Shown here piece by piece: positions 1-64,000 of a DNA stretch of 64,000 bases. Source of the DNA: Gemmatimonadota bacterium (GTDB lineage Bacteria; Gemmatimonadota; Gemmatimonadetes; Gemmatimonadales; GWC2-71-9); NCBI GenBank assembly GCA_039591075.1, contig JBDHEI010000004.1:29537-93536 (forward strand), in the 5' to 3' direction. Each line of letters opens with the position of its first letter. Position 1 is the stretch's first letter. A model generated the notes under the pieces. It saw nothing but the letters and a program-made list of their open reading frames with translations, had not been told where the DNA came from and did no database searches. Position numbers and translations under genes: made by a program.

Positions 1-105
1 GCCGGGCGCCGTGGGGTCGAGGTCACAGGACAGCGTCACGCCCACCATGAGCGTGAAGACCACGGTGATCCATCGTGAACCTCCCCGTGCGGCTCCCAGT
101 GTCAC
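1..105 (-). CDS. Partial gene running off the left edge; signal/lipoprotein-like N-terminus
   Basis: The minus-strand frame is open from a GTG at 105 to the window edge. It reads VTLGAARGGSRWITVVFTLMVGVTLSCDLDPTAPG: basic n-region, hydrophobic core, then Cys. It starts 14 nt after the ybjQ-like stop. It is too short to appear in the ORF track. Confidence 0.3.
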   Translation of the reverse strand, partial: MTLGAARGGSRWITVVFTLMVGVTLSCDLDPTAPG

Positions 106-118
106 GCGTGGCCGGCCA

Positions 119-448
119 TCACCAGGTCGTCTTCACCGCGGTGCCGGATGCGCTTACCATGAGCATCGTTCCGCCTCGGCCGACCTGAATGGTCTCGTAG
201 TCGAGGTCGACGCCTACCACCGCATTGGCGCCGAGCGCTTCGGCCTCCATGGCCATCTCGTCGATGGCCGTGTCTCGAGCCCGCCGTAGCTCTTCTTCGT
301 ACGCTGCAGAGCGCCCGCCGACGATGTCGCGGATGCTGGCAAATATGTCCTTGAAGATGTTGGCGCCCAGGATGGCTTCGCCGGTCACGATACCGTAGTA
401 GCTCGTGATCTCGGAGCCTTGGATGGTCGGGGTCGTTGTGATCAGCAT
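119..448 (-). CDS. ybjQ: YbjQ/UPF0145 family protein
   Basis: 109-aa ORF with family-typical sequence: [49 protein letters not shown]. Confidence 0.85.
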
Positions 449-463
449 CCGTACCTCGAAGGT

Positions 464-1024
464 TCAGTCCAGTGGGGTCGGAGTTTGGAGCGCCCGGGCG
501 ATCCCCCGCAGCAGCGCGCCGTCGAAGGTGAATCGCGGCAGATCGGCGATCGGACACCACACCCAGCGCAGGTCGTCCAAGGGTGCGTCCGGCTCCGCGA
601 TCCTGAAGTGGAACATCAGGTCGTGGTGCAGGTGGGCCGGTTCGCGTCGCGTCTTGGGGATCTCGTGCACGTCCACGGCTACGAGCGGTGGATCCGGGTG
701 ATCCGAGACGGGGATTCCCGTCTCTTCCAGCACCTCGCGTTGCGCGGTCGCGATCAGCGACGCGTCGCCGGGCTCCACGTGACCGCCGGGCTGCAACCAC
801 CGTTCCAGGCGATCGTGGTAGACCAGGACCACCTGACGCCCATCCGCAGAGAGCACGACCGCGCTCGCGGTGACGTGTCCCGGATCGTAGTTCACCCGAT
901 CGAACGGGACCGGCGAGCTGCGCAGCAGGTCGATCGTCTGCTCGAGGCTTGCCACCGCCCACGCGTCGGGTACGGGTTCGAAGGCCTCGACCAGCTCTAG
1001 GACGTCCGGCGTCGAGATGGTCAT
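464..1024 (-). CDS. NUDIX hydrolase
   Basis: Nudix box GGHVEPGDASLIATAQREVLEETGI. The internal ATG at 1024 overlaps the upstream stop as ATGA. The longer ORF extension to 1171 is Arg/Pro-rich and overlaps the SRAP gene. Confidence 0.85.
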   Translation of the reverse strand: MTISTPDVLELVEAFEPVPDAWAVASLEQTIDLLRSSPVPFDRVNYDPGHVTASAVVLSADGRQVVLVYHDRLERWLQPGGHVEPGDASLIATAQREVLEETGIPVSDHPDPPLVAVDVHEIPKTRREPAHLHHDLMFHFRIAEPDAPLDDLRWVWCPIADLPRFTFDGALLRGIARALQTPTPLD

Positions 1025-1695
1025 GCTTCGATCGGCATCACGCATTCGGGACCCTCGTTGGCGGGGCTGTTCACGTACCGGCTCACGGGATAGACGGTCA
1101 TGGTGTCGGCGGGGAGCGGCCGGAGCAGCGCACCGAGGCGAGCCACATCGGACACCTCGGGGTCCAGCCACGTATCGTAGTGCGCCGGCGGCAGGATGAC
1201 GGGCATGCGGTTGTGAATCGGCTCCACCAGGGGATTCGGGCTAGTGGTCAGAACGGTGAACGACTCGATGGGCTCGTGTCCCGCGTCACTCCAGCGGTCC
1301 CACAGGCCCGCCAGCGCGAACGGCCGGCCGTCATGCATGCGGATGTAGTACGGCTGCTTGATCCGGCCCAGCTTCTTCCACTCGTAGAAGCCGTCCACCG
1401 GCACCAGGCACCGCTGTCGACGGAACGGCAATTCGAATGCCGGCTTCCGGTCGACCGTTTCCGCACGCGCATTGATCATCCGGTTCCCAATCGTGAAGTC
1501 CTTTGCCCAGTGCGGGATGAGTCCCCAGCGCAAGAAGTCCAGCGATCGCTCCCCGGCACGTGCGGCCTGGCGCACCACGGCCGCATCCTGCGTGGGAGCC
1601 ACGTTGTAGCGCGGCTCGATATCAGGCATCTGCAACAGCCTGAACACTTCACGGTCCAGCTCGGCGATCTGTGCCTGTGAGAAACGGCCGCACAC
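1021..1695 (-). CDS. yedK: SOS response-associated peptidase (SRAP/YedK/HMCES family)
   Basis: GTG start followed by catalytic Cys2 (MCGRFSQ). Motifs NVAPTQ, LRWGLIPHWAK and VPVDGFYEWKK. Confidence 0.9.
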   Translation of the reverse strand: MCGRFSQAQIAELDREVFRLLQMPDIEPRYNVAPTQDAAVVRQAARAGERSLDFLRWGLIPHWAKDFTIGNRMINARAETVDRKPAFELPFRRQRCLVPVDGFYEWKKLGRIKQPYYIRMHDGRPFALAGLWDRWSDAGHEPIESFTVLTTSPNPLVEPIHNRMPVILPPAHYDTWLDPEVSDVARLGALLRPLPADTMTVYPVSRYVNSPANEGPECVMPIEA

Positions 1696-1816
1696 GAGAA
1701 ATCGTCGGTCTCGGTCTGAGGTCGCGGTCAGGGAATCGCTTCAAGTATACCGCCCGGTGTTTGCGACCGTGAGAAGCGGGACGCAGATTCTTGACGGTCA
1801 TCTGCCGGAGTGATCC

Positions 1817-2791
1817 ATGCGTCCCCAGCCAGCTGCATTCCTTCTGCTCGCCGCATCGCTCAGCGCGGCACCCGTTTCGGCGCAGGACACGGTGCGGTTC
1901 ACCCCCACCGTCGGCTATCCCACGTTCGCGGTTCGCGAGCCGGTGCTGCGCGTGCAACCGGGCACCGTGCTCCTGTCGTCCACCAACTTCGGTCCCTACT
2001 ACACCGAAGAGGGTGGGGCTTTCCCGGGAGAAGTGGGGCCCATCTATGTGGAGGGCGCCACGACGAACGATATGCTCGTGGTCAAGATCCATTCGGTGAA
2101 ACCCAATCACCATCTTGCCGCGTCGCGGTTGTACCCGAATTTCGGCGGCCTCTCCATGGATCAGGGCAACCGCTTGGTGAACCAGCCCATCGAGCCGCGC
2201 CGCTACGTATGGCGGCTCGATCGCGAGCGAATGACCGGCACCACGACACTTCAAGGCAGCAGGCTCAAGGAGATCGAGGTCGACCTGCAACCCATGCTGG
2301 GCCGCGTGGCCGTGGCACCGGCCGGCGGCCAGGCGTTCACTGGTCTCTGGCCAGGCGACTTCGGCGGCAACATGGATGCGCCCGAGGTACGCGAAGGCAC
2401 CACCGTCTATCTGCCCATCTTCCATGACGGCGCGTACTTCTACTTTGGCGACGGGCACGCGCGGCAAGGCCACGGTGAGGTGTCGGGTACGGGGCTCGAG
2501 ACGTCGATGGACGTCGTGCTCGAGATCGATCTGATCAAGGGGAAGCCGATCGACTGGCCGCGGCTCGAAGACGATGAGTACATCATGGTGGCTGGCAGCG
2601 CCCGCCCGTTGATCGACGCGTTTCGGATCGCGCACGTGGAGCTGATTGAGTGGCTGGAGCAGGACTACGGGTTCGACCGGCTGGACGCGTACCTGTTGCT
2701 CGGGCAACTGGCGGTGAGCACGGTGGCCAACATCGTGGACCCGCAGTACACCGTGGTGGCCAAGTTCCCGAAGAAGTATCTGCCGAGGTGA
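1817..2791 (+). CDS. Acetamidase/formamidase (FmdA/AmdA) family protein with signal peptide
   Basis: N-terminus MRPQPAAFLLLAASLSAAPVSAQD. Body motifs GPIYVEGATTNDMLVVKIH, GGNMDAPEV and FGDGHARQGHGEVSGTGLETS. Confidence 0.8.
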   Translation: MRPQPAAFLLLAASLSAAPVSAQDTVRFTPTVGYPTFAVREPVLRVQPGTVLLSSTNFGPYYTEEGGAFPGEVGPIYVEGATTNDMLVVKIHSVKPNHHLAASRLYPNFGGLSMDQGNRLVNQPIEPRRYVWRLDRERMTGTTTLQGSRLKEIEVDLQPMLGRVAVAPAGGQAFTGLWPGDFGGNMDAPEVREGTTVYLPIFHDGAYFYFGDGHARQGHGEVSGTGLETSMDVVLEIDLIKGKPIDWPRLEDDEYIMVAGSARPLIDAFRIAHVELIEWLEQDYGFDRLDAYLLLGQLAVSTVANIVDPQYTVVAKFPKKYLPR

Positions 2792-2845
2792 GTCCGCGCG
2801 CGACATAGATTCTAAGTTGTTATATATTAACGAGATAGGATGCTC

Positions 2846-2889
2846 TTGACATTCCTTCCTTGTCTGTTAGTGTATTAGTAAACCAATAC
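2846..2889 (+). promoter_or_regulatory. AT-rich promoter/operator island upstream of the gntR-ABC operon
   Basis: A perfect -35-like TTGACA lies at 2846-2851; the -10 is ambiguous. An inverted repeat GTATT-N8-AATAC lies at 2872-2889, just before the ATG at 2903. The 2792-2902 spacer is strikingly AT-rich for this window. Confidence 0.4.
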
Positions 2890-2902
2890 AGTCAGCCGCC
2901 AC

Positions 2903-3283
2903 ATGTTCGATCAGATCGATCCTCGCAGCCCAACGCCGCTCTACGACCAGATTGCCGGTCGTATTCGAGTAGCGGTGGCAGCAGGCGAGCTGCGACCCGG
3001 GGAGCATCTCCCCTCGGTGCGCCAGCTCGCCGGCCGGCTGCGGGTCAATCCGGCGACTGTGGTGCAGGCGTACCGAACGCTCGAGTCGGAGGGATTCGTC
3101 GAGATGCGTCAGGGATCCGGAACGTTTGTGCGGGAGATCGGTCCAGCGCGGCGGTCGGAGGAACGGAGTGAGCAGGCGCGCGATCTCGTGAGGGCGATGC
3201 TGGCCGAGGCGGGACGGCGCGGGCTGGCGGCGAAGGAGATCGTCGAGGCTTTCAACGACGAAACGGGGGCGGGAGTCCGATGA
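2903..3283 (+). CDS. GntR-family transcriptional regulator, short YtrA-like subtype
   Basis: wHTH sequence PLYDQIAGRIRVAVAAGELRPGEHLPSVRQLAGRLRVNPATVVQAYRTLESEGFVEMRQGSGTFV. The protein is only 126 aa. Confidence 0.9.
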   Translation: MFDQIDPRSPTPLYDQIAGRIRVAVAAGELRPGEHLPSVRQLAGRLRVNPATVVQAYRTLESEGFVEMRQGSGTFVREIGPARRSEERSEQARDLVRAMLAEAGRRGLAAKEIVEAFNDETGAGVR

Positions 3284-4182
3284 GCAACGCGATTGAGACG
3301 CGCGGACTGCATCACCGCCTGGGCAAGACGTTCGAGATCCGAGAACTCTGGCTCAGCGTCCCGTCGGGATCTATCTACGGCTTCCTCGGACCGAACGGTT
3401 CGGGGAAGACCACGACAGTGCGGTTGCTGCTCGGTTTGCTCCGACACGCGCGCGGTTCGGTGACCGTTCTGGGCCGGCCGATCCCGGGCGACACCCCGCG
3501 GGTGCTGGCGCGTACCGGCTACGTACCCGAGCGGCCGCATCTCTATGGCGTGCTCTCGGTGGGCGAGGCGATCCGCTACCATGCCGCGTTCTACAGCACG
3601 TGGGACCATCGGCGGGCCGACGAGCTGGTGCAGCGGTTTCATCTCGACGGGTCGCTCCGGATCAGCCGACTCTCGAAGGGCGAGACGGGCAAGCTCATGA
3701 TGCTGTTGGCCCTCGCACAGAGCCCGGACCTGTTGGTGCTCGACGAGCCCACCGACGGGCTGGATCCGGTTGTGCGGCGCGACGTGCTGACAGCACTGCT
3801 GGACTACGTGTCGCAGCACGATGCGACGGTGTTCATCTCGAGCCATCTCGTGCACGAGCTGGAACGCATCTGCGACTGGGTCGGCGTGATGGACAACGGT
3901 CGGCTCGTGGCGGAGATGCCCATGCAGACGTTCAAGAACGGGATCAAGCGGCTGCGCGTGACGGACGCACCTTCACTGTTGAGCGACACGCCTTTCGTGG
4001 TGCTGTCGCGCGAGCCGGGCGACAGGTTGAGCGGAGGCGAGGTGTGGGTGGTCCGTGGGTGGCAGGATCCGATGGAGCAGTACTTCGAGGGGATCGGCGC
4101 CGCGCTCCGCGAGGTAGTGGACCTCGATCTCGAGGAAGGGTTCGTGGAGCTGCTGCGCACGTTTCGGGCACCGACTGGCTGA
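3280..4182 (+). CDS. ABC transporter ATP-binding protein
   Basis: Walker A GPNGSGKTTT, signature LSKGETGKL and Walker B LLVLDEPTDGLD. ATGA overlap with the gntR stop. Confidence 0.92.
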   Translation: MSNAIETRGLHHRLGKTFEIRELWLSVPSGSIYGFLGPNGSGKTTTVRLLLGLLRHARGSVTVLGRPIPGDTPRVLARTGYVPERPHLYGVLSVGEAIRYHAAFYSTWDHRRADELVQRFHLDGSLRISRLSKGETGKLMMLLALAQSPDLLVLDEPTDGLDPVVRRDVLTALLDYVSQHDATVFISSHLVHELERICDWVGVMDNGRLVAEMPMQTFKNGIKRLRVTDAPSLLSDTPFVVLSREPGDRLSGGEVWVVRGWQDPMEQYFEGIGAALREVVDLDLEEGFVELLRTFRAPTG

Positions 4183-4191
4183 GGGAGCGAC

Positions 4192-4848
4192 ATGTTCCGG
4201 CAGATACTCTACACGCAGTGGAAATGGACGGGGCTCGGGATCGTGGCGGTGACGCTCGTGGCCTTTTCCCTCCCGATCCTGACGGTGCAGAAGTTGGGGA
4301 TCACCGACCCCACGTGGCTCGACGCCCGCGTGCTCCTCGCAGAGATCGAAGCATGGAGCCGGATCTACCCGGCGCTGGCGCTCACCATCGGATTGCTCGC
4401 CGGGACAATGGCGTGGACCCACGATCATCGGAATAAGCACGTCTATGCGCTAACCCTGCCGGTGCCGCGGTGGCACTATGTGCTGCTGCGGTTCGGCGCT
4501 GGGCTCGCCATGGTGATGGCGCCGATCGCGGCGCTGTGGCTCGGCTCTGTGCTTGCGAGTGCGATGGCCGTGATCCCGCCGGGTCTGCATGCGTATCCAC
4601 ACGCCGTAGCGTTGCGGTTCGCCGTTGCCGTGGTCCTCGCTTTCAGCATCTTCTTTGCGATCTCGGCGGGCACGGCCCGCACTGCCGGCTACATCCTCAC
4701 CATTGTGGGGGGGCTGTTCGTGACGCAGCTCCTGCTGGAACTGTCCGGTAGCAGCACCAACATCGTCATGCCGATATTCGATCGCATGGTCACGCTACCC
4801 GGACCCTTCGAGATCTTCACCGGCCGCTGGATGCTGATCGATGTGTAA
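4192..4848 (+). CDS. Integral membrane protein, probable permease partner of the ABC ATPase
   Basis: Starts 9 nt after the ATPase stop. About 5-6 hydrophobic helices (e.g. GLGIVAVTLVAFSLPIL, LRFAVAVVLAFSIFFAISA). No family motif recognised. Confidence 0.65.
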   Translation: MFRQILYTQWKWTGLGIVAVTLVAFSLPILTVQKLGITDPTWLDARVLLAEIEAWSRIYPALALTIGLLAGTMAWTHDHRNKHVYALTLPVPRWHYVLLRFGAGLAMVMAPIAALWLGSVLASAMAVIPPGLHAYPHAVALRFAVAVVLAFSIFFAISAGTARTAGYILTIVGGLFVTQLLLELSGSSTNIVMPIFDRMVTLPGPFEIFTGRWMLIDV

Positions 4849-5941
4849 CCGCCGTCGGCGGACGGTCGTGGTGGCTTTCGCGATCCTCGCGGTCCTCGCC
4901 GAGCGACCACTCCGGGCCCAGGACACTGACGCCTACCGTTCCGTGGTGGAGCGACTGGCCGGGCGTGTGGAAGCGCTGACGCTGCTAGAGTCCCCCGCGC
5001 GACAGAATCCGGAGATCGGGCCCCTCGATACGCTCACCTACGGCACCATCTCGCTGCTGGTGCCACCGCCCCGCCGGGCGTTCGCCGACGAGGTGGGGCG
5101 CGCGGTGTGGGACACCATTGTCGCCTACTTTGGACCGGACACGAGCGCCGTCGCGCCGACCGTGGTTGCCCTGGTGCCGGCGGGCCGCCGTGTCCCGCTG
5201 GCTGCCACGTTCCAAATACCTCTGAGACCTGAACACCCTGTGGACTATGCCATCGGCTTTGTGCTGAATCAGGTGCGCGAGAGGGAAGTGGCGCGGATCG
5301 ACCACGGCAGGTGGGGCGAGTGGTTCTCCCAAGCGGCGAAGGCGATGCTGTTTTGGCCCTCCGACCTGCGATTACAGGCGGCCTATTTTGATTTGGCCAC
5401 GAAGCCATGGTCGGGGGTCCGTGATTGCTTTGCGGGTGACCTCGGTCAATGCGCGCGTGTCGCGTCGGTGGGACCCGACGATCCGGTCACGGGCCACTTC
5501 ACGGTGGAGGAGCGCAGGAGAATCGTCGAGCGCGCCCGACGCGACGTCCTGCCGCTGCGTCGCTCGGCTGCAGCTGCGCGCTGCGTGGATGACGGTATCG
5601 ACAGCGCGTGCGTGGAGCTGTTCCAGCAACATCCTGCCTGGATTCGCGAAGATCCGCTCTCGCCAATGACCCGCGCGACGCTGATCCACACCGCCCTCGA
5701 CCTCGGCGGGGAGGGCGCGTTCGGGCGGCTCGTGGCGTCCGAGGGCGAGGATGTTCTTGCCCGATTGGCAACCGCGGCCGGGGTGTCGCAGGACACCCTG
5801 CTGGCAACGTGGCAGCGCAGGATCCTGGCCGAACGGCCGCAGTCCACGACACTCCCACGGCTCCCGGGATGGCTGGCATTCCTTTGGGCCGTCGTGTTCA
5901 CTGTGGCCGCGACCAGAAGCACCAGATGGCACCGCGGATGA
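4841..5941 (+). CDS. Hypothetical bitopic envelope protein (paralogue family member 1)
   Basis: The ATG overlaps the permease stop by 8 nt. Signal-like RRRRTVVVAFAILAVLAERPLRAQD and a C-terminal TM LPGWLAFLWAVVFTVAA. The C-terminal region parallels the next gene. Confidence 0.6.
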   Translation: MCNRRRRTVVVAFAILAVLAERPLRAQDTDAYRSVVERLAGRVEALTLLESPARQNPEIGPLDTLTYGTISLLVPPPRRAFADEVGRAVWDTIVAYFGPDTSAVAPTVVALVPAGRRVPLAATFQIPLRPEHPVDYAIGFVLNQVREREVARIDHGRWGEWFSQAAKAMLFWPSDLRLQAAYFDLATKPWSGVRDCFAGDLGQCARVASVGPDDPVTGHFTVEERRRIVERARRDVLPLRRSAAAARCVDDGIDSACVELFQQHPAWIREDPLSPMTRATLIHTALDLGGEGAFGRLVASEGEDVLARLATAAGVSQDTLLATWQRRILAERPQSTTLPRLPGWLAFLWAVVFTVAATRSTRWHRG

Positions 5942-7089
5942 GGCGACTGGTAATGTACGGCGTGCTCGCCTGCGCGGCGATCGCGGTGGGACTGCTGCCG
6001 CCACGGGAGCCCGAGAGGCCGCGACCTCGGCCGCTGCCCCGCACGCTCGACCGCGCGTCGTGGCAACTCCGAACCGCGGTGGAGCGTTATCAGCTGCTCT
6101 CGCTCCGCGATTCGGTCGTACAGCTCGTGCAGGATGGCGCTGTCCCGTTCGGGGATTCCCTGGCGTTCCTGGTCGATCCCGAGCTGTCGGCGCACCATGA
6201 CTCGGTGGTTCGGGCGCTGGTGACGCGGGTGTGGCGCCGCATGAGCCCGGGTAACGCACGCACGCGGATGGTGGTTGTGGTGGATGTGGACACGAGTGCG
6301 GCCTATCGTGGGCTACCGAGGTACCCGACATACCGGCTGCGGGTCGATCACCTGACCCCGGAAGCTACCGACGGTACGACATGCGTTGCCGGGATCAAGA
6401 TCGGGTTGGGGGAAGCGCAACGGATTCGCGAAGGCCGTTCGCTGAGTCCCGCCGTCATTGAGCGGATTCGCGAACGTGCTGTCGGGGTGTGCGGCTTCTA
6501 TGCGGCGTTCGGGAGGCCTGGCAAAGGGGTCCGATCCTGGCTGCCACCGCGCAATTACGTGCCGGCCTCGGAGGTTTCGTGGACCCGCGATCCGCTCGCG
6601 GTCCCTCACGACCCGCCATATGCCGGATGGGGGGGGGTTCGGGGTCTTCACTTCGCGCTCGTCGGCTGTGCGGCGGGTGAACGGTCACGCTGTGGGGAGA
6701 TGCGCCGGCGCCTTCCCGGCGACGACCGGCTACCGGTACGCTGGGCCAACTTCGAGGTCGATGGGGTGGCGGTGCGTGCTGATGAATATGGCTCCTGGCG
6801 CGATCCACTTGGGCCCTCCCAGCGTTCGTACTTCGCCGCCATGGTCGCCCACTACGGCAGGGATCAGTTCGAGCGGTTCTGGACGTCCGACGCGCCGCTT
6901 GAGGATGCGTTTCTGGCAGCGACAGGTGAGTCCATCGACGATTGGACGATGCGCTGGACGCGTGCCGACTTTGGGACCCCGGCGCGTGGCTCGAAGCTGC
7001 GACCGGTGTCGGTATTCCTCTCGCTCGTGATTGCGGCTGTGCTTGTGGGAAGCGCTGGCCTGCTGTCTCACTTCCGGCAGGCGGCGTAG
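5938..7089 (+). CDS. Hypothetical bitopic envelope protein (paralogue family member 2)
   Basis: ATGA overlap with the upstream stop. N-terminal TM MRRLVMYGVLACAAIAVGLL and C-terminal TM VSVFLSLVIAAVLVGSAGLL. Conserved block FERFWTSDAPLEDAF...DDWTMRW is shared with the fragment at 9134-9472. Confidence 0.65.
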   Translation: MRRLVMYGVLACAAIAVGLLPPREPERPRPRPLPRTLDRASWQLRTAVERYQLLSLRDSVVQLVQDGAVPFGDSLAFLVDPELSAHHDSVVRALVTRVWRRMSPGNARTRMVVVVDVDTSAAYRGLPRYPTYRLRVDHLTPEATDGTTCVAGIKIGLGEAQRIREGRSLSPAVIERIRERAVGVCGFYAAFGRPGKGVRSWLPPRNYVPASEVSWTRDPLAVPHDPPYAGWGGVRGLHFALVGCAAGERSRCGEMRRRLPGDDRLPVRWANFEVDGVAVRADEYGSWRDPLGPSQRSYFAAMVAHYGRDQFERFWTSDAPLEDAFLAATGESIDDWTMRWTRADFGTPARGSKLRPVSVFLSLVIAAVLVGSAGLLSHFRQAA

Positions 7090-7093
7090 CCGC

Positions 7094-8827
7094 TCACGCA
7101 CGGCTGCGGCCGCATGCGTCGGCTTTCGTGATTGCCACCTCCAGATCGGTACGAGACGCGGAGACACCCATGGTGGCGGCGCGCTCGATAGCCACCCGCA
7201 ACTCTTCGATGACCGCCTCGGCCACGCGCAGTTCACCCTGCAGCGCGACTTGCCGCGACTCGACTTCGCTACGCTGCTGCGGGGTAGAGCGGGTGTGGCC
7301 GCCGTCATCCCTTTCCCCTTCCTCCAGCAGGCGGTCGAGGCGTCCGAGTTGGCGCGCCAACGCTCGGACGCGAGCCACGATGCGATCGGCACTTCCCACC
7401 ACGCCGGGAATGCGGTCGCGCTCCGATCGCGGCAGGTTGGTCACGAGCCCCGCAATCACCGCACGCTCGCTGCGCACCCGCTGTACCGTGTCCACATGGG
7501 TGCCGAACGCCCCCGATCGCGATCCGAGTGTGCCAGAGGTCTCGGTCGACACGGAACCGCTGGGCGGGCTGTCACCGCCACGCAGGATGTCACGCGGCGT
7601 GTAACCAGTTGTCCACAGGCGACCGTACCGAAACGCCACGGGGAGCAGCCACAGCGCCGCGATGAGCGGTGCGAAATCCAGCGCCTTGTTAGTAGCGAGG
7701 TCGATGGCGAGCAGGGCGGCGTTGCCCAGTGCGAACACGGCAACGGTCCGCCGGAACCGGGCCACCGGCGTGACTGGCAGGGTCGTCATGGTGCGGATCG
7801 CAGCGCGGACGCCCGTGGCACGCGGTACGGCGTACCCGCCCGTCGTCTGCGGCCGGAGCAGTGCACAGAGTTCCCCAGCCGAGGCGTAGCGATCGTCCGG
7901 CTCCTTCGCCAGGCAGCGCGTCACCGCTTCGGCGAGGTCGGCTGGGCAGTCCGGCCGTCCCAGAGTGACCGACGGAGCCTCCTCACTAATCAGTCTCACG
8001 ATGAGGCCCTGAAACGTGGCCGCTCGGAACGGCAGCTCGCCCGTCAGCATCTGGTAGGCAACCACGCCGAGCGAGTAGAGGTCGGACCGGTGGTCCACCT
8101 CCGCCTCCGCGCTTGCCTGCTCGGGACTCATGTAGTCGGGTGTGCCTAAGAGCATGCCGGTGCCCGTCAGGCCTTGGCCGTCCTCCGGTTGGGCTGCGCG
8201 CGCAATCCCGAGGTCGGTGACGAGTACGCGTCGCTCGTCGCCCTCGAGCAGGATGTTGTCGGGCTTCACATCGCGATGGATCATTCCGGCGCGGTGCGCG
8301 TGGTGCAGGGCACTGGCCGCCTCGAACAGAATTCGTCGCACCTCGTCGAGCGGGAGCTTCCCCTCTCGCTTGGCTCGTTGGCCGAGGGTTTCGCCGTGAA
8401 TAAGTGGCATGACGAAGTAGGCGAGGCCATCGCTCTCACCCACAGTGTAAATCGGCATGATGTTGGGATGCCGGAGCTGCGCCATCGCCTCGGCTTCGCG
8501 CCGGAACCGTTCTAAGAGCAGCGGCGAGGCGTGAAAATCGTAGCGCAGCGTCTTGACAGCCACTTCGCGCTTCAGGCGCACATCGCGGGCGGCATACACC
8601 TCGGCGAACCCGCCCCGACCGAGCAACGTCCCGATCTCGTATTGGTCGCCCAGGGCGTGCCCCAGTCGTCGCCGATGCAGCTCCGCCCCGGACGACTGGG
8701 ATGCAGTACCCGTGTCACCTCCACGAAGCACAACGGAGAGCCGCTCACTGCCGCACTCCGGGCAGTAGCGTCCCCGATCGGGAAGCTCAGCGTTGCAGAC
8801 GGGACAGCGTTGGACGAGTTCAGCCAT
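7094..8827 (-). CDS. Ser/Thr protein kinase with N-terminal zinc ribbon, TM segments and coiled-coil tail
   Basis: Zinc ribbon CPVCNAELPDRGRYCPECG. Kinase motifs VAVKTL, HRDVKPDNILL, DLGIA and PDYMSPEQ. Hydrophobic helices ALGNAALLAIDLA and LIAALWLLPVAF. Confidence 0.9.
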   Translation of the reverse strand: MAELVQRCPVCNAELPDRGRYCPECGSERLSVVLRGGDTGTASQSSGAELHRRRLGHALGDQYEIGTLLGRGGFAEVYAARDVRLKREVAVKTLRYDFHASPLLLERFRREAEAMAQLRHPNIMPIYTVGESDGLAYFVMPLIHGETLGQRAKREGKLPLDEVRRILFEAASALHHAHRAGMIHRDVKPDNILLEGDERRVLVTDLGIARAAQPEDGQGLTGTGMLLGTPDYMSPEQASAEAEVDHRSDLYSLGVVAYQMLTGELPFRAATFQGLIVRLISEEAPSVTLGRPDCPADLAEAVTRCLAKEPDDRYASAGELCALLRPQTTGGYAVPRATGVRAAIRTMTTLPVTPVARFRRTVAVFALGNAALLAIDLATNKALDFAPLIAALWLLPVAFRYGRLWTTGYTPRDILRGGDSPPSGSVSTETSGTLGSRSGAFGTHVDTVQRVRSERAVIAGLVTNLPRSERDRIPGVVGSADRIVARVRALARQLGRLDRLLEEGERDDGGHTRSTPQQRSEVESRQVALQGELRVAEAVIEELRVAIERAATMGVSASRTDLEVAITKADACGRSRA

Positions 8828-8939
8828 AGGTGTTGGGGTGCGGCTTGCGACAATTATACCGGATCAGCTCCTTCAGAGATCCAATCCTTCTTTGCGGTCT
8901 TGAGAAACCTCCAGGGTGGTGCGAGGTTACGGGTCCCAC

Positions 8940-8997
<58 letters not shown>

Positions 8998-9011
<14 letters not shown>

Positions 9012-9146
9012 CTCACCAGGCTCGGATATGCGAGCCCGTTCTGCGTCGGCGCCGCGCCGCTTCGGTCCACGGCGCTCGTCTATCGACTCGCGCCTTAGGA
9101 TCAACTCTGCCCGGCGCCTCTCACCAGGCTCGCATGTGCGAGCCCG
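8998..9146 (+). repeat. 41-nt direct repeat pair duplicating the tRNA-Cys 3' end plus a downstream hairpin
   Basis: 8998-9038 reads tctgcccggcgcctctcaccaggctcgGatAtgcgagcccg and 9106-9146 reads tctgcccggcgcctctcaccaggctcgCatGtgcgagcccg, 39/41 identical. The 67-nt filler begins with an acceptor-like ggcgccg at 9049. Confidence 0.85.
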
Positions 9147-9472
9147 GTGCGGGGTGGTACTGGTTCTACAGCTACCGGTACGGACATGGCCTTGGACCCG
9201 CGGCACAGGAATACCTGGGCGACATGGTGGGTCGATTCGGCCGGGAGCGGTTCGAGCGGTTCTGGACATCCGATGCGCCGCTCGAGGAGGCGTTCGAAGA
9301 GGCGATGGGTATGCCGCTCGATCAGTGGACCATGCAATGGGCACGGACCTACATCGGCGTGCCGCGCACCGCAGGGCAACTTCCATGGGGCTCGGCCGTT
9401 CTCTCACTAGTGCTGGCTGCCGCGCTCGTGGGCGGTGCGGGGCTTTACGCCCAGCGGCGGCAGGTTGGTTAG
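9134..9472 (+). pseudogene. Truncated third paralogue of the 5938-7089 gene; C-terminal part only, possibly still expressed as a 112-aa membrane-anchored protein
   Basis: Encodes YLGDMVGRFGRERFERFWTSDAPLEEAFEEAMGMPLDQWTMQWARTY plus a TM helix, collinear with the last ~110 aa of 5938-7089. Nucleotides 9251-9295 match 6868-6912 at 40/45 positions by hand count. The ATG lies inside the second tRNA-end repeat. Confidence 0.55.
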
Positions 9473-9492
9473 GCGGTTAGGCGGTTGGGCGG
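9467..9492 (+). repeat. Tandem octamer array, left arm (GGTTAGGC GGTTAGGC GGTTGGGC GG)
   Basis: Read directly from the sequence. It overlaps the TAG stop of the truncated paralogue. It is the reverse complement of units in the 9575-9630 array. Confidence 0.9.
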
Positions 9493-9565
9493 TAAGTTCC
9501 TCCACAGAGGTCTGAGACGAAGTGGGTCGTCACGACGAAAGAGGACAACCCAACTCCGGGTTCCC

Positions 9566-11113
9566 ATGTCCGATCCAACCGCCCAACCGCCTACCCGCCT
9601 AACCGCTGAACCGCCTAACCGCCTAATCGACGACTGCCTGTCGACGAGGAACGGGCATCTCTTCGTCGAACAGTGCGATACGACGGATCTGGTGAGCCGG
9701 TTCGGTTCGCCGCTGTTCGTGATCTCCGAAGACCAGCTGCGCCGTAACGTGCGCCGGTTTCAGGCCGCGTTTGCGAGCGGGTGGCCCGATGGGCCGGTCA
9801 AGGTGCTGCCGGCCGCCAAGGCCAACTGGATTGCTGCCGTGCAGCACATCCTTGCCAGCGAAGGCTGCGGTTGCGACGTCTACTCGGCCGGTGAGCTCAC
9901 GGTGGCCCTACGGGCCGGCTTCGAACCCCAATACATCTCGGTCAACGGTGTGCCGAAAGACGACGAGCACATCTACCGATGCGTCCAGGAAGGTGTGCGC
10001 ATCACGATCGACAGCGTGGAGGAAGTGGACGCCATCGAGCGCGCGGCGACAGCGCTCGACGGCGTCGCCACGGTGCGGCTGCGGCTCAAACCCGCGCTCG
10101 CCGGGTTCGTGCGACACAGTGAGTTCGTGGCAGAAGGACTCGTCCCCACCGACATTGCCGCCCTCGCCTACAAGGGCGGGCTCGCGTTCGACGACGCAGT
10201 GGCGGTCGGCCGCCGCCTGCTCGCGATGGAGCACGTCGAGCTGGTGGGATTCCACCAGCATCACGGCCGGCACCACCGGTCGCTGCGCTACTGGGAAGAA
10301 CAGATGCGTGCCTTTGCCGCCGAGATCGCACGCGTGTGCGAGGCCCTGGGTGGATACCGTCCCCGCGAGATTGACATCGGCGGCGGGTTCGCGATTCCGC
10401 GGGATCCGTTCAATGCCGTGACTGATTACACCGAGCCACTGCAACTCGCCGTGCTCCACACCCTGTCGAAAGGGCTTTGGGTGTTGGGGCGCCGAGGGCG
10501 GTACGGCGTTCTGCGTCAACTCGTCGATCTGTTCGCGAGCAAGCCGAATGAGACGCCGGCCCCCAGCATCGAGGACTACGCCCGGGTGTGCACCGAAACG
10601 CTGCGGGATTCGCTCCACCGCGTGGGGATCGCCACCGAGGGGCTGCTGCTCGAGCTCGAGCCGGGCCGCTCGATCCACGGTGATGCCGGGATCCACCTGA
10701 CGACGGTGCGGAGCATCAAGCGCATGACCCACCCGATTCGATTCAACCTGGTGGTGGTGGACAGCACCGAGTTCTGGCTCACGGGTGGGCGCTACGAACA
10801 CCACCTGCACGACTATGTGTTCGCCAGCAAGACGGACGCCCCGCTCGAGGGCAAAGCCGACATCATCGGGCGGAGTTGCTTTGGCGATCGCCTGATGCCG
10901 CTGGTCAGGGTCCCCCAGGTTGAGGTAGGCGACCTCCTGGCGCTGCTGGATACGGGGGCCTACCAGGAGGTCTCGACGAGCAACTTCAATGCGCTGCCCC
11001 GGCCAGCCACGGTGCTGGTCACGGGCGATCAGGCGGCGATCGTCCGGCGGGCGGAGACCGAGACCGACGTGCTCCGCCGGGACATCCTTCCGGCACACCT
11101 GGGGAGGGGCTGA
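9566..11113 (+). CDS. PLP-dependent decarboxylase, Orn/DAP/Arg decarboxylase (alanine-racemase fold) family
   Basis: PLP-Lys context LPAAKANW, plus IDIGGGFAIP, LEPGRSIHG and active-site Cys GRSCFGD. The ATG at 9566 is preferred over the TTG at 9485. At 515 aa it is longer than typical LysA. Confidence 0.85.
   Translation: MSDPTAQPPTRLTAEPPNRLIDDCLSTRNGHLFVEQCDTTDLVSRFGSPLFVISEDQLRRNVRRFQAAFASGWPDGPVKVLPAAKANWIAAVQHILASEGCGCDVYSAGELTVALRAGFEPQYISVNGVPKDDEHIYRCVQEGVRITIDSVEEVDAIERAATALDGVATVRLRLKPALAGFVRHSEFVAEGLVPTDIAALAYKGGLAFDDAVAVGRRLLAMEHVELVGFHQHHGRHHRSLRYWEEQMRAFAAEIARVCEALGGYRPREIDIGGGFAIPRDPFNAVTDYTEPLQLAVLHTLSKGLWVLGRRGRYGVLRQLVDLFASKPNETPAPSIEDYARVCTETLRDSLHRVGIATEGLLLELEPGRSIHGDAGIHLTTVRSIKRMTHPIRFNLVVVDSTEFWLTGGRYEHHLHDYVFASKTDAPLEGKADIIGRSCFGDRLMPLVRVPQVEVGDLLALLDTGAYQEVSTSNFNALPRPATVLVTGDQAAIVRRAETETDVLRRDILPAHLGRG
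9575..9630 (+). repeat. Tandem octamer array, right arm (about 7 units of CYAACCGC) inside the 5' coding end of the decarboxylase
   Basis: Reads ccaaccgc ccaaccgc ctacccgc ctaaccgc tgaaccgc ctaaccgc ctaatcga, starting 9 nt after the ATG at 9566. It encodes the 8-aa periodicity PTAQPPTRL/TAEPPNRL. Confidence 0.9.
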
Positions 11114-11138
11114 GCGGAGGAGCGTCTCTCCGCGCCCG

Positions 11139-11167
11139 GCTTCACGCCCGCTTCACACCAGCTTCAT
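11139..11167 (+). promoter_or_regulatory. Three direct repeats GCTTCAC/GCTTCAC/GCTTCAT phased at exactly 11 bp
   Basis: Repeats start at 11139, 11150 and 11161, about 55 bp upstream of the ATG at 11223. The arrangement resembles winged-helix response-regulator sites. Confidence 0.4.
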
Positions 11168-11222
11168 CGCCCGCTGGCGATAGGTGAGTCCTACTCTGCA
11201 AACACCCGTAGAAGGAGACGGC

Positions 11223-11459
11223 ATGGCACTCGTAGTGCGTGAGGAAGTCCGACGGTCCGCGACGGACTGCCGCAAAGAGCTGAGCTGCCTGGCCGGAGAC
11301 GGGACGGACCTGTGCCCGGTGAAAGATTGCGTTGCCGGCACGGTTCACTTCATCGAGTGCCGATCAGAGGGCTATTGCTCGTACAAGCAGGCGTTTGGTG
11401 ACGCCCCTCTCTGTAGCTGTCCGGTTCGCAAAGAGCTGTACCGCGCGTACCGGGTTTGA
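11223..11459 (+). CDS. Small 8-cysteine protein (78 aa), putative metal/Fe-S binding
   Basis: Good SD (gaaggagacggcATG). Cys at positions 16, 22, 31, 36, 46, 52, 64 and 66, with a terminal LCSCPVRKELYRAY motif. The family is not confidently recognised. Confidence 0.6.
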   Translation: MALVVREEVRRSATDCRKELSCLAGDGTDLCPVKDCVAGTVHFIECRSEGYCSYKQAFGDAPLCSCPVRKELYRAYRV

Positions 11460-11624
11460 GAGCCCGACAGGAGCAGGCGCCCATCTGGACTGCAGTAAAC
11501 CGCATAAGTGAGATATCCCGTTCCGAAGGCCGTGGCCTTGGGCGGCAGCGAATGCCTGGGCTCGGTTCCCAATCGGGCCCACTGAGCAGCGAGATGCCGG
11601 ATCGCGGAACGCCCTAGACTCCCG

Positions 11625-11746
11625 CTGACCAACAGGTCAGCTCCATGCGAGGCCTTTGTGGCTGGAATGCCCGGATGTGCTTCGGGTGCCAGCCGCGTTC
11701 GGCGTCGCGAGGGGCTACACAAGCGACGTACTGACCTCAGGGTCAG
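11625..11746. repeat. Two perfect 16-bp palindromes CTGACC-N4-GGTCAG, 106 bp apart
   Basis: ctgaccaacaggtcag at 11625-11640 and ctgacctcagggtcag at 11731-11746. A related CCGACC-N9-GGTCGG lies at 11856-11876. Confidence 0.7.
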
Positions 11747-11894
11747 GTGGCGGTAGCTGCTCCAACCGCGCTGGAAGTGTTGGCTCCACTGACCGGAGCA
11801 CCTACCCTTTGGCCTTTCGTGGCCGTCGCACCGGTCGTTGGCTCCGGGATAGAGCCCGACCGCACCCTCAGGTCGGTCCCCCAGAATCTGGCAG

Positions 11895-11933
11895 TTGACC
11901 AGATCTCTGTAACAAGTATCTTATCACCAAGAT
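11895..11933 (+). promoter_or_regulatory. Putative sigma70-type promoter and operator for the MarR-fusion gene; would give a leaderless or near-leaderless mRNA
   Basis: TTGACC at 11895-11900, a 16-nt spacer, then TATCTT at 11917-11922; the ATG is at 11932. An inverted repeat ATCTT-N6-AAGAT (11918-11933) overlaps the -10 and the start codon. Confidence 0.4.
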
Positions 11934-13965
11934 GAATAGCACTGAGGGGTCTGGCCGTCCTGGACCCACCCCAAGTGCGAACTCGGCCACGGAGTTCTGG
12001 GAGGTTTTGGCCCGGGCCCATGCCCTGGTTGAGGCCCGGGTGGCCGAGCATGCGAGCCGGCATGACCTGACACTTGCTGAGTTCGGTGCGCTCGAGGCGC
12101 TCAGCCGACAGGGCCCGATGTTGCTCGGCGAGCTCCAGCGCCACGTCCTGGTCTCGAGCGGCGGCATGACCTATCTGGTCGATCGGCTCGAGTCGAGGGG
12201 ACTGGTGACTCGGCAGCCGAGTCCCACCGATCGCCGGGCGCGGTTCGCGGTGCTGACCGAAGACGGGCAGCGCCTGATAGACCGGATTGCCCCGGAACAT
12301 GTCCGCGCCGTCGCCGACGCGGTCGGTGGTATGAGCGCCGCAGAGCAACGGCAGGCAAGCACGCTGCTGCGGGCACTGGGTCTGGGCGTGGCAGAACCTG
12401 AGCGAGCCGCCGCCGCTCCAGCCGCGGTACTGCCGGCGGAGCCTGTGGTGTTGACCCGACCGGCACCGGTGGCCGCACGCATCGAGCCCCCGCAACCCGC
12501 TCCACCGGAGGTCGCCCAGCCGGCCCCGGTCGAAGTCCCCCAGGAGCCCGAACCGGAAGAGCCGACCCGACCCGAGCCGGAGGAAGTTGCCGCGGGGGGG
12601 CCGGCACCGGCGTTGGCTCCGGAGGACGTGGAGTGGGTCGAGGCAAGCGAGCCTGTGCCGGACGAGGAGCCAGCGCTCTTGATCGGGCCGGAGACCACCA
12701 TCCTCGTTATCGACGACGACCGCAGCACCCGGAGGGTGGCCAAGTCGGCCCTGGCGGGCCCGGGCCGCGAGATCATTGCCGTCGATTCGGCGGCCGAGGC
12801 GGAGCGGGCGCTGGCGCGACACGACGTGGCGCTGGTCGTTCTGTCACTCGTGCTCCCGGACGCCGACGGCCGAGCTGTATACACCCGGCTCAGCCGCCAG
12901 CGGACCACCGCGGCCATTCCCGTGATCATGGTGGCCTCCAAGGTGGGCGAGCGGGCAAGGGTGGAGTGTCTCGGGCTTGGTGTTGCCGAGTGGTTCGAGA
13001 AACCGATCGACGGCGGGGCGCTGGCACAGGCGGCCGATGCATTGCTCGAAGGCGGCTTGGTCCCGATCGCGTCGTCGGCGGATCCGGTGACCGCGGCCCT
13101 GAATCGCGCCGCGTTCGCCGAAGCGTACGAGCGCGAGGTCACCGCCCGGACGGACGATCCGACACCCACCGCACTCGCACTGCTCGATTTGGACGCCATT
13201 TCCGCGGTGAATCGTGAGCACGGCCGAGACATTGGTGACCGCGTGCTGCGTCAAATACGCGAGCTCCTGTCAGGCGTCCTCCGTGATACTGACGTCGTTG
13301 CCCGCTGGCGTGACGATGAGTTCGTGGTGCTCTTCCCGCAGTCGGATCCGGCGACCGCGACGCGCCTGCTCACCAGGACACAGGCCCTGCTCACCACGTC
13401 GCCGCCTACCGCACCGGACGGGACCGAGATCCCGATCACGTTCTCCGCGGGGATTGCCACGGCCAGCCCGCTTACCTCGATGGAAGAGGCCGTGGCCACC
13501 GCCGATCGCGCGCTGAGCCGGGCCAAGAGTGGAGGGCCGTCCCGCGTCGTGTCCGTCGAAGACGAGTCCACCGAGGCCCCGACCACCGTGCTCGTTGCCG
13601 AAGACGATCGGGTCACGGCGACCCTCGTGCGGCATCGGCTCGAGCGGGCCGGGTTCGAAGTCGTACACTGTGAGTCCGGTACTCTGGCGCTCGAGGCGGC
13701 GGAACAAGTGGCGTTCGGTCTCTGCATTTCGGACATCCGGATGCCCGGACTCGACGGCTTCGAGCTGGTGAAGCGCCTGCGGGCGTTGCCGCAGTACGAG
13801 GCCGTGCCGATCCTGATGCTGACGAGCCTTGGCCGCGAGGAGGACATTGTGCGTGCGTTCAGCCTCGGCGCCAGCGATTACATGACCAAACCGTTTTCGC
13901 CCGTGGAGCTTCTCGCCCGGGTGCAGCGTTTGCTGCGCCGCCGAGTCTCCTCGTCGCCGGCATGA
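11932..13965 (+). CDS. MarR-type wHTH / Pro-Ala linker / pseudo-receiver / degenerate GGDEF (RDDEF, I-site RxxD intact) / canonical receiver fusion protein
   Basis: MarR sequence LTLAEFGALEALSRQGPMLLGELQRHVLVSSGGMTYLVDRLESRGLVTRQPSPTDRRA. REC1 is ILVIDDD...LVVLSLVLPDADG, with Ser at the phospho-Asp position. The GGDEF fold shows LNRAAF, LLDLDAISAVNREHGRDIGD, RDTDVVARWRDDEFVV and ADRALSRAKSGG. REC2 is VLVAEDD...ISDIRMPGLDG...YMTKPF. Confidence 0.85.
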   Translation: MNSTEGSGRPGPTPSANSATEFWEVLARAHALVEARVAEHASRHDLTLAEFGALEALSRQGPMLLGELQRHVLVSSGGMTYLVDRLESRGLVTRQPSPTDRRARFAVLTEDGQRLIDRIAPEHVRAVADAVGGMSAAEQRQASTLLRALGLGVAEPERAAAAPAAVLPAEPVVLTRPAPVAARIEPPQPAPPEVAQPAPVEVPQEPEPEEPTRPEPEEVAAGGPAPALAPEDVEWVEASEPVPDEEPALLIGPETTILVIDDDRSTRRVAKSALAGPGREIIAVDSAAEAERALARHDVALVVLSLVLPDADGRAVYTRLSRQRTTAAIPVIMVASKVGERARVECLGLGVAEWFEKPIDGGALAQAADALLEGGLVPIASSADPVTAALNRAAFAEAYEREVTARTDDPTPTALALLDLDAISAVNREHGRDIGDRVLRQIRELLSGVLRDTDVVARWRDDEFVVLFPQSDPATATRLLTRTQALLTTSPPTAPDGTEIPITFSAGIATASPLTSMEEAVATADRALSRAKSGGPSRVVSVEDESTEAPTTVLVAEDDRVTATLVRHRLERAGFEVVHCESGTLALEAAEQVAFGLCISDIRMPGLDGFELVKRLRALPQYEAVPILMLTSLGREEDIVRAFSLGASDYMTKPFSPVELLARVQRLLRRRVSSSPA

Positions 13966-13981
13966 CCGAGCGCATCTGACC

Positions 13982-15040
13982 ATGCCCCTGAACTTCGGCC
14001 TCGGTGAGCAGCTCCTGCTCTTTCTCGCAATCGGCATCGGGATCCTGATGCTGTTCGCGCTGGGTTTTGCTGGTTCGGTGGTGCTGCTCCGCCTGCACCA
14101 TCAACGTCGCGCCGAAAAGTGGAGCGTGCTGGAAGCCAAGTGGGAAGATGCGATTCTCGAGATGCTGGCCGAGGACCGCGATCCATCGACGGTTCACGCG
14201 CTCGTGGCGGAGGGCGACGAACTGTTCTGCGTGAGCTACATCATGCGCTACGCCAGCAGGCTGTCCGGTCCTGAGCGCGAGCGGCTGCAGGAGCTTGCCC
14301 GGCCGTACCTGCCGCTGGTCGTGCCGCGCGCACAGCATCGGGACGCGCGACGACGGGCACGCGCCGTGCGGACGTTGGGTACGCTGGGGCTTCCCGAATA
14401 TGGCGACATCGTCGCCGCCGCCCTCGGTGATGATTCGCCGTTGGTTTCCATGGTGGCCGCCCGGGCGTTGGCACGGGGTAAGGATCCCGACTACGTCGTA
14501 CCGGTGCTCGACCACCTCGATCGATTCACAGCATGGAGCCCGAACTTCCTGGCATCGATGCTCGCGAGCATTGGCCCCGGCGCGACGCCCGCGCTACGGG
14601 TGGTGTTCGCGGACGCCAAGCGCCCGCCCGAGGTGCGCGCCGTCGCGGCCACGGCCCTCGGTTACCTCAACGATCTCGCTGGTGGTGACATCGCCGTCCA
14701 GGTGCTCGCACTGGCGTCGGACCGTGAGCTGCTGGCAGCGGCGCTGCGCCTGATCGGCAGAGTGGGGCATCGGGACCATCGCTCGGCCGTGCTGCCGTTT
14801 CTCACGGCGTCTGATTTCTACGTGCGGGCCACCGCTGCGAGCGCGCTTGGCGGTGTCGGGGACAAAGAAGACCTCGAGCTTCTCCGGATCGCGTGTGAGG
14901 ACGACTCCCGGTGGGTCGCCATCCACGCTGCGCGCGCCCTGCGTGATGCGGGCGATATCAATTCGTTGCAACAGTTGGCTGCGTCGGGCGGGCCCCGCGC
15001 CACCCTGGCGTTGCAGGTGCTCTCCGAGGTGGGCGGATGA
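13982..15040 (+). CDS. Membrane-anchored HEAT-repeat protein
   Basis: N-terminal TM LLLFLAIGIGILMLFALGFAGSVVLL, followed by repeated HEAT/PBS-lyase-like units (ARAVRTLGTLGLPE, VSMVAARALAR, VRAVAATALGYL, VRATAASALGGVG, WVAIHAARALRDAG). Confidence 0.75.
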   Translation: MPLNFGLGEQLLLFLAIGIGILMLFALGFAGSVVLLRLHHQRRAEKWSVLEAKWEDAILEMLAEDRDPSTVHALVAEGDELFCVSYIMRYASRLSGPERERLQELARPYLPLVVPRAQHRDARRRARAVRTLGTLGLPEYGDIVAAALGDDSPLVSMVAARALARGKDPDYVVPVLDHLDRFTAWSPNFLASMLASIGPGATPALRVVFADAKRPPEVRAVAATALGYLNDLAGGDIAVQVLALASDRELLAAALRLIGRVGHRDHRSAVLPFLTASDFYVRATAASALGGVGDKEDLELLRIACEDDSRWVAIHAARALRDAGDINSLQQLAASGGPRATLALQVLSEVGG

Positions 15041-16542
15041 CGGGGACGGTGGGCGTCGTGCTCGTGCTGCTCGCCGCGTTCAACGGTCTCGTGCTCGTGT
15101 ATTTCGTCGTCCTGAACACGGTGTACCTCCTCACGAGCCTCATCGCGTTCCGGGACATCCGCCGCTACGTCGAGCGTCTCAAATCGCTGGACCTGGGAGA
15201 GTTGCTATCGTCGGAAGGCATTCCGCCGGTCACGATCATCGCGCCGGCATACAACGAGGAACCGACGTGTGTCGAGGCCGCACACTCCTTGCTCAGTCTC
15301 GAATACCAGCGGTTCGAGATCCTGTTCGTCAACGACGGGTCGCGGGACAACACGCTTTCGCGGATGCGGGAGGCGTTCGACCTCGTCCCCGCCGCGCGCC
15401 TGCCGACGGCGGACCTCGCCACCAAGCGGATTCGCAAGGTGTACCAGAGCAAGCGTCATCCCAATCTGTGGGTGATCGACAAGGAGAATGGTGGCAAGGC
15501 GGATGCGCTCAATGCCGGCGTGAACCTGTGTGTCACCCCGCTGTTCTGCGCCGTGGACGCCGACAGTTTGCTGGAACGCGAGGCGCTCACACGGATCGTC
15601 CGGCCGTTCCTGGAGGACCGGCGCACGATTGCCGCGGGTGGGGTGATCCGGATCGTCAACGACTGTACCGTGAGCGAGGGGAGCGTCACCGAAGTGCGAT
15701 TCCCACGGAACTGGTGGGCACGGTTCCAGGTGCTCGAGTATCTGCGCTCGTTCCTCGCCGGACGCATGGGGTGGTCGGTGCTCGATGCCACCCTGATCAT
15801 TTCGGGTGCGTTCGGCGTGTTCCGTCGGGAAACCGTGGTGGCGGCGGGCGGCTATGCGTCGCCCCAGACGTCCGGCGCGACTGTGGGGGAGGACATGGAG
15901 CTCGTGGTTCGGCTCCACCGGTACTGCCGCGAGCACAAGATCCCCTACCGGATCAGTTTTGTTCCGGACCCGGTGGCCTGGACCGAATGTCCGGAGACGC
16001 TTCGCGTGCTGGCGCGACAGCGAGACCGGTGGCAGCGCGGGATGGCCGAGAGCCTGATGCGCCACCGGCGCATGCTGTTCAACCCGCGCTATGGTAGGAT
16101 TGGGTCCCTGGCGTACCCGTACTTCCTGTTTCTGGAAACCCTGGGCCTCCTGGTGGAGATCGTGGGCTACGGCGCCTTTGTGCTGACATTGGCCCTGGGT
16201 CTCGTTTCGTACGTGCACGCCGCCGCGTTTCTGATGGCGGCGTTCGTGTTCGGGATGGTGTTGTCCATTGCGGCGGTCGGGCTCGAGGAGCTGGGCTTCC
16301 GCCGATACCCCCGGGTGTCGGATCTCTTGCGGCTCTTCGTGGTGGCCTCCGTGGAGAATTTCGGGTACCGACAGTTGATTTCCTTGTGGCGGCTGCACGG
16401 GCTGATCTCGGCACTGCGGGGCGTGCAAGGCTGGGGAGAAATGACACGAAAGGGCTTTTCGCCTTCCGGGCCACAGGGACCCGACAGCAGCGCGGCACCG
16501 CTAGACCGTTCACCGTCCACACGGAGGACAGGTGATGGCTGA
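15037..16542 (+). CDS. Processive family-2 glycosyltransferase (PgaC/IcaA/NodC/cellulose-synthase-like polysaccharide synthase)
   Basis: ATGA overlap with the HEAT gene. N-terminal TM, then [53 protein letters not shown] and the Q-x-x-RW motif RQRDRWQRG, followed by C-terminal TM helices. Confidence 0.88.
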
Positions 16543-18463
16543 CCGCCCGGCGCATAGCGCGGAGTGGGGTCTGATCTCCAAGGTGAGTCACGAGATCCGT
16601 ACCCCACTGAACGGACTAGTCGGGCTCGTGGAGCTTCTGCTCGATACCGATCTCTCCGCAGAACAGCAGCGATCCGTCGAGCTCATCCGGGTGTCGGCCG
16701 GCTCATTGCTCACACTGGTCAACGACATCCTGGACTTCACCAAACTCGAACGCGATCGGATCGAGCTGGAGGACGTCGCCTTCGACCTCGGTCAGCTCGT
16801 CGATTCCGCAGTCCAGTTGCTTCGGGTACGGGCATTCGAGCGGGGGATCGCGCTGAGTTACGAGATCGCCCCGGAGGTTCCCCGTGCCGTCCGCGGCGAC
16901 CCCAGCCGACTCCGTCAGATCCTCACCAACCTGATTGGCAACGCCATCAAGTTCACGAGTGAGGGCGGCGTCTTCGTGCTCGCCACGACACAACTCAGCC
17001 GCAGCGCTCGCACGGCGGTCCGCTTCGCGGTGCGTGATACCGGCATCGGTATCCCGCCTGACAAGCTGGAAGCGATCTTCGAGGAGTTCACACAGGCCCA
17101 AGTCAGTGTGTCGCGGAAGTACGGCGGAACGGGCCTCGGGCTCCCGATCGCCCGTAAGTTGGCACAGTTGATGGGCGGGGATCTCAAGGTGACGAGCGAG
17201 GCGGGGAAAGGAAGCGAGTTCGCATTCACGGTCTCGCTGAAGCAAATCGACGAGCGAATGCTGGAGGTGGTGTCGCCGGCCACAGTCCCACTGGACCGAC
17301 TCCGCGTACTCGTGGTGGACGGGAACCCGTCGAGCCGTGAGTTCATTCGGCAGACCCTCGGTGAGGCCGGGGTCACGGTGCGCGTGGCCCCGAGCTTGGA
17401 GGAGGGCTACACGGAACTGCATCGGGCCAGGATCGCCGGTGAGCCCATGCATTTCGCCATTCTCGACGCATGGCTGGACCGACAAGACGGCTTCGAGGTG
17501 ACCCGCCGCATCCGGAATGACCCCGACCTGTCCGAGACCCGCGTCATGATTCTCGCGGCCCGAGGCGAGCGCGGCCATGGTCAGCGTTGTCGGGAGGTGG
17601 GTGCTCAGGCCTACTTCACCAAACCGATATCCGAGAAGGAGCTGTTTGGCGCGATTCGTACGGTGATGGCGGCGAGCCTCGAGGATCTGGTCACGCGCCA
17701 CTCGATTGCCGAGAGCCGACGCCGCTTGCGCGTGCTGGTGGCAGACGACAATGAGGTGAATCGCCAGCTCGCGTCGATCGCCCTGACGAAGCGCGGTCAC
17801 CAGGTGGACCTGGTGGAGCACGGGGGACGGGCCGTCGAGGCGGCTGGGCGGAACCGGTATGACGCGATCCTCATGGATGTCGAGATGCCGGAAGTCGACG
17901 GGATCACCGCCACGGCCCAGCTCCGGAAGATCGAGTCGACGGTCGATACACCGATCATCGCGATGACCGCGCACACCGAGTTCCGCGGGTCCGACGCCTT
18001 TTACGGAAGTGGGTTCACGGCCTTTCTATCCAAGCCGTTTCGGCCCCAGGATCTGGTGCGCGTCGTGGAGGAACTGGGAACGGAGCGAGAGGCGGTGACG
18101 ACGGCATCGGCAGACCAGACCGCACCCGTCGAGCTACACGAGTTCCGACGGGTGATGCGCGAGGCTGGCATCGAGGACACGGCCGACAGCATCCTCGGTG
18201 TGTTCCTCGCCGATGCACCGGGACGGATGCGCGAGCTCGAAGAGGCCGTCGGGACCGGAAATGCGGTGGCGATCCGGGCGGCGGCGCACGCTTATCGATC
18301 GGCGGCCGCGACGGTGCGAGCCGAGAGCCTTGCCGCGTTATTGAGTCACGTGGAATCGGCTGCGACGACCGCGAACCTGGATCACGTGAACGAGGTGCTG
18401 CCCCAGTTGCGCGGGGAGCACGAGGCGGTGATCGCCTACCTCCGGGACGTGGATACCCGGTAA
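16532..18463 (+). CDS. Hybrid histidine kinase without a sensor domain (HisKA-HATPase-REC-REC-HPt)
   Basis: The ATG overlaps the GT2 3' end by 11 nt. The H-box [10 protein letters not shown] lies only ~20 aa from the start. Also GNAIKFT, DTGIGI and YGGTGLGL; REC Asp contexts FAILDAW and [13 protein letters not shown]; HPt [13 protein letters not shown]. Confidence 0.9.
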
Positions 18464-18494
18464 CGTCCCATCACGGGTCGTGCGAGAACCGCGG

Positions 18495-19145
18495 TCACGC
18501 CGCCGGCGTCATCCGTTCTAGGAGCGCGCGCGTCGCCTTGATCTCATCACGGTTGACGGTGTGGGCCATACCGGGATAGATCCGCACGTCGACGGTTCCG
18601 CCGAGCGCCTGGAGAGTGGATGCGCTTTCCGTGACCCGCTCGACCGGAATGTGCGGGTCCACGACGCTGCAGCCGAGCAAGACCGGCGTGTCGGCCAGGG
18701 ACCCCGCGTACAAGCGTGGCGTGCCCGGTGGACCGATGAGACCACCGCTCAGTCCCACCACCGCGCCGTATCGCCGCGCGTTGCGCGCCGCGAACTCCAG
18801 CACGAGACGCGCGCCCTGTGAGAAACCGAGGAGCACCACGCCTTCAGCCGAGATGCCGGATCGATCCACGCGATCGAGCATCGCGCCCACGGTGCCAAGG
18901 GCGAACGACAGATCGGGCTCGTTGTCGTCGAAGGGCGCCAGAAAACTGAACGGGTACCAGGAACCGCGTGGCGCCTGGGGCGCGAGAAACGCGATGCCGG
19001 GAACCGCGATGTCCCGGGCCAGGTGCAACATGTCGGCGGCCGAACCGCCCCGGCCATGCGCAAGGATCACCGTCGCACCGGCCGCGTCCAGGGGCGTGCC
19101 GAACACGCCAACGTGAACCTGACCGAGGCCTGCCGGGTCACGCAC
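18495..19145 (-). CDS. Alpha/beta hydrolase (phospholipase/carboxylesterase, dienelactone-hydrolase-like)
   Basis: Nucleophile elbow LLGFSQGA, plus ILAHGRGGSA and a C-terminal GMAHTV His motif. 216 aa. Confidence 0.8.
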   Translation of the reverse strand: MRDPAGLGQVHVGVFGTPLDAAGATVILAHGRGGSAADMLHLARDIAVPGIAFLAPQAPRGSWYPFSFLAPFDDNEPDLSFALGTVGAMLDRVDRSGISAEGVVLLGFSQGARLVLEFAARNARRYGAVVGLSGGLIGPPGTPRLYAGSLADTPVLLGCSVVDPHIPVERVTESASTLQALGGTVDVRIYPGMAHTVNRDEIKATRALLERMTPAA

Positions 19146-19196
19146 GTACCTTCCTCCTCCGCGAGCATGCTGCTTGGGGTCGCTGCAGCACGCGAG

Positions 19197-20786
19197 CTAG
19201 AAGGCCCAGCTACCGGACACCGTGACGGCCACGTAGCGGTAGCCGGCTCCGCCGGTGGAAAAGCTCTGGAGGCCCGCGTTGGAGTAGAGTGCGGAGATGC
19301 CGACCTGCCGGCCGGGGGAGAGGTCGTACGCGGTCTGTAGTGACAGCCGGATCGTGGCGTGTGGATCCCACGTCGATGTGATCTGCTCGAGCCCCGGTGC
19401 CGCTTCCCCCGTGACGTGCCATGGTCCGCGCAGCGGCCGCCAGCGGGCGATCGCCTCGGCATGCAGGTACGAGTTGGGATCGAAGTACCCATCCTGGAGA
19501 TTCTTTTCAAAACCAAAGGCGCGGACCCGCGCCGCCGCGATCCAGGAAGGTGTAAGACGACGAGTGCCGGCGACGTAGCCCGCGAGTCTCCTGTTGGCCT
19601 CGCTGCCTCGGAAGTCCGCGTACGAGAACCCGCCCTCCAACTGCCACAGACGCCAGGGTTCCGCGCGTAAGCTCGCGGCGCCTTGGGTGTACGTCACTCC
19701 ACTGTCGATCATGAGCGCCGTGGCGTCGAACGCCGAGTGGCTGAACGTGAGGGAGCCGCCAATCGGGTTTCGCGCAGGGCTCGCGATGCTTGCGTGCACC
19801 GCCGGTTCGGTCACCGCGGCCGCGCCGTTCGATCCGGAAGCACCGACGCCGAGCCCGACGGTCCAGCCAGGCTCGGCGAGATACCGCCCCGTCGCCACGA
19901 GCCCCCACGCCTGGCGGTCCACGGTGGGCTCGTTCCAGGCCGCGTGCCGGTAGTAGCTGTCGAACCCCATCTGGAATCGTGGCACGACGGGATACGTGCC
20001 GCGGAGGACGACGGTCGCGATGCGTTGTTCGTCTGAGTCGGCCTCGTAGGTGAACGCCGGGCGAACCCAGGGTCCGATCGCCGCGGCGATCGAGCGACGC
20101 TCCTCGCCGTAGTCGCGCGTCCCGCGTCTGTCGGGCGGAATGCGCTGCAAGGTCTCGAGCGCCGCGGCGGGTCGCCCCTGCCAGCGAAGCGTTTGCGACA
20201 GCCCGATGAGGGTGGTGGGATCCCCCTCAGCCATGGCATCCACCGCGCGCCATCGTTCCTCGGCCCCGAGGAGATCACCCTGCCAGGCGGTGATGCGGGC
20301 TATTCCCTGGAGAGCCTCGATGTCGGCGGCGTTGGAGGCGATGAGGTCCGCGTAGATGGCGCGGGCCGAATCGAGATCGTCGAGCCACGCCGTCGTCTGC
20401 GCGAGCCCGAGCCGCACCGAGCGGTTGCCCGGCGACCGACGCAGCATCGCCTCGTAGGAGGCCACGGACTCACGGAGCCGTCCTGCCCAGGCCAGGACCC
20501 TGGCGCGGTCGATCTGGGCTTCGATGTGTTGCGGGTTGAGCGCAAGGATGCGGTCGAACAGGGCCAGGCTCGCGGCGTAGTCACCGTCCCACGCTACCAT
20601 CAGCGCCATCCGATGGAGCGCCAGCGCGTCGGTGGAATCGGTGGCGAGCCGTTCGGCGTAGAGTTGCCGAGCCGTATCGATGTCGCCGCTGGTCCAGGCC
20701 ACGTCGGCGGGGTGCTGCGCCCACCCGGTGGTCGTGACCGAGGCAAGCAGGATTGCAGCCAAGGACGCGAGCCGGAGCAGTCTCAT
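19197..20786 (-). CDS. TPR-repeat plus C-terminal beta-barrel outer-membrane protein (PgaA/BcsC/PelB-like export porin)
   Basis: The ATG at 20786 overlaps the upstream stop (ATGA). Signal MRLLRLASLAAILLASVTTTGWAQ. About 270 aa of TPR with a recurring AW.G motif, then alternating beta-strand sequence ending YVAVTVSGSWAF (terminal Phe). Confidence 0.75.
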   Translation of the reverse strand: MRLLRLASLAAILLASVTTTGWAQHPADVAWTSGDIDTARQLYAERLATDSTDALALHRMALMVAWDGDYAASLALFDRILALNPQHIEAQIDRARVLAWAGRLRESVASYEAMLRRSPGNRSVRLGLAQTTAWLDDLDSARAIYADLIASNAADIEALQGIARITAWQGDLLGAEERWRAVDAMAEGDPTTLIGLSQTLRWQGRPAAALETLQRIPPDRRGTRDYGEERRSIAAAIGPWVRPAFTYEADSDEQRIATVVLRGTYPVVPRFQMGFDSYYRHAAWNEPTVDRQAWGLVATGRYLAEPGWTVGLGVGASGSNGAAAVTEPAVHASIASPARNPIGGSLTFSHSAFDATALMIDSGVTYTQGAASLRAEPWRLWQLEGGFSYADFRGSEANRRLAGYVAGTRRLTPSWIAAARVRAFGFEKNLQDGYFDPNSYLHAEAIARWRPLRGPWHVTGEAAPGLEQITSTWDPHATIRLSLQTAYDLSPGRQVGISALYSNAGLQSFSTGGAGYRYVAVTVSGSWAF

Positions 20787-23362
20787 CGTCCCGCCACGCG
20801 CTCGTCGAGTCGGGAGAACACTCGCTGCATCGCATCGAACACGGGCCGGCGTCGCGCCCGCCAGCGCGGCTCGTCCCACGGCTCCCAGCGGAACTGGGCA
20901 ACCGGTGCGCGGCCGACGGGCCACTGCTGCCACGACCCGTCGGCGAAGCGGGCGGCGGCGACCATCCCGATCGACTCTATCTGTCGCGGGACGAACCCGT
21001 CGGCCGTGTCCGCAGTGCTCGAGAGCACCTGCAAGCTGCTTGGATCGACGACGTTGATGAGTGTCCATGGAATCCGGATCTCCATGATCCCCGATGCGGA
21101 ATCTACCTCCCAGAAGCCGTCAGGCGCCGCCCCGGCCGGCAAGACACTCCGGTCGTAGCCCACGGCGGCGTATTCGGTCCGGTCGCGAGCGAACCGACGC
21201 CGGTTGATGATGACCCGCAGCGAATCGTACCGCGTGTCGTCACGGCGCTTGGTCCGGAGCGGCAGGTTGTAGTGCTGCAGGTACGGCCCGACGAACATTC
21301 CCGGCGGCGGGCTCGTGACCGGCGGCACGGTCACCGGCTCCTTGAGCACCGGTACCCGCTCGATCTGGAACGGGTTGGCGTTGGGGTCGGCGAGCACCCG
21401 TACCTCGTTCGGCGTCGCCACGATGGCGAACTCCACACCGATGGGCAAGCGTACGTCGGCCTTTCCGGGCCAACGAGTGGTTCCGGCCTTGCGGTCGACG
21501 ACATCCAGTCCCACGAGGAGCGTGTCCGGCAGCCCGCGCCCGCCCGGATCGAAGCAAAGGTGGAGATACGTCTCGTCGGCGAGGGCGCGAAGCGCCTCCC
21601 CGTACAGGCCCGGCACAGTCTGCCACCGGGGGAGTCGGTCGGCGAGCGTCGATCCATCCAGGCGCGGCACGGGCTCGATGGCGATCACGCCGTACTGCTG
21701 CTCCGCGTTCAGGCGGCTCAGCCAGAAGCGGGCGCGGTCGCGCGGCAACTCGAGATCGATCACCACCCAGTTCTTCTTGAACCACTCGTCGATCCACGCG
21801 AAGAGCATACCACCAGCCATACCCACCTCGTGGATCAGAGCGGTTGACTCCGCGTCGATCCGCGCCTTCTCGGCCTCGGTATGGCCGCCGTGGTGCCAAC
21901 CGGTGTCGGAGAGGTGGGCCAAGCCCAAGCTCGCAGGGACGCCGTACTCGGCGATCACGACCGGCATGTCCCGGTGGTGCTGCTTCAGTCGTCTGAGGTA
22001 CCGGGCGTATCCGCCGCCCACCACGATGAAGTCGGGGTAGTAGGGATAGGCGTGATAGGACGCGAACACGCCGGCGCGGAACGCCTCGGTCGCCCGCATG
22101 AGGTTCGGGTCGATGGCGACGAGGTCATTGTCGTACTCCTGAGGTACGTACGTGGTGTCCCCGCCAAGCGATTTGCGAATCGCGAGCTCTTCGGCGACGG
22201 TGGTCTCGGTTGGGTGGGTCAACGGGTCGAGTGTGGGCCAGCTCGTGTAGGCCACCGGTCGCTGGTGCCGGTACGTCTCGCTCTCGTAAGCAATGATCCG
22301 CTCGGAGATCTGCGTGAGCCACACGTCCATGGCCGTCCCGCCCTCGATCGCGAGGTACGCGCCGTGCCACGAGGAGCGGTTCGGATGGTTGAGATTGAAG
22401 GTGTCGACCGCGAACGGCTCCCACTCCCGGCCTAGGATGTAGGCCAGTGTCCATCGGGATACGTCGGCGGTATAGAATCCAGACGTGTGTCCGGGTCGGG
22501 GAGCGATGTCCGCACGGCCATGGATCAGATCCACAACGTACTGCATCTCGTCCGAGAACTGCTCGTTCCAGGCCGGGTCGTCAAAATCGTGATCCGGGGG
22601 TAACTCCGCCCACACGCCGTGCACCAACCACAGTGGTCGGTCGGTATGCGTCCGGTTGTGCTCCGCGAGCGCCTCATAGAAGTGCGGTGGGTGAATCGTA
22701 TAGACCCGAATCGTGTTGGCTCCCATCTCGGCGATCTCGGCGATCCAGCCCGCGTAGGTCAGCGAATCCGGAAACTGGCTCGGGAATCGGCCCGGCAGCG
22801 CGGCGCCAAGGTTCACGCCCTTGATGTAGAACGGTCGCCATCGGCCGCGGGCGGCCACCTCAAACCTGTCCCCGCAAGTCCGTGACGCCAGCACGAGGGT
22901 GTTGGGTACCTCGAGCGGGGCCCGGACGGGTGGTGTGCCCAGTCGATCGAGTTGCTCGCGCGCTTCGGCGTGATCGGGTGCGAGGGCGAGCACCTGGGTG
23001 AAGAGCCGGCGGGCCTCCCGCCCGTTTCCTCTCCGGGAGGCGACCAGCCCGATCCCTTGGAGCGCGTCTACGGTCTGTGGCGCGTGTTGCAGCGCGCGTT
23101 CGAACTGCCGGCGGGCCTCGACGAGCCGATTCCCTCGCAGATACCCGTATCCGGCACCGACGGTAGCACCGAGGTGCGCGGGGCAGCGCCGTAAAGCCTC
23201 TTCGAAGACTTCCGTGGCGTCGTCAATACGGTCGTTACGGTACAGCTTCCAGCCACGCGCGACCCTGGTGTCCGCTGCCAGCGGACAGGGTGTGTCGTCC
23301 TGAGAGGAGCAGGCAGCGGCAACGAGGAACACGGCGAAGGCCGTGGAGCGTAGGGCATTCAT
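20783..23362 (-). CDS. Lipoprotein with N-terminal TPR domain and a large TIM-barrel glycoside-hydrolase-like domain
   Basis: Signal/lipobox MNALRSTAFAVFLVAAACSS; an alternative ATG lies at 23380. TPR block in residues ~30-190. GH-A-clan-like strands FYIKGVNLG, GANTIRVYTIHPP, WLVHGVW, VVIAEYGVPAS and FAWIDEWFKKNW. The GH family is not assigned. Confidence 0.7.
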   Translation of the reverse strand: MNALRSTAFAVFLVAAACSSQDDTPCPLAADTRVARGWKLYRNDRIDDATEVFEEALRRCPAHLGATVGAGYGYLRGNRLVEARRQFERALQHAPQTVDALQGIGLVASRRGNGREARRLFTQVLALAPDHAEAREQLDRLGTPPVRAPLEVPNTLVLASRTCGDRFEVAARGRWRPFYIKGVNLGAALPGRFPSQFPDSLTYAGWIAEIAEMGANTIRVYTIHPPHFYEALAEHNRTHTDRPLWLVHGVWAELPPDHDFDDPAWNEQFSDEMQYVVDLIHGRADIAPRPGHTSGFYTADVSRWTLAYILGREWEPFAVDTFNLNHPNRSSWHGAYLAIEGGTAMDVWLTQISERIIAYESETYRHQRPVAYTSWPTLDPLTHPTETTVAEELAIRKSLGGDTTYVPQEYDNDLVAIDPNLMRATEAFRAGVFASYHAYPYYPDFIVVGGGYARYLRRLKQHHRDMPVVIAEYGVPASLGLAHLSDTGWHHGGHTEAEKARIDAESTALIHEVGMAGGMLFAWIDEWFKKNWVVIDLELPRDRARFWLSRLNAEQQYGVIAIEPVPRLDGSTLADRLPRWQTVPGLYGEALRALADETYLHLCFDPGGRGLPDTLLVGLDVVDRKAGTTRWPGKADVRLPIGVEFAIVATPNEVRVLADPNANPFQIERVPVLKEPVTVPPVTSPPPGMFVGPYLQHYNLPLRTKRRDDTRYDSLRVIINRRRFARDRTEYAAVGYDRSVLPAGAAPDGFWEVDSASGIMEIRIPWTLINVVDPSSLQVLSSTADTADGFVPRQIESIGMVAAARFADGSWQQWPVGRAPVAQFRWEPWDEPRWRARRRPVFDAMQRVFSRLDERVAGR

Positions 23363-23504
23363 CGGGAAGTGCCGAAGCATAGACGTGGGTCCGGTGCTGG
23401 GCAATCACCGGCTTGCCCTCCGCCGAGTCTGGCCGTTAGCGTATGGGTTGACGGACGACGCGAGCGCTTGCGCCGCCGCCTTCCCCCCGAGCGCGGAGCA
23501 CTTG

Positions 23505-24608
23505 GTGAATGAACTATCTATCGCCACGCAGCGGATTCGTCGCGGTATCGCGGATTCGCGGAGGTGCATCCGGACACTTGCCGTGGCACTCCTCGTTCCG
23601 GGAGTGGCCATGTGTCAGAGTTCGAGCATGACCGACCGTGGCCTGACCGCAGTCGACGGCGTTCTGGTGGGTCACGTGACCCTGACCGAGCGCCCCACGG
23701 GTTGTACGGTCGTCCTGCTTCCACCGGGCACCGTGGGAGGAGTGGATGTCCGGGGCGGTGCGCCCGGGACGCGCGAGACCGATCTCCTCGATCCGGTCAA
23801 TACCGTCGATGTGGTCCACGCGGTCGTCCTTTCGGGTGGGAGCGCCTTCGGACTCGACGCCGCCTCGGGTGTGGTCCGGTATCTGGAGGAGCAGGGCATA
23901 GGATTCGAGACAGCGGTTGCGCGTGTGCCCATTGTGGTCCAAGCCATCCTCTACGACCTGGCCGTGGGCGACGATCCCGCGGTGCGTCCGGATGCCGAGT
24001 GCGGATACCGTGGGGCGAGTGCGGCAACCGGCGCACCAGTCGGTGAGGGGAGCGTGGGCGCTGGAGCCGGAGCGACCGTCGGTAAGATCCGGGGCCTCGG
24101 CCGCGCTATGCGAGGTGGAGTCGGTTCGGCGTCCGTCACGCTTTCCAACGGACTCACGGTGAGTGCGATCGTCGCGGTCAACGCGCTGGGTGACGTGATC
24201 GACCCAGCTACCGGTCGCGTCGTGGCGGGGGTGCGGGCCGAAAATGGATCGACGCTTGCCGACGCCCGGCGCCTGCTGCGTGAGACTGGCCAGGCACTGC
24301 CGGGGCCGGGCCAGAATACGACCATTGGTGTCGTGGCGACCAACGCGCGACTCACCAAGGCCCAAGCGACCAAGGTGGCGCAGATGGCGCACGACGGCAT
24401 CGCGCGAACGATCTATCCGGCACACACCCCGTGGGACGGCGACGCCATCTTCGGTCTCGCCACCGGCAGCTTGGGCGGCGAGGCGGACGTTGCGACGATC
24501 GGGACGCTGGCCGCCGACGTCGTGGCGGAGGCGATCCTGCGCGCCGTTCGGGCCGCCGACGGCCTACCCGGGATTCCGGCCGTTTCCGACCTGCGCGGAG
24601 GCCGATGA
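23505..24608 (+). CDS. Peptidase family S58 (DmpA/BapA-like aminopeptidase, P1 family)
   Basis: Motifs GLTAVDGVLVGHVTL, TGCTVVL, VDVRGGAPGTRETDLL and VVLSGGSAFGLDAASGV. The start is uncertain: a GTG at 23505 gives a signal-like N-terminus, and ATGs at 23610 and 23628 are also possible. Confidence 0.8.
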   Translation: MNELSIATQRIRRGIADSRRCIRTLAVALLVPGVAMCQSSSMTDRGLTAVDGVLVGHVTLTERPTGCTVVLLPPGTVGGVDVRGGAPGTRETDLLDPVNTVDVVHAVVLSGGSAFGLDAASGVVRYLEEQGIGFETAVARVPIVVQAILYDLAVGDDPAVRPDAECGYRGASAATGAPVGEGSVGAGAGATVGKIRGLGRAMRGGVGSASVTLSNGLTVSAIVAVNALGDVIDPATGRVVAGVRAENGSTLADARRLLRETGQALPGPGQNTTIGVVATNARLTKAQATKVAQMAHDGIARTIYPAHTPWDGDAIFGLATGSLGGEADVATIGTLAADVVAEAILRAVRAADGLPGIPAVSDLRGGR

Positions 24609-25996
24609 GCGTTCAGCTCGTCCTGCTTCTCTCCTATGCCGCGGCGCTGACGCTTCTTGGACTCTGGATCGGGCGCCGAGTCTCCACGAGCAGCACGTTC
24701 TTCGTCGCCGGTCGACGGCTACCACCGGTGCTGCTCTTCGCCACCGTGCTCGCCGCCAACATCGGCGCAGGGTCCACGGTGGGTGCCGCGGGCTTGGGGT
24801 ATCGCCATGGGCTGAGTGCGTGGTGGTGGGTCGGCTCCGCCGGTATCGGCACCATGCTGCTGGCGTTCTGGGTCGGGCCGCGACTGTGGAGGATCGCCCG
24901 CGCGCAGGGCCAGTACACGGTTGGGGACTACCTCGAGCATCGATATGGGCGGTCGGTCCGGGCGGTCATCGCGGTGCTGCTCTGGATGGGCACGCTCGCG
25001 ATTCTCGCGGGACAACTCATCGCCGTGGCGTGGGTTCTGGATGTCGTGGCCGGTATCCCCAAGCCGGTGGGGTGTGTGATCGGCGGCGGTGTCATGATCG
25101 TGTACTTCACGGCTGGCGGTCTCCTCACCTCCGCGTGGGTCAATCTCGTGGAGTTGGTGGTGTTGCTGTTGGGGTTCGCCCTGGCGCTTCCGTGGGTGCT
25201 CGCGGATGTCGGTGGGTGGGGAAGCGTGGTCGCTGCGGCACCAGCCACCGTGCACGATTACTTCGGGTTCTGGGGCGGCGACGGATCGGGGTGGACCTAC
25301 CTCGCGCTGCTCGTGCCGGCGTTCATCATTTCGCCGGGACTGATTCAAAAGGTGTACGGCGCCCGCGACGAACGGACAGTCAGAGTCGGCGTCGGCGCGA
25401 GTGCCGTGGTGCTCATGGTGTTTGCGTTCCTACCGCCCCTCCTGGGGATGATGGCCCGGGTCTATAGTCCCGATCTGGCCAATCCCGAGTTGGCGCTTCC
25501 CACCGTACTCGTGCAAGGCCTTCCGGCTGCCGTCGGCATGCTCGGGCTCGCCGCCGTGTTCTCGGCCGAAATCAGTTCCGCCGATGCGATACTGTTCATG
25601 CTCTCCACGTCGCTCTCAGAGGATCTCTACCGCCGCTTCCTCCGGCCCGACGCCTCCGATCGCCAGATCCTCCGCGTCGCACGGTTGGCGGCGGTCACCG
25701 GGGGGGGACTGGGCATCGCGCTTGCGATCGTGTTGCCCTCGGTGATCAGCTCGCTGAGCGTGTTCTATTCATTGCTGGGTGTGAGCCTGTTCGTGATCAT
25801 CGTGGCCGGGATTCATACCGCGCGACCGGGTGTCCCGGAGGCGTTGGCGGCGATCGCGGGCGGGGTGAGCGCGTCGGTGGGATTGCGCCTGGCCGGGGTA
25901 CCGACCTCGGGCCTCTGGAATGCGTATACCCTGGGGCTCGCCGCCTCCGCTGCAGTGTTCGTGGCGGTGGCATTGGCACGGCGCAGAGCTACGTAG
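24605..25996 (+). CDS. Sodium:solute symporter family (SSF) transporter
   Basis: ATGA overlap with the S58 stop. Polytopic, with FFVAGRRLP and ANIGAGSTVGAAGLGY motifs typical of SSF. The upstream part of ORF 24431 is overprint. Confidence 0.85.
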   Translation: MSVQLVLLLSYAAALTLLGLWIGRRVSTSSTFFVAGRRLPPVLLFATVLAANIGAGSTVGAAGLGYRHGLSAWWWVGSAGIGTMLLAFWVGPRLWRIARAQGQYTVGDYLEHRYGRSVRAVIAVLLWMGTLAILAGQLIAVAWVLDVVAGIPKPVGCVIGGGVMIVYFTAGGLLTSAWVNLVELVVLLLGFALALPWVLADVGGWGSVVAAAPATVHDYFGFWGGDGSGWTYLALLVPAFIISPGLIQKVYGARDERTVRVGVGASAVVLMVFAFLPPLLGMMARVYSPDLANPELALPTVLVQGLPAAVGMLGLAAVFSAEISSADAILFMLSTSLSEDLYRRFLRPDASDRQILRVARLAAVTGGGLGIALAIVLPSVISSLSVFYSLLGVSLFVIIVAGIHTARPGVPEALAAIAGGVSASVGLRLAGVPTSGLWNAYTLGLAASAAVFVAVALARRRAT

Positions 25997-26015
25997 CATA
26001 CTCCGGCAGTCGTGG

Positions 26016-26765
26016 GTGGGGTGTCTATGCGCTTCGCCTCGAGGAGGTGCCAGCCTGCAAGTCCGCGACTCGGCCGAGCGAGTCTATCGACTCAAGGCGG
26101 CGGTATGGTCCCTTCCCGGCGCCTTCATCGGCGTGATTGCCGGTGTATTCGTCGGGATGCGGGCCGGCACGAACCCCATCGTTGCCGCACTCATCGGTGC
26201 GGCGATCGGTGCCGTCGCCACCTATGGGAGCATCCGAGTGCTCATGCGAGCAGCCGGTTCGGCGATGCAGACCGTGTATGCCCCGTCCGGCGCGTCGACC
26301 CCGATCAAACGCGATTACTCCCTCGCGCAGTCCTTGGTCGCCCGGGGGCGCTACGGCGCTGCGGTCGCTGCGTACCAGTCACACGCCGTGGAATTCCCAG
26401 ACGACCCGGTGCCCCCGCTCCAACTGGCGCGGCTCCTGGGCGGGCGCTTGCAGCGTCACGAGGAGGCCGCTGGCTGGCTGCGGCACGCGAGGACGCACTG
26501 CACTCTCACGGCCGGCCAGGAACTGATGGTGGCCCAGGAGCTCGTGCGGATCTATGTCGATGAACTCCAAGCGCCTCGGAGAGCGATGCCCGAGCTGTCG
26601 CGCATCGTGGCGGGGTTTCCCGATCTGCCGGCTGCAGAGACAGCGCGGCGTGAGCTCGAGGCCATGCGGGAACTGCTCGTGCAGGAACACGAGGGTCTAC
26701 TCGATTTCACTACGGCGTATCTCGAGAGGACTCGCAAGGAGTCGGGCGGCTCGTCGGGTCCCTGA
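26016..26765 (+). CDS. Hypothetical membrane protein with helical (TPR-like) C-terminal domain
   Basis: Two Gly/Ala-rich TM helices (LPGAFIGVIAGVFVG, IVAALIGAAIGAVATYG) then a helical region. The start is uncertain; the GTG at 26016 is the first start after the SSF stop. Confidence 0.5.
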   Translation: MGCLCASPRGGASLQVRDSAERVYRLKAAVWSLPGAFIGVIAGVFVGMRAGTNPIVAALIGAAIGAVATYGSIRVLMRAAGSAMQTVYAPSGASTPIKRDYSLAQSLVARGRYGAAVAAYQSHAVEFPDDPVPPLQLARLLGGRLQRHEEAAGWLRHARTHCTLTAGQELMVAQELVRIYVDELQAPRRAMPELSRIVAGFPDLPAAETARRELEAMRELLVQEHEGLLDFTTAYLERTRKESGGSSGP

Positions 26766-26773
26766 TCCCCGCC

Positions 26774-28117
26774 CTACGGGCCGATCGGCTCCAGTCTGGC
26801 AGTGAAGTGCCGGAGCACCGGCGCCTCGTACGTGAGGCGCAGCCCGCGAAGGCGATCCCGCTCGGCGAATAGGCGACGGCATACGTCGACCACGTAGTCG
26901 AGATGGCTCTTCGTGTACACGCGTCGTGGCACAGCGAGCCGCACCAGTTCCAGTTCCGGCCAGGTGCCGTCCGCAGCGAACATCAGTCCCCCGATCTCGA
27001 CCCCGCGAATGCCCCCCTCCGCGTAGAGCGCGCAGGTCAGCGCCTGGGCAGGGAACTCCTCCTGCGGGATGTGTGGGAGGAACCGCCGGGCGTCCAGATA
27101 CACGGCGTGTCCGCCAACCGGTACGACGATCGGAATTCCCGCACTGCGGAGCGCCTCTCCGAAGGCCTGCACCTGCCCAATGCGATGCTCGAGGTAGCGC
27201 TCGTCAAGCACTTCATCGAGGCCCCGGGCAATCGCGGCCAGGTCGCGACCAGCGAGCCCGCCGTAGGTTGGGAACCCCTCGATGAGGATCAGCATGTTGG
27301 TGAGCTTGGTGGTGAGATCGTCGTGATTCAGCGCGAGGAACCCGCCGATATTCACCAGACCGTCCTTCTTCGCCGACATCGTGCACCCGTCGGCCAGCTC
27401 GAAGAAGCGACGCGAGATCTCCGCGACACCGTGATCGAGTCCACTCCGCACCTTGTTGAAGTAGGCGTTCTCCGCAAAGCGGCAGGCGTCGTAGATGAAG
27501 GGGATGTGGTGATCCCGGCACCAGGTTGAGACCTGCCGAGCGTTCTCGAGACTCACCGGCTGTCCGCCGCCGGAGTTGTTGGTGATGGTGAGCATGACCA
27601 GCGGAATTCGGTCCCGTCCCACGTCCGCGTACACCTTGTCGAGCTTGGCGAGATCCATGTTGCCCTTGTACTCCACCTCAACGGTGGGATCGTAGGCCTC
27701 GTCGATTACACAGTTGACCGCGACGCCGCCGTTATGCTCCACGTTGGCGCGGGTCGTGTCGAAATGGATGTTGTTGGGAACGCAATCCCCGTCGTTGACC
27801 AGCACAGTGAAGAGGAGGTTCTCCGCCATCCGACCCTGATGGGTGGGGATCACGTGACGGTAACCCGTGATGCGTCGTATCGTCTCTTCGAAGGTGAAGT
27901 AGTCCCGGCTGCCCGCGTACGATTCGTCCCCCGTCATCAGAGCGGCCCACTGGTGGTCCGACATCGCGGACGTGCCGGAATCGGTCAGTAGGTCGATGGT
28001 GACGAGGCGGGCAGGCAGACCGAACACGTTGTGGCCAGCCTCTTCGAGCGCCGCGTCCCGCTCTTCGCGGGTGGTGAACGGAATCGCCTCGACGGATTTA
28101 ATCTTGAAAGGTTCCAT
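26774..28117 (-). CDS. Tryptophanase / tyrosine phenol-lyase family beta-eliminating lyase (PLP)
   Basis: N-terminus MEPFKIKSVEAIPFTTREERDAALEEAGHNVF, then DLLTDSGTSAMS, and PLP-Lys context SAKKDGLVNIGGFLA. 447 aa. Confidence 0.88.
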   Translation of the reverse strand: MEPFKIKSVEAIPFTTREERDAALEEAGHNVFGLPARLVTIDLLTDSGTSAMSDHQWAALMTGDESYAGSRDYFTFEETIRRITGYRHVIPTHQGRMAENLLFTVLVNDGDCVPNNIHFDTTRANVEHNGGVAVNCVIDEAYDPTVEVEYKGNMDLAKLDKVYADVGRDRIPLVMLTITNNSGGGQPVSLENARQVSTWCRDHHIPFIYDACRFAENAYFNKVRSGLDHGVAEISRRFFELADGCTMSAKKDGLVNIGGFLALNHDDLTTKLTNMLILIEGFPTYGGLAGRDLAAIARGLDEVLDERYLEHRIGQVQAFGEALRSAGIPIVVPVGGHAVYLDARRFLPHIPQEEFPAQALTCALYAEGGIRGVEIGGLMFAADGTWPELELVRLAVPRRVYTKSHLDYVVDVCRRLFAERDRLRGLRLTYEAPVLRHFTARLEPIGP

Positions 28118-28278
28118 GGTCGGCGTGCGCTCCGCAGTGAAGCTGCGTTGGAGTCAGGGGCAATCTAGGGTACGCTACCCGCCACGCGTCTAATGAACGA
28201 ACAGCGGGCGCCGACGGCTTTCGATTGCGTCGACGCCCGCAGGTGACTCAGAACCCGCAGAGGGTTGTAGAGTCCGCG

Positions 28279-28722
28279 CTACTGGGACTTCTGCCGGAGA
28301 TACTCGTAGAGGGCCCTAGCCTCCGCCTTGGTGGCCCCCATGTTCACCATGGGTGTGCCGTACTCGGCCAGGAGCTTCTTGGCCTCGGCATCGTACTGCT
28401 GCATCGAGTCCGGCCGCACCACCATGGCCACGATCCAGTCGTAGCTCCGTGTCGTGGTGATCCCCTTGAGAGCGGGACCAATCAACTTGGCATCGATCTT
28501 GTGGCAGCTCGCGCAGCCGCGGCTGGTGAAATATCCCTCGCCTTCCTTTGCCAGGGCCTGATCGATCGGACCGGTGGGCTCCTGCAAGGCTGCAGTTGCC
28601 ATGGTCGTCGCGGGGGCCGCAGCCGCCTGCGTTTCTTGAGCGGGCTGGTCGGCCGTCTCGCCTGCACTGCATCCCACAGCCATCGCCAGCACCACCAGCA
28701 CAGCACCATTACGGGCTTTCAT
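28279..28722 (-). CDS. c-type cytochrome, lipoprotein
   Basis: MKARNGAVLVVLAMAVGCSAG lipobox. Heme motif CASCH; distal Met candidates lie in the C-terminal region. Confidence 0.85.
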   Translation of the reverse strand: MKARNGAVLVVLAMAVGCSAGETADQPAQETQAAAAPATTMATAALQEPTGPIDQALAKEGEGYFTSRGCASCHKIDAKLIGPALKGITTTRSYDWIVAMVVRPDSMQQYDAEAKKLLAEYGTPMVNMGATKAEARALYEYLRQKSQ

Positions 28723-28893
28723 GTTGTCTCTCGGCTCCTTGTCGTGTTCGAATTGGAGTTGACGATCCAACGGGCGCTACGCCACGCGTGGTGGGCTCGG
28801 CGCCAACGCCTAAAACTGCAATGGGGAACTGCTGATGTGAAGGCATGCGCGGGAACGCGCCGCCGGCCAGTGGCCGACGGCGTCTCCATCGGC

Positions 28894-29292
28894 TCACTTG
28901 GCGGGTCGGCTCACGCTCCAGACGTACGCGGCCGTGGCGCGGACCTGCTTGTCCGAGAGGCCACTCCCGCCCTTTGGGGGCATGACAGATCCAGTCGACG
29001 ATTTGTCGGCGCTCACGCCTTTGAGGATGCTCTCGACGATCTCTTGAAACGACCCGTCGCTGTGGAGCCACTCCGGATCCGTCAGGTTGGCCCCCAATCC
29101 CGGAACGCCTTTACCCTCCGGACCGTGACAAACTTGGCAGAGACCCTGGCCCTTGAAGAGCTTCTGACCGTCGGCAACCATCTCCTTGGTGACTCCCTCG
29201 GGGAGATCGCTGGCGCCTTGTGCCGCCGCTGACGCCGTGCCGACCGCAAGGAGTGCGAAGACGACGGTGCCCATACGGGTGAATTGCTGCAT
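28894..29292 (-). CDS. c-type cytochrome (class I, periplasmic)
   Basis: Signal MQQFTRMGTVVFALLAVGTASAAAQG. Heme motif CQVCH, and a downstream GSVMPPKGG Met ligand region. Confidence 0.88.
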   Translation of the reverse strand: MQQFTRMGTVVFALLAVGTASAAAQGASDLPEGVTKEMVADGQKLFKGQGLCQVCHGPEGKGVPGLGANLTDPEWLHSDGSFQEIVESILKGVSADKSSTGSVMPPKGGSGLSDKQVRATAAYVWSVSRPAK

Positions 29293-29460
29293 GGTGACTT
29301 CCCTCCAATTGCCATCCCTATCCTAGAACGCCGTTGTGAGCCCAAGGGTCCATCTCGCCTCCTCAAGCTCCACGTCCCAGGTTCCCTTGGCGAGGACCCG
29401 GAAGTTACGGTGGAGCAGATATTCCACGCCAGCGCACGTGGTCTTGAGGGCCAAGTTGAG

Positions 29461-29679
29461 TCAGCTTTGTGCCCGGGGATGGTGCGTTTTGGTGTCGATG
29501 CCGAAGAGGGCATACAGCGGGCAGTTGTGTGTCAGGGCCGTGCCGCCGAGTACGAGGGCGACAACGGCTGCTCCGAGCGAGATGATGAGCTGCTCGTTGA
29601 ATAGCGCGGCGACGACGAGCAAGATCGCCGCCAGGGTACCGCGGACCCACGCATCCGCCCGTCCGACATTAACTCGCAT
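29461..29679 (-). CDS. DUF2892/YgaP-like small membrane protein
   Basis: 72 aa: N-terminal NVGRADAWVRGTLA, two TM helices, and a C-terminal CPLYALFGI motif characteristic of DUF2892. Confidence 0.7.
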   Translation of the reverse strand: MRVNVGRADAWVRGTLAAILLVVAALFNEQLIISLGAAVVALVLGGTALTHNCPLYALFGIDTKTHHPRAQS

Positions 29680-29768
29680 GGCTGCACCCGTCCCCTACAC
29701 CGATACGTGAACATCGGGGCCACTCCATGAAGCCAGCGATAATGAAATGTGAAGGAGCGCTGAAGCCG

Positions 29769-31157
29769 TCAGTCTGCGGGTGTCTGTCGTGGGAGCGTGA
29801 GGGTGATGCGGAGCCCCCCCAGCGGGCTCCGATCGGCCAAGATCTGGCCGCCGTGGGCGTGGGCGATTGCCGCTGCCACCGTGAGACCGAGCCCGGCGGC
29901 CCCAGTTCGCGTGCGGGCGCTGTCTGTCCGATAGAAATGTTCGAATAAACTGGGCAGGATGTCGTCGGGAATGCCCGAACCACTGTCGTCGACCGTGATC
30001 CCGACCGTGTCCGAGTCGCCTTTGATGGTCACGCGGACGTCCGTGCCGGGAGGAGTGTGTTTGATGGTGTTGTCGAGCAAGTGATTCACCGCGATCGACA
30101 GGAGCTCGCCGTCCACCGGCGCACTCAGATCGTCGGTCCCGGCTTCGTAGCGGAAGACCCGCTCAGCATCGCGTATTTGCGCCTTTGACGTGGCACGCTC
30201 GACGAGTGAGCCAATGTCTCGTTCCCCGCGCTCGAGCTCCAACTCACCGGCCTCCAGTCGTGCGAGGAGAGCCAGCGACTCGCTGATCGACGTGAGGTAG
30301 TCCACGTCCTCCAAGACGCTCGTCAGGACGGCCCGGTATTCCTCTGGCCTGCGCTCGCCCCGCAGCGCGATCTCCACCGCTCCACGCATGGCGGTGAGCG
30401 GTGTGCGCAGATCGTGCCCTGCATCGGCGATCATCCGCCGCTGAGCTTCATAGGCCCGTTCGAGCCGCTGAAACGCGTCGTTGAGCACCTCCACCAGGCC
30501 CGCGAACTCCTCCATGTCGGCATAGGCGGTGATGCGCTGGCGCCCGCTAGGCTGGATGGAGCGAGCCTGCTCGGTGATCTCGAGGACCGGGGCCACCGTA
30601 GTGGCGGAGAGCCAGTTGGCACCGATCACCGTCGCCACGACACCGAGCAGTACGGTCCCGAGCATGAGGAACAGCACTTCGCGGCTCGCGTCGGCCAGGG
30701 GTTGGAGCGATGCCGCGACCTGGAGCACGTCGTTGTCGGGACGCCCGCCCCCCGGGACAGCGAGATAGAACGAACGGATCCTGCCGTTGCGCCATCGCTG
30801 GCCTGCCCACGCCGTGCCCCCGCGACGGGCGCGCTCGAAGCTCGCACGATCCAGCGGCAAGTCGGCCGCCAGGGGCGTGTTGGTCTGCACAATGACCCCT
30901 TCGGCGTTCCGCACGACGACAAAACGATTGACCTCCCGAACGAAGCTCGACCAGTCCTCGTGTTCGGGCTGGATCGCAATGGGGAGCCGCGAAGAGACGA
31001 CTGCGGTCTGCAGGTGTGCCTCCGCTGCGATGTTCCGGTCCAACGACTCCTGGAGCACCCGACGCGCACCCAGGAACGCCCACAGTGCGATGACGAGGAG
31101 GGCTGCACAGATGGTGAGGGAAAACCGCACGGACACCGTGCGGCGCAGGGAGTACAT
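29769..31157 (-). CDS. Two-component sensor histidine kinase (periplasmic sensor-HAMP-HisKA-HATPase)
   Basis: H-box DAGHDLRTPLTAM, N-box LLDNTIKHT, plus DDSGSGIP and GAAGLGL. Two TM helices flank a ~150-aa periplasmic domain. Confidence 0.9.
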   Translation of the reverse strand: MYSLRRTVSVRFSLTICAALLVIALWAFLGARRVLQESLDRNIAAEAHLQTAVVSSRLPIAIQPEHEDWSSFVREVNRFVVVRNAEGVIVQTNTPLAADLPLDRASFERARRGGTAWAGQRWRNGRIRSFYLAVPGGGRPDNDVLQVAASLQPLADASREVLFLMLGTVLLGVVATVIGANWLSATTVAPVLEITEQARSIQPSGRQRITAYADMEEFAGLVEVLNDAFQRLERAYEAQRRMIADAGHDLRTPLTAMRGAVEIALRGERRPEEYRAVLTSVLEDVDYLTSISESLALLARLEAGELELERGERDIGSLVERATSKAQIRDAERVFRYEAGTDDLSAPVDGELLSIAVNHLLDNTIKHTPPGTDVRVTIKGDSDTVGITVDDSGSGIPDDILPSLFEHFYRTDSARTRTGAAGLGLTVAAAIAHAHGGQILADRSPLGGLRITLTLPRQTPAD

Positions 31158-31837
31158 CAGTCCGTGCTGTTCCGCTTCAGGCAGAACCCGACCCCTCGCA
31201 CCGTCTGTATGAGACCGTCGAACCCGGCCTCACGCAGCTTGCGTCGCAAATTGCCGACGTGAACGTCGACAACGTTGCTCTCGGGGTCGAAGTGCATGTC
31301 CCACACTTTCTCGAGCAGCTCCGTGCGACGGACCACATCTTCGGGGTGGAGCATGAAATGCTCGAGCAGCTGGAACTCCCGCGGTGTGAGGTCGAGCGCA
31401 TGCTCGCCCGCCCAGGCGCGGTGCTTCAGCCGGTCCATTTCCAGCGGACCGTATGAGAGGCGATCGAGTCGCGCTGCGCCGCCACGCCGCACGAGCGCGC
31501 GGAGGCGCGCGAGCAACTCGTCGAACTTGAAGGGCTTCGTGAGGTAGTCGTCCGCGCCAGCGTCGAGCCCCCGGACGACGTCCTCGGTCGCATCGCGGGC
31601 GGTGAGCATCAGGATGGGCGTGCTCCGCCCCTCACGTCTGAGCTCCGCCGCCACCTGGAGGCCGTTCTTCTTTGGGAGCATCAGGTCGAGCAGGATCGCA
31701 TCGTAGTCGTTGATGTGCGCGAAGACGGTGGCCTCGTCACCGTCTTTGGCCACGTCGACGGCGTAGCCCTCTTCTCGGAGACCCATCTCGATGAATCCTG
31801 CGACCTTCCGGTCGTCCTCGACTACAAGGATCCGCAT
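31157..31837 (-). CDS. OmpR/PhoB-family response regulator
   Basis: Receiver MRILVVEDD...ILLDLMLPKKNG...LTKPF, plus a winged-helix C-terminus (LTPREFQLLEHFM, VDVHVGNLRRKL). The stop overlaps the kinase start. Confidence 0.93.
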   Translation of the reverse strand: MRILVVEDDRKVAGFIEMGLREEGYAVDVAKDGDEATVFAHINDYDAILLDLMLPKKNGLQVAAELRREGRSTPILMLTARDATEDVVRGLDAGADDYLTKPFKFDELLARLRALVRRGGAARLDRLSYGPLEMDRLKHRAWAGEHALDLTPREFQLLEHFMLHPEDVVRRTELLEKVWDMHFDPESNVVDVHVGNLRRKLREAGFDGLIQTVRGVGFCLKRNSTD

Positions 31838-31895
31838 GTGGAAAACCCTAGCCCGCGCGAAGTAATTGGGCGCTTAAGCGACTGTGAACCACTCT

Positions 31896-33134
31896 TTATG
31901 AAGACGCATCGGCAAATCGTGGGATGTTGAGATGAAAGCGGGCACCGTGCCCGAGCTGACTTTCGACCCTTAGATCGCCGCCCAGCAAACGGGCCAGTTT
32001 TCGGGACAATGCCAGGCCGAGACCGGTCCCGCGTTCGGTCTGTTTGCCCGCCCGCTCGAAGGCCTCGAAGATGATGGCCTGCTGCTCGGGCGCGATGCCC
32101 TCGCCGTGATCCACTACATCGAACCGCATCTCGCCGTTGGACGCCCGGACCTTGACGTCGATCGTGTCGTCCTGGGGGCTGTGGCGTACCGCATTGGTCA
32201 GCAGGTTGATGAGGATCTGCCGCACCCGCTGAGGGTCGGTGCGGCAGTCGATGGTCCCATCGGGGCCGGTCACGCGGACGGCGATGCCTTTCCGCTCCGC
32301 CGCCGGCTCGACCGTTGCCACCGATTCCCGCACGATAGTCCAGGCATCGGCATCGATGAGCTTGGGCTCGAGCCTGTCGGCGTCGAGACGGCTCAGATCG
32401 AGCAGATCCTCGAGCAGGTTGAGCGCTCGCTCGGCCGATTCCTGGACCTCGATTGCCGCCCGCGGTGTGTCAGGAGCGGTCTTCCGAACCCAGAGCTCGG
32501 CCCAGCCGTGAACCGCCGTCAGAGCGTTGCGTAGCTCGTGGTTTGTCATGGCGTAGAACCGCTCGCGCGAGTCGTGCATGCCGCGGAGCTCGGCGAGCAA
32601 GCGCTCGCGATCCTGGTGAAACCGGGCGTTCTCCACCGCGACCGCGGCATAGGCGGAGAGCATGACCGCGACCTTCTCGTCCTCTTCGCTGAACTCCTCA
32701 GCACCGATCTTCTCGGTCAGATACAGGTTGCCGATCGGTCGTTCGCGACCGTGGATGGGCACCCCGAGAAAGGACCGCATGGGGGCATGTTGCTTTGGCA
32801 TTCCGGTGAACTTCGGATGCTTCGTGAGGTCCTTGAGGCGGATTGGGTGCGGGTCCGTGATGAGGAGACCGAGAATGCCGTGGCCGCTCGGCGGTCCGCC
32901 GAGTCGTGACCTCTCGGCTTCATCGATGCCGCTGGTAATGAACCGCTCCAGGCGGTCACCATCCGCGTGCAGCACTCCCAGAGCCGCGAATCGTGACCCG
33001 ATCACCGCTCGGGCGGACTCGACGACCTCCGTCAGCACCGCATCGAGCTCGTGCACCGAGGCAATGCGGATACCGGCGCGGCAGAGTTGCTCCGCGCGAT
33101 GCCAGATCTCGCGGCGGCCCATGTCGGCACTCAT
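31896..33134 (-). CDS. GAF-domain sensor histidine kinase (cytoplasmic)
   Basis: N-terminal GAF (FAALGVL...LGVPIHGRERPIGNLYLTEK), H-box MTNHELRNALTAV, and HATPase motifs LLTNAVRHS, DHGEGI and GTGLGLALSRKL. Confidence 0.88.
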   Translation of the reverse strand: MSADMGRREIWHRAEQLCRAGIRIASVHELDAVLTEVVESARAVIGSRFAALGVLHADGDRLERFITSGIDEAERSRLGGPPSGHGILGLLITDPHPIRLKDLTKHPKFTGMPKQHAPMRSFLGVPIHGRERPIGNLYLTEKIGAEEFSEEDEKVAVMLSAYAAVAVENARFHQDRERLLAELRGMHDSRERFYAMTNHELRNALTAVHGWAELWVRKTAPDTPRAAIEVQESAERALNLLEDLLDLSRLDADRLEPKLIDADAWTIVRESVATVEPAAERKGIAVRVTGPDGTIDCRTDPQRVRQILINLLTNAVRHSPQDDTIDVKVRASNGEMRFDVVDHGEGIAPEQQAIIFEAFERAGKQTERGTGLGLALSRKLARLLGGDLRVESQLGHGARFHLNIPRFADASS

Positions 33135-33221
33135 GATCTCAAGCTAATCCGGCCTCTGAGCCTTCTCTAGCCCGTTTGTCGGAGATCCGGTTCCTGCGGC
33201 CGGGATCCGCCCGCCTTGTCG

Positions 33222-33239
33222 CCGACCTGGCCAGGTCGG
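33222..33239. promoter_or_regulatory. Perfect 18-bp palindrome CCGACCTGGCCAGGTCGG immediately upstream of the first ZIP gene
   Basis: Read directly; self-complementarity checked by hand. It ends 2 nt before the ATG at 33242. Confidence 0.5.
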
Positions 33240-33241
33240 TA

Positions 33242-34009
33242 ATGTGCAGGCGTCTTCGCCGTGATTGGACCGTGGACCCAATATTGGTCGTGCTCCTCTA
33301 CTCGTCGCTTGCCGCGGCCATGGCCGCGGTTGGGGTGCTTCCACTCCTCGGTCGGCGAAGGCTTCCAAGGCACTGGATCGGGTGGTCGAACGCGCTGGCC
33401 GCGGGCCTCATGCTCGGTGTGGCCTATGCCCTGCTGGTGAGCGCACGTGAACGTGTGCCGCTGAGCGGAGCGCTCGGAGCGCTGCTGGGCATCCTGTTCG
33501 TGAATCGAACCCACGCTGCATCCGGTACCAGCGAACTCGATCTCAATCGGCTGGACGAGACCAGCCCGGATTACGGCTACAAGGTCCTCCTCGTGAACGC
33601 GGTGCATTCGGCGGCAGAGGGGGTGGCCATCGGAGCGGCGATGGCGGTGAATCTCTCGTTCGGGGTATTCACGGCGCTCGCCATCGCCGTGCACAATGTG
33701 CCGGAGGGGACCGTCCTCGCAGCAATCCTCACCTCGCGGAGCGTGCGGCTCCGGGACGCCGCCGGCCTGGCCGTCGCGACCAATGTGAGCCAGGTACTCC
33801 TCGCCATCGTGACCTTTGCCCTCATCGCCGCCGCCCCGGGGCTCATGCCGTGGGCCTTGGGCTTCGCCGTCGGGTCGCTCATCTACCTCGTGCTCGCCGA
33901 GTTGCTCCCCGAGTGCTATCGGGAGGCCGGCAGCACGAGCATCGCGCTCGTCACGCTCGTGGCCATGGGCATGGTCGCGTTGCTCGTGAGCCTCGGCCCC
34001 GGGGGCTGA
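33242..34009 (+). CDS. ZIP-family metal (zinc/iron) transporter, copy 1
   Basis: Motifs HSAAEGVAIG, AIAVHNVPEGTVLAAIL and LAELLPE. The ATG at 33242 is preferred over the TTG at 33176. Confidence 0.82.
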   Translation: MCRRLRRDWTVDPILVVLLYSSLAAAMAAVGVLPLLGRRRLPRHWIGWSNALAAGLMLGVAYALLVSARERVPLSGALGALLGILFVNRTHAASGTSELDLNRLDETSPDYGYKVLLVNAVHSAAEGVAIGAAMAVNLSFGVFTALAIAVHNVPEGTVLAAILTSRSVRLRDAAGLAVATNVSQVLLAIVTFALIAAAPGLMPWALGFAVGSLIYLVLAELLPECYREAGSTSIALVTLVAMGMVALLVSLGPGG

Positions 34010-34738
34010 GTGCATCCCGTCATCATCGTCTTCCTCTACGGCCTCGTCACGGCGCTCGCGACGGGGCTGGGGGCGTTGCCCTTTGCGTTCGTGCGCCGGA
34101 TCTCCCCGAGGATCACGGCCCAGTCGAATGCCGTGGCGTCGGGGCTGATGCTGGGCGCGAGTTTCGGGCTCGTCGCCGAGGGTACGCAGTACGGGAGCTG
34201 GCAGACGATCATCGGGGGCATGGGTGGGGTGCTCTTCATCCTCGTCACCCACGCGATCCTCAAACGCTACGATCTGGAGTTCGCTGGCGGCCGGGGGGCC
34301 GGTGCCCGCCGTGCGGTGCTGCTGATGGTGGTGATGACGGTCCACTCCTTTGCCGAGGGCGTGGCGGTGGGCGTGTCGTTCGGTGGAGGTATGACACTCG
34401 CGTTGGTGATCGTCATCGCCATTGCTGTGCACAACATTCCCGAGGGCCTAGCAATCAGCGCCGTGATGCGACCGCAGGGGACGAGCGTCCTAGGATGCGC
34501 GATGTGGAGCGTGATGTCGTCGCTTCCCCAACCCCTGATGGCGGTTCCAGCCTTCCTGTTGGTTGATACGTTCACGCGGATTCTCCCCTACGGCATCGGA
34601 TTCGCTGCCGGGGCGATGGTCTTCATGGTGATCGAGGAACTGCTACCCGAAGCGTACGGACAGGATCAGCGGCACGGGGTTGCGGTCACTGTGACGGTGA
34701 CGCTACTCGCCATGGTGATCTTCGCGCAGTATCTGTAG
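34010..34738 (+). CDS. ZIP-family metal transporter, copy 2
   Basis: The GTG abuts the previous TGA. Motifs HSFAEGVAVG, AIAVHNIPEGLAISAV and IEELLPEA. Confidence 0.82.
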   Translation: MHPVIIVFLYGLVTALATGLGALPFAFVRRISPRITAQSNAVASGLMLGASFGLVAEGTQYGSWQTIIGGMGGVLFILVTHAILKRYDLEFAGGRGAGARRAVLLMVVMTVHSFAEGVAVGVSFGGGMTLALVIVIAIAVHNIPEGLAISAVMRPQGTSVLGCAMWSVMSSLPQPLMAVPAFLLVDTFTRILPYGIGFAAGAMVFMVIEELLPEAYGQDQRHGVAVTVTVTLLAMVIFAQYL

Positions 34739-34778
34739 CGCTCTTCCGTGTGGGATGCGGTTCGCCGAGCAGCGCGGG

Positions 34779-34994
34779 TCAGAGACTGCCGTTGGCAACC
34801 GCTCGGACGATGTTGCTCTGCGAGATCACACCGAGCAGCTCGGTGGCGCTCGCGACGAAGAGCCGGTCCCCACGTCTGTCGACGACCGGTACCCATCGCA
34901 CCCGCGCGTCGGCGAGCTGAATGATGGCGTATTTGAGCGAGATGTCCTCGTTCACGACGGCCAAATCGGTCTTCATGAGATCGGCAACCTTCAT
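34779..34994 (-). CDS. Small single-CBS-domain protein (71 aa)
   Basis: MKVADLMKTDLAVVNEDISLKYAIIQLADARVRWVPVVDRRGDRLFVASATELLGVIS. An SD (aaagagg) precedes the ATG at 34994. The longer ORF extension is Arg/Ser-rich overprint. Confidence 0.75.
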   Translation of the reverse strand: MKVADLMKTDLAVVNEDISLKYAIIQLADARVRWVPVVDRRGDRLFVASATELLGVISQSNIVRAVANGSL

Positions 34995-35007
34995 GTGCGG
35001 TACCTCT

Positions 35008-35886
35008 TTATCGAGTGCTGACCCGGCCGTGCACGGGGATGATGAGGAGCGAGCACGGTAACCGGTTGAGGAGCCGCTCGGTCGTGCTCCCCAGCAGCAC
35101 TCGATCGATCCATCCTTTCCCGTGTGACCCCACGACAACGAGGTCGGCGGACCAATCCGCCACGTGGTCGGCGATCGTGCGCGCCGGCGCACCGCACTGC
35201 ACGACGGGTTCGATTGTGCGGTCGACACCCAACGCTACTAGGGACGCCTCTGTTTCGGCTTCGGCGACCTCTAGGTGCGCGCACTCGTCGGGTTCGATAC
35301 CGACATCCGGAATCGACGGGAGCGGCTCGACGACGTGCAGCGCGCGAATAGTGGCCCCAAACAGTCCGGCAAAGGACTGGGCCGCCATGATAGTCGCGGC
35401 GGCGGCGTCCGATAAGTCGGTTGCGACGAGGACGCGTGCGAACACGCTCGACGGCCCGGCGGCAACCAGGAGGGGTACGTCGATGGTGCGCACGGCGTGA
35501 TGGGCCGTGCTGCCCCCAAGCCATCGCGCGGGTGCCGAGTGGTGCTTTCCTCCCAAGACGAGTAGACCGGCGTCGCGCTCCTTGACCGCCTGCGCGAGGA
35601 TCCACGACGGATTGCCGACACGGATCTCCAGTGACTCCACGGCGGCCGGGAGGGCGGAGCCAACCACTGCGCTCACGGTATCCCTGGCGTGGGCGACGAA
35701 ACGCTCGCTCATCAATCGATGCTCGTCGGAATCTCGAGCCCCGCGCGCGAGTCCCGGCGGCTCGCGGACCGCGTGCACCAGATGACAGGGCACACGTGCG
35801 GCTTCGGCCACGGCCCATCCGCATGTTGCGGCCAGCCCGCCAGCCGGCGATGCATCAACCCCGACAAGAACCGCGTGCCACGCCAT
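35008..35886 (-). CDS. Universal stress protein, tandem UspA domains
   Basis: Two Usp modules: HAVLVGVDASPAG...LLVLGGKHHS, and VLVATDLSDAA...DLVVVGSHGKGWIDRVLLGSTTERLLNRLPCSLLIIP. Confidence 0.85.
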   Translation of the reverse strand: MAWHAVLVGVDASPAGGLAATCGWAVAEAARVPCHLVHAVREPPGLARGARDSDEHRLMSERFVAHARDTVSAVVGSALPAAVESLEIRVGNPSWILAQAVKERDAGLLVLGGKHHSAPARWLGGSTAHHAVRTIDVPLLVAAGPSSVFARVLVATDLSDAAAATIMAAQSFAGLFGATIRALHVVEPLPSIPDVGIEPDECAHLEVAEAETEASLVALGVDRTIEPVVQCGAPARTIADHVADWSADLVVVGSHGKGWIDRVLLGSTTERLLNRLPCSLLIIPVHGRVSTR

Positions 35887-36199
35887 AATGGGCCACTCCA
35901 ATCAGGCCCCGTCGCGCATCCGTTTGATCGGCCCCGGGTCACCCGAGGCGAGAGTATGCCCCGACTCGACCTGCCGTCAAGCGCTCCGGGGCGATTTGGC
36001 CCAGGCCTGAAGCGGGATTCAGGCCGATTTCACCCCATTTTCATAGGCTTCTGCGTAAGGTGAGCCGTCATCCTTGATGGGTGGCCACTGCGGGAATGCC
36101 CTTTGAGGGAAGGGCCGGCGTTCGCGGCGCCGCCGCAGCCTGAGGGGTTTTGACGTCGGCCGCAGGCAAGACGAACGGGATCGTCGAGCATGTAATCCG

Positions 36200-36309
36200 G
36201 CAGAAAATCGGCAAAGCCCTGCGCCAGTCCGATTTGTGGTGCTTACAACCAGGCTACGGAGGGAAATCCCTTACCCCCGGTGCACGGGAGGGCACCGGGG
36301 GTTTTTTTT
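36200..36309 (+). ncRNA. Candidate small RNA (5' end unknown) ending at the intrinsic terminator
   Basis: No ORF. Stem AAATCGG (36205-36211) pairs with CCGATTT (36229-36235). A mini-hairpin GGGAAATCCC follows, then the terminator. A weak -10-like TGTAAT lies at 36191. The transcript could instead start as far upstream as ~35950. Confidence 0.3.
36274..36309 (+). terminator. Rho-independent terminator (plus-strand orientation)
   Basis: A 10-bp GC stem, CCCCCGGTGC with GCACCGGGGG, an 8-nt loop, then T8 (36302-36309). On the minus strand no U-tract follows the hairpin. Confidence 0.85.
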
Positions 36310-36332
36310 GTGCCTGCTAGGGGGCTCGGACA

Positions 36333-37742
36333 TCAGGAGATGAGTTGAACGGTGGCCGCATCTTGGGCCACCCGGGCCGTCCAGCCGTAGCGGGTCTCGA
36401 TCGCCGCGGCAAGGGTCTCGGCCGCCGTCGGTTCTCCGTGCACGAGATGAATCCCCTTCGGAGGTCCCTCGAACCCCGACAACCACTGTAGTAGTTCTCC
36501 CTGGTCGGCGTGGGCCGAAAGCCCGTCGAGGGTGTCGACCTGCGCCCGGACGGTCACGTCCTTTCCATGGATGTGGACCTCGTCGGCTCCCTCCTGGAGA
36601 CGCCGTCCCCGCGTCCCGGCTGCCTGGAACCCGACCAGCAGCACCGTGGTCCGCCGATCCGACAGGCGAAGCTTCAGGTGATGGAGAATGCGCCCGCCCG
36701 TGGCCATGCCGCTTGCGGAGATGATGATGATGGGCCCGCGGAGATCGTTGAGGGCCATCGACTGTTCCTGGGACTTGGCCAGGGTGAAGTGTGACGGATA
36801 GAGGGGATGTTTGCCCCGATCCTCGACCCGGCGCATGTCGACGTCGTGCTCCGCGGTATGGCGGAGGTAGGTGCCCGTGACGTCGATGGCCATCGGGCTG
36901 TCCACATAGACGGGCAGGCGTGGTATCCGTTTGTCATCCTCGAGCTGGCGCAGCCACCACAGCAGTTCCTGGGTGCGCCCCACCGCAAACGCGGGGACGA
37001 GCAGCGCCCCTCCGCGCTCGGCCGCAGTGCGCACACACGTTGCCAGGTCGTCGTCCACATTGGGCGGGTGGGTGCGGTTGCCGTACGTCGATTCCAGGAG
37101 CAGGTAATCGGCGCGTGGTACGGGCTGTGGATCGTGGAGGATCGGCCGCCCCCATCTGCCCAGATCACCGGAAAACACGAGATGAAGCGGCGTCTGCCCC
37201 TTTGTGCTGTCGAGGACGACATCGACGGTCGCCGAGCCGAGGATATGTCCTGCGGTTCGGAACGTGGTCTCGATCCCCGGTGTCACGGCGAAGGTCATCC
37301 CGAACGGTTGTGGCACGAGCAACTCCAGGGCGGCCTGCGCGTCGGCCATCGTATACAGGGGCAACGCGGGGCGGTGACGCGAATAGCCCAGGTAATTCGC
37401 ATGTGCGGCATGCTTCTCCTGGAGGTACGCGGAATCGGGCAACATGTAGTGCAGCAGGTCGGCCGTGGCGTGGGTGCAGTAGACCGGCCCCTGATACCCC
37501 CGGCGGACCACCAACGGCAGATAGCCGCTGTGATCAATGTGGGCGTGGCTCAGGACCAGGGCATCGAGCTTTTTCGGGTCGAAGGCGGGCGCTTCCCAGT
37601 TCCGCTGCCGGAGTGCCTTGAGTCCCTGGAACAGGCCGCAATCGAGGAGCACCTGCCTGCCGTTTGCGCGCACCAGGTGCTTGGATCCTGTGACGGTCCC
37701 GGCGGCCCCGAGAAACTGGACGGTTTTCGTGACGCGTGCCAT
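36333..37742 (-). CDS. MBL-fold beta-CASP family RNA-metabolising hydrolase
   Basis: MARVTKTVQFLGAAGTVTGSKHLV, metallo-beta-lactamase motif SHAHIDHSGYLP, and beta-CASP/RMMBL-type C-terminus (SAHAD). The ATG at 37742 is chosen; the upstream ORF extension is low-complexity. Confidence 0.85.
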   Translation of the reverse strand: MARVTKTVQFLGAAGTVTGSKHLVRANGRQVLLDCGLFQGLKALRQRNWEAPAFDPKKLDALVLSHAHIDHSGYLPLVVRRGYQGPVYCTHATADLLHYMLPDSAYLQEKHAAHANYLGYSRHRPALPLYTMADAQAALELLVPQPFGMTFAVTPGIETTFRTAGHILGSATVDVVLDSTKGQTPLHLVFSGDLGRWGRPILHDPQPVPRADYLLLESTYGNRTHPPNVDDDLATCVRTAAERGGALLVPAFAVGRTQELLWWLRQLEDDKRIPRLPVYVDSPMAIDVTGTYLRHTAEHDVDMRRVEDRGKHPLYPSHFTLAKSQEQSMALNDLRGPIIIISASGMATGGRILHHLKLRLSDRRTTVLLVGFQAAGTRGRRLQEGADEVHIHGKDVTVRAQVDTLDGLSAHADQGELLQWLSGFEGPPKGIHLVHGEPTAAETLAAAIETRYGWTARVAQDAATVQLIS

Positions 37743-37891
37743 ATGCCTAGCTTGAGGAATGGTGCAAGTTGCCCGAATAGTAGATGATAGCCCCAGGGCC
37801 CGGAATAGTCGGTGGTGGTTGGTCGCTGCCGGGCTGGGGCCGGCGTCACACCGGGGACACCGATGTGGGATCGACTGAGGCACACACAGCG

Positions 37892-38483
37892 ATGACCAGT
37901 CTCGACGGGCCGGAGTCGGGCGGGTCGTCGTTTCTGCAGGCGGCTGATGTGGCTGTTGGGAGCCGCAGCGAGCAGGAGCGCTCATCGAAGGAGGTGAACG
38001 ACGCCCTGCTGACGCGTCTCCTGGCCGAGAGCCCCACGGCCGAGGTGATGCACGTGGTGCTCGCGGCGCTCATGGGCGTGCTCTTCTGGCCCCATGTCGC
38101 GCGCGTTGCGCTCCTTCTGTGGCTCGTGTCCATCGTAGCGGCGACCGCGACTCGGCTGTTCATTCGGCACCGACTGGTAGCGACACAGGCGGAGTACTCC
38201 TATGCCATCCGGATGCTCCGGGCCATCGTCGTGGTCACCGGTCTGGCGTGGGCCGTCGGTCCCGCCGTCGTTGTCGTTGACCTGCCGTTCGAGCATCTCG
38301 CGCTCCTCATGGTGGTGTTTGCCGGGTTCGTGGCGGGCGGGACGCATACGCTCGTGGCCGATGCCCGGAGCTTTTACGGCCTGACGGCCGCGTTGATGGG
38401 GCCGCTCGCCCTCAGCATCCTCGCGGCCGGGTACATGCGACTCCAAGTGATCGCATTCCTGCTGGGCGTCCTCTTCGGCGCTG
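37892..38483 (+). CDS. Polytopic membrane (sensor-input) module, probably the frameshifted N-terminus of the following hybrid kinase
   Basis: About 5-6 TM helices (VMHVVLAALMGVLFW, VALLLWLVSIVAATA, AIVVVTGLAWAVGPAVVVV, LALLMVVFAGFVAGG, LTAALMGPLALSILAAG, VIAFLLGVLFGAG). After ~38483 the frame continues to 38710 only as Arg/Gly-rich overprint of the kinase frame. Confidence 0.55.
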
Positions 38484-41264
38484 GTGGAGTACTTGCGCGC
38501 CGCGGCCCAGTTGTCGTCCAGCGAGGCAGCGGCTCGGCAGGAGCGCAGTTTCTTAGAGGCTCTTGTTGCCAGCGCCCCCACCGCCTTCGTTGCCATGGCT
38601 TCCGATGGAACCGTCCTGGGCACGAATCCGGAATTCGAGCGCCTCTTTGGGTACTCGCCGGAGGAGGCTGTGGGAAGCCAGCTGAACGATCTCCTGGTCC
38701 CACCGAGTGATCTACGAGTGGCCCGCGCACTCGAAAACCGGGTGGCTGCCGGGGAGACGGTGATTGCGGAGGTCCAGCGCCGTCGCAAAGACGGGTCGCT
38801 CGTCTGGGTACGGGTGGCCGCCGCGCCCGTTCGTGAGGCCGTCGGGCGCGGCACGTGGTTTGTCCTCTACGACGACATCTCGGCGATGAAGCGCGCCGAG
38901 GCGGCCATGCGCGAGGCGGAGCAGCAGTACCGCGAGTTGGTCGAGTCGGCCTCGGATCTGGTGTGGCAGGTCGATGGTCAGGGTAAGTGGACGTTCCTCA
39001 ACACGGCGTCGGAGCGGGTGTACGGGCAGGAACCCGAGTCGATGGTCGGGCGTCCGTTCGCCGAGGTGGTCGACCCGGAATATCTGGACCAGGATCTCGC
39101 GGCATTCGGCACGGTGCTGCGCGGAGAGGAGCTCCATGACTACGAGACGATTCACCGCCACGCCGACGGGTCTGTTCGCCACCTGAGCTACGCCGCACGC
39201 CCCGTGCGCGATGCGTCGGGTGCGGTTATCGGGGCCCGCGGGATGGCTAGAGACGTGACCGAGCGAGCGGCCACGCGGGTGGCTTTGGAGGAGGCGCGGG
39301 AGATGGCGGAGAACGCGGCCGCGGCCAAGGCGGCGTTTCTTGCCAACATGAGTCACGAGATCCGCACCCCCATGAACGGGGTCATGGGGATGACCGACCT
39401 GCTCCTCGATACGGAACTCACCCCGGAGCAGCGCCAATCAGCCGAGTTGATCCGGACGTCCGCGGAATCGCTGCTTCACGTCATCGACGAGATCCTCGAC
39501 TTCTCGAAGATCGAAGCGGGCCATGTGACCTTGGAGGAGATCAGCATCGACCTCCACGCCCTGCTGGATTCGGTGGTGCGGTTGCTCGCGATGCGGGCGT
39601 TCGAAAAAGGCGTCGAGCTGATCCTCGACCTGTCACCGGCGGTGCCCCGCACGGTACGCTCCGATCCCAGCCGGATTCGTCAAGTGCTCACCAACCTCAT
39701 CGGCAACGCGATCAAGTTCACGAGCCAGGGCGAGATCGTGGTCACGGTCAGCGTGGCGCCGGCCTCGGACGGTGAGCGAGAGATCCGGTTTTCGGTGCGG
39801 GACAGCGGGATCGGCATTCCCCAGGACAAGCTCGAGACGATCTTCGAGGAGTTCACGCAGGCCGACGTGTCGACGACCCGTCGCTATGGGGGCACAGGGC
39901 TCGGTCTGGCCATCTCGCGTCGCCTCGTCCACTTCATGGGCGGCGAGCTCATGGCGCGGAGCGACGACGTTCGCGGAAGCGAGTTCTGGTTCACGCTCTC
40001 GCTCCCGCAGGTGCCCGATCAGGAGACGGCCGCCGTGCATCGCGATCGAGCGGTGATTCGCGGCGCGCGAGTACTCGTGGTGGACGACAACGCTACCAAT
40101 CGACGGATCCTCCGGAGGATGCTCGAAGCGGCGGAGGCGGTAGTGCACGAGGAGGAGATGGCCGACTCCGCTCTGGCCGCCCTGCGCCAGGCGTCGAGGC
40201 AGGACACGCCGTACGCGCTGGCAGTAATCGATGCCTACATGCCCGTCCGGGATGGCTTCCAGCTCGCGGAGCTCATCCGCAAAGATGCAGCGCTCGGGGA
40301 CACCTGCCTGATGATGCTCACCTCGGCGGGGCAACGGGGTGACGCGGAACGATGCCGGGAGCGCGGCATCCGGGGCTACATCACGAAACCGGTCTCCGGC
40401 TCGGACCTGATCGAGGCGGCGGCGGTGGTCCTCTCGGGGAAGGGAACGGTCGACGAGGGCGCACAGCTCGTGACGCGGTACACCATCGAGGAAGCCCGCC
40501 GGCGTCTGCGCATCCTGCTTGCCGAAGACAACCCGGTCAATCAGGAGGTGGCCGCCAGGATGCTGCGGCGTCGTGGACACGACGTGGACGTGGTGGAGAA
40601 CGGGCGCCAGGCGGTCGACGCAGTGGGCCGCGAGGAGTATGACGTGGTCCTCATGGACCTCCAGATGCCGGAACTGGATGGGCTGTCGGCTGCCCGCGAG
40701 ATCCGCGCACTCCCTGGCGGTGGGGCGATTCCCATCATCGCCCTGTCGGCACACGCTCTCGAGGAAGAACAGGGACGTGCCCGCGCGGCCGGCATGACCG
40801 ATTACCTGGTCAAACCCTTCAAGCCGCACGATCTGTTTGCTCTTGTCGAGGGATGGGAGCAGGCCGCCGAAGGGGAGTCCGAGGTGTTGCCAGCTGACTC
40901 GACCCGCCCCGCTGTCGACCTCGCGGCGTTTCAGGATACCATGCGCGAGGCCGGGGCGGCAGACGCCGTCGACGAAATGCTGGAGCTCTTCCTTGCAGAT
41001 GCGCCGCAGCGAATGGCGGCGCTGGAGCGCGCCGCCGCCATGGATGACGTCGAGGGCGTGACACAGGCTGCCCACGCCTACAAATCGGCGGCCGGTACCA
41101 TCCGAGCGACCTTGCTGCACGAACTGCTGGGGGCGCTCGAAAAGGAGAGCCGTGAGGAGAACGCCGGGCGGGTTGCAGATCTTCTCATACGCGTGCGAGA
41201 AGAGCACGCCGCGGTGATGGTATACTTGCGGTCCGCACTCGGGGAAACAGCCGGCACGGCCTGA
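38484..41264 (+). CDS. Hybrid histidine kinase (PAS x2-3, HisKA, HATPase, REC, REC, HPt)
   Basis: PAS (FERLFGYSPEEAVG; WTFLNTASERVYG), H-box [18 protein letters not shown] and [11 protein letters not shown] Asp contexts LAVIDAYMP and VVLMDLQMPELDG. HPt AAHAYKSAAGTI. The frame opens only at 38451 (TGA at 38448-38450). Confidence 0.88.
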   Translation: MEYLRAAAQLSSSEAAARQERSFLEALVASAPTAFVAMASDGTVLGTNPEFERLFGYSPEEAVGSQLNDLLVPPSDLRVARALENRVAAGETVIAEVQRRRKDGSLVWVRVAAAPVREAVGRGTWFVLYDDISAMKRAEAAMREAEQQYRELVESASDLVWQVDGQGKWTFLNTASERVYGQEPESMVGRPFAEVVDPEYLDQDLAAFGTVLRGEELHDYETIHRHADGSVRHLSYAARPVRDASGAVIGARGMARDVTERAATRVALEEAREMAENAAAAKAAFLANMSHEIRTPMNGVMGMTDLLLDTELTPEQRQSAELIRTSAESLLHVIDEILDFSKIEAGHVTLEEISIDLHALLDSVVRLLAMRAFEKGVELILDLSPAVPRTVRSDPSRIRQVLTNLIGNAIKFTSQGEIVVTVSVAPASDGEREIRFSVRDSGIGIPQDKLETIFEEFTQADVSTTRRYGGTGLGLAISRRLVHFMGGELMARSDDVRGSEFWFTLSLPQVPDQETAAVHRDRAVIRGARVLVVDDNATNRRILRRMLEAAEAVVHEEEMADSALAALRQASRQDTPYALAVIDAYMPVRDGFQLAELIRKDAALGDTCLMMLTSAGQRGDAERCRERGIRGYITKPVSGSDLIEAAAVVLSGKGTVDEGAQLVTRYTIEEARRRLRILLAEDNPVNQEVAARMLRRRGHDVDVVENGRQAVDAVGREEYDVVLMDLQMPELDGLSAAREIRALPGGGAIPIIALSAHALEEEQGRARAAGMTDYLVKPFKPHDLFALVEGWEQAAEGESEVLPADSTRPAVDLAAFQDTMREAGAADAVDEMLELFLADAPQRMAALERAAAMDDVEGVTQAAHAYKSAAGTIRATLLHELLGALEKESREENAGRVADLLIRVREEHAAVMVYLRSALGETAGTA

Positions 41265-41432
41265 GACCGGCGGACCGACGCCTCCGCGCCACTGCCAGGG
41301 TTATCGGATCCATTTCGCCACCGGGGTCCCCGGGGTGCACCGCCTGCATCGTTGCCCTCACCTCCCGTAGGGCCATAGGTTGGCATGGTCTCGGGTGTGT
41401 GCGGGCTCAGCCAGTATCTGGAGGTTTTCTGA

Positions 41433-42563
41433 ATGAGATGGTCCTGGAAGCTCGGTCGTGTGTCGGGCATTCGCATCCAGGTACACTGGACGTTTCTCAT
41501 CCTCATCGCCTGGGTGATCGTCGTGCATGTCGCTCGCGGGGCCAACCTGCCGGCGATCGTCGGAGGTGTACTGTTGGTGCTGGCGGTGTTCGCCTGCGTC
41601 GTTCTGCACGAGCTGGGTCACGCGCTCACGGCGCGACGGTTCGGGATCGGCACCCGCGACATCACGTTGTTGCCGATCGGTGGCGTCGCGCGATTGGAGC
41701 GAATGCCGACGGAACCCCGGCAGGAGCTGTTGGTGGCGGCGGCGGGCCCTGCGGTGAACGTCGCGATCGCCGCGCTCCTGTTTCTGGGGTTGGCTCTTGG
41801 GGGTGCCCTCCGACCGGTGCAGGAGATCGCCGTGGTCGGCGGCAACCTACCGGCGCAGCTCCTTTGGGTGAACGTCGTGCTCGTGGGGTTCAATCTCCTG
41901 CCCGCGTTCCCGATGGACGGCGGGCGAATTCTGCGCGCGCTGCTGGCCTACCGACTCGACTATGCGCGGTCCACTCGGGTGGCGGCGACGATCGGCCAGG
42001 GCATGGCGATCGTCTTTGGGTTCCTCGGCCTGATCGGTCCCAATCCTTTCCTCGTGTTCATCGCGATCTTCGTTTATCTGGGCGCTCAGGCCGAGTCGCA
42101 GCATGTCCAGATGCGGACGGCCCTGGATGGCGTGACCGTGGGCGACGCCATGATGACAAGGTTCCGGGTTCTCGAGGGAGGCAATACGCTCGGGCAGGCC
42201 ATCGATGCTCTGCTCGCGGGAGCGCAGCAGGACTTCCCGGTCATCGAGGGCGACCGCATTGTGGGCTTGCTGACGCGAGCGACACTCGTCGCGGCCGTCA
42301 AGGACAAGGGCCCGGGCGTGCCCGTCGGCGACGTGGCCGAGCCGAATTGCCTGGTCGCGACCGAATCCGACGAGCTCCACGGGGTCCTGTCGCGCATGCG
42401 AGAGGCCAAGTGCCAGAGCGTCCCGGTGCTGCGGGGCAACACCCTGGTCGGATTGCTGACGCTGGAAAACGTCGGCGAGCTGCTCATGATCGGGTCGGGT
42501 CTCCGGGACGCGGCACGCCGAATCTACGCCGCAGGTGGCTCTTCGACACGAACGATGGATTGA
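41433..42563 (+). CDS. Site-2 protease family (peptidase M50) with tandem CBS domains
   Basis: SD GGAGG 9 nt upstream. HExxH motif VLHELGHAL, second metal-ligand motif NLLPAFPMDGGRIL, and a C-terminal CBS pair (VGDAMMTRF...FPVIEGDRIVGLLT; VPVLRGNTLVGLLT). Confidence 0.9.
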   Translation: MRWSWKLGRVSGIRIQVHWTFLILIAWVIVVHVARGANLPAIVGGVLLVLAVFACVVLHELGHALTARRFGIGTRDITLLPIGGVARLERMPTEPRQELLVAAAGPAVNVAIAALLFLGLALGGALRPVQEIAVVGGNLPAQLLWVNVVLVGFNLLPAFPMDGGRILRALLAYRLDYARSTRVAATIGQGMAIVFGFLGLIGPNPFLVFIAIFVYLGAQAESQHVQMRTALDGVTVGDAMMTRFRVLEGGNTLGQAIDALLAGAQQDFPVIEGDRIVGLLTRATLVAAVKDKGPGVPVGDVAEPNCLVATESDELHGVLSRMREAKCQSVPVLRGNTLVGLLTLENVGELLMIGSGLRDAARRIYAAGGSSTRTMD

Positions 42564-42595
42564 CGTAGCACGTTCTTCAACTACAGGCGCATGTC

Positions 42596-45500
42596 ATGAC
42601 GTCCTCCTCCTCATTGTGGCGACTACTCGAGCCGGGACGGTTCGAGAATCCCGAGAAGACACGCAGCGCGTGGATGATGCATTGGGTGCTTCTGGGAACG
42701 GCAGTCGTGCTCTTGCCGTTGTTTCCGCTCACGCCGCTGCTGACGGATCGACCCGGTCCGGTGTGGGCCCTTCACTCGGCGCTCCTCGCCACGACACTTG
42801 TTGCTCTGTGGCTGGTACGACGTGGCGCGCTTCGCGGCGTGAGCCTTGGGTTCACGAGCATGGCCTGGATCATCATCACCGTTGGGGCCGCGCTGTTCGG
42901 TGGCATCCGGGCTCCGGCCGTGCTGAGCTATCCGGTCGTGGTGGTGGCGGCGGGATACCTGGTGGGGCGCCGCGCGGCGGTCGTCTTTGCCGTGCTGGGA
43001 GCCCTCGCTGCGCTGGGCTTCGTGTGGGGTGATAGTGCGGGGGTCCTGCCCGAGGTGGCGGTCACCCAAGGACGGCTCTGGATGGGGGTGGCAGGCTCCC
43101 TGGCGGCCGTCACGCTATTCGTCGAGGTTGGTGTCTCCGCAGACGAGCAACGCCGGCACTACGCTGAGCAACTGGCGATGGCGCTCGAGGCTGCCCGGGT
43201 CGGGACGTGGGAGCTCGATCCCCGGAGCGGTGCAATGCGATGGGGAGAGGGCGCGGAGCGGGTCTTCGGTATCGACTCGGGTCGCGTCACTGGGACCTTC
43301 GATGTGTACCTCGGTCTCGTGGCCGAAGAGGATCGTGAGGCGGTCCACGACGCATGGCGCAGGGCGCGGAGCGGCGAGGCGGCGCTCGCTATCGATCACC
43401 GCATCGTGACGACGGATGGATCGGCTCGGTGGGTCGCGGTTCGGGGCCGACCGACCGAGCGCTACGACGGGAGTCCCGTGCGTCTTGCCGGCACCGTGAT
43501 GGATGTGACGGCCAGTCGAATGAACGCAGAAGCCTTGAGGGGAAGCGAGCGGCGGCTCGCGGAGGCGCAGCGGCTGGCGTCGCTCGCCAGTTGGGAATGG
43601 GACTCCGCAAGCGGCACGGTGGTTTGGTCGGAGCAGATGTATCACCTCGTCGGTGTCCCGGAAGACACGCGGCCATCGCGCGCGCACCTCTTGGAAGCGT
43701 TTCATCCCGACGACCGCGGGCATGTGGAGCGGCTCATCGAGCGTGCCGAACGTACCGGGCAACCGTTCGAGTTCGAGCGCCGACTTCTCCACGCGGACGG
43801 CACGGTGCGGCACGTGGTGGGTCGCGGGGAGGCCGTCGTGGATTCCGACGGCCGGGTCCGCGGTCTGCGAGGGTCGATCCAGGACGTGACGGGCCGCAAG
43901 CGCGCAGAGAGCGCGCTCCGCGAGAGCGAGGAGAAGTATCGGATCCTGTTCGAGCACTCGCCGGTAGGGATCGGCATCGCCGATACAGAGGGACATCTCC
44001 TGGCGTTCAACTCTGCGATGCTCGAGCCCGGCGGCTACACGAGGGAGGACATCGAGCAGATCGAGACCGTCGCCGACTTGTACTACGATCCCGCCGATCG
44101 AGAGAGCGTCTTCCTCGCCCTCCGGGAGCAAGGCGCGGTCCGGCAACACGAGGTCCGCTTCAAGCGTAGGCGGGGCGGGTTCTACCACGGCCTGATGAGC
44201 ACCCAGCCCGTGCTCTTCAACCGCCACCCAGCGCTGCTTTCGATCGTTCAGGATATCTCGAGCCGGAAACGCGTCGAAGCCGCGCTTCAGGATCGGGAGG
44301 AACGACTGCGCCAGGCACTGGCGGCGGCGCAGGCGGGCGCATGGCACTGGGACATGCAAACCAACGCCGTATCGTGGTCGGAAGAGAATTTCCGCTTGCT
44401 GGGGTTTGAGCCGGACTCGATGGAGCCCAGCTACACGCGGTGGCTCGAGAGCGTCCACCCGGCCGACCGTGCCGCGGCGCAGCGGGACGTCGAGGATGCG
44501 GTCGTCGGAAGGCGTGATCTCGACACGGACTATCGTGTGCAATGGCCCGACGGCACCGTGCGTTGGGCGAGAGACATGGGGCGCATCCGGTATGACGGTG
44601 ATGGGAAGCCCATCGCCATGTACGGGATCCAGATCGACGTGACGGATCGCAAAGAGGTGGAGCTCCGGTTGCGCGAGAGTGAGGAGCAGCTCCGCATGGT
44701 GCTCTCGCAGATCGACGAGGTGGTCTACGCGGTCGACATCGACCCTGCACAGCCCATGGTCGGCACCGTGACCTTCGTCTCTGACCGGACCCAGCAGATC
44801 CTGGGGTATACCAGCGAGGAGTTCGTGCGCAACCCCGAGCTCTGGGGTCAGGCCATTCATCCGGACGATCGAGAGGCAGTCGCGGAAAGTACGGTGCGGG
44901 TCCTGGAGAGCGGCGACGGAGTGACCCGTGAATACCGCCTGCGGCAGCGTGACTCGGGGGAGTATCGGTGGATGGAAGACCGAGTGGTGCCGCAGCTGGA
45001 CGCTGAGGGGCGAGTCACCCGCATGTTCGGAGTAGCGCGTGATGTCACCGAGCGCATGGAGACGCTCACAGCGCTCCGCGAGAGCGAGGGACGGCATCGT
45101 CGTCTATTCGAGACCATGGCGCAAGGCGTGGTATATCAGGATGCTGAGGGCGCGATCGTGGACGCCAATCCGGCCGCCGAGCGCATTCTCGGCCTCACGC
45201 TGGCGGAAATGCAGGGTCGCACCTCGGCCGATCCCCGTTGGCGATCGGTGCACGAGGATGGTTCGCCTTTCCCGGCCGACGAACATCCATCCATGGTGGC
45301 GCTCCGAACGGGAACGGCTGTACGCAACGTGATCATGGGCGTCTACCATCCCAAGACCGAGCAGCATCGCTGGATCGACATCAACGCGATGCCGGAGTTT
45401 CGCATGGGCGAGGCGGAACCGTACCGGGCGTACACGATGTTCTACGACATCACCGCGCGCAAAGACGCCGAAGAAGCGCTGCGGGCGTCGCAGGAGCGCC

Positions 45501-46543
45501 TTCACAAGGCCTTCGGGCTCAGCCCTGACGCGATCGCCATCACTCGAGCGGTCGATGGCCGGATCGTCGAGATCAACGAGGCGTTCACCGAGTTGTCCGG
45601 CTATGCCCGAGAGGAAGCGGTGGGGCGCACCGCCGCGGACCTTGGTTTTTGGGGGGACGAGGGGGAGCGTGAAGCCTGGTTGAACGAACTGCGGCAGTCA
45701 GGTCGCATGCGTCGGGTCGACCGCCAGGTGCGGGACCGCCTCGGCGTTGTCCACGACGCGCAGCTCTCCACGGAGTTCATCGAGCTCGACGGTCAGCGTC
45801 ACATACTGTGGTACGCGACCGACGTTACCGAGCGGAAGCGGGCAGAGGAGGCCGTCCGCCGGTCCCGAGAGCAACTTCGTCAACTCGCGGCTCGGCTCCA
45901 AGCGGTTCGTGAGGAGGAGCGGACGGCCATCGCACGGGAGATCCACGATGAGCTCGGCCAGGCGTTGACCGGCGTCAAGATGGATCTGACCTGGCTCATT
46001 GGACGGTTTCCCAAGCACTGGAAGGCGGTGCGAGCGCGTGGGCAGGTGCTCACGACGTTGGTGGACGAGACCATCGATGTGCTGCGTGACCTGTCATCTC
46101 GGCTCCGACCGTCTGTGCTGGATGATCTCGGCCTTTCGGCGGCCGTCGAGTGGCAGGCGGCCGATTTCCAGCGTCGCGTGGGCAGTGGGGTCGAGATAGT
46201 GGCACACGTCGAGGAAGTCGAGATCAACCGGGACGGCGCCACCGCCCTCTTCCGCATCCTGCAAGAGGCGCTCACCAACGTGATCCGGCATGCGCAAGCG
46301 TCTCGGGTCGTCGTGGACCTGCGGACCAACGACCAGGCCATGGTCCTCGAAGTGCACGACGACGGGCAGGGCATTGTGGCACTGGACCTCGAAGGGACTC
46401 GGTCGCTCGGTCTCATCGGCATGCGGGAGCGAGCCACTGCGCTCGATGGCACATTGGACATCGAGTCCGGCGAAGGGACGGGAACGATCGTGCGAGCGAG
46501 GCTACCTCTGTCACGGGTCGGACGAGGAGAGAGATCCCCGTGA
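42596..46543 (+). CDS. Membrane-anchored multi-PAS sensor histidine kinase, HisKA_3 type (NarL-partner class)
   Basis: An N-terminal ~190-aa polytopic module, then about 7-8 PAS/PAC units (recurrent W...F..DIT.RK patterns). H-box EERTAIAREIHDELGQALTG, and HATPase motifs LTNVIRHA, DDGQGI and GLIGMRERA. Confidence 0.9.
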   Translation: MTSSSSLWRLLEPGRFENPEKTRSAWMMHWVLLGTAVVLLPLFPLTPLLTDRPGPVWALHSALLATTLVALWLVRRGALRGVSLGFTSMAWIIITVGAALFGGIRAPAVLSYPVVVVAAGYLVGRRAAVVFAVLGALAALGFVWGDSAGVLPEVAVTQGRLWMGVAGSLAAVTLFVEVGVSADEQRRHYAEQLAMALEAARVGTWELDPRSGAMRWGEGAERVFGIDSGRVTGTFDVYLGLVAEEDREAVHDAWRRARSGEAALAIDHRIVTTDGSARWVAVRGRPTERYDGSPVRLAGTVMDVTASRMNAEALRGSERRLAEAQRLASLASWEWDSASGTVVWSEQMYHLVGVPEDTRPSRAHLLEAFHPDDRGHVERLIERAERTGQPFEFERRLLHADGTVRHVVGRGEAVVDSDGRVRGLRGSIQDVTGRKRAESALRESEEKYRILFEHSPVGIGIADTEGHLLAFNSAMLEPGGYTREDIEQIETVADLYYDPADRESVFLALREQGAVRQHEVRFKRRRGGFYHGLMSTQPVLFNRHPALLSIVQDISSRKRVEAALQDREERLRQALAAAQAGAWHWDMQTNAVSWSEENFRLLGFEPDSMEPSYTRWLESVHPADRAAAQRDVEDAVVGRRDLDTDYRVQWPDGTVRWARDMGRIRYDGDGKPIAMYGIQIDVTDRKEVELRLRESEEQLRMVLSQIDEVVYAVDIDPAQPMVGTVTFVSDRTQQILGYTSEEFVRNPELWGQAIHPDDREAVAESTVRVLESGDGVTREYRLRQRDSGEYRWMEDRVVPQLDAEGRVTRMFGVARDVTERMETLTALRESEGRHRRLFETMAQGVVYQDAEGAIVDANPAAERILGLTLAEMQGRTSADPRWRSVHEDGSPFPADEHPSMVALRTGTAVRNVIMGVYHPKTEQHRWIDINAMPEFRMGEAEPYRAYTMFYDITARKDAEEALRASQERLHKAFGLSPDAIAITRAVDGRIVEINEAFTELSGYAREEAVGRTAADLGFWGDEGEREAWLNELRQSGRMRRVDRQVRDRLGVVHDAQLSTEFIELDGQRHILWYATDVTERKRAEEAVRRSREQLRQLAARLQAVREEERTAIAREIHDELGQALTGVKMDLTWLIGRFPKHWKAVRARGQVLTTLVDETIDVLRDLSSRLRPSVLDDLGLSAAVEWQAADFQRRVGSGVEIVAHVEEVEINRDGATALFRILQEALTNVIRHAQASRVVVDLRTNDQAMVLEVHDDGQGIVALDLEGTRSLGLIGMRERATALDGTLDIESGEGTGTIVRARLPLSRVGRGERSP

Positions 46544-47172
46544 TTCGCCTGGTGATTGCCGATGATCATCCGATCGTTCGCGAGGGATTGCATCGCATCG
46601 TCGCTGAGCATCCCGACATGACCGTCGTTGGGGAAGCGGCCGACGGCGACCGCCTCCAGGACCTCCTGCAGGACGTGACAGCGGACGTCCTCCTGCTGGA
46701 CATCTCCATGCCCGGCCTGCCGTTTCTCGAAATGATGCAGCGTCTGCGCACGACGTATCCGCGCTTGCGAGTGCTTGTCGTGAGCGCGCACCCCGAAGAC
46801 CAGTACGCGCTGCGAGCGCTCCGGGCCGGAGCCGCTGGCTATCTCACCAAGAACCACACGCCCGACGAGTTGGCGGAAGCCATTCGGCGCGTCCACCAGG
46901 GTGCCCGGTACGTGACGTCGACGCTGGCTGAAGCCTTGGCCTTCGAGCTCGATCCGGAGTACGATCGGCCCCTGCACGATCGGCTGTCGGAGCGGGAATA
47001 TCAGGTGCTCGTGAGTCTCGGTGCCGGGAAGAGCCTCAAGGAAATCGCCGCCGAGATGTCCTTGAGTCCGAAAACGGTGAGCACGTACCGGGCCCGGGTC
47101 CTGAACAAGCTCGGGCTGAAGACCACGGCAGAGCTGATTCGCTTCGCCATCGAGCAGGGACTGACGGCCTGA
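46540..47172 (+). CDS. NarL/FixJ-family response regulator (REC plus LuxR-type HTH)
   Basis: GTGA overlap with the kinase stop, and SD gaggagag. Receiver IRLVIADDHP...VLLLDISMPG. HTH LSEREYQVLVSLGAGKSLKEIAAEMSLSPKTVSTYRARVLNKLG. Confidence 0.92.
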   Translation: MIRLVIADDHPIVREGLHRIVAEHPDMTVVGEAADGDRLQDLLQDVTADVLLLDISMPGLPFLEMMQRLRTTYPRLRVLVVSAHPEDQYALRALRAGAAGYLTKNHTPDELAEAIRRVHQGARYVTSTLAEALAFELDPEYDRPLHDRLSEREYQVLVSLGAGKSLKEIAAEMSLSPKTVSTYRARVLNKLGLKTTAELIRFAIEQGLTA

Positions 47173-47344
47173 CCGGGTGACTCTCGGTATGTAAGGCATT
47201 CCCTACACGCGTCGGACTCGACCGACCGGGTCTGCTTCCCTCTTCGTACGACCCCACCCGTCCCGAGCTTACTGCGCGCCGTCCCGTCCGCACGGTATCC
47301 TCCCATGAGGAGGCCACCATGGCACGTCGGGTGGGAAAAACCAT

Positions 47345-47740
47345 ATGGCAACAGCAATAGGTGGGCGAGTGCTTCGCGTACTGATCGTCGATGACTCGGA
47401 TGTCATCCGCCAGCGACTGGTGGCGATGCTCGCCGAGGTCGAGGCCGTCAACGTCGTGGGCGAGGCATCGGACGGTGAGACGGGGCTCGTGGTGGCGCAG
47501 GAGACGAAGCCCGATGTCGTCATCCTGGACATCCGCATGCCCGGACTCAGCGGCATCACGGTTCTGCAGCGCCTGCAGGAGTTCGATTCGCCGCCCAAGG
47601 TAATGGTCCTGACGAACTTCCCCTATGCAGCGTACCGCACACGCTGTCGCGCCCTCGGCGCAGCGTACTTCTTCGACAAGTCCACCGAATTCGAGGCCGC
47701 CCTCGCGGCTCTGCTGGTGATGGCCGCCAAATCGCGGTAG
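47345..47740 (+). CDS. Single-domain CheY-like response regulator
   Basis: VLIVDDSDVIRQRL...VVILDIRMPGLSG...FFDKS. 131 aa with no output domain. Confidence 0.85.
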   Translation: MATAIGGRVLRVLIVDDSDVIRQRLVAMLAEVEAVNVVGEASDGETGLVVAQETKPDVVILDIRMPGLSGITVLQRLQEFDSPPKVMVLTNFPYAAYRTRCRALGAAYFFDKSTEFEAALAALLVMAAKSR

Positions 47741-47766
47741 GGAGGCGGAGTGGAGATGCGCACCCC

Positions 47767-50700
47767 GTGAGCGCGGCCGACCTGGGAGTGGTGCTGGCCG
47801 CAGCGGTGCCAATGCTGGCGTGGTGGCGACGCAGGCCAACCCGAAAGGCGGCCCCGGAACGGTCGAGTCGACAGCTAGACTGGCAGGCCGTCGTCGAACT
47901 CGCGCTGGACCGAGATATCGTCGCCATGCTCGACGAAGCTGGGTGCGTCACGTACGTCAGCCCGGCAATCACGTCGGTGTTGGGCTACCCGCAGAGGGCA
48001 GTTGTCGGCCAGAGCGTCTTCGATCTGGTGCATCCGACTGATCTTCCTCGGGCCAAGGAGGCGTTCGTGGCGGGGCTCGAGCAGGCGGGCTCGGCTCCGC
48101 CGAGCGAACTCCGTGTGCGGCACGCCGATGGCTCGTGGCGGAAGGTCGAGGTGCTCGGCAACAACCGGCTCGCAGACCCCGAGTTCAGTTGCATCATGCT
48201 CGCCGTCCGGGACATCACCGAGCGCACGCGTTCCGCCGAAGAGCTGCGCAGGGCGTGGAGCCAGACGCAGCAGTATCTCGACCTCGCTGAAGTCATCTTC
48301 GTAGGGCTGGACCGTCAGGGCCAGGTGGCACTGGTCAACCGCAAGGGCCTCAGTCTTCTCGGCTACGAGCGCGAATCGGCCATCGTGGGGAAGCCCTGGT
48401 TTGAGACCTTTCTTCCCAAGGACGAAGTAGAAACCGATCGCGCGGAATTCGAGGCGGCGATGTCGGGCGACGGTGGCCTGCCCGAGTACTACGAGAACGC
48501 GATCGTGACCCACAGCGGTGCTCGCCGCCTCATCGCGTGGCACAACGTCGTCCTGCGGCACAGCAATGGAGTCCCGATGGGCACGCTCTCGTCGGGCGAA
48601 GACATCACCGAGCGCCGAGGGGCCGAGAAGGCGCTTCAAGAGAGTCAGGATCGATTTCGAGCCGTGTTCGAGGGGGCTGGGATCGGCGTAACCATCGTTG
48701 ATCCCGAGAACATGTTCGTGAGCTGCAACGAGGCGATCGAACGGTTTCTCGGATACTCGCGGGATGAGCTTTTCGCGATGAGACTCGCCGACGTGAGTCA
48801 TCCCAGAGACTACGCGGAAGTGCTCGAGCTCAAGCGACGGATGATTGAAACGGGACAGCCGGTGGGTGTGCTCGAGAACCGGTACCTCCGCAAGGATGGG
48901 TCACTGGTCTGGGGGCGACTGACCCTCTCCCTCTTGCTCGACGAGCAGGGTGATCTGCAATTCGCAGTGGCCATGGTGGAGGACATCACCCGACGGCGAC
49001 AGTCAGAAGCAAAGATGCGCCTCTCCGACAGCATCTTGCAGTCGGTGGGAAATCTCGTAGTCGTGGCTGACGATACCGGGCAGATTCGGTACATCAGTCC
49101 GTCGGTGCGACGGATTCTCGGCTTGGATCCACACGAGTGTTTGGAAGATGGGTGGTGGCGTCTGACACTGAGCGACCCACAGGAACGAGAGCAGGAGCAA
49201 ACCCTCGTGGCATCCAAGGCTGCGGGCCGTGAGCCACTCGGTGACACTCCGTACGAGCGAGTTGCGATGGACGTCCAAGGGCAGCAACGGCGCCTGGAAT
49301 GGACCGACAGCCAGGGCCCGTACAATCTCCTCATCAGGGTCGCACACGACGTCACCGAGCGGAAGGAGGCGGAGGAAGCGCTGCGGGAGCGGGAGGACCG
49401 GTTCCGGGCGGTGGCAGAATCGGCTGTCGATTCCATCCTCGTCGCGGATGCGCAGGGACGCATTGTGTTCTGCAACCATGCGGCGGAGCAGGTCTTCGGT
49501 TACTCCCACGCTGAGATGCACCTGCTGCCGATCGCGAAGCTCATCCCGGATCCATCTACTGGGCCGACCGAGAGCGACCACGAGGAGCCCGAGCGGAATG
49601 TGGCGCCGATGGGCCTCCCGGGGAGCATCATCGAGGCGGTAGGACGCCGACGCGACGGGTCGACGCTCCCCGTCGAGATGTCGGTGGGATCGTGGGATGT
49701 GCAGGGACAGCAGTTCTTCAGTTGGGTCATTCGTGACATCACGGAGCGCAAGAAAGGAGAGGCGGCGCTCAAGCATTCAGAGTCGAGCTTGCGCGCGCTG
49801 ATCGATCATGCGCTCTACGGTATCTATCGCTCGAGTCCCGAAGGGAGATTCCTTGCGGCCAATCCCGCACTGGTGGAGATGCTCGGCTACGACAAGGAGG
49901 CGGAGGTCCTGAAACTTGACATGGCCAGGGACGTCTATTCCCGGGCGGCCGAGCGTGCCAGACTTGTCAAGGAATTCTCGGGGGCCGATCGCATCGATGG
50001 CGTGGAGGTGACCTGGCGGCGCAAGGATGGGAGCCTATTTTCGGTGCGGCTCAGCGGCCGGCCGGTCCACGACACGAACGGTCGGGTGCAGTACTTCGAG
50101 ATGGTGGCGGAAGACATCACCGAGCGTCGGGCTCTGGAGAACCAGCTGCGGCACGCGCAGAAGATGGAGGCCGTCGGCCAGCTCACTGCAGGTATCGCAC
50201 ACGACTTCAACAACATCCTCACCGCCATTCTGGCCAATACGGAGCTGCTGCAGGAATCGTTGCCGCCGGAGCAGACCGAGGTGCTCCAGGACGTCGATGA
50301 GATCGGCAAGGCCGCACGACGCGCGACCGACATGATCAAGCAACTCATGACGTTCGGCCGTCGCGAACAGCTCGACCGGTCACCGCTGGACCTGAGCCAA
50401 TTCGTCCGGCAGGTGTCGACCATGCTCCGTCGCTTGCTTCCCGAGAACATCGAGATTCGCTTGGAGACTGGCAACGCCGGATTTGCCCATGCCAACCCCA
50501 GTGCGATGGAGCAGATTCTGCTCAATCTCGCGACGAATGCGCGCGACGCGATGCCGGCAGGTGGCGTGCTCCGGATCGAGACGCGTCACGCGGCCCTCGA
50601 CGAGCAGTATCGCACGACGCACGGGTGGGGGGTCCCGGGCGAGTACGAGTGCCTGTCGGTGAGCGACACGGGGACCGGGATGGATGCCCGCACACGTGAG

Positions 50701-51306
50701 CGGATCTTCGAGCCGTTCTTCACGACCAAACCCCAGGGGCAAGGGACGGGTCTCGGCCTCGCAATGGTCTATGGATTGGTGAAGCAGCACGCCGGCTACA
50801 TCAACGTGTACAGTGAGCCGGCGCTCGGGACAACCTTCAGGATCTATGTGCCGACCTCGACCGAAGAGCACGTGCTCCCGGAGCCCGCGGTGTCCGAGGG
50901 CATGCCGACCGGCACCGAGACCATTCTGGTGGTGGAGGATGAGGCCGCCATCCGGCGGTCGGTGCAGCGAATCCTGGAACGGCAAGGATACCGGGTGCTG
51001 ACGGCGGAAAACGGCCAGCAGGCGACGGAGTTCCTGCGCGACCACGGGCCGAGCCTCGACCTCGTCATCACCGACCTCGTCATGCCCAAGCTCAGTGGCA
51101 AGCAGTTGTTCGAAGCTGCCCAAGCGCGGGGCTACGGCGTGAAGTTCCTCTTTACGAGCGGGTACTCCGAAATAGACGTCTCCAAGGTGCGACCGGAAGG
51201 TCGAGACGTGCCGTTTCTTCGGAAACCGTGGACGGTGGCGGAGTTGTTGAGCAAGGTGCGTGAAGCGATCGACCAGCCGCTCGCGGATGCGGAAGGTCGA
51301 GCCTGA
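47767..51306 (+). CDS. Multi-PAS hybrid histidine kinase with C-terminal receiver
   Basis: GTG start and one N-terminal TM, then about 6 PAS/PAC units. H-box [13 protein letters not shown], and HATPase motifs [16 protein letters not shown] and [21 protein letters not shown]...[13 protein letters not shown]...LRKPW. Confidence 0.9.
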
Positions 51307-51328
51307 CGGGTACTGTTGCCTGCGTTTA

Positions 51329-52171
51329 CTACCGCAGCCGTCCGCTCAGTCCCAGCACGAGCTGCGCACCCGCGGGGAAGGTACGGCCCGCCAGCGGATA
51401 GCGTCCCCCCGCCTCGACCCACACGGGACCCACCACCTGGACGGCGCCGCCGAGTTGCAGGGTCAGGATGCGCCGCGAGCTGGAGGTCTCGATGCCTTCC
51501 ACGATCCAGTTCCGCCCCGCGAACCCGTCCAGCGTGGCCTTCAGCAGTGTCCGCGTGGAAGGGTTGACCCCTCCTTCGAGGAGGAATACGTACTCGCCAC
51601 CGGGATCCTTGAGCGTCGTCGCATTGGCGAACCTGGCTCGATAGCCCGCCCATAGCTCCGCATAGATCGGGGCCGGCCAGAAGGAATGGCCGATCTCCCC
51701 AAACACCTCGAGGTCCCACTGCCCTTCGCCGAGGGGGACGATGGTCACGTCGAGTGGGGAGAATCCAAGCGGTGCCTTGGCGCCGACGCGCAGTGCGAGG
51801 GGCGTCGACGCCCCGAGCTGTACGGGTTGCCACCGGAGCCACGCCCGGACGTCGCCGAACCCTCGGCTGTGCAGATCCTCCGCCGGGCTCGAGAACGCGA
51901 GGTCGAGGAACGGGATCTGGAGCCACAGGTCGAGCCGTGGGTGGAGACCGACGATCACGTCGGTGAAGATGGCCCGGGAGTTCGAGGTGCCCTGATCGAT
52001 GCGCTCCCGCCGGTTCCCCACTGCATCGAACTCCTGGCCGGTTCGCTGCCAGAACATCGCACTCTTCAGCCACACTTTGCCGGCCTTCCCCTGCGTCCAC
52101 TGTGCCCACGCCGGACTGGCGTGGAGGAAGCCCGTCCCGGTCAGGAGAACGACAAGAACAACCCGGATCAC
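51329..52171 (-). CDS. Putative outer-membrane beta-barrel protein
   Basis: The GTG at 52171 overlaps the upstream TGA (GTGA). Signal VIRVVLVVLLTGTGFLHASPAWAQ, then alternating amphipathic strands throughout. The family is not firmly recognised. Confidence 0.6.
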   Translation of the reverse strand: MIRVVLVVLLTGTGFLHASPAWAQWTQGKAGKVWLKSAMFWQRTGQEFDAVGNRRERIDQGTSNSRAIFTDVIVGLHPRLDLWLQIPFLDLAFSSPAEDLHSRGFGDVRAWLRWQPVQLGASTPLALRVGAKAPLGFSPLDVTIVPLGEGQWDLEVFGEIGHSFWPAPIYAELWAGYRARFANATTLKDPGGEYVFLLEGGVNPSTRTLLKATLDGFAGRNWIVEGIETSSSRRILTLQLGGAVQVVGPVWVEAGGRYPLAGRTFPAGAQLVLGLSGRLR

Positions 52172-53283
52172 AGATCCGGCAGCCGGGTGCTCGGGTGGAA
52201 AACGGACCAGGAAAACCAGAACAACGTGTAGGCGTCGGCGAGCCGCTCGAGCGCCGCGCCCTGAAGCGGTCCGGCCACCGCCACGCCGCGAGCATCCCAT
52301 AGAGAGCCGGTCTCGACATCGCGCAGAACGAACCCACCGGAGTCGGCGACAACGAACGTGAATGGCTGTCCATTCACCGTACGGTCGAACCCGCGCATCG
52401 TCCGGTGTGCACCAACGTACGTCACCAGAATGGGGCGCCCGCCCACCGTGTCGTTGTGGGCCACGGCTGAGCCGAGGCTCGCGAGCGCCTCCAGGGGGTA
52501 CGCGGCAGAGGCAGCGCCTTCATGCACCCCGAGCACCAACTCCTTTGGCGGCCGTGACCGATCCCACGTCGACGACGGAAAGAACGTCGTGGCGTTGTTT
52601 GGTTGATCGTACGTGCCGTACGGGTATCGGTCGTAATCTCGGGAGTAGCCGGTGTTCAACGTGACGATCGTAGTCTGGGGGTGCAGGCTCCTCCACGCAC
52701 CCCACGTGGTCTCGACGATGGGGAGTCGGGTCAATTCGGCGCCACGCTCCGGACCGCACTGCGATCCCAGGAGCAGTTGATTCCAGAGACTCCGGGTGTC
52801 CCGGTCGAACATCATCAGGTTGTTCTCGTAGAGCAGTCCCGAGACTCCGAAGTTCCTGATCTGGCCATTCACTTCGGGATCGAACGCGAGCCCCGATCCG
52901 GTGAGCGGGCAATACGAGACGAGCACATCCTCGCCGCCGAGGGTGTCATTGACGAGTTCGTGCCACCACATGATCCGCAGTGGATAGGCGCGCGCCGCGC
53001 CGTTGATCTCGAGACCCAGCACCCTATCGTCAGCGCGGATCACAAACTCGGCGGCAGGACCCCCAGCGATTTCCGGATACTCGAGGGCGGGGATGCCGTC
53101 CGGGCCAGGTCCGCCATCGAAGATGGCCGATGTGGGAAGGCTGCACTGTAGGTCGGGCGGGTTCTTCGGATCGGGCTCGCTGGACTCCACATCGACGCAA
53201 GCCAGGTTCAGTGCGAGACCGCAGAACGCCGCCGTCCGGATAACCCACCGGGTGGCGTGGCCGGATTGTAGGTGGTTGGACAT
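52168..53283 (-). CDS. DUF3179 family protein (copy 2)
   Basis: Motifs GPDGIPALEYPE, ARAYPLRIMWWHELVNDTLGGEDVLVSYCPLTGSGLAFD and NLMMFDRDTRSLWNQ. The ATG at 53283 has the SD gggagaag; an alternative ATG lies at 53313. Confidence 0.8.
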   Translation of the reverse strand: MSNHLQSGHATRWVIRTAAFCGLALNLACVDVESSEPDPKNPPDLQCSLPTSAIFDGGPGPDGIPALEYPEIAGGPAAEFVIRADDRVLGLEINGAARAYPLRIMWWHELVNDTLGGEDVLVSYCPLTGSGLAFDPEVNGQIRNFGVSGLLYENNLMMFDRDTRSLWNQLLLGSQCGPERGAELTRLPIVETTWGAWRSLHPQTTIVTLNTGYSRDYDRYPYGTYDQPNNATTFFPSSTWDRSRPPKELVLGVHEGAASAAYPLEALASLGSAVAHNDTVGGRPILVTYVGAHRTMRGFDRTVNGQPFTFVVADSGGFVLRDVETGSLWDARGVAVAGPLQGAALERLADAYTLFWFSWSVFHPSTRLPDL

Positions 53284-53343
53284 TGCTCTTCTCCCAACGG
53301 CCGCGGGATCCATTCGGTTCCCGCCACCCGTGTCATTCGCCCG

Positions 53344-54459
53344 CTATCGTCTGATCTTGGTATCGGGCTTGAAGGCCGCCCAGGCGAACCAGAAGTGATT
53401 GCCGTGGGGGACGGGGTCCAACGCCGTGCCCGTAAGCGGTCCAGCGATTGCACTCCCCACGATGGTCCAGGTCGAACCCGTCTGCCGATCGCGAAACAGA
53501 CCATCACCCGCCGCCTCGAAGGTCAGGGTTCGCCCGCCCACTCGACGCCCGAAGACCCCACTCGATCCCACGTCCCTCCCGCCGGCGATATTCGCCGCGT
53601 CCACGGCGCTGGCGGTCCCGGGTGCCCACAAGACGACGATCGGTCGCCCGTCCATCTGGTCGTTCATGACGCGCCGCCGCCGGAGGGTCGTGAACGGATA
53701 GGCCAAACTCGTCTGGGAGGATGACATTGCCACGACGCGCTCCATGGCGGGCATCCGGTCGTCAGCGGGCTTCCGAAAGAAGCGACTCCACGGTGCGCCG
53801 TCAGGGTCGTCATAGCCCGTGTACGGGTTGCGACCGTACGGGCGGTCGTGGCCCGTCTCCCGCGAAAGCACACGGCCGTCCGGATGGCTGGACTTGAAGG
53901 TGGACCAACTCACCGTTGGCGCGCTGACCGGCACCAACTGGCCGCCTGCTAGCTCTCCGACGATCCCCTCGCCGGTTGCCTGCTGCCACCAGCTTTCGGT
54001 TTGGCGGTCGTACATCACGAGATCGGAGTGGCGCAGTCGTCCGGTGGTGCCGAAGTCGAGCACCAGCTCGTTGAAGCGGCGGTCGAACACCAAGGCCGTG
54101 TTACACAATGGGCAGTAGGTAATGGTGACCGGAACGCCGCCAACGCGATCGTTCACGATCTCGTGCCAGATGAGGATCTGCAGGGGATAGGCCCGCACGT
54201 CCGCGCCCATGGCGACGACGATCACAGGCTCGCGGTCCCCCAGCCATTGGTCGGCTTCCCGAGTAGAAACGAAGACTGGCTGGTCGATCGCCGGGATACC
54301 GTCCTTCGGAGGTCCGCCCGAGACGATCTCGTCGAGTGGGACCGTGTGCCGGGAGAAGTCAGTGCGCCATGTGTCGGCCGATTGGGCCAGGGTCCCGCCG
54401 GGCACCAGCCACCCGACGCCCAGGAGGCCAACGACCGACCATCGCAAGTAGGTATGCAT
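53344..54459 (-). CDS. DUF3179 family protein (copy 1)
   Basis: Signal MHTYLRWSVVGLLGVGWLVPGGTLAQS. Motifs PKDGIPAIDQPVF, VRAYPLQILIWHEIVNDRVGGVPVTITYCPLCNTALVFD and DLVMYDRQTESWWQQ. Confidence 0.82.
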   Translation of the reverse strand: MHTYLRWSVVGLLGVGWLVPGGTLAQSADTWRTDFSRHTVPLDEIVSGGPPKDGIPAIDQPVFVSTREADQWLGDREPVIVVAMGADVRAYPLQILIWHEIVNDRVGGVPVTITYCPLCNTALVFDRRFNELVLDFGTTGRLRHSDLVMYDRQTESWWQQATGEGIVGELAGGQLVPVSAPTVSWSTFKSSHPDGRVLSRETGHDRPYGRNPYTGYDDPDGAPWSRFFRKPADDRMPAMERVVAMSSSQTSLAYPFTTLRRRRVMNDQMDGRPIVVLWAPGTASAVDAANIAGGRDVGSSGVFGRRVGGRTLTFEAAGDGLFRDRQTGSTWTIVGSAIAGPLTGTALDPVPHGNHFWFAWAAFKPDTKIRR

Positions 54460-54564
54460 GAACCACGCTCCCGTGACGATCTCGTGTCCTTCCGAGATGG
54501 AGAACGGGTGACCGCGTGCGATGGTTCCGATCGAGGATGCTGGAAGAAAGGGATTCCGGGGAGA

Positions 54565-56367
54565 TCAGTCCTCGGCCGGTGCCAGACTCACGAGGATCTG
54601 CCCCGGCTTGGGCGCGGCAGGCGAGCGGGCAGTGAGGACCACGACGTCGCCGGATTCCTTGATGACGAACATGGGGATGGCGTCGTTGCCGTTGCGCGCG
54701 AGGAATGCCGCGAAATCGAATTCCGGCGTCAGATGCGTTCGCTTGACGACCGCCCCCGACTCGAAACGCCGTGTGATCTCGCCGTGCGTCGCGTCGGGCC
54801 CGAAGAGGAATCGGCCTCGGAGGTGCTCGGGGATACCGCGTTGGCGGCGCTCCCGCGCGGTGGCATCGGGCGGGAGCTGATACATCTGCGACCGATCGAA
54901 CAGATCCTCGAAGTGAAGCGTGGCGAGAGCATTGACCTCGTCGTTGGGCGTGACGGCCAGGAACCGGCCCACGCCGTCCAGCTTGCGCTCGATCTCCTCG
55001 AGCCCCCCCTCCGTGAGCACGTTGCTGTAGAGGGCTTCGAGCCCCTCGCGACGGGCGGCCGTGACGTTGGCCCAATTGGAGTCGGCAAGTACCACCTGCG
55101 CTCCCTTTTCTCGCAGGACAGCCGCCACCTCCCGAACCCAGGGAGCGGCACCGATCATGAGCAGTCCCTGCGGGTTGGGTGTGGCAATGCCGAGGGAGCG
55201 CGCGATCAGGGGAGCGGCAATTCCATAGAAGCCCACCGTGCCGACGATGACGAGAAACGTGAGCGGCACGAGTCGTTCGGCCTGGGCGTAGCCGGCCTCG
55301 GTGAGCTGGAGGGCAAAGACCGATGCAACGGCTGCGGCGACGATGCCTCGCGGCGCCATCACGCCAAGAAACACGCGCTCGCGCCACGTGAGGCTCGATC
55401 GCCAGGTTGCGACAGCCACGGCCGCCGGACGCACGACCACGATCAGGGCGGCGAGAAACAGAAGGCTCCCCGCGCTCCAGTAGTCGGGGTTTTCGAGCGG
55501 TAGTCGGGCCGCGAGAATAATGAAGAGCGAGGCGATCAGCAGTACGCGCAAGTTCTCCTTGAATTCCACGATATGGCGCACGCTCACGAATCGCTGACTT
55601 GCCAGGGCGGCTCCCATGACGGTGACTGCCAGCAGGCCCGACTCGTCCTGAATCGTGTTGTCGACGGCAAACACGAGAATCACCAGCGCCAGCACGAGCG
55701 GGTTCTGGAGATAGTCAGGTGCCCAGTGGCGCCGGAGCACGACAACGACGATGGCGGCACCGATCAGTCCAGAGACAACGCCGATCACGCTCGCTTTCAG
55801 CATCCCACTCACGGCAGCGCCAATACCCGCCCCGAAACCGCCGGCTACGAGCGCCTCGAACACGAGGACCCCGAGGATTGCGCCAATCGGATCATTGACG
55901 ATCCCCTCCCACTTGATGGTGGATCCGATCCGAGGGTTGGGTCGGATGGTGCGCAACAGGGGGATGATCACGGTCGGTCCCGTGACGACCAGCACGCCTC
56001 CCAGCAGCAACGCCAGGCCAAGGTCGAGGTCGAGCAGCAGGAGGCCGAACAGGGTGGCGAGGGTCCAGGTGACCACGACGCCGAGCGAGACGAGGTTTCG
56101 GACCTCGCCACCGATCTCGCGGAGCTCGGCGATGTCGAGGCTCAACCCGCCCTCGAACAGGATGATCGCGACCGCGAGCGAGACGACGGGAAAGACGAGG
56201 TCGGCGAAGATGGCGTCTGGATCGAGGAACCCGGTTACTGGGCCTGCCACGAAGCCGACCACGAGCAGCAACAAGATTGCGGGAAGCCGGAGCCGCCACG
56301 ACAACCAGTGGGCAGCGGTCCCCAGGACCACGATGGCGGCGAGGCCGAGAAAGACGTCCACGCTCAC
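54565..56367 (-). CDS. Cation:proton antiporter (CPA1/Na+-H+ exchanger family) with C-terminal RCK/TrkA-N domain
   Basis: About 12 TM helices with LFEGGLSLD and VTGPTVIIPLL motifs, then a Rossmann-like LLMIGAAPWVREVAAVLREKGAQVVLADS. A GTG at 56367 (or 56361) is chosen because the upstream ORF part overlaps the thioesterase gene. Confidence 0.82.
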   Translation of the reverse strand: MSVDVFLGLAAIVVLGTAAHWLSWRLRLPAILLLLVVGFVAGPVTGFLDPDAIFADLVFPVVSLAVAIILFEGGLSLDIAELREIGGEVRNLVSLGVVVTWTLATLFGLLLLDLDLGLALLLGGVLVVTGPTVIIPLLRTIRPNPRIGSTIKWEGIVNDPIGAILGVLVFEALVAGGFGAGIGAAVSGMLKASVIGVVSGLIGAAIVVVVLRRHWAPDYLQNPLVLALVILVFAVDNTIQDESGLLAVTVMGAALASQRFVSVRHIVEFKENLRVLLIASLFIILAARLPLENPDYWSAGSLLFLAALIVVVRPAAVAVATWRSSLTWRERVFLGVMAPRGIVAAAVASVFALQLTEAGYAQAERLVPLTFLVIVGTVGFYGIAAPLIARSLGIATPNPQGLLMIGAAPWVREVAAVLREKGAQVVLADSNWANVTAARREGLEALYSNVLTEGGLEEIERKLDGVGRFLAVTPNDEVNALATLHFEDLFDRSQMYQLPPDATARERRQRGIPEHLRGRFLFGPDATHGEITRRFESGAVVKRTHLTPEFDFAAFLARNGNDAIPMFVIKESGDVVVLTARSPAAPKPGQILVSLAPAED

Positions 56368-56476
56368 CTCGTCCGGTCTTGGGTGGGTGACGGCCGGCGG
56401 TGGATGCCATGGGCCACGAGCATGACCGATGCGCGCAGGTGCGTCACTGCGAGGAATCCCGATATCGGATCCATTG

Positions 56477-56971
56477 TCAGAATGCGGGACCGGCGCCCAC
56501 ATCACCTCCTGCCACCGCGACGATCCCATCGCACCGAGCGCAAGGCCTGCCATCCTGGTCCCGCAGTTCGGCCGTACAGAAGACGAGGGTCTTGCCGACG
56601 CGTATCGGTCGACCCAGCACCTCGAACCGGTCCCCGAGGACCGGGCGAAGGAACTGAATGCCGAGTTGCGCAACGCCTGCCCGGCGCCCGGCGGTCTGGA
56701 GGTAACCCGCGAGGCCGATCACGAGGTCGAACACCCCCGCAATGACGGCGCCGTTCACGGCTTCGGTGCCCAACCCGCCGCGATGCTCCGGCCTGATCGG
56801 GTCCACCACGGCGCGCACCGTTCCCGGATCGTTCAGGTCGAGGCGGGCTCCCATATGGCGCATGCCCGGGTGGTCGTTCCACTGCGATGCGAATGTCGCG
56901 AGCTGGTCGGGATCGAGCTTGGGGAGGATGGGGGGTGTCTGATCACGTGTGGGCAAGTGAGCTCCCTCCAT
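56477..56971 (-). CDS. PaaI/hotdog-fold thioesterase
   Basis: Motifs HPGMRHMGARL, AVNGAVIAGVFDLVIGLAG and a C-terminal core strand VFCTAELRDQDGRPCARCDGIV. The start is ambiguous: ATG at 56971 or GTG at 56989. Confidence 0.72.
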   Translation of the reverse strand: MEGAHLPTRDQTPPILPKLDPDQLATFASQWNDHPGMRHMGARLDLNDPGTVRAVVDPIRPEHRGGLGTEAVNGAVIAGVFDLVIGLAGYLQTAGRRAGVAQLGIQFLRPVLGDRFEVLGRPIRVGKTLVFCTAELRDQDGRPCARCDGIVAVAGGDVGAGPAF

Positions 56972-57752
56972 CGACGACGACAATGGCACCGGTGATCCAG
57001 GCGCCGGCGGGGCTGGCGAGGTAGACGATCAGGTTCCCGATGTCGTCGGGCGTTCCCCATCGACCAAGCGGAATACGTCGTCGCATCTCCTCGTCGATTG
57101 CATCGGTGTCAGTGTCACCGCCAGCGAACGCCTGCGTGGCGCCGTGCGTGGGCACCGGGCCGGGCGCGACCGCGTTCACGGTGATGCCGTCGCGCGCCCA
57201 CTCGAGTGCCAGAGTCTTGGTGAGCGCGTCGACCCCGGCCTTGGCTGCGGTCGCGTGGGCCATCTGCGGCCACCCGCGGTAGTGTAACGTCATGGAGATT
57301 GAGATGATCCGTCCACCGCCCTGGCCGACCATCACAGGGTGAACCGCCTGGGAACAGAAGAAGGTTCCGTAGAGGTCGGTTTCGACGACCGCTCGCCAGC
57401 CGTTCGGGGACAACTCGGCGGACGGCGCGTAGAAGTTCCCGGCGGCGTTGTTCACCAGCACATCGATCCGTCCCAATTCGTCTACGATCCGCTGCATAGC
57501 CCCGCGCACGGAATCCGGTTCCCGAACGTTCATGGTCACGGGAACAATGCGCGTACCGTGCACCCGGAGCTCGGTCGCTGCCGCCTCGAGGTGCTCGGTC
57601 TTGCGACTGGCGATGGCCACGTCGGCACCGCTCTTGGCAAGACAGGTGGCGATTCCCCGGCCGATGCCGGTCCCGCCACCCGTCACGACGGCAACGCGAT
57701 TGGATAGGAGGCCCGCTCGGAAGACGGGATCCTCTAGGGGTTTCGTGGTCAC
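56943..57752 (-). CDS. SDR-family oxidoreductase (2,4-dienoyl-CoA reductase-like)
   Basis: Motifs VAVVTGGGTGIGRGIA and NNAAGNF; catalytic region SISMTLHYRGWPQMAHATAAKAG. The GTG at 57752 is preceded by SD AGGAG at 8 nt; the ORF track start at 57797 is also a GTG. Confidence 0.85.
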   Translation of the reverse strand: MTTKPLEDPVFRAGLLSNRVAVVTGGGTGIGRGIATCLAKSGADVAIASRKTEHLEAAATELRVHGTRIVPVTMNVREPDSVRGAMQRIVDELGRIDVLVNNAAGNFYAPSAELSPNGWRAVVETDLYGTFFCSQAVHPVMVGQGGGRIISISMTLHYRGWPQMAHATAAKAGVDALTKTLALEWARDGITVNAVAPGPVPTHGATQAFAGGDTDTDAIDEEMRRRIPLGRWGTPDDIGNLIVYLASPAGAWITGAIVVVDGGSSLAHT

Positions 57753-58006
57753 GATTCGTGCTCCTGTGATCTCAAATCGTTCGCGCGCGCGCGGCACGCG
57801 AGGTGGGCGTTCCCCTCCCGGATCCTAAGATACACGACCGTCGCGACGACGAGGGCCGGAGAAGATCCAGTCGGCCCTCTCGCGACGCTCCCCCTCGGCA
57901 TAGCTTTTCTTCGTGACGAGCAGGTGACGCGGTTTGGCGCGAGGCCGGTTTCGGTCTCCGCGGCCACCCGTTTCTAACACCCCAGGGTACGACTGACGAG
58001 GAAGCC

Positions 58007-59371
58007 ATGGCCATCGAGACCGTCAATCCCTCTACTGGCGAGCTTCTCGCGATGTACGAAGAGACCTCACCGGGCGAGGTAAGGGCATTGTTGGACGCGG
58101 TTGATCGAGCGTTCGCTGCGTGGAGCCAGACCGCGATCGAGCAACGGGGACGGCTTCTGCACCGAACCGCGGATGTGCTCCGAGCGCGCGGCGAGCACTA
58201 CTCGGCGCTCATGGCGAGGGAAATGGGGAAGCCGCTTGCTCAGGGGAAAGCGGAGGTTGAGAAATGCGCCTGGGTATGTGAGTACTACGCGAAACACGGT
58301 GCCGACTTCTTGGCCGACCAGCCGGTCGCGACCGACGCGACGCGCAGCTACGTGTCCTTCCAGCCGCTCGGTACCGTTTTCGCCGTGATGCCCTGGAATT
58401 TCCCGTTCTGGCAGGTATTTCGATTCGCGGCACCGGCGCTCATGGCTGGGAATACCGGTGTGCTCAAGCACGCGTCCAACGTGACGGGCTGTGCGCTCGC
58501 GATCGAGGAGGTCTTTCGCGAAGCGGGGCTGCCGGCGGACGTCTTCCGCACGCTCGTGATCGGGGCCGGGCGCGTAAGGAGTGTTATCGAGGCGCCTCAG
58601 ATCAAGGCCGTAACGCTCACTGGTAGCGGTCCCGCCGGTCGAGCCGTCGCGGCCGCCGCAGGCGCGGCTCTGAAGAAGACCGTACTGGAACTCGGAGGGA
58701 GCGATCCGTACGTGGTGTTGGAGGATGCGAGCCTGGACGAGACCGTCGACACCTGCGTCACCTCCCGGCTCATCAACAGCGGACAGAGCTGCATCGCGGC
58801 CAAGCGGTTCATCGTCGTGGCCAGCGTCAAGGAGGCTTTCGAGCGGCGCTTTGTGGAAGTGATGCGCGCCAAGACCATGGGAGATCCGTTTGGTGCCGTC
58901 GATGTGGGCCCCCTGGCACGCCGGGACCTGCGCAACGAGCTGCACCAGCAGGTGGTGGGATCGGTCGAGCGGGGGGCCCGGCTGCTCCTCGGCGGTACGG
59001 TACCCGACGGGCCGGGGGCCTTCTATCCGCCGACGGTCCTGGCGGATGTGCGACCCGGGACGCCGGCCTATGACGACGAGTTGTTCGGGCCGGTGGCGGC
59101 CGTCATCGAGGCACGCGATGAGACTGATGCCGTGCGCATTGCCAACGACTCGCCCTTTGGCCTTGGTGCTGCGGTCTTCACGTCGGACGCCGAGCGGGGA
59201 GAACGCATCGCCAGAGATCGACTGCACGCCGGCGCGTGCTTCGTCAACGCGTTCGTCAAATCCGACCCGCGGCTGCCGTTCGGCGGCATCAAGGACTCAG
59301 GCTATGGCAGAGAGCTCGCGGCTTTTGGGATTCGGGAGTTCGTGAACATCAAGGCGGTCTACGTGAAGTAG
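58007..59371 (+). CDS. NAD(P)-dependent aldehyde dehydrogenase, succinate-semialdehyde dehydrogenase-like
   Basis: Motifs PWNFPFWQ, LELGGSDP and the catalytic Cys context NSGQSCIAAKR; C-terminal FGGIKDSGYGRE. 454 aa. Confidence 0.9.
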   Translation: MAIETVNPSTGELLAMYEETSPGEVRALLDAVDRAFAAWSQTAIEQRGRLLHRTADVLRARGEHYSALMAREMGKPLAQGKAEVEKCAWVCEYYAKHGADFLADQPVATDATRSYVSFQPLGTVFAVMPWNFPFWQVFRFAAPALMAGNTGVLKHASNVTGCALAIEEVFREAGLPADVFRTLVIGAGRVRSVIEAPQIKAVTLTGSGPAGRAVAAAAGAALKKTVLELGGSDPYVVLEDASLDETVDTCVTSRLINSGQSCIAAKRFIVVASVKEAFERRFVEVMRAKTMGDPFGAVDVGPLARRDLRNELHQQVVGSVERGARLLLGGTVPDGPGAFYPPTVLADVRPGTPAYDDELFGPVAAVIEARDETDAVRIANDSPFGLGAAVFTSDAERGERIARDRLHAGACFVNAFVKSDPRLPFGGIKDSGYGRELAAFGIREFVNIKAVYVK

Positions 59372-59375
59372 GCCG

Positions 59376-60089
59376 TCAGGGGTTGGTCGGGCGGACGTCC
59401 AATTCTGAAACCAGGGCCCGATCGGGAAGGTCGAGGGCGGCAATCACAGTAGTGGCGACGTCCTCGGGCTGGAGTTTGCGATCGGGATGCTCCAGTCCCA
59501 TATCGGCCTTCTCGAAGAAGGGCGTTACCACCGATCCGGGGCAAATCGCGGTCACCCGAACGCCCTGACGCCGCACCTCGGCAAACAACGACTTGGAGAA
59601 CCCCAGCACGGCGTGTTTGGCGGCCGAGTAGGCCGCGGCGTTGGGTACGGGGTTGCGGCCCGCGAGACTGGCGATGTTCACGACGTGGCCTCGACCCCGC
59701 GCGAGCATATCGGGTAGGAACGCCCGCGTCATGAGAAACGTCCCGCGGACGTTGACGGCGAATGTCTCGTCGAAGGCCGCCGTGCTCATTTCGACGACCG
59801 GTCCGCCGTGGCCGAGGCCGGCGTTGTTGACGAGGACATCGACCGGACCGAGACTGTCCCGGACGAAAGCCGCGAACCGCGTGACGTCCGCTTCGTCGGC
59901 CACGTCACACGCTTGCCCCACCACCGTGAACCCCGCCTTCGTGAGCTGCTGCACGACCGCCGTCACTTTGGCTCCCGTGCGGGCGCATACGGCCAGTCTG
60001 GCCCCACGGCTGGCCAGCCTGTCCGCGATGGCGCGTCCGATGCCCTCGGTGGCTCCGGTCACCACGCAGATTGCCTTGTCGAGATCCAT
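59376..60089 (-). CDS. SDR-family oxidoreductase
   Basis: Motifs VCVVTGATEGIGRAIA and NNAGLGH, with catalytic YSAAKHAV. 237 aa. Confidence 0.9.
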   Translation of the reverse strand: MDLDKAICVVTGATEGIGRAIADRLASRGARLAVCARTGAKVTAVVQQLTKAGFTVVGQACDVADEADVTRFAAFVRDSLGPVDVLVNNAGLGHGGPVVEMSTAAFDETFAVNVRGTFLMTRAFLPDMLARGRGHVVNIASLAGRNPVPNAAAYSAAKHAVLGFSKSLFAEVRRQGVRVTAICPGSVVTPFFEKADMGLEHPDRKLQPEDVATTVIAALDLPDRALVSELDVRPTNP

Positions 60090-60203
60090 GACCGTAAGCT
60101 AATTCCGCGGCGCAGTGGCGCCGAACGGGGGCCTATTCGACGGTCTTGCGGGGCCCGGATCTCCCGCGCATGTTCCGAGTCCCCCCGACCAGGAGGTGTG
60201 ACC

Positions 60204-62303
60204 GTGAAGGTCTACACAGGAGATAAGATCCGCAACGTCGCGGTGGTCGGCCACGGCGCGAGTGGGAAGACGAGTTTGGTCGATGCGCTTGCGTTCGTGG
60301 CCGGCTCCAGTACACGGCATGGCTCGGTCCCGCAGGGGACTGCCCTCACCGACTACACTCCCGACGAAATCGATCGACAGTACTCCATCAGCCTGGCACT
60401 CGCTCATGCTGAGTGGAATGGCGTCAAGATCAATCTGATCGACACCCCCGGCTATCTGGACTTCATTGGCGACGCGCTAGCCGGCATGTCGGCCGCCGAT
60501 GCCGCGCTGGTCGTGGTTAGTGCGACGTCGGGTGTCGAGGTCGGCACCGAGAAGGTATGGGAATACGCGAGCGAGCGTGGCCTGCCCCGACTGTTCTTCC
60601 TGTCGCTGCTGGACAAGGACAACGCCGATTTCGAGAAAGTGTATCGGGACATCAAGGACCATCTCACCCCCAAGGTGATCCCGATCGAGATACCCGTGGG
60701 CGAAGGGCCGGACTTTCACGGGATCATCAATCTGTTCTCCAGGAAGTGTCACCTCTATAAGAAGGGCACCAAGACCGGCGAGTATGACGAGGTTGATATT
60801 CCGCCCGAATATCAGGAGCGGTTCGACCAGTATTCGAAGGAGATGATCGAGACGATTGCCACGACCAGCGATGATCTTTTGGAGCGGTATCTAGGGGGCG
60901 AGGAGATCACGAGGGAGGAGGCAATCGACGCGATGAAGCAGGGCGTTGCCGCCGGAGAGATCTGTCCGCTGCTCTGCGGCTCCGCGACGCTGACGTACGG
61001 GATCAAGGCATTGTTGTCGAAGCTCGCCGAGCTGGTCCCCGCGCCGACAGAGCGTCCGCCGGTCGTTGCCGAGCGATGGGGAGCGGCCACGCCGGTGGAG
61101 CTCACACCGGCTGACGGGTCACCATTTGTGGCGCAGGTGTTCAAGACCGTGTCGGAGCCGCACGTCGGAGACGTCTCCTTTTTCCGAATCCACGCCGGGA
61201 GCGTGAAGAACGGCGCAGAGGTGTTCAACGCTCCCCGCAGCCTGTCGGAGAAGCTGAACCATCTGTCCATCGCGCAGGGGCGGGATCGGACAGAGGTCCC
61301 GATGCTCCACGTCGGTGACATCGGCGTCGTTGCGAAGCTCAAGGACACCCACACCAACGACACGCTCTCGACCGAGGCCTCGCAGGTGGTGTTGGCGAAG
61401 ATCCCCTTCCCCGAGCCGTTGACCGTGCTGTCGATCCAGGTCAAGCAGCGCGGGGAGGAGGACAAGCTTTCGACCGGGTTGCACAAACTCCACGAAGAAG
61501 ACCCGACCTTCCACCACCGTTACGACGCAGAGCTACGGCAAACGCTGATCGGCGGGCGCGGTGAGCGCCACCTTGAGATCATCGTTGGGCGTCTCGAGCG
61601 GAAGTTCGGTGTCCATGCCGAGCTTGGCCAGCCGCGTATTGCCTACCGCGAAACGTTCAAAGGGAAGGCCGAAGGTCAGGGGCGCCACAGGAAGCAAACA
61701 GGCGGTCGCGGTCAGTTCGGTGATTGCTGGATTCGGATCGCTCCCTTACCGCGCGGGTCGGGGTACGAGTTCGAAGACAAGATCAAGGGCGGTGTGATTC
61801 CGTCGAAGTACATTCCGGCCGTGGACAAAGGGATCCAAGAGGCAGCCGCGCGAGGCGTGACGGCCGGATTCCCGGTCGTGGACTTCAAGGTCCAGTGCTA
61901 CGACGGCTCCTATCACGACGTCGACAGCAACGAGCAGTCGTTCAAGATGGCCGGCATCATGGCGTTCCGACACGTGGCGTCCAGCGCCAAGCCGGTGCTG
62001 CTCGAGCCCATCCTCGAAGTCGAGGTGTGGACACCGGAAGACAACTTGGGGGAGGTCATGGGAGACCTGTCCTCCCGCCGTGGGCAGATCTTGGGTAGTG
62101 AGCGTGACGGTCGGTTGACGAAGGTGCGCGCGTACGTTCCTGAGGCGGAGCTGTATCGGTACGCCACCCAGCTGCACTCGATGACCCACGGGCGAGGCGG
62201 CTTCCATTGGTCACTGTCGAGTTATCAGGAAGTACCGCCTGACGTCGCGGAGAAGGTCCGCGAGCAGCGGAAGCAGCAACTCGAAGAAGACAACGGCCGG
62301 TAG
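60204..62303 (+). CDS. Elongation factor G paralogue (EF-G2-like translational GTPase)
   Basis: SD AGGAGG lies 7 nt before the GTG at 60204. G1 is VVGHGASGKTSL (not the canonical AHIDAGKTT), G3 is DTPGYLDF, and G4-like is SLLDKD. EF-G domains II-V follow (GDVSFFRIHAGSV, HEEDPTF, GQFG). It is not in a str-operon context. Confidence 0.85.
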   Translation: MKVYTGDKIRNVAVVGHGASGKTSLVDALAFVAGSSTRHGSVPQGTALTDYTPDEIDRQYSISLALAHAEWNGVKINLIDTPGYLDFIGDALAGMSAADAALVVVSATSGVEVGTEKVWEYASERGLPRLFFLSLLDKDNADFEKVYRDIKDHLTPKVIPIEIPVGEGPDFHGIINLFSRKCHLYKKGTKTGEYDEVDIPPEYQERFDQYSKEMIETIATTSDDLLERYLGGEEITREEAIDAMKQGVAAGEICPLLCGSATLTYGIKALLSKLAELVPAPTERPPVVAERWGAATPVELTPADGSPFVAQVFKTVSEPHVGDVSFFRIHAGSVKNGAEVFNAPRSLSEKLNHLSIAQGRDRTEVPMLHVGDIGVVAKLKDTHTNDTLSTEASQVVLAKIPFPEPLTVLSIQVKQRGEEDKLSTGLHKLHEEDPTFHHRYDAELRQTLIGGRGERHLEIIVGRLERKFGVHAELGQPRIAYRETFKGKAEGQGRHRKQTGGRGQFGDCWIRIAPLPRGSGYEFEDKIKGGVIPSKYIPAVDKGIQEAAARGVTAGFPVVDFKVQCYDGSYHDVDSNEQSFKMAGIMAFRHVASSAKPVLLEPILEVEVWTPEDNLGEVMGDLSSRRGQILGSERDGRLTKVRAYVPEAELYRYATQLHSMTHGRGGFHWSLSSYQEVPPDVAEKVREQRKQQLEEDNGR

Positions 62304-62307
62304 GGCA

Positions 62308-62343
62308 CGCACCTAGAGCGGCCAGCAGGCCGCTCTAGGTGCG
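62308..62343 (+). terminator. Perfect 16-bp hairpin terminator after EF-G, overlapping the convergent kamA stop codon
   Basis: cgcacctagagcggcc-agca-ggccgctctaggtgcg followed by tttcttcttt. The right arm and T-tract encode the KamA C-terminus GAKKKRT-stop on the other strand. Confidence 0.8.
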
Positions 62344-63528
62344 TTTCTTCTTTGCCCCCTTGCGATTGCCATTGCGGGAACGCTGCCGCGAACGTCCTGG
62401 CGACGGCTCGTCGCCAAACAGCGACATCAGCTCGTACTCCGGCTCGGCTGCGCCGACCGCGACCAACACCTCCGACCGGGCCTGCGGGTAGACGTAGCGC
62501 TGGCCGCGATAGTTCTTGAGCACGATCTCGTCGTCCGTGATCGACTCGACGTACTCCGGAAGCAGGGGGATCTTGCCGCCACCACCCGGGGCATCGATCA
62601 CGAAGTGGGGAACGGCGAGCCCACTCGTCCAGCCGCGGAGGCCCCTCAGAATCTCGAGGCCTTTTTCGACCGTGGCCTTGAAATGCTCCACACCGGCGAC
62701 GTTGTCGCACATGAAGATGTAGTACGGGCGCACGCGCGCGACGAGGAGCCGCTGCAGAAGCTCCTTCATGACGTCGACATCGTCGTTCACGCCGCTGAGG
62801 AGTACCGTCTGGCACCCTAGCGGAATTCCGGCGTCCGCCAGCATGCCCAGTCCCTTGACCGCAGCGGGCGTCAACTCGGCCGGGTGGTTGAAGTGCGTGT
62901 TGATGTACAACGGGTGGTGCTTCTTCAGCACTGCGCAGAGCTCCGGGGTGATCCGTTCCGGGAGATGGCATGGGATGCGGCTGCCGATCCGAATGACCTC
63001 GATGTGCTGGATCTTGCGCAGCCGGCCGAGGATCGCATCGAGTCGCCGATCCGACAACAGCAGAGGATCCCCACCCGAGAGGATCACGTCGCGGATCTCT
63101 TCATGCTCCTGAAGGTACCGGAAGCTCGATTCGAGCTGGGCCATGGAGATCTTCTCGGGGTCCCCCACCTTGCGGCGTCGGGTGCAGAACCGGCAGTACG
63201 ACGCGCACACCGGGCTCACGAGGAACAGCGCCCGATCCGGATACCGGTGCGTGATGTTGGGCACCGGGCTGTCGCCCTCCTCGTTGAGGCTGTCCAGTAC
63301 GCCATCCACGACTTCGAGTTCCTGCAGGTCGGGGACGTACTGCCGCCAGATCGGGTCATTGGGTTTCTGGATCAGGTCCACCATGGCGGGGGAGATCCGG
63401 AACTCGAAGTTGTCCACCGCCTGCTGAAGGCGCCCGAGGTCTGGGAAGTGCTCCGGCCCGAACCGTTCGACGAGCTGCTGGAGCGTGCGGACACCGCGGT
63501 CGTGGAGGAGCTTCTGCCATTCAGCCAT
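62335..63528 (-). CDS. kamA: Lysine 2,3-aminomutase (KamA-family radical SAM enzyme)
   Basis: Radical-SAM cluster CASYCRFCTRR. KamA-typical N-terminus (WQKLLHDRGVRTLQQL, FRISPAMVDLI) and SGGDPLLL. An unusual Lys/Arg-rich tail. Confidence 0.88.
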   Translation of the reverse strand: MAEWQKLLHDRGVRTLQQLVERFGPEHFPDLGRLQQAVDNFEFRISPAMVDLIQKPNDPIWRQYVPDLQELEVVDGVLDSLNEEGDSPVPNITHRYPDRALFLVSPVCASYCRFCTRRRKVGDPEKISMAQLESSFRYLQEHEEIRDVILSGGDPLLLSDRRLDAILGRLRKIQHIEVIRIGSRIPCHLPERITPELCAVLKKHHPLYINTHFNHPAELTPAAVKGLGMLADAGIPLGCQTVLLSGVNDDVDVMKELLQRLLVARVRPYYIFMCDNVAGVEHFKATVEKGLEILRGLRGWTSGLAVPHFVIDAPGGGGKIPLLPEYVESITDDEIVLKNYRGQRYVYPQARSEVLVAVGAAEPEYELMSLFGDEPSPGRSRQRSRNGNRKGAKKKRT

Positions 63529-64000
63529 GGTGTGCCATCTCTTTTGCGGGAGGATCGAGATGCTTGGTGTAGACGATCAAATCGTCCTGAGGCCCGTAGT
63601 ACTGCACGATGTGCGCAGCCCGCGTGTACCCGATTGAATCGTAGAACCCCCGGGTCGGCCCGTAGTCGTCGCGGGACGACGTTTCCACCACGATCAGCAG
63701 CCCCTTCCGCATCCGGATGTTCCGTTCGGTGTGGTCCATGAGCTTGCGGCCGACCCCGTGTCGGTGCGCCGCGGGAGCGACGACGATCCAGTACAGGTCC
63801 CACGTTGCAGCCGTGCAAGGGGTCGGACCGTACAGGGTGAAGCCCACGAGCCCATCGTCGTCGAAGGCCCCGATCGCGTGGTAGTCGGTGCCGGGACGGG
63901 TGATGTGGTCGTCGAACACTTCGAGAGCCACGGTGATCTCGTCGGAGCGGAAGACACGCGTGGCCTCGACCATCGCGCGGACGCGCTCCCGGTCTTCCGC
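63521..64000 (-). CDS. GNAT-family N-acetyltransferase (5' end beyond the window edge)
   Basis: Acetyl-CoA motif VAPAAHRHGVGRKLM. The frame stays open upstream of the ATG at 63973 to the window edge (AEDRERVRA-MVEATRVF). 8-nt overlap with the kamA start. Confidence 0.75.
   Translation of the reverse strand, partial: AEDRERVRAMVEATRVFRSDEITVALEVFDDHITRPGTDYHAIGAFDDDGLVGFTLYGPTPCTAATWDLYWIVVAPAAHRHGVGRKLMDHTERNIRMRKGLLIVVETSSRDDYGPTRGFYDSIGYTRAAHIVQYYGPQDDLIVYTKHLDPPAKEMAHHG

Follow-up and report, generated by a model that had tools for sequence, protein, structure and literature searches.

The window, by which we mean the whole analysed stretch of 64,000 nucleotides, contains two consecutive minus-strand genes for envelope proteins, here called P1 and P2, followed by a carboxylesterase gene (Table 1). 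The P1 stop and the P2 start overlap by 4 nt (ATGA), and 51 nt separate the P2 stop from the start of the esterase gene, both as given in a preliminary description of this DNA. That description overlooked the genes that adjoin on the opposite strand, which encode a GT2 synthase, a HEAT-repeat partner and two regulators. The inner-membrane half formed by the HEAT and GT2 genes (13982-16542) is convergent to P1-P2.

Table 1. Features of the P1-P2 locus and the adjoining genes, with positions in the window
Feature	Positions	Strand	Size	Basis
MarR + linker + REC + degenerate GGDEF + REC protein	11932..13965	+		Pfam, motif reading
Single-pass inner-membrane HEAT-repeat protein	13982..15040	+	352 aa	HEAT_2 E 1e-22; hydrophobic segment 3-39
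Membrane-embedded processive GT2 synthase	15037..16542	+	501 aa	Pfam, TIGR03937, motifs
Cytoplasmic hybrid histidine kinase, HisKA-HATPase-REC-Hpt	16532..18463	+		Pfam; no TM segment
Abhydrolase_2 carboxylesterase	18495..19145	-	216 aa	PF02230 E 8e-21, 75.3 bits vs cut-off 23
P2, signal peptide + TPR + β-barrel export porin	19197..20786	-	529 aa	Pfam, AF2, Foldseek
P1, TPR + clan-GH-A-like predicted glycosidase + β-rich protein	20783..23362	-	859 aa	ORF, Pfam, AF2, Foldseek
P1 ORF from TTG	20783..23404	-	873 aa	
P1 β-rich C-terminal region (residues ~560-838) + terminal helix (840-858)	20786..21682	-		DSSP
P1 (β/α)8 barrel (residues ~160-560)	21683..22885	-		DSSP strand order, Foldseek clan GH-A matches
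P1 TPR block (residues 26-141)	22940..23287	-		Pfam TPR_2, TPR_16, TPR_19; DSSP helices
P1 signal peptide ending in V-A-A-A-C (Cys18)	23309..23362	-		Read from sequence

Three starts can be considered for P1. The length of 873 aa first assigned to it requires the TTG at 23404 and is inconsistent with the end at 23362 given alongside; the ATG of MNALRS at 23362 yields 859 aa and the ATG at 23380, adopted in public gene calls, 865 aa. The signal peptide is identical under all three. The VAAAC lipobox reported for this signal peptide is indeed present, and we take it to fit a permissive PROSITE-type lipobox rule. It is, however, lineage-specific rather than conserved in the family, as it occurs in the window P1, in the homologue P0002 and in a few others, whereas most homologues carry an A-x-A/Q-type SPase-I signal peptide. 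The window P1 is probably secreted and lipid-anchored, as judged from its N-terminal residues. A TPR region follows as described, but it covers about 115 aa and not 160: the Pfam TPR matches are confined to residues 35-138, and DSSP on the AF2 model assigned eight helices, or about four repeats, to the block, within which a Cys26/Cys59 pair is conserved. Homologues of P1 at E ≤ 1e-3 number more than 4,326, and there are 1,426 clusters at 50% identity, which establishes these as real genes and not chance ORFs. Annotation of the family does not go beyond "TPR protein".

The remainder of P1, initially taken for one domain of ~600 aa, consists according to DSSP of a barrel of ~400 aa, a β-rich region of ~280 aa and a terminal helix. 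The AF2 model (pLDDT 90.8) has a (β/α)8 fold, as anticipated from TIM-barrel motifs resembling clan GH-A, and the best PDB matches found by Foldseek were GH157 (E 3e-13), then GH2 and GH5, with probability 1.0; we assume the CAZy assignment of these three families to clan GH-A. Since the TM-scores against GH structures reached only 0.4-0.5, the fold is one common to GH structures and not a close match to any of them. We examined conservation in 80 species-level homologues at 41-82% identity. As a result, the residues R219 (β2), G311-R-E313-W-E315-P after β4, H437-x-Y439 (β6), E472 in VIAEYGVP (β7) and D525-E526-W527 (β8) were invariant in 80/80, while H248 (β3) was kept in 75/80 and W523 (β8) in 60/80; G-R-E-W-E-P was found in all 80, with P316 changed to Ala in one. 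The motifs IRVYTIHPP, IAEYGVP and FAWIDEWF, singled out earlier, are present and lie in invariant columns. This pattern at the predicted strand ends is presumably the canonical one of clan GH-A (GH5-type signatures): E313 and E315 come after strand 305-310 and E472 ends strand 468-473 (DSSP). Furthermore, VIAEYGVP was aligned with IIITEYGVD of E. coli UidA, which we take to be the site of the Glu504 nucleophile, although this hhalign match is weak (probability 3.5%). Both the GH-like fold and the candidate catalytic Glu residues were thus found, the latter invariant in the alignment.

In nearly all clan GH-A families, an Asn precedes the acid/base Glu. An Asn directly before this Glu (N-E-P) is absent from P1 and from all 80 homologues, which have Arg or Trp instead. 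Residues ~150-859 gave no match in Pfam, NCBIfam or PDB sequences, no GH or deacetylase Pfam model (PF01522 included) matched P1 at E ≤ 0.1, and a P1-family profile searched against PDB chains at E ≤ 10 returned noise only, with no solved GH, GH157 included. P1 is probably the founder of a GH family outside those represented in Pfam or by solved structures, as far as sequence comparison can tell.

P2 comprises about six TPRs (residues 26-237), a 16-stranded β-barrel (240-528) and the C-terminus ...SGSWAF. The earlier reading as a TPR protein with a C-terminal barrel ending in Phe was borne out by several Pfam TPR matches and by the AF2 model (pLDDT 91.4), which predicts the 16 strands of a barrel and not a soluble protein; both envelope proteins do carry TPRs, as had been stated. 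The closest folds were BcsC (9b8a, E 3e-16), PelB (9h80_M, TM 0.68) and PgaA (4y25, TM 0.78, rmsd 3.6), with TM-scores normalised to the target. The BcsC_C model PF05420 is matched by several P2 homologues, and by P2 itself below threshold (13.9 bits, cut-off 23.5). P2 also lies under the equivalog cut-offs of TIGR03939 (PgaA; 35.6 vs 366.65 bits) and NF008520 (BcsC; 24.8 vs 858). On the predicted structure, P2 is of the PgaA/BcsC/PelB architecture and fold class, outside the named PgaA and BcsC families.

The GT2 matches Glyco_tranf_2_3, Glyco_trans_2_3 and Chitin_synth_2 in Pfam, has hydrophobic blocks at 1-39 and 358-421, and retains the D, DxD, ED and QxxRW motifs (NDGS99, DAD174, GAFG257, ED285, QRDRW328). 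Its best NCBIfam match, TIGR03937 (PgaC/IcaA), scored 126.9 bits, below the cut-off of 422.3, and the enzyme is therefore not an orthologue of PgaC and its product cannot be called PNAG; by these profile scores, it is a PgaC/IcaA-like synthase without being an equivalog, PgaC being the closest named one. The HEAT gene lies directly 5' of the GT2 gene at loci L001, L003, L087 and L091 and is fused to it at L090 (one contig), and we infer that the HEAT-repeat protein is the partner subunit of the synthase. The GT2 and the HEAT protein showed neither PilZ nor another known receptor domain, nor a c-di-GMP-binding site. As for the regulators, the GGDEF domain of the MarR-REC-GGDEF protein reads RDDEF (degenerate A-site) with an intact RxxD I-site, and homologues beside HEAT-GT2 at other loci have a canonical GGEEF; its domains suggest a regulator that is a candidate c-di-GMP receptor or phosphorelay element. 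A homologue of the hybrid histidine kinase follows P2 at L003 and kinases flank the operon at L001 and L087, and the kinase appears to be a regulator linked to the exopolysaccharide system.

The P1 family occurs in at least 594 species genomes, and nearly all of the 80 examined are Gemmatimonadota. At L001, L003 and L087, HEAT, GT2, P1 and P2 are collinear in one operon accompanied by kinase, REC and GGDEF genes, and these genes occur in several other orders as well among the 84 loci. Of the 35 loci with full flanks, 34 have P2 no more than 10 kb from P1, and only 14 have a GT2 of the window type in that range; in many genomes, the P1-P2 and GT2-HEAT halves are unlinked, as at L040, where the surroundings are housekeeping genes. 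In six MAGs, P1 and P2 form one fused ORF, 1,478-1,599 aa long. In other lineages, P1-like proteins are fused to a CE4 deacetylase (P0270, P0276, P0293 and P0305), and HEAT-GT2-P1-like triads are kept in distant lineages. The operon at L089 encodes, in order, a GT2 (37% identical to that of the window, E 2e-102), a TPR protein, a GH-like::CE4 protein that shares 35% identity with P1 across residues 156-852, and a second CE4; even such distant relatives conserve the β-rich region along with the barrel. CE4 itself was found neither in the window nor at any Gemmatimonadota locus examined.

These observations make it likely that P1-P2 makes up the periplasmic and outer-membrane part of an exopolysaccharide machine that is synthase-dependent and encoded by four genes. 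Two hallmarks of such systems are present: a membrane processive GT encoded with export genes, and a porin combining TPRs and a β-barrel. The PgaC-like GT2, with the HEAT protein as its presumed partner, would polymerise a β-linked glycan and thread the chain across the inner membrane, and a phosphorelay with the REC-GGDEF protein would switch the synthase, as suggested by gene linkage. On the periplasmic side, P2 and P1 would dock on each other through their TPR arrays and guide the chain, an arrangement supported by the natural P1::P2 fusions. From the modelled fold and the invariant residues, we infer that the P1 barrel would cleave or trim the polymer, with Glu313 or Glu315 as the acid/base and Glu472 as the nucleophile, a role filled elsewhere by BcsZ, PslG, PgaB-GH153 or PelA-GH166. 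Finally, the modelled 16-stranded barrel of P2 would export the chain. Our best guess for the polymer, by analogy, is a HexNAc-containing β-glycan, since synthases of the PgaC/NodC type are nearest to the GT2 and CE4 is found fused to distant relatives of P1; as CE4 is not linked at the Gemmatimonadota loci, this points to HexNAc indirectly.

The carboxylesterase had been proposed as a third member of the operon that de-O-acylates the exported polymer. It shares its strand with P2 at the short distance given above, α/β-hydrolase esterases act on some exopolysaccharides, and the GFSQG motif noted earlier is present at residue 107 as a G-x-S-x-G nucleophile elbow. However, its sequence has neither a signal peptide nor a TM segment, which indicates a cytoplasmic enzyme, and the gene has its own ribosome-binding site (GGAGGA). 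In the closest relative, the 82%-identical locus L005, P2 and the kinase have no such gene between them, and only one of the 35 full-flank loci (L003) has it within 10 kb of P1. There, the 59%-identical homologue belongs to a MarR-glyoxalase-esterase operon, whose layout to us resembles the quinone-detoxification genes (mhq) of Bacillus. Given the missing signal peptide, the absence from L005 and the single occurrence among 35 loci, the esterase is not part of the system, and the de-O-acylase proposal is extremely improbable; the gene would encode an unrelated cytoplasmic enzyme brought here by a lineage-specific rearrangement.

Two further readings concern P1-P2 itself. The P1 barrel may be non-hydrolytic, either a non-catalytic polysaccharide-binding or chaperoning module or a transglycosylase, remodelling or branching the polymer en route to P2. 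The replacement of the canonical Asn-Glu by R-E-W-E and the lack of sequence relation to any characterised GH in Pfam and in the PDB profile search are consistent with this; the C-terminal domain of PgaB was first taken for a non-catalytic binding module, and clan GH-A includes the transglycosylase families GH17 and GH72. But the other clan GH-A signature residues and the two candidate catalytic Glu do not vary among 80 species, which pure binding would not need, and as far as is known all characterised synthase-dependent systems have a polymer-cleaving enzyme (PMC7112194), so that we regard a non-hydrolytic P1 as unlikely. It is more doubtful still that P1-P2 takes up and degrades glycans, with the porin importing environmental polysaccharide, the TPR-anchored glycosidase cutting it and the GT2 being independent. 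Although 21 of the 35 full-flank loci, such as L040, have no window-type GT2 within 10 kb of P1-P2, and P1 is structurally closest to a catabolic endo-β-1,3-glucanase, the closest folds of P2 are all export porins, P1, P2, GT2 and HEAT come together in several distinct gene orders, the HEAT-GT2-P1-like triads persist in distant lineages, and no conserved transporter or sugar-catabolism genes lie beside P1-P2; this reading is thus highly unlikely. An export machine with a polymer-cleaving P1 remains our preferred interpretation.

The proposed machine for polysaccharide secretion occurs across Gemmatimonadota, a soil phylum, and is apparently undescribed. We propose, with slightly less than even confidence, that HEAT-GT2-(GH-like)-porin forms a distinct undescribed class of synthase-dependent system, near-universal in Gemmatimonadota and with variants in other phyla, in which P1 founds an R-E-W-E-P family of clan GH-A, the HEAT protein is a new co-factor or signal receiver, and the polymer differs from cellulose, PNAG, Pel and alginate.

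Among known systems, PgaABCD of E. coli (HmsHFRS) likewise has a processive GT2, of PgaC type, with a small partner subunit in the membrane, as well as the TPR and 16-strand porin PgaA and a periplasmic protein bearing a glycosidase barrel. It differs in that the present GT2 and P2 score far under the PgaC and PgaA cut-offs and the partner is a 352-aa HEAT protein and not PgaD; unlike PgaB, P1 has no CE4 or GH153 match and carries its own TPRs, CE4 appearing only in distant relatives. Of the initial view of a split, re-shuffled PgaA/PgaB-like export module, the modification and export pair and the PgaA-class P2 thus stand, while P1 is PgaB-like in role only and the esterase falls outside. The cellulose system (BcsA/B/Z/C) includes BcsC, the best structural match of P2, and an obligatory periplasmic endoglycanase; the present system, however, lacks a PilZ domain and BcsB, the (α/α)6 fold of the GH8 enzyme BcsZ contrasts with the (β/α)8 barrel of P1, and BcsC has ~19 TPRs against ~6 in P2. 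PslG (GH39), which trims the nascent Psl polymer of Pseudomonas, resembles P1 as a clan GH-A (β/α)8 barrel with a β-sandwich encoded in an exopolysaccharide operon, but belongs to a Wzx/Wzy-type pathway and a recognised CAZy family, is anchored by a TM helix and has no TPR; P1 showed no sequence match to GH39 or any other GH in Pfam or the PDB profile search. The GH157 endo-β-1,3-glucanase of Labilibaculum antarcticum (9g5g/9g4n) also pairs a (β/α)8 barrel with a C-terminal β domain, yet it is catabolic, lacks TPRs and is 10% identical to P1, and its substrate specificity is not transferable. In the Pel (PelA/PelB) and alginate (AlgK/AlgX/AlgL/AlgE) systems, TPR scaffolds similarly bring periplasmic polymer-modifying enzymes to a β-barrel porin, and PelA combines hydrolase and deacetylase as in the P1-like::CE4 relatives, but the synthases (GT4 PelF; Alg8/Alg44) and enzyme folds (GH166, PL5, SGNH) are different and no TPR is fused directly to a hydrolase as in P1. 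The earlier statement that known systems carry TPRs only on the porin needs a qualifier, given AlgK, a TPR lipoprotein separate from the porin (PMC9734138), and given BcsZ::BcsC of Zymomonas, a hydrolase-porin fusion (PMC7112194) that parallels the P1::P2 fusions.

We analysed the minus-strand genes for P1 (TPRs, a clan GH-A-like barrel and a β-rich region), P2 (a TPR-containing porin) and an esterase, together with their surroundings in the window, which has a G+C content of 65.7%. The ORFs of the preliminary description were confirmed with small corrections only, and the motifs quoted there were all found (VAAAC, IRVYTIHPP, IAEYGVP, FAWIDEWF, GFSQG and the C-terminal Phe). Public gene calls give P1 a length of 865 aa, and a start at an upstream TTG would extend it to 873 aa; its stop overlaps the ATG of P2 as ATGA. 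Promoter and terminator signals within 18300-23700 were no more numerous than in shuffled sequence, and an Rfam scan of the 64-kb window revealed no riboswitch; a tRNA-Cys (GCA) at 8940-9012 (+) was the sole Rfam or ARAGORN match in the window.

Features of the window and of related loci (L numbers denote homologous loci in other genomes; a double colon marks a natural gene fusion)
Feature	Position	Strand	Remarks
MarR-REC-GGDEF-REC protein	11932-13965	+	
Single-pass HEAT-repeat protein	13982-15040	+	
Membrane GT2	15037-16542	+	501 aa; NDGS, DAD, ED and QRDRW motifs
Cytoplasmic hybrid histidine kinase	16532-18463	+	HisKA-HATPase-REC-Hpt; start overlaps GT2 end by 11 nt
Three ORFs (esterase, P2, P1)	18495-23404	minus	
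Esterase	18495-19145	minus	216 aa; 51 nt after P2; own GGAGGA ribosome-binding site
P2	19197-20786	minus	529 aa
P1	20783-23362	minus	859 aa from the ATG first assigned
P1::P2	L012:9257-14011		
P1::P2	L013:9239-14038		
P1::P2	L015:9233-14017		
P1::P2	L016:2891-7438		
P1::P2	L018:1602-6182		
P1::P2	L020:9503-13939		
HEAT::GT2	L090:4965-7979		1,004 aa; HEAT_2 at 108-173, GT2 at 588-916; contig 39% G+C
Big_7 protein, GT2, TPR protein, GH-like::CE4, second CE4	L089:6007-15207		

The TPRs at residues ~30-140 were the only Pfam and NCBIfam matches of P1, and residues 150-859 matched no PDB chain by phmmer or a P1-family profile. The AlphaFold2 model (54 homologues; pLDDT 90.8, pTM 0.85) predicts a signal peptide and eight TPR helices at the N-terminus; next come a (β/α)8 barrel (~160-560) and a β-rich region (560-838), and the chain closes with a helix. 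The TPR block described earlier is indeed present, at ~115 aa instead of ~160 aa, while the "~600-aa domain" after it resolves into a ~400-aa barrel and a ~280-aa β-rich region. As a result of the Foldseek search against the PDB, a GH157 endo-β-1,3-glucanase ranked first (E 3e-13), followed by GH2 β-glucuronidases and β-galactosidases and a GH5 endocellulase, all of which belong to clan GH-A of CAZy; the model and these matches bear out the GH-like fold proposed for the central domain. The proposal that P1 is PgaB-like was rejected, as neither a CE4 (polysaccharide deacetylase) nor a GH153 match was obtained.

Among 80 species-level P1 homologues (41-82% identity), R219, G-R-E-W-E, H437, Y439, E472, G474 and D-E-W are invariant, and H248 and W523 are kept in 75 and 60 of the 80, respectively. 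With R219 on β2, H248 on β3, E313/E315 after β4, H437-x-Y439 on β6, E472 at the end of β7 and W523/W527 on β8, the invariant residues on the predicted strands reproduce the classical clan GH-A pattern. An hhalign comparison of the P1 profile with Escherichia coli UidA gave a single, non-significant 25-column match, a motif observation only, which aligns VVIAEYGVP of P1 with IIITEYGVD of UidA, the segment known to hold the Glu504 nucleophile. In clan GH-A, Asn normally precedes the acid/base Glu, whereas P1 has Arg or Trp at this position. The candidate acid/base motif R-E-W-E-P (residues 311-315 being G-R-E-W-E; window 21938-21952) is invariant except that Pro316 is replaced by Ala in one of the 80 homologues. 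Superficially, it resembles the last part (D-W-E) of the GH18 motif DxDxE, and this similarity might be related to a 2-acetamido substrate. The ~700-aa part of P1 found no sequence match in Pfam, NCBIfam or the PDB, although its domain family comprises 1,426 clusters (50% clustering, E<=1e-3); this part is therefore a promising candidate for a CAZy family of its own, and might also be a biofilm-degrading enzyme.

The lipobox of P1 is lineage-specific; in most homologues the signal peptide is of the ordinary kind, with two conserved cysteines after it. These residues, Cys26 and Cys59 (window numbering; 23185-23287, residues 26-59), lie in C-P motifs of the first TPR helices and are conserved family-wide, unlike the lipobox Cys18. 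The pair fits a periplasmic location, and a Cys26-Cys59 disulfide is possible.

For P2, the AlphaFold2 model (pLDDT 91.4) contains about six TPRs and a barrel of exactly 16 β-strands, with WAF at the end; the alternative of a soluble TPR protein was rejected on account of this barrel. Foldseek matched the model to BcsC (E 3e-16), PelB (TM 0.68) and PgaA (TM 0.78, rmsd 3.6), with TM scores normalised to the target, while the sequence scores fell far short of the PgaA and BcsC family cut-offs. On these grounds, the modelled P2 is in the same structural class as the exopolysaccharide porins BcsC, PelB and PgaA, yet belongs to neither the PgaA nor the BcsC family.

A convergent plus-strand operon beside P1-P2, which went unnoticed in the preliminary description, encodes the putative synthase side and its candidate regulators. 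PgaC/IcaA is the nearest named relative of its GT2, which scores 127 bits where the cut-off is 422. The hybrid kinase lacks a membrane segment, and no sensor domain could be recognised in it. The MarR-GGDEF regulator is an unusual in-frame fusion, in which a ~90-aa Pro/Ala/Glu-rich linker joins MarR to REC-GGDEF-REC. It has a degenerate RDDEF in place of GGDEF, with the RxxD I-site preserved five residues upstream; the closest relative, L005, is alike in this. Longimicrobium-type homologues carry the canonical GGEEF. Given its degenerate motif and intact I-site, the window protein may be a c-di-GMP receptor, not a cyclase.

When one genome per species was scanned, P1 relatives occurred in at least 594 species genomes, and the 80 kept are almost all from Gemmatimonadota. 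P1, P2, HEAT and GT2 form one operon in L001 and L087 (kinase, REC, Hpt-REC-GGDEF-REC, HEAT, GT2, P1, P2) and in L003 (REC, HEAT, GT2, P1, P2, hybrid kinase). Across 84 loci searched by tblastn with the window proteins, the gene orders include collinear, P1-P2 before GGDEF-HEAT-GT2, divergent or convergent, the last being shared by the window and L005. Within 10 kb of P1, P2 was found in 34 of the 35 loci with full flanks and GT2 in 14; the tight core is thus the P1-P2 pair, and linkage to the synthase is frequent, not constant. L091 encodes HEAT, GT2 and a P1-like protein without a porin. A few P1 homologues of 41-44% identity also occur in MAGs labelled outside Gemmatimonadota, namely L029, L074 (Candidatus Eisenbacteria), L075 (Acidobacteriota) and L083 (Holophagaceae), with HEAT and GT2 also present in L074 and L083; these could reflect horizontal transfer or mis-binning.

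Furthermore, three kinds of natural fusion, P1::P2, HEAT::GT2 and P1-like::CE4, tie the parts of the system together. In six Gemmatimonadota MAGs, all species representatives and stemming from different studies, P1::P2 is a single continuous ORF (1,478-1,599 aa); the ORFs are free of Ns and have a Pro/Ala/Glu-rich linker in place of the P2 signal peptide. The product would be one TPR-glycosidase-TPR-porin polypeptide. At L012 (5117-8255), where no GT2 lies near the fused gene, two genes 2-5 kb upstream encode a HEAT_2 protein (286 aa) and a TMEM260-like glycosyltransferase of GT-C type (757 aa), possible replacements for the GT2. The HEAT::GT2 fusion of L090, verified by Pfam and giving no BLASTP match to the window HEAT protein, is preceded by an ODP-GGDEF-REC protein and followed by a 1,058-aa P1-like protein; the latter has a ~400-aa N-terminal extension. 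In distant P1 relatives (P0270, P0276, P0293 and P0305; 37-41% identical), a CE4 domain lies C-terminal to the barrel and β-rich region, and their contigs, at 39-57% G+C, place them in other lineages; CE4 was linked in none of the examined Gemmatimonadota loci. At L089, the GT2 is 37% identical to that of the window, and the GH-like::CE4 protein resembles PgaB and PelA in its combination of domains, with another hydrolase fold.

The esterase had been proposed as a polymer de-O-acylase, a role rejected on grounds of localisation and conservation. This Abhydrolase_2 enzyme has no signal peptide or membrane segment, and it is absent from the 82%-identical, equally arranged L005, where 65 nt separate P2 from the kinase. 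A homologue lies within 10 kb of P1 at only one of 35 loci, in a MarR-glyoxalase-esterase operon (L003:17210-19333). The esterase is thus a bystander. It and the window MarR domain (11932-12400), which flank the exopolysaccharide genes on opposite sides, each share 59% identity with a member of this operon; the genes scanned in their vicinity did not include a glyoxalase. Since the MarR match is to the stand-alone MarR of L003, the comparison suggests that such an operon was scattered around the exopolysaccharide genes by rearrangement.

Beyond the observed domain content, folds, invariant residues, gene linkage and fusions, we infer that GT2 and its HEAT partner would polymerise and translocate a β-glycan, that the TPRs of P2 and P1 would assemble a periplasmic conduit, and that the chain would be cleaved or trimmed by P1 and exported through P2, with output under the control of a phosphorelay and c-di-GMP circuit. 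Because the synthase is PgaC/NodC-like and CE4 fusions occur in other lineages, the polymer may be a HexNAc-containing glycan. In soil, Gemmatimonadota rank with the most abundant phyla; few members are in culture, and no characterisation of their surface polymers is known to us. An exopolysaccharide machine that is conserved and linked to regulators would be a concrete candidate behind their drying tolerance and role in soil aggregation.

Nothing on this system, on a HEAT-repeat protein as synthase partner or on synthase-dependent exopolysaccharides in Gemmatimonadota was found in the open-access papers searched, and a survey (PMC7112194) does not mention Gemmatimonadetes. The P1-P2-GT2-HEAT system would work in like manner to PNAG, cellulose and Pel secretion, and none of its proteins qualified as a PgaA, PgaB, PgaC or BcsC equivalog. 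Two components, the HEAT-repeat partner and the TPR-fused GH-A-like enzyme without a family assignment, are unreported for the PNAG, cellulose and Pel systems; the former would add a new type of co-subunit to those known for synthases. Finally, the P1::P2, HEAT::GT2 and GH::CE4 fusions offer testable hypotheses on contacts in synthase-dependent secretion, and BcsZ::BcsC of Zymomonas (PMC7112194) is a precedent for a fusion of hydrolase and porin.
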